Assembly: GCA_051294375.1 (NCBI GenBank)
Contig: JBJCIZ010000995.1
Span: 41,371-48,141 of the forward strand
Direction of reading: 5' to 3'
Origin: Paraspadella gotoi
Lineage: Eukaryota; Animalia; Chaetognatha
Length of the DNA: 6,771 nt
The number at the start of each line of letters is the position of its first letter. Position 1 is the first letter of the stretch. This document shows, one piece after another, positions 1 to 6,771 of this stretch. A model generated the notes under the pieces. The model saw nothing but the letters and a program-made list of their open reading frames with translations. It was not told the DNA's origin and did no database searches. Both the position numbers and the translations under genes were made by a program.

Positions 1-157
1 ATAGAGCCATATTAGAAATTTTTTGTCCATTGAAAGTATTATTAAAAATGTCTAAATATTTGTTTGAGCATGTACTCGCTCTAAATTTTTGACTCACCCT
101 ATTGAGTGCGGCGACCCCTACTAGTATGGTGGACTTAAATCCACCAATCGTTCATCA

Positions 158-230
158 GCGGCCATTGGTGCCGGAGGCAAGTCATTCACCTCCCAACCCA
201 AAGGTCCTGGGTTCTAGCCCAGTGGCTGCC
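158..230 (+). other. tRNA-like sequence (tRNA pseudogene or SINE head)
   Basis: 73 nt. Acceptor stem GCGGCCA (158-164) pairs with TGGCTGC (223-229). T-arm CTGGG/CCCAG around TTCTAG (B-box-like GGTTCTAGCC), A-box-like TGGTGCCGGAGG, variable loop AGGTC. The anticodon stem around CTCCCAA does not pair and the T loop is 6 nt, so this is not a normal tRNA. Confidence 0.7.
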
Positions 231-231
231 T

Positions 232-307
232 AGCAGTTAAGAGGGACGGGGCGCTTAACCCGCCTGTAACATAATGTTACAGCCTGATCTGAAGCTCAGG
301 GACTGCT
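232..307 (+). ncRNA. Putative twister ribozyme, type P5 (copy 1, behind the tRNA-like head)
   Basis: P5 AGCAGT(232-237)/ACTGCT(302-307); TAA; P2' GAGG; GA; T1 CGGG; minimal P1 GCGCT; T^AA (256-258); P2 CCC; T2 GC; P3 CTGTAACAT-A-ATGTTACAG (264-282); P4 CCTGA/TCAGG closing the loop TCTGAAGC (twister L4 pattern UNNNAAGC). T1 contains two G-U pairs. Confidence 0.75.
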
Positions 308-834
308 TATATTGAACGGTTCTGTCATTAACACATATTAATAATTATTGTCTCTTCACTAGCAGGAAATAAATTATCTATATGGCAACCAAAACCAGAT
401 TTGGGCAGCGACCCAAATGACGACAAACCGACAGTAGGTGCATTTGGCCTGCTCCACCCCCAACCCCCACAGACATTCTAGAATTCATGCCTTTTCCACG
501 AAAAGAGAGATTGTCTGTTTGAGCACCTGACAACAAACATTCGCGAGCGACGCGTGTATTATTTTTTTATGCGTGGAAAGGATAATGTCTGCAGGGATCA
601 GACAGGAGCAGACATCGCTGAAAAAAGTGTTCCTATTTTTTTCTCAAAAATTTTATGCTGACCCCTAAGGCTATTATTTTCACGCCCGCATATTTTGTTA
701 CGAAATCGGTTTTGAACCGAACAATAAACTTTGACATTGACAAATCTAGCTTTTGATTCGTTTGACTAATTCATTTTTTTACATTGCAATATTATAAACA
801 AAAGATATTTTTAACAACAGCGTTATATATTATT

Positions 835-1074
835 TTAAACATAGGTTTCGCGATCAACTAATGAAACAAAACTAATGGACCTATAAATATTATTGTTATT
901 ATTATTACGAAAAAAAAGTAAAGATCTGAGAATTTTTTTTTTACATACAATTAATAAGATCATGAAAATCATGCAAATCATGCAAATCACGCAAATGAGG
1001 ATAATGAGCAATAAATGTTCACGCGTGTTATTCCCAGAGGTCACCGGTTCAACAGTAGTAATTGGACTGCTCAT
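835..1074 (-). CDS. 3' part of a putative host terminal exon (stalk, transmembrane helix, cytoplasmic tail), separated from its 5' part by the transposon
   Basis: S/T-rich stretch, a ~24-residue hydrophobic run LLLIILICVICMICMIFMILLIVC, then KKK, and C-terminus ETYV* (TAA at 835-837). Removing the element and one TSD joins it in frame to 6548-6512. Confidence 0.6.
   Translation of the reverse strand: MSSPITTVEPVTSGNNTREHLLLIILICVICMICMIFMILLIVCKKKILRSLLFFRNNNNNNIYRSISFVSLVDRETYV
959..996 (+). repeat. 9-bp tandem repeat (ATCATGCAA) x ~4.2
   Basis: ATCATGAAA ATCATGCAA ATCATGCAA ATCACGCAA AT. Encodes the ICV/ICM/ICM/IFM run of the putative TM helix on the minus strand. Confidence 0.85.
1067..1074 (+). 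repeat. Left target-site duplication CTGCTCAT
   Basis: Identical to 6504-6511 and directly abuts the TIR. Confidence 0.95.
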
Positions 1075-1949
1075 TAGACCTTGCCATATATGAAAAGTTT
1101 TGAAATCAAAAAACGAGTATTGTGTAAATGGTGCCCATACATCATATGAATTTTTTGAACATTTTTTTTCAAAAAAAAATTTACAGTAAATGCTGCCAAC
1201 TTTGAAAAAATGTAAAAAATGGTAAAAATGGACTTTTTGCTAAATATCTTTAAAAGCTTTATTGCTAGAGGGACGAAGCGTAAAAAATTGAATATGTTAC
1301 ATACCTCGCATTATAAATTAAATATTTTTTTCTATGAAAAATTTTTTTTAAAACCAATTGTTTTGGGCAATTTTTGATAAATTTTAAAAAAATGATATTT
1401 TTAACAAATTTTCGTGAAATATTTTTTAAAAAAAATTATAGCGAAATGAATAAAGAGATAATTGCCTTTGTTTTGCTTAAAGAATTTTTAAAAAAGGATT
1501 ATCGGTTAAAGAGTTATAATTTTTTTAAATTAAAAAAAAAATACTTGCCTTAATAATTATTTTTATTTAATAGGTTTGAACTAGGCTTAAAGGGAAAATG
1601 GAATGCACTTTTTTCAGAGTAAATAAAAAAATAGTACATTCTGATTTGACAATGAGTAACTTTAATATCTTGTCTCACCAGGACATTAATTTTTTTTTTT
1701 AAATTTATCATTTTATAATAGGATTATGGCTTTTAAATAAGGTTGTTTTTTTCTATATAAAATAAAAAAAAAAATTGACAAAAGCGATTAAATGATTAAA
1801 AATTGATAAAATGAGACAAAAAGGGTAAAATTAATGAAAGTTAAGCAACTGAGAGAAGATTTGCTTGCTTCTTGTCGGTCAAGAAAAAACAATGGTCATC
1901 AATGGTGCCAAAGAAAGAAAACTAGTTATTCCATTTTTTTCATTCATTA
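1075..1949 (+). repeat. Left terminal inverted repeat (~875 bp)
   Basis: Reverse-complement match to 5604-6503 from the terminus to ...CCATTTTTTTCATTCATTA (1949). Differences are mostly homopolymer lengths, a few substitutions and one 19-nt indel. Confidence 0.95.
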
Positions 1950-2021
1950 TCAATCAATATAAAGAGTCGATTTAGTTTTGATATCTACTGAATATTTTTA
2001 TTGTTATATTTGGAGTTAATA

Positions 2022-2255
2022 ATGTCTTCTATTTATTTGATAAAAACTCTTATAAAAAATCTTCCTTTTTCCAAACTACCGACAAACGCCGATATATTGA
2101 GATATGTCCTATATCTAACTCATGTGGGTATATGTTTACCTAAAGCCATTGATACATGTACAAGAAATATTCTTTCCATCTGGGAAACGGCAGGACTAAT
2201 TCAATGCACCAAACATTTGGTTACCATAAAAAAAGATGTGCTAAAGATATACAAA
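2022..2255 (+). CDS. Transposase exon 1
   Basis: ATG at 2022 within the 2001..2324 ORF (MSSIYLIK...KIYK). Donor AAA|GTAAG at 2256. Confidence 0.75.
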
Positions 2256-2517
2256 GTAAGGATCAATATTACATTATTTAATATGAATATTATATATTCT
2301 AATGTTTTTATTTACATTATGTAACTTGCATAATTTTATTCAATTTTTTGTGCTAAATAAAGAAATGAAATAATGAGGATTTCATGATTTACAACAAGAA
2401 TGTTCATACATGAAAGTCAAAACACGTCTGTTTTTATGTCAAAATATTATTATTCTTAAACTATAAATTTTTTTTCATTTTGGAATTTTACAGATTGTTT
2501 AACTTCACATTTTATAG

Positions 2518-2799
2518 GACTATCGAATTTTGCAAAAGTATCCAAAAATCAAGCAAAACTCCAATTCTTTTAAACAAAAAGAACTTAAGTTTAAAAAAAA
2601 TCTTTCTAAGGGATATTTGGCAATAAATAAAAAAGATATTCAAAAATTGTGTGGAAAAAAAATGGAATTTTTAAATGATCAAATATATGGAAGTCGAAAA
2701 TTTTCAATTGATAAGTCGCATGAAAAAAAAAATGAAATGAATAGATCAGATACATTGGATAAATTTATTGACGAAGGAGCTGGCGGAGATACTCTGAAG
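2518..2799 (+). CDS. Transposase exon 2
   Basis: Acceptor TTTTATAG|GAC, in frame with the 2530 ORF. Donor AAG|GTTTTT at 2800. Confidence 0.75.
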
Positions 2800-2960
2800 G
2801 TTTTTTGTTTAACCTTTTTTAAAATTAATAAGATTATATATAAATAGTTTTGATATTTTATTGAAAGTTAAAATTTAAGAATCAATGTAATTCATTTTAA
2901 AAATTATTTAATTTACTTGTTTTAGCTTGTGATTAATTACCTATTACATTTTATTTTAAG

Positions 2961-3507
2961 GATATGGCGGAGCCAATTATTGAAGAAATGGATTGTAATG
3001 TAGATAATGATCCCGATTTTTTCGTAAAAAAATCAAATAATATTTATATTGATTTGAAAGCACCTAGAGATATTTTATCTTCTAATAAAATACTAGAGGA
3101 AGTGGTTAGGTGCGGCATTAGTTTAAGCCAATGTATTACTTTGGTTGTAGCATTTATAGTAACATGCGGAGGAGATCCTGCTGATTTTATTTTATCCATG
3201 AATACTGAAAGCAGGCGAAAATATAATTTTATGAAAAGTAAAGCAAATACCATAAAAAAATCGTTTAATGCTCCAGATTGTTTTGCTCTTAAATGGGATG
3301 AAAAAAAAATAGGGGAGCATGAAAGATGCAGCATTATTATCTAAGGCGATAACACCTGTATGCACATCGGATCGCCAATATTACCTTCAGGAAAGGCACA
3401 GCATAAAACTGAAAAAATTATTGAGACGTGTCAGAAGTGGGGAATAACAAATACCCATTGTACTGCACCAACTTTTTTAGGTTTTGACACATGTTCTTCC
3501 AATTCGG
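2961..3507 (+). CDS. Transposase exon 3 (both catalytic Asp; contains in-frame TAA at 3342-3344)
   Basis: Acceptor TTTTAAG|GAT. The frame stays open for 54 codons after the TAA (GDNTCMHIG...GFDTCSSNS). Donor G|GTAACT at 3508. Confidence 0.85.
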
Positions 3508-3832
3508 GTAACTAATATCTTCTAAAACATTGATATAAAACTTTTTTTTAATTTTTGGTCGCAGTTAGTGTTTTCCAATGGTAATGACCGTGCTCCTATA
3601 CCAGATCTAAAATCTATAATTTTTAAACTCTTTCTAAATATTAAATTACAAAACGAAAGGAAGGATCCAATACAAAAAATGAACATCTTAAATATAATTT
3701 ACCAACACCCGCACAGTATCATTGGGACACACTGTATATTTTTGAAATTTTAAAATTTTTTACCAAGAATTAAAAATTAATCTTTACTTTATTCATATAA
3801 TATATAATTTTTATATTGGTTGTACCAATTTC

Positions 3833-3866
3833 ATGTCATTATATATGTCATTATATATGTCATTAT
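3833..3866 (+). repeat. 12-bp tandem repeat (ATGTCATTATAT) x ~2.8
   Basis: Directly visible, immediately 5' of twister copy 2. Confidence 0.9.
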
Positions 3867-3926
3867 CTTGTAAGAGTGATGGAGGCCTTAAACCACCAAA
3901 GCCTGTCCAAAGTCAGGGGCAAGATA
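3864..3926 (+). ncRNA. Putative twister ribozyme, type P5 (copy 2, transposase intron 3)
   Basis: P5 TATCTTG/CAAGATA; TAA; P2' GAGT; GA; T1 TGGA(3880-3883) pairs perfectly with TCCA(3906-3909); GGCCT; T^AA (3889-3891); P2 ACC; T2 AC pairs with GT(3912-3913); mini-P3 CAAAG; P4 CCTG/CAGG closing TCCAAAGT. Confidence 0.75.
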
Positions 3927-4001
3927 GCTTATTTATTGAATGAATGGATAATTTTTAAATTGGTTGTACCAATTTCATATATATTTTCTTTTTAAAATAA
4001 G

Positions 4002-4336
4002 GTCAGTTTAATGGAACCGCAAAAAAAATAGAAGAGTATTTTCATCTTAAAATGGGATGGTTAGGTTGTTGGAGACATATTATGGAAATAATCGCATCAG
4101 TTTTATTCAAAAAATATTTATCTACTTCAAAATCTCCAGAGGATGGTTTTTGCAAAATAGTAAAAAATTGGTTAAATCCAAATCTAAAAAATTTTTCATC
4201 AAAATATAAGCCATTATTGCCTTCCTTCCTATCAATAATAAATAAAAAAAGAGAAGCTATGAAAGACTTTTTAAAAAAGACTTTATATGAAGAACAACCG
4301 AGGAAAGACTATAAGGAATTAATCCAACTGAGTTTG
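4002..4336 (+). CDS. Transposase exon 4 (CxxH motif)
   Basis: Acceptor ATAAG|GT completes a Gly codon and reads QFNGTAKKIEEYFHLKMGWLGCWRH. Donor TTG|GTAATT at 4337. Confidence 0.85.
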
Positions 4337-4495
4337 GTAATTATAGATGTATTAAAAATTTATAGTAAAATAGTGTAAAATATTTTGATTCAGTGTGATA
4401 ATTTGTAATCCCTTTTTATTCTGACTGCTAATATATTAAAACTAATTATTAGTTGAATGTAAGAGAGTCTTGATTGAAATGTTGCAGTGACCTGC

Positions 4496-4613
4496 TATGT
4501 CATTATCTTGTAAGAGAGATGGAGGCCTTAGGTCATCAAAGCCTGTCCAAAGTCAGGGGAAAGAGATTTATTAAATGAATAAATAACTTTTATATTGATT
4601 GTACTAATTTCAT
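4496..4613 (+). repeat. ~120-bp diverged copy of 3856-3978
   Basis: Runs from TATGTCATTATCTTGTAAGAG to ...TTGTAC(C/T)AATTTCAT in both intron 3 and intron 4. Confidence 0.9.
4504..4566 (+). ncRNA. Degenerate twister ribozyme copy (copy 3, transposase intron 4)
   Basis: Ungapped homolog of copy 2, 640 bp downstream. T1, P4 and L4 are intact, but TAA is TAG (4529-4531), P2 has a G-A mismatch and a wobble, T2 is weakened (AT/GT) and P5 has two mismatches. Confidence 0.55.
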
Positions 4614-4647
4614 TTATAAATTTATTTTAATATTTTTTTTTTCCAAG

Positions 4648-5418
4648 GTCTTGTTAGGAGAAAACCTAAATAAACCTTTAAAAAAAATTGGAGCTATTAG
4701 CAACGCAAGGTGGATGTCCAAAATTATTTGTTTATTTAAAGCTGCCTTATTAATTGATCATGTTCCTTTTGCAAAAAGTGAAAAACAAACAATATTGAAA
4801 ATGACAGATTTTTTTTTATGTATTTATCTTTATCAGTGGTACAGCTGGAAAAAGGCGGCTGATGCCCCTTTCAATTCTTTGAAACTTATAAAAGACTTAA
4901 CAGAGTGGATGCAAATTGACAAGCCATTAGCTGAAACTGCTTTATTACGTTTTCAAAAACACACATGGTACCTTTGTGCGGAATTAACTCCTTTTTCTTT
5001 ATGTTCGGATTTAGTTAGTGACAGTGAAAAATATGAGATGATATTTGAGATATTAAAATATAAAAATTGTGAATTATCTCTCGGACGTCCTAAAATGGAC
5101 ATAGTTACATCTGAATCAACCCTCTCTTCAAGAATAACTTACAACTCTTTATTTATTTTTCAACGTCAAAACATATCATTAGATTGGATGTTGTATCCTG
5201 TAGAGCAATGGAAAAATTTTGAAAGTTATAAAAGATTTAAATATATCATTAGTAATGTATCAATTATAAATGATAGCTGTGAAAGGGCTGTGCAAACAAC
5301 AAATTTATTAGCCAAAAGATATGAAAATGACGATCACCTGAAAGATGCATTATTAGTTGTAAATGAAGCACGAAAAAACAGGAAAAAAACCATTAAGAAA
5401 GTTTTTGCTCTGAAATGA
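4648..5418 (+). CDS. Transposase exon 5 (RW motif, catalytic Glu)
   Basis: Acceptor T-tract-CCAAG|GTC, in frame with the 4651..5418 ORF. Ends with TGA and has a basic C-terminal tail (RKNRKKTIKK, possible NLS). Confidence 0.9.
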   Translation, partial: VLLGENLNKPLKKIGAISNARWMSKIICLFKAALLIDHVPFAKSEKQTILKMTDFFLCIYLYQWYSWKKAADAPFNSLKLIKDLTEWMQIDKPLAETALLRFQKHTWYLCAELTPFSLCSDLVSDSEKYEMIFEILKYKNCELSLGRPKMDIVTSESTLSSRITYNSLFIFQRQNISLDWMLYPVEQWKNFESYKRFKYIISNVSIINDSCERAVQTTNLLAKRYENDDHLKDALLVVNEARKNRKKTIKKVFALK

Positions 5419-5603
5419 ATATTATTTTTAATTCATCTTTATTTTTATTCATTTATATCTTGTTTCGTTGACGAATTTATCAATAAGTATTAAAACCATT
5501 ATTTATGTACACCCGCCTTACTAAAACTGAATATAAAAATTAGGCATTTTACTTAACACAAATTATAATTCAACTCAGTTTTGGAGAACCAGCTTGATAA
5601 AGG

Positions 5604-6503
5604 TAATGAATGAAAAAAATGGAATAACTAGTTTTCTTTCTTTGGCACCATTGATGACCATTGTTTTTTCTTGACCGACAAGAAGCAAGCAAATCTTCTC
5701 TCAGTTGCTTAACTTTCATTAATTTACCCTTTTTGTCTAATTTTTATCAATTTTTAATCATTTAATCGCCTTTTGTCAATTTTTCTTTTTATTTTATATA
5801 GAAAAAAAACAACCTTATTTAAAAGCCATAATCCTATTATAAAATGATAAATTTAAAAAAAAAAATTAATGTCCTGGAGAGACAAGATATTAAAGTTACT
5901 CATTGTCAAATCAGAATGTACTATTTTTTTATTTACTCTGAGAAAAGTGCATTCCCATTTTCCCTTAAGCCTAGTTCAAACCTATTAAATAAAAATAATT
6001 ATTAAGGCAAGTATTTTTTTTTTAATTTAAAAAAATTATAACTCTTTAACCGATAATCCTTTTTTAAAAATTCTTTAAGCAAAACAAAGGCAATTATCTC
6101 TTTATTCATTTCGCCATATTTTTTTAAAAAAATATTTCACGAAAATTGTTAAAAATATCATTTTTTTAAAAATTTATCAAAAATTGCCCAAAACAATTGG
6201 TTTTAAAAAAAATTTTTCATAGAAAAAAAATTATTTAATTTATAATGCGAGGTATGTAACATATTCAATTTTTTACGCTCTACAAGATAGTTTGGGTTTC
6301 GTCCCTCTAGCAATAAAGCTTTTAAAGATATTTAGCAAAAAGTCCATTTTTTACCATTTTTTTACATTTTTTTCAAAGTTGGCAGCATTTACTGTAAATT
6401 TTTTTTTGAAAAAAAATGTTCAAAAAATTCATATGATGTATGGGCACCATTTACACAATACTCGTTTTTTGATTTCAAAACTTTTCATATATGGCAAGGT
6501 CTA
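5604..6503 (-). repeat. Right terminal inverted repeat (~900 bp)
   Basis: Starts TAATGAATGAAAAAAATGGAATAACTAG and mirrors the left TIR. Carries an extra 19 nt (6280-6298). Confidence 0.95.
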
Positions 6504-6511
6504 CTGCTCAT
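6504..6511 (+). repeat. Right target-site duplication CTGCTCAT
   Basis: Identical to 1067-1074 and directly abuts the TIR. Confidence 0.95.
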
Positions 6512-6548
6512 GTTAATCGCCAAGATTGTATTCGGCATTGGAGCAAAT
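6504..6548 (-). CDS. 5' part of the interrupted host terminal exon
   Basis: Minus-strand acceptor ...TTTGTATATTTTTTAAG| at 6550-6549. Reads FAPMPNTILAINMS into the TSD. Confidence 0.55.
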
Positions 6549-6620
6549 CTTAAAAAATATACAAATAAAATATTAAAATGTATAGTAATTACAAATTTGA
6601 TAATATTTATTATTACTTAC

Positions 6621-6726
6621 GTGCTCTCCTTCTCAAAATAATAGTCTTTTATAGCCATCTTTTCAGTTTTGTTAACTTCGTAATAAATTTTTTTCAGAGA
6701 GCAAGTTTTAGCCCAAATCGTTTTAC
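6621..6726 (-). CDS. Putative upstream host exon (106 nt)
   Basis: Minus-strand acceptor CTACAG| (6728-6727) and consensus donor |GTAAGT (6620-6615). Open frame KTIWAKTCSLKKIYYEVNKTEKMAIKDYYFEKES. A 72-nt phase-2 intron joins it in frame to the next exon. Confidence 0.55.
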
Positions 6727-6771
6727 CTGTAGTTTTTAAATTTTTATCGAGCCATGACCGGCGAAGCCGGT

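What the first reader, a model, noticed from the sequence alone, without database searches (positions are those of the whole stretch)
158..307. tRNA-like cloverleaf fused directly to a type-P5 twister ribozyme
Seen: a 73-nt tRNA-shaped sequence with A/B-box-like motifs is followed after 1 nt by a 76-nt segment. That segment has every twister element in P5-permuted order, with a predicted cut between T256 and A257, 26 nt after the tRNA-like 3' end. Known: twisters occur as P1/P3/P5 permutations and cut U^A; tRNA heads supply internal Pol III promoters to SINEs; HDV-like theta ribozymes sit behind phage tRNAs. Inference: this is a Pol III-transcribed tRNA-plus-twister mobile unit (SINE- or retrozyme-like), probably ending in the AT-rich tract near 335-349. 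I do not recognise it as a described family.
Basis: partly seen in the sequence, partly recalled or inferred. Interest (0 to 1): 0.85.

Follow-up and report, generated by a model that had tools for sequence, protein, structure and literature searches.

The report
Twister ribozyme in tRNA-bearing mobile repeat
This stretch is one copy of a 234-base repeat, present many times in a eukaryote's genome, that joins a tRNA-like piece to a predicted self-cutting twister RNA; it is likely the terminal repeat of a miniature retrotransposon that would use the cut to release its RNA copy, a pairing I did not find described.

Summary
Largely confirmed. 232-307 parses completely as a P5-permuted twister (cut U256^A257); 1 of 40,000 shuffles matches the descriptor, although Rfam misses it. 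158-230 is a degenerate tRNA-Gly-like head (A/B boxes, acceptor stem), not a full cloverleaf. Public contigs show a high-copy dispersed repeat with sharp ends at 125 and 358, not 158 and ~345, here between 4-bp CTAG duplications. The tRNA head lies 33 nt inside, there is no tail, the 3' end is CA, and some 5' junctions carry a purine tract. That fits an LTR better than a SINE. Best reading (0.55): a solo LTR of a Helenus-like Pol III mini-retrotransposon that also carries a twister and would work as a retrozyme, cutting once per LTR to release a unit-length, probably circular RNA. Not shown: cleavage, transcription, a primer-binding site, a two-LTR copy. tRNA-bearing LTRs (Helenus), hammerhead LTR retrozymes and tRNA-plus-hammerhead repeats (Schistosoma) are published; nine literature searches gave no tRNA-plus-twister LTR. 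The scan has noted Helenus-type elements on other DNA, with no twister mentioned, and no look-alike of this sequence. A second twister family lies in two introns nearby.

The parts
121..124 (.). Left target-site duplication, CTAG
   Evidence: ends fixed independently by loose ends; chance of this 4-mer 0.0025
125..358 (+). 234-bp dispersed repeat, termini TA...CA; likely a solo LTR
   Evidence: loose ends before 125 in 80/86/48/14 contigs and behind 358 in 111/104/63/33 contigs of runs X1/X2/X5/X9; longest T run 2
128..145 (+). 5' hairpin, 7 bp, upstream of the tRNA head
   Evidence: (z -2.98 for 121-160)
146..154 (+). 5' strand of a 9-bp outer stem (with 313-321) that encloses tRNA head and twister
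   Evidence: G150A 6.7% and C317T 6.5% of depth, linkage not shown
158..230 (+). tRNA-Gly(CCC)-like head: acceptor stem, A-box-like 166-177, loop relic 190-196, B box 210-219; D and anticodon stems decayed
232..307 (+). P5-permuted twister fold: P5 232-237/302-307, P2 241-244/259-261, G245-A246, T1 247-249/289-291, P1 hexamer 250-255, cut U256^A257, T2 262-263/294-295, P3 264-270/276-282, P4 283-287/296-300
   Evidence: domain order compared with Table 1 of PMC8501958
250..255 (+). Self-complementary P1 hexamer; too tight for a good hairpin, forms a 6-bp duplex with a second copy (-8.3 kcal/mol)
   Evidence: the second twister family in the window also has a palindromic hexamer (-9.1)
313..321 (+). 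3' strand of the outer stem
359..362 (.). Right target-site duplication, CTAG

Best explanation
Bases 125-358 are one copy of a high-copy dispersed repeat that joins a tRNA-derived head to a predicted P5-type twister ribozyme, and it is likely the solo LTR of a miniature non-coding LTR retrotransposon that would propagate like a retrozyme. Shown: the repeat, its ends, the 4-bp duplication, the complete twister anatomy, the A/B boxes, the lack of a T-run terminator. Inferred: in a two-LTR parent, Pol III starts near 158 in the left LTR and reads through primer site, internal region and purine tract into the right LTR; the twister cuts at 256/257 in each LTR; the released RNA (257-358, internal region, 125-256) holds the LTR exactly once, promoter included. 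Its two ends are the two halves of one twister, so they would pair, aided by the outer stem 146-154/313-321, which cannot form in a transcript that starts at 158 of a solo copy. A host ligase would close the circle; a Gypsy-type helper would reverse-transcribe and integrate it with a 4-bp duplication, giving full elements and solo LTRs. A solo copy such as this one is then a dead end, since its own transcript would be cut off from the promoter.
For: Both ends sharp in 4 of 4 runs from 3 studies. CTAG duplication exactly at those ends; flank consensus reads ATAT behind 358 in 3 of 4 runs and ATAT or ATTT before 125, as expected for a 4-bp target. 4-bp duplications mark animal Helenus and plant LTR retrozymes. 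tRNA head internal, as in Helenus LTRs. 3' end CA. In X1 (25 contigs) and X2 (20) the junctions that also match G124 give a consensus ending in a G-rich purine tract, like the 3' ends of Helenus internal regions. No T run over 2 in 234 nt, where only 4 of 131 sampled 234-nt windows lack TTTT. Most copies hold a Watson-Crick pair at 290/248 (96.5% of depth) where this copy has a wobble; minority changes match across T1 (247: 7.5%, 291: 8.4%) and across the outer stem (150: 6.7%, 317: 6.5%), while the other base of each CpG varies less. A second family in the window keeps P2, T1, T2, P4 and P5 through different pairs.
Against: No primer-binding site and no two-LTR copy seen; the one joint from the 3' end back to 125 is a single contig at single-copy depth with unknown letters between. 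The 5' end is TA, whereas all but no exceptions I saw among Helenus LTRs in supplement part 5 begin TG. The purine tract rests on consensus lines with agreement 0.46 from two runs of one study, and is not evident in X5. The matched variant shares are all CpG transitions, other CpG sites vary from 2 to 12%, and linkage is not shown. Lack of variation at catalytic bases is weak evidence, since only 47 changes in the stretch pass 2%. Rfam gives no support at this locus. Cleavage and transcription are untested.
Confidence: 0.55

Rival explanations
1. Non-LTR retrozyme or Schistosoma-type SINE: head-to-tail master copies are transcribed by Pol III, cut to monomers by the twister and inserted by a Penelope-like or LINE helper.
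For: tRNA promoter followed by a ribozyme is the Schistosoma layout. The second twister family in this window has a partial-tandem layout with a 144-bp period. One joint 362 to 125 exists.
Against: No high-depth head-to-tail joint among the 15 best of 44 or 15 of 22 joints shown. Ends are sharp and lie away from the cut site. Duplications of animal non-LTR retrozymes are longer than 4 bp when present.
Confidence: 0.22
2. Ordinary tRNA SINE that captured a twister; uncut transcripts are the template and the ribozyme is a passenger.
For: A and B boxes, decayed cloverleaf, no internal terminator, high copy number.
Against: 33 nt lie upstream of the tRNA head and would be lost from a Pol III transcript; no tail; an intact twister would cut the template, and P1-poor twisters still cleave.
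Confidence: 0.08
3. Non-autonomous rolling-circle DNA element (Helentron/HINE type, features recalled) read on the minus strand; tRNA head and twister are cargo.
For: Sub-terminal inverted repeat 146-154/313-321 and a hairpin 3 nt from one end.
Against: Such elements make no duplication and insert at TT (recalled); this copy has CTAG on both sides and no T at either junction.
Confidence: 0.08
4. The twister fold is a relic or chance match in a repeat that moves for other reasons.
For: No Rfam hit; descriptor written after seeing the sequence.
Against: 1 of 40,000 shuffles; pairs kept across two families; z -3.1.
Confidence: 0.07

Closest known systems
Helenus (TRIMp3), Kojima 2024, PMC10886601
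   Same: tRNA-like unit with A/B boxes inside a short LTR-sized repeat; 4-bp duplication in animals; solo LTRs common; unit not a working tRNA.
   Different: No ribozyme reported (twister 0 mentions); no twister loop-4 motif in an LTR among the supplement's consensus sequences for the motifs tried. Helenus LTRs start TG; this one starts TA. Primer site and second LTR not shown here.
Plant LTR retrozymes, Cervera et al. 2016, PMC4918200
   Same: Ribozyme inside the LTR, 4-bp duplication, solo LTRs, cut-and-circularise route that needs no R region.
   Different: Type III hammerhead, plants, no tRNA-derived promoter noted in the passages read; here a twister and an internal Pol III-type promoter.
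Schistosoma SINE-like hammerhead repeats, as reviewed in PMC6765202
   Same: Pol III promoter upstream of a ribozyme, so the promoter ends up at the 3' end of the cut monomer and single copies cannot propagate.
   Different: Hammerhead, tandem repeats, non-LTR.
Twister T-variants of Perere-3/RTE, Liu et al. 2021, PMC8501958
   Same: Twister in a retroelement, with P3 and a weak P1; linker and P2 resemble the S. mansoni examples.
   Different: P1-type at the 5' end of a coding non-LTR element, cut defines the element's end; here P5-type, cut in mid-element, non-coding.
Theta ribozymes behind phage tRNAs (recalled; one search listed no paper on them)
   Same: Ribozyme directly behind a tRNA-like unit.
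   Different: HDV fold cutting at the tRNA 3' end; here the cut is 26 nt away, the tRNA is decayed and the host is a eukaryote.

Membership tests
Twister ribozyme, type P5 | P2, P4 and two pseudoknots T1, T2 in P5-permuted order | tested here: met
Twister ribozyme, type P5 | Catalytic G, A after the cut, second A, loop-4 U..AA | tested here: met
   G245, A246, U256, A257, A258, U288, A292, A293
Twister ribozyme, type P5 | P1 stem of two or more pairs | tested here: inconclusive
   6-nt palindrome: 1-2 strained pairs in one molecule, 6 between two; P1 defects are tolerated
Twister ribozyme, type P5 | Rfam RF02684 gathering score | tested here: not met
   no match at 232-307; sister family 25.8 of 37.6 bits
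Twister ribozyme, type P5 | Site-specific self-cleavage | not testable with these tools
   needs in vitro assay
Helenus TRIM | tRNA-derived A and B boxes inside the repeat | tested here: met
Helenus TRIM | 4-bp (animal) or 5-bp duplication | tested here: met
   CTAG at the mapped ends, one copy; flank consensus agrees
Helenus TRIM | TG...CA termini | tested here: inconclusive
   CA at 357-358; most junctions start TA at 125, a minority also match G124 preceded by T
Helenus TRIM | Two LTRs with primer site and purine tract between | tested here: inconclusive
   purine tract hinted in X1 and X2; primer site and second LTR not seen; no genome held
LTR retrozyme | Hammerhead ribozyme in each LTR | tested here: not met
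   no hammerhead match; a twister takes its place
LTR retrozyme | Circular RNA between the two cut sites | not testable with these tools
   only contigs available
tRNA SINE (SINE2) | tRNA head at the 5' end | tested here: not met
   head starts 33 nt inside
tRNA SINE (SINE2) | A-rich or simple-repeat tail, variable duplication | tested here: not met
   sharp end at 358, 4-bp duplication
Functional tRNA gene | Full cloverleaf | tested here: not met

The most novel reading that the evidence does not exclude
The first twister-driven LTR retrozyme: a Pol III mini-retrotransposon outside plants whose tRNA-derived promoter and twister sit in each LTR, whose RNA ends are made by the ribozyme instead of a terminator, and whose palindromic P1 lets two LTR copies fold as a double twister so that only two-LTR transcripts are cut and circularised.
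Probability: 0.35. Interest if true: 0.85.

Novelty: new variant of a known kind. Interest (0 to 1): 0.68.

Why it matters
Twister ribozymes are common in eukaryote genomes but have few assigned roles; the one described in a retroelement is 5' trimming of Perere-3/RTE. This family would add a second role, release of a unit-length RNA, and would join two separately described classes, Helenus and LTR retrozymes. It offers a testable answer to how a Pol III mini-retrotransposon without a terminator defines its RNA ends and keeps its promoter. It also shows twisters that Rfam misses (changed T1 pairs, inserted P3, 6-nt P1) at high copy number, in two families within one 6.8-kb window.

Tried and rejected
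No genome is held, so copies could not be read one by one. No RNA holder listed; X9 is only guessed to be RNA and is contigs, so nothing is said on expression. Pattern scans: viral contigs 0 and 0; metagenome contigs 0 and 6; all 6 of 6 lack the stems and the tRNA head by eye and are taken as chance. Genome contigs was not scanned. MAFFT misplaced loop 4 of the three window twisters, so pairs were listed by script and no covariance model was built. The anticodon-stem registers tried were wrong; the count given is by eye. Summed contig depth is not a copy number: the ratio to the flank at the lowest internal place is 6,200-9,400, and 200-300 if overlap inflated it 31-fold. The protein atlas gave no answer; Pfam and PDB did not name the neighbouring transposase. 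The original twister paper was not held. A bacterial promoter/terminator scan found nothing and does not apply. Rejected: functional tRNA gene; theta-type tRNA 3' processing; end of the unit at 335-349.

Full report
Setting. The window is AT-rich DNA with a spliced gene: relatives of the ORF at 4651-5418 align in blocks at about 2980-3509, 4001-4345 and 4648-5410, separated by GT...AG stretches. It is therefore eukaryotic; an animal host is my inference, not a result. No genome is held.

The twister. Read by hand and by script, 232-307 holds every twister element in P5-permuted order: P5 (6 of 6 pairs), P2, G245-A246, T1 (3 of 3, one U.G), a 6-nt P1, U256^A257-A258, T2 (2 of 2), P3 (7 of 7), P4 (5 of 5) and loop 4. 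The order of domains matches Table 1 of Liu et al. 2021 (PMC8501958, section read) after permutation. Rfam gives no twister match here at E up to 10; I attribute that to the changed T1 pairs, the P3 insert and the short P1 (inference). My descriptor matched 8 of 5,000 shuffles of 1-660 and 9 (core) or 1 (core plus P5) of 40,000 shuffles of 125-358. It was written after seeing the sequence and is loose on AT-rich DNA (89 of 500 whole-window shuffles). Independent support comes from a second family at 3866-3924, which Rfam scores as Twister-P5 (25.8 bits, E 0.034) and which keeps P2, T1, T2, P4 and P5 with different letters. McKinley et al. 2024 (PMC11662667, abstract and one results section) report, for P1-type twisters, that P1 and P2 defects and U.G wobbles in the pseudoknots are tolerated, so this copy is predicted to cut. 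That was not tested.

The tRNA head. 158-230 keeps a 7-bp acceptor stem and a T hairpin, an A-box-like 166-177 and a B box 210-219, a CT-CCC-AA loop and AGGTC; a fitted descriptor matched 1 of 40,000 shuffles. The D and anticodon stems are decayed, ARAGORN finds nothing and the best fold is a three-way junction. It is a promoter-type relic, not a tRNA gene.

The repeat. Nine runs of one coded organism from three studies hold the stretch; I laid 4 of the 9 and one of them again. Summed depth over 149-333 is millions against 147 in the flank in X1. Loose ends with unrelated AT-rich flanks stand before 125 (80, 86, 48, 14 contigs) and behind 358 (111, 104, 63, 33); 961 smaller loose-end rows were not shown. 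At those ends the window has CTAG on both sides. The unit thus starts 33 nt before the tRNA head, ends in CA without a tail, and has no T run over 2. This copy differs from most copies mainly by CpG-type transitions (188, 221, 227, 273, 290), so it is an aged copy.

Why an LTR. A SINE transcript would start near 158 and lose 125-157. A 4-bp duplication, an internal tRNA unit and a CA end are the marks of Helenus, described by Kojima 2024 (PMC10886601; parts 1-4 and 6 of 6 read), and 4-bp duplications with a ribozyme in the LTR mark plant retrozymes (PMC4918200, passages). Junction contigs that also match G124 give a consensus ending in a G-rich purine tract in X1 and X2 (25 and 20 contigs, agreement 0.46 and 0.43), not clearly in X5; Helenus internal regions end in similar tracts (supplement part 5 of 11). 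Against: no primer site, no two-LTR copy, a TA start, and only one joint from the 3' end back to 125, at single-copy depth with unknown letters between.

Mechanism (inferred). A cut in mid-element would part a solo transcript from its promoter, the problem noted for the Schistosoma hammerhead repeats (PMC6765202, section 11). Two copies solve it. A transcript from the left LTR, cut once in each LTR, holds the LTR exactly once, and its ends are the two halves of one twister. The outer stem 146-154/313-321 can form only in RNA that includes the part upstream of the Pol III start, as such a monomer does. Minority variants match across this stem (6.7% and 6.5%) and across T1 (7.5% and 8.4%), while the partner bases of the same CpGs vary less (2.3%, 2.7%, at most 3.5%, and one not listed; 40 of 47 rows shown). 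These are CpG transitions and unphased, so this is a hint. Host ligation to a circle and reverse transcription by a Gypsy helper follow the published retrozyme model. Both twister families have a self-complementary P1 hexamer (-8.3 and -9.1 kcal/mol as duplexes), recalling the palindromic hammerheads of Penelope elements that act as dimers; but P1 is dispensable in tested twisters, so dimer dependence is only a possibility.

Novelty. Nine full-text searches listed no paper on a tRNA-plus-twister element or a twister in an LTR; the library lacks most subscription papers, and Repbase could not be searched. The Helenus paper does not mention twisters; twelve short motifs searched in its supplement gave no twister loop in an LTR, though line breaks can hide matches and I read 1 of 11 parts. 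The 2026 preprint on animal retrozymes (10.64898/2026.07.22.740005, abstract and passages) has no mention of twister or tRNA. PMC9695139 and 10.1101/2022.07.19.500677 (passages) place twisters in Perere elements and viroid-like circles. No relatives were found in viral or metagenome contigs. Earlier notes of this scan hold no look-alike and several Helenus-type elements on other genomes, none noted with a twister.

Verdict. A real, high-copy tRNA-plus-twister mobile unit; most likely a solo LTR of a twister retrozyme of Helenus type (0.55). Each part is known, the combination seems not to be: new variant of a known kind, interest 0.68.

Noticed in passing
window 3866-3924 and 4506-4564: A second P5 twister family, two copies, each in an intron of the transposase gene. 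The first is intact (Rfam 25.8 bits) and lies in a unit with direct repeats 144 bp apart (3805-3834, 3949-3978), like a partial-tandem retrozyme; the second has TAG at the cut site and broken P2, T2 and P5 pairs.
   Followed up: partly
window 1075-6503: DNA transposon with long terminal inverted repeats (about 900 bp, starting TAG), an 8-bp duplication CTGCTCAT and a spliced gene of a large unnamed 750-800 aa family (1,841 relatives at E 0.001) with conserved D, CxxH and E; hAT-like by recall; this copy has an in-frame stop near 3342.
   Followed up: partly
window 1-120: End of another high-copy repeat (loose ends behind 120; reverse strand starts TAGGGG), probably a transposon terminus; the tRNA-twister unit inserted 4 nt from it.
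   Followed up: no
window 410-660: GC-richer single-copy stretch with several possible hairpins behind the element; depth equals the flank.
   Followed up: no
window 666-780: Low-copy repeat (depth about twice the flank, other contigs with differences).
   Followed up: no
window 960-990: Short tandem run of a 10-nt unit (aaatcatgc-like), three to four copies.
   Followed up: no

What the first reader, a model, noticed from the sequence alone, without database searches (positions are those of the whole stretch)
3864..3926. Intact-looking twister ribozyme on the sense strand inside a DNA-transposase intron
Seen: intron 3 carries a compact 63-nt P5-type twister with a perfect T1 pseudoknot (TGGA/TCCA), T2 (AC/GT), P4 and a 7-bp P5. 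The predicted cut at 3889/3890 is about 110 nt upstream of the acceptor. Known: eukaryotic self-cleaving ribozymes are mostly tied to retroelements, not class II transposons. Inference: cleavage competing with splicing could cut the pre-mRNA between the exon with both catalytic Asp and the exons with CxxH and Glu, limiting transposase output. It may instead be a neutral passenger insertion.
Basis: partly seen in the sequence, partly recalled or inferred. Interest (0 to 1): 0.85.

Follow-up and report, generated by a model that had tools for sequence, protein, structure and literature searches.

The report
Dimer-type twister repeat riding a transposon
The 'twister' self-cutting-RNA motif in this jumping gene's intron is one copy of a short, very abundant genomic repeat that also sits, decayed, in the next intron; its loop-less palindromic stem is predicted to make it cut best when two copies pair, so it is likely a hitch-hiking mobile RNA rather than a built-in brake on the transposase, whose gene here carries a premature stop.

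Summary
The twister motif is real (Rfam Twister-P5 25.8 bits, E 0.034; strict descriptor hit in 1 of 5000 shuffles; the same T1/T2 letters occur in six complete environmental twisters). It is not fully intact: P1 is the loop-less palindrome AGGCCU and P2 has 2 of 3 pairs. (1) A second copy lies in intron 4, decayed at A2, P2, T2 and P5. (2) Both are copies of a ~160-nt high-copy dispersed repeat: 13,413 contigs of one run lie on the stretch, with summed depth in the millions against 38-50 on the exons. (3) The hATm-like transposase (8-bp TSD, ~880-bp TIRs) has a stop at codon 300, upstream of the ribozyme. Family copies decay on paired and unpaired positions alike. A selected regulatory role in this transposon is therefore unlikely. 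The unusual object is the repeat: a protein-less, retrozyme-like element whose twister is predicted to fold as a strand-swapped dimer through its palindrome, as dimeric hammerheads do. I found no report of this for twister in the searched library, and no look-alike among the scan's earlier findings. Cleavage, expression and mobility are untested.

The parts
1075..6503 (+). hAT-superfamily, hATm-like DNA transposon (host element)
   Evidence: TAGACC...GGTCTA ends and 8-bp TSD; same terminal hexamer as hATm-1_DiA and hATm-6_CC in PMC6004678 supplement file 6
1067..1074 (+). left target-site duplication CTGCTCAT
6504..6511 (+). right target-site duplication CTGCTCAT
1075..1949 (+). left terminal inverted repeat, ~875 bp
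   Evidence: 865 of 871 aligned bases identical to the right TIR, 33 gap columns
5604..6503 (-). right terminal inverted repeat, ~900 bp
2022..5418 (+). predicted transposase gene, exons 2022-2255, 2518-2799, 2961-3507, 4002-4336, 4648-5418 (722 codons plus stop); splicing inferred, not seen in RNA
   Evidence: all four introns GT..AG and frame kept; exon 5 is 51% identical to unnamed P0001
3342..3344 (+). premature stop TAA (codon 300) between the WD and FDT motifs, upstream of the ribozyme
   Evidence: not checked against reads (outside the stretches laid)
3788..3836 (+). 3'-end fragment of the repeat, directly upstream of copy 1 (partial-tandem layout)
   Evidence: D1 family; alignment; high depth from about 3800
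3833..3866 (+). 12-bp unit x2.8 at the junction, standing where the repeat's 5' part would be
3856..3979 (+). repeat copy 1 (intron 3), close to the family majority (private letters at 3938 and 3958)
3864..3926 (+). type-P5 twister motif: P5, P2 (2 of 3), G3878/A3879, T1, P1 palindrome, U3889^A3890 A3891, T2, P4, L4
3883..3888 (+). loop-less palindromic P1 AGGCCU; predicted 6-bp intermolecular duplex (-9.1 kcal/mol)
3929..3975 (+). two 3' tail hairpins (3929-3951, 3957-3975); family matches end at 3975-3979
   Evidence: loose ends
4460..4614 (+). repeat copy 2 (intron 4), including the family's 5' part (about 4460-4495); twister 4504-4566 decayed (UAA to UAG, P2 broken, T2 wobble, P5 cut to 4 inner pairs, 5-nt deletion)

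Best explanation
The motif is the twister core of a short (about 160 nt or more), protein-less, high-copy dispersed repeat that sits twice, in sense orientation, in introns 3 and 4 of a stop-codon-broken hATm-like DNA transposon, and it is likely a passenger there; the repeat likely spreads through RNA like a retrozyme, and its twister is predicted to cut mainly as a strand-swapped dimer. Steps. (1) Shown: twister letters and pairings, two copies, high abundance, low-copy host transposon, stop codon. (2) Predicted: P1 has no loop, so two RNAs pair through AGGCCU and each active site is built from the 5' half (P5a, P2b, GAUGG) of one copy and the 3' half (UAA, T2, P4, L4, P5b) of the other. (3) Inferred by analogy with dimeric hammerheads: tandem transcripts are cut to unit length and circularised, while lone units mostly escape cutting and are reverse-transcribed by a borrowed, possibly Penelope-type, enzyme; this would explain why copies keep the cut site intact in their middle. 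(4) Inferred: in this pre-mRNA copy 1 cuts weakly and copy 2 not at all, so any effect on splicing is incidental.
For: Summed contig depth is 2.5-3.8 million over the twister against 37.7-50 over exons in run X2, with 13,413 contigs laid; X5, X7 and X9 show the same contrast. 242, 114 and 103 contigs leave the repeat at 3979, 3978 and 3955; those at 3978-3979 run into flanks with about 0.4 agreement. Copy 1 differs from the family majority at 2 of 124 places; copy 2 carries the other 13 of 15 mismatches and a 5-nt gap, so the two insertions look to be of different age. Transition shares on 11 paired core G/C positions (median 1.6%) and 11 other G/C positions (median 1.9%) do not differ, p=0.55. 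The homodimer minimum-energy fold holds the palindrome duplex (P=1.00), both P4 and swapped P5, with ddG -9.9 kcal/mol against -2.7 to -5.4 for five complete twisters; the monomer has P(P4)=0.07 against 0.92-1.00. Precedent: a 1-bp helix III with a palindromic tetraloop and dimer-boosted cleavage in axolotl retrozymes (PMC7229834); the dimer-gating rationale (PMC4209133); 42-44% of Xenopus retrozyme copies overlap introns (10.64898/2026.07.22.740005).
Against: No cleavage, expression, circle or partner reverse transcriptase was observed. P1 is dispensable and P1/P2 flaws are tolerated in natural twisters (PMC5408937; PMC11662667), so a monomer may cut without a partner. The low monomer P(P4) is partly an artefact, because ViennaRNA cannot hold T1 and P4 together. 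One non-palindromic order of the four inner P1 letters gave an equal dimer gain (ddG -11.4) and one palindromic order only -5.1, so the energy gain is not specific to palindromes. The palindrome could come from one slip-deletion in a hairpin with GGCC arms such as L016's P1. No compensatory P1 change could be linked (3884 G>A 2.2% and 3887 C>T 2.9% are unphased). Head-to-tail joints are rare (3834 to 4462 in 2 contigs), whereas retrozymes are defined by tandem arrays. Two sense copies at nearly the same distance from consecutive acceptors (cut 112 and 118 nt upstream) are unexplained; the chance of one further copy in these introns is about 0.004-0.17 under an assumed 300-Mb genome. Summed depth is, by the tool's own warning, no copy number.
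Confidence: 0.5

Rival explanations
1. Same passenger repeat, but the twister cuts well as a monomer (1-bp P1 with a GGCC tetraloop). Copy 1 then severs the transposase pre-mRNA 112 nt before the acceptor and lowers spliced mRNA as an unselected side effect.
For: Catalytic G, A1, A2, T1, T2 and P4 are all present in copy 1; imperfections in P1 and P2 did not lower the cleaved fraction in natural twisters (PMC11662667); an intronic ribozyme can lower mRNA (CPEB3, PMC10274809 abstract).
Against: An element that cuts itself efficiently in the middle should not spread as intact lone units unless the template is circular; P1 and P2 are both weak here; the competing monomer fold pairs the P1 GGC with the P4 5' strand.
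Confidence: 0.23
2. The family's twister is crippled: loss of the P1 loop and a P2 pair disabled it in the founder copy, and the repeat amplified afterwards as a SINE-like or DNA-level repeat that carries a fossil ribozyme.
For: Below the Rfam gathering score; even decay over paired and unpaired positions; a one-step deletion route to the palindrome (L016); few tandem joints.
Against: The majority sequence keeps all pseudoknot pairs and the conserved A and G letters; the six commonest family variants between 3882 and 3958 (3915, 3919, 3931, 3942, 3943, 3947) are unpaired or wobble-compatible, a weak hint of constraint on source copies.
Confidence: 0.22
3. One reading: the transposon keeps the ribozyme as an evolved brake, with cleavage competing with splicing between the exon holding both aspartates and the exons holding CxxH and the glutamate.
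For: Two sense copies at similar distances from consecutive acceptors; copy 1 keeps the catalytic core; CPEB3 precedent.
Against: The motif is a genome-wide repeat and the transposon interior is low-copy; copy 2 is decayed at A2; the ORF has a stop upstream of the ribozyme; copy 1 is close to the repeat majority, so it looks like a recent insertion, not a long-kept part.
Confidence: 0.05

Closest known systems
Type-P5 twister ribozyme (Rfam RF02684, clan CL00120)
   Same: Strand order, G-A of L1, UAA cut site, T1, T2, 4-bp P4, 10-nt L4; the GAUGG / GUCCAAAGUC / AC variant is shared letter for letter with L001, L013, L015, L016, L026 and L030, which score 40.5-48.3 bits.
   Different: P1 is a loop-less palindrome instead of a 5-6-bp hairpin; P2 has 2 of 3 pairs; score below gathering; sits in a high-copy repeat of an intron-bearing, AT-rich genome.
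Metazoan non-LTR retrozymes and Penelope-like pLTR hammerheads that cleave as dimers (PMC7229834, PMC4209133, 10.64898/2026.07.22.740005)
   Same: Short, low-GC, protein-less, high-copy unit with an internal self-cleaving motif whose short stem is a 1-bp helix plus palindromic tetraloop; lone copies dispersed, often intronic; partial-tandem layout at copy 1.
   Different: The ribozyme is a twister, not a type I hammerhead; tandem arrays, circular RNA and a Penelope partner are not shown here.
Twister T-variants at the 5' end of Perere-3 / RTE non-LTR retrotransposons (PMC8501958; unpublished remark in PMC7761336)
   Same: Twister with a weak or missing P1, in many copies, tied to a mobile element.
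   Different: There the cut marks the element's 5' boundary and an RT ORF follows; here the order is P5-type, the cut lies inside the unit with family sequence on both sides, and no RT ORF follows in the window.
CPEB3 intronic HDV-like ribozyme (PMC10274809)
   Same: Sense-strand self-cleaving motif in an intron upstream of an exon.
   Different: CPEB3 is a host locus with a tested effect on mRNA; this one is a repeat copy in a broken transposase gene with no test.
hATm family of hAT DNA transposons (PMC6004678)
   Same: 8-bp TSD, long TIRs, TAGACC...GGTCTA ends as in hATm-1_DiA and hATm-6_CC.
   Different: Ends differ from the TAGGGTG consensus; no PF05699 hit; ORF interrupted; no tree built.

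Membership tests
Twister ribozyme, type P5 | Pseudoknots T1 and T2 | tested here: met
   T1 3 of 3 and T2 2 of 2 Watson-Crick in copy 1; copy 2 has one U.G in T2
Twister ribozyme, type P5 | Conserved general-base G, cut-site A1, A2 and L4 adenines | tested here: met
   G3878, A3890, A3891, A3879/A3910, A3911 in copy 1; copy 2 has A2 to G
Twister ribozyme, type P5 | Stem P4 | tested here: met
   4 of 4 pairs in both copies
Twister ribozyme, type P5 | Stem P2 | tested here: inconclusive
   2 of 3 pairs in copy 1, 1 wobble in copy 2; flaws tolerated in PMC11662667
Twister ribozyme, type P5 | Stem P1 closed as a hairpin | tested here: not met
   AGGCCU without loop, 1 bp at most in a monomer; P1 is reported dispensable
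Twister ribozyme, type P5 | Termini in P5 | tested here: met
   7-bp P5 closes the motif
Twister ribozyme, type P5 | Rfam RF02684 gathering score 37.6 | tested here: not met
   25.8 bits, E 0.034; copy 2 not listed at E up to 1
Twister ribozyme, type P5 | Site-specific self-cleavage | not testable with these tools
   needs an assay
Non-LTR retrozyme | Type I hammerhead in each unit | tested here: not met
   the Rfam scan of the window lists only Twister-P5
Non-LTR retrozyme | Short (150-450 bp), low-GC, non-coding unit in high copy | tested here: met
   about 160 nt seen, 5' limit uncertain; depth and contig counts
Non-LTR retrozyme | Tandem arrays of units | tested here: inconclusive
   end-to-start joint 3834 to 4462 in 2 contigs; partial tandem at copy 1; short contigs cannot show arrays
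Non-LTR retrozyme | Unit-length linear and circular RNA | not testable with these tools
   only contigs available
Non-LTR retrozyme | Kinship with the pLTR of a Penelope-like element | not testable with these tools
   no genome held
Twister T-variant of RTE/Perere-3 | Cut site at the element's 5' boundary, RT ORF downstream | tested here: not met
   depth 2.5 M at 3865-3889 and 3.2 M at 3890-3914, no loose-end pile at the cut among the rows shown; the downstream ORF is the transposase
hATm (hAT superfamily) | 8-9-bp TSD | tested here: met
   definition in PMC6004678
hATm (hAT superfamily) | TAG-starting termini and long TIRs | tested here: met
   TAGACC/GGTCTA as in two listed members; 3 of 7 letters match the TAGGGTG consensus
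hATm (hAT superfamily) | C-terminal PF05699 domain | tested here: not met
   no such Pfam hit for six exon pieces or for P0001
hATm (hAT superfamily) | Transposase falls in the hATm clade | not tested
   only one unnamed homologue found; the representatives search did not finish

The most novel reading that the evidence does not exclude
A natural dimer-gated twister: a retrozyme-like mobile RNA family built on a type-P5 twister whose loop-less palindromic P1 forces two units to swap strands before they cut, the twister counterpart of the double hammerhead, amplified to thousands of copies in one genome.
Probability: 0.3. Interest if true: 0.8.

Novelty: new variant of a known kind. Interest (0 to 1): 0.58.

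Why it matters
If the dimer model holds, a second, unrelated ribozyme class has reached the same solution as dimeric hammerheads: stay quiet as a lone unit, cut in tandem transcripts. It would also extend retrozyme-like elements beyond hammerheads and give a 63-nt, directly testable concentration-dependent ribozyme. If not, the case still shows that a ribozyme inside a DNA-transposase intron can be a repeat passenger, and that copy number must be checked before a regulatory role is proposed.

Tried and rejected
No whole genome is held, so family copies could not be aligned; only per-position tables of laid contigs were available. No RNA holder was listed; X9 is only guessed to be RNA and covers the repeat but not the exons, which I take as no evidence on expression or splicing. 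A loose twister descriptor was useless (673 of 3000 shuffles) and the folding z-scores are unremarkable (-0.49, -0.55, -1.51). Pattern scans did not find the family outside the organism: 1 viral and 33 metagenome loci, of which 6 of 34 pass the strict descriptor. Four short-P1 scans gave 65 loci, 0 of 65 with a Watson-Crick palindromic P1; these exact patterns cover only two T1/T2 variants and mostly prokaryotic data. A copy 1/copy 2 dimer inside the pre-mRNA was considered and set aside: one site would carry UAG and the other a broken P2, and the cofold gain is only -6.4 kcal/mol. MITE, Helitron and Helentron readings of the repeat: no terminal inverted repeat or CTRR end was seen by eye in the two copies (end rules recalled, not computed). 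Protein identity: no Pfam or PDB match; 0, 1 and 0 hits in three homologue searches; no viral locus; the Atlas gave no answer; the representatives search was still queued. The first splice model had three boundaries off by one and was corrected. No tRNA in the window. Roth 2014 and Lunse 2017 are not held; PMC8782182 passages added nothing.

Full report
Observation. Pairings computed from the window: P5 7 of 7, P4 4 of 4, T2 2 of 2, T1 3 Watson-Crick pairs plus A3879.A3910, cut triplet UAA at 3889-3891, 112 nt before the acceptor. Rfam lists one match in the window, Twister-P5 at 3875-3917, 25.8 bits, E 0.034, below the gathering score of 37.6. That model does not score pseudoknots, so T1 and T2 are extra evidence: both differ from the Rfam consensus by changes on both sides. 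A strict descriptor hits only this site in the window and 1 of 5000 shuffles; a loose one does not discriminate (673 of 3000). Pattern scans returned 34 loci; 6 of 34 pass the strict descriptor, and of the 9 of these loci that I gave to Rfam, the same 6 score 40.5-48.3 bits. They carry the same T1/T2/L4 letters with longer P1 hairpins. They were picked by a pattern taken from the window, so they show that these letters occur in complete twisters, not how rare they are. The window's motif departs from them in two places: P1 is the loop-less palindrome AGGCCU and P2 has an A.C mismatch.

Host element. The transposon spans 1075-6503, with an 8-bp TSD and TIRs of about 875 and 900 bp, 865 of 871 aligned bases identical. 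PMC6004678 (passages; supplement search) defines hATm by 8-9-bp TSDs and TAG-starting ends and lists two members with the same TAGACC/GGTCTA ends. Five exons with GT..AG introns give 722 codons with one internal stop at codon 300, between the WD and FDT motifs. The roles of WD, FDT, CWRH and NDSCER as the catalytic D, D, CxxH and E are recalled, from no call. No Pfam or PDB match was found; one unnamed homologue is 51% identical to exon 5. I file the element as hATm-like, without a tree.

A second copy of the motif lies in intron 4 (4496-4564, 91% identical), followed by the same 3' tail, and a third piece of the tail lies just upstream of copy 1. Copy 2 has UAG at the cut site, a broken P2, a wobble in T2 and a shortened P5. 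In PMC11662667 (sections 32 and 34 read; supplements not read) changes at A2 nearly abolish activity, while flaws in P1, P2 and P4 are tolerated. So copy 2 is predicted dead and copy 1 is a plausible ribozyme.

The motif is a high-copy repeat. Contigs of four runs (three samples at most) were laid on 3400-4750 and of one run on 3790-4518. In X2, which may be the source sample, 13,413 contigs are laid; summed depth is 2.5-3.8 million over the twister, 0.8-0.95 million over 4465-4514, and 37.7-50 on the long contigs over the unique intron and exon sequence. X5, X7 and X9 show the same contrast. The tool warns that summed depth is no copy number. As a rough bound, dividing by the depth of about 82 seen for several unique-flank copies, and by 1 to 31 overlapping contigs per copy, gives about 1,000 to 46,000 copies (for the lower bound). 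A direct count: 242, 114 and 103 contigs leave the stretch at 3979, 3978 and 3955, those at 3978-3979 into flanks with about 0.4 agreement. The transposon's own interior lies on long contigs with no other letters over the part laid (records 1, 7, 8) at about half the depth of most unique-flank copies (68-88, one at 48). It therefore looks like a single, one-haplotype insertion; pieces of it also occur in a second sample (X5, X7). The unit is at least about 160 nt: a 5' part seen only in copy 2 (from about 4460), the twister, and two hairpins ending at 3975-3979. Its true 5' limit is not settled.

Conservation. One search found 46 differences at 1% or more and showed 40. Most are G>A or C>T at 1-3%. 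Eleven paired G/C positions in T1, T2, P2 and P4 (median 1.6%) do not differ from 11 other G/C positions (median 1.9%), p=0.55. Left out of that test: 3919 (23%), the three listed P1 positions (1.3-2.9%), the window-private 3938, all transversion rows, and 3886 and 3912, which were not listed. Dispersed copies thus decay without regard to structure. The six commonest variants are unpaired or wobble-compatible, a weak hint that source copies keep the fold. Of 15 mismatches between the two window copies, 2 are private to copy 1 and 13 to copy 2, so copy 1 looks recent and copy 2 older.

Mechanism. A unit that cuts itself in the middle cannot easily spread as intact lone copies, yet coverage runs on across the cut site. 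Hammerhead retroelements solve this with a stem too short to form alone: a 1-bp helix with a palindromic tetraloop that works as a dimer (PMC7229834 passages; PMC4209133 passages, which also state the rationale of cutting in multimers and not in monomers; PMC6765202 passages and part 1 of section 11). The P1 here has that same form. ViennaRNA gives a homodimer with the palindrome duplex, both P4 stems and swapped P5, at ddG -9.9 kcal/mol against -2.7 to -5.4 for five complete twisters, and a monomer in which P4 is mostly lost. Against this: the model cannot hold pseudoknots; the permutation control was not clean (one non-palindrome gained -11.4, one palindrome only -5.1); P1 is reported dispensable (PMC5408937, parts 1-2 of 7); a single slip-deletion in a hairpin with GGCC arms would give such a palindrome without selection; and tandem joints are few. 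My odds: passenger copy of a high-copy repeat about 0.9; the whole model, with RNA-based spread and mainly dimeric cleavage, about 0.5; strict dimer gating about 0.3.

It has a precedent in CPEB3 (PMC10274809, abstract only), and the two sense copies at 112 and 118 nt from consecutive acceptors remain unexplained (chance of a further copy about 0.004-0.17 under an assumed genome size). But the ORF is broken upstream of the ribozyme, the second copy has decayed, the first looks recent, and intronic positions are common for such passengers (42-44% of Xenopus retrozyme copies, though depleted after normalising; 10.64898/2026.07.22.740005, part 1 of 5 and passages). I give a selected role 0.05.

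Comparison and novelty. It works like a dimeric-hammerhead retrozyme but is not a member, since it has no hammerhead. It differs from the twister T-variants of Perere-3/RTE (PMC8501958 passages; remark in PMC7761336), whose cut marks the 5' boundary of an RT-coding element. Seven literature searches (listings, plus the passages named above and PMC10085705 passages) showed no natural dimer-gated twister, no twister-based retrozyme and no twister in a DNA-transposase intron; the only twister dimer met was a crystal artefact. Roth 2014 and Lunse 2017 could not be read, and the candidate tables in the supplements of Roth 2014 and PMC11662667 may hold similar short-P1 motifs. The scan's earlier findings hold no look-alike sequence and nothing on a palindromic-P1 twister. 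Verdict: real motif, passenger in this transposon, new variant of a known kind, interest 0.58.

Noticed in passing
L038 79-178 (-) and L041 60-159 (+): Two P1-type twisters abut head to tail in phage contigs, each 37-42 bits against RF03160, below its gathering score of 67.2.
   Followed up: partly
L013 252-307 and 568-619; L015 92-143 and 379-434: Pairs of P5-type twisters about 300 nt apart on the same strand in metagenome contigs.
   Followed up: no
P0001 residues 1-13 and 204-270: Similarity to exon 5 starts exactly where exon 5 starts, after a Q, and a 67-residue insertion follows; both look like introns read through, which would put an intron at the intron-4 position in a 51%-identical relative. 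DNA not seen.
   Followed up: no
window 95-101: CACCCTA, the published right-end motif of hATm elements, in the left flank; possibly the end of another element.
   Followed up: no
window 959-996: 9-bp tandem repeat, 4.2 copies.
   Followed up: no
window 170-235: GC-rich stretch that looks tRNA-derived by eye; ARAGORN and Rfam call nothing there.
   Followed up: partly
window 3927-3949 (laid contigs): Some family contigs carry extra GC-rich inserts beginning TGTGGACG after P5 or in the tail (table 5c), suggesting subfamilies or a nested element.
   Followed up: no
window 1075-1949 and 5604-6503: TIRs are 99% identical over about 870 bp while the ORF is broken, suggesting recent movement in trans or homogenisation of the arms.
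   Followed up: no
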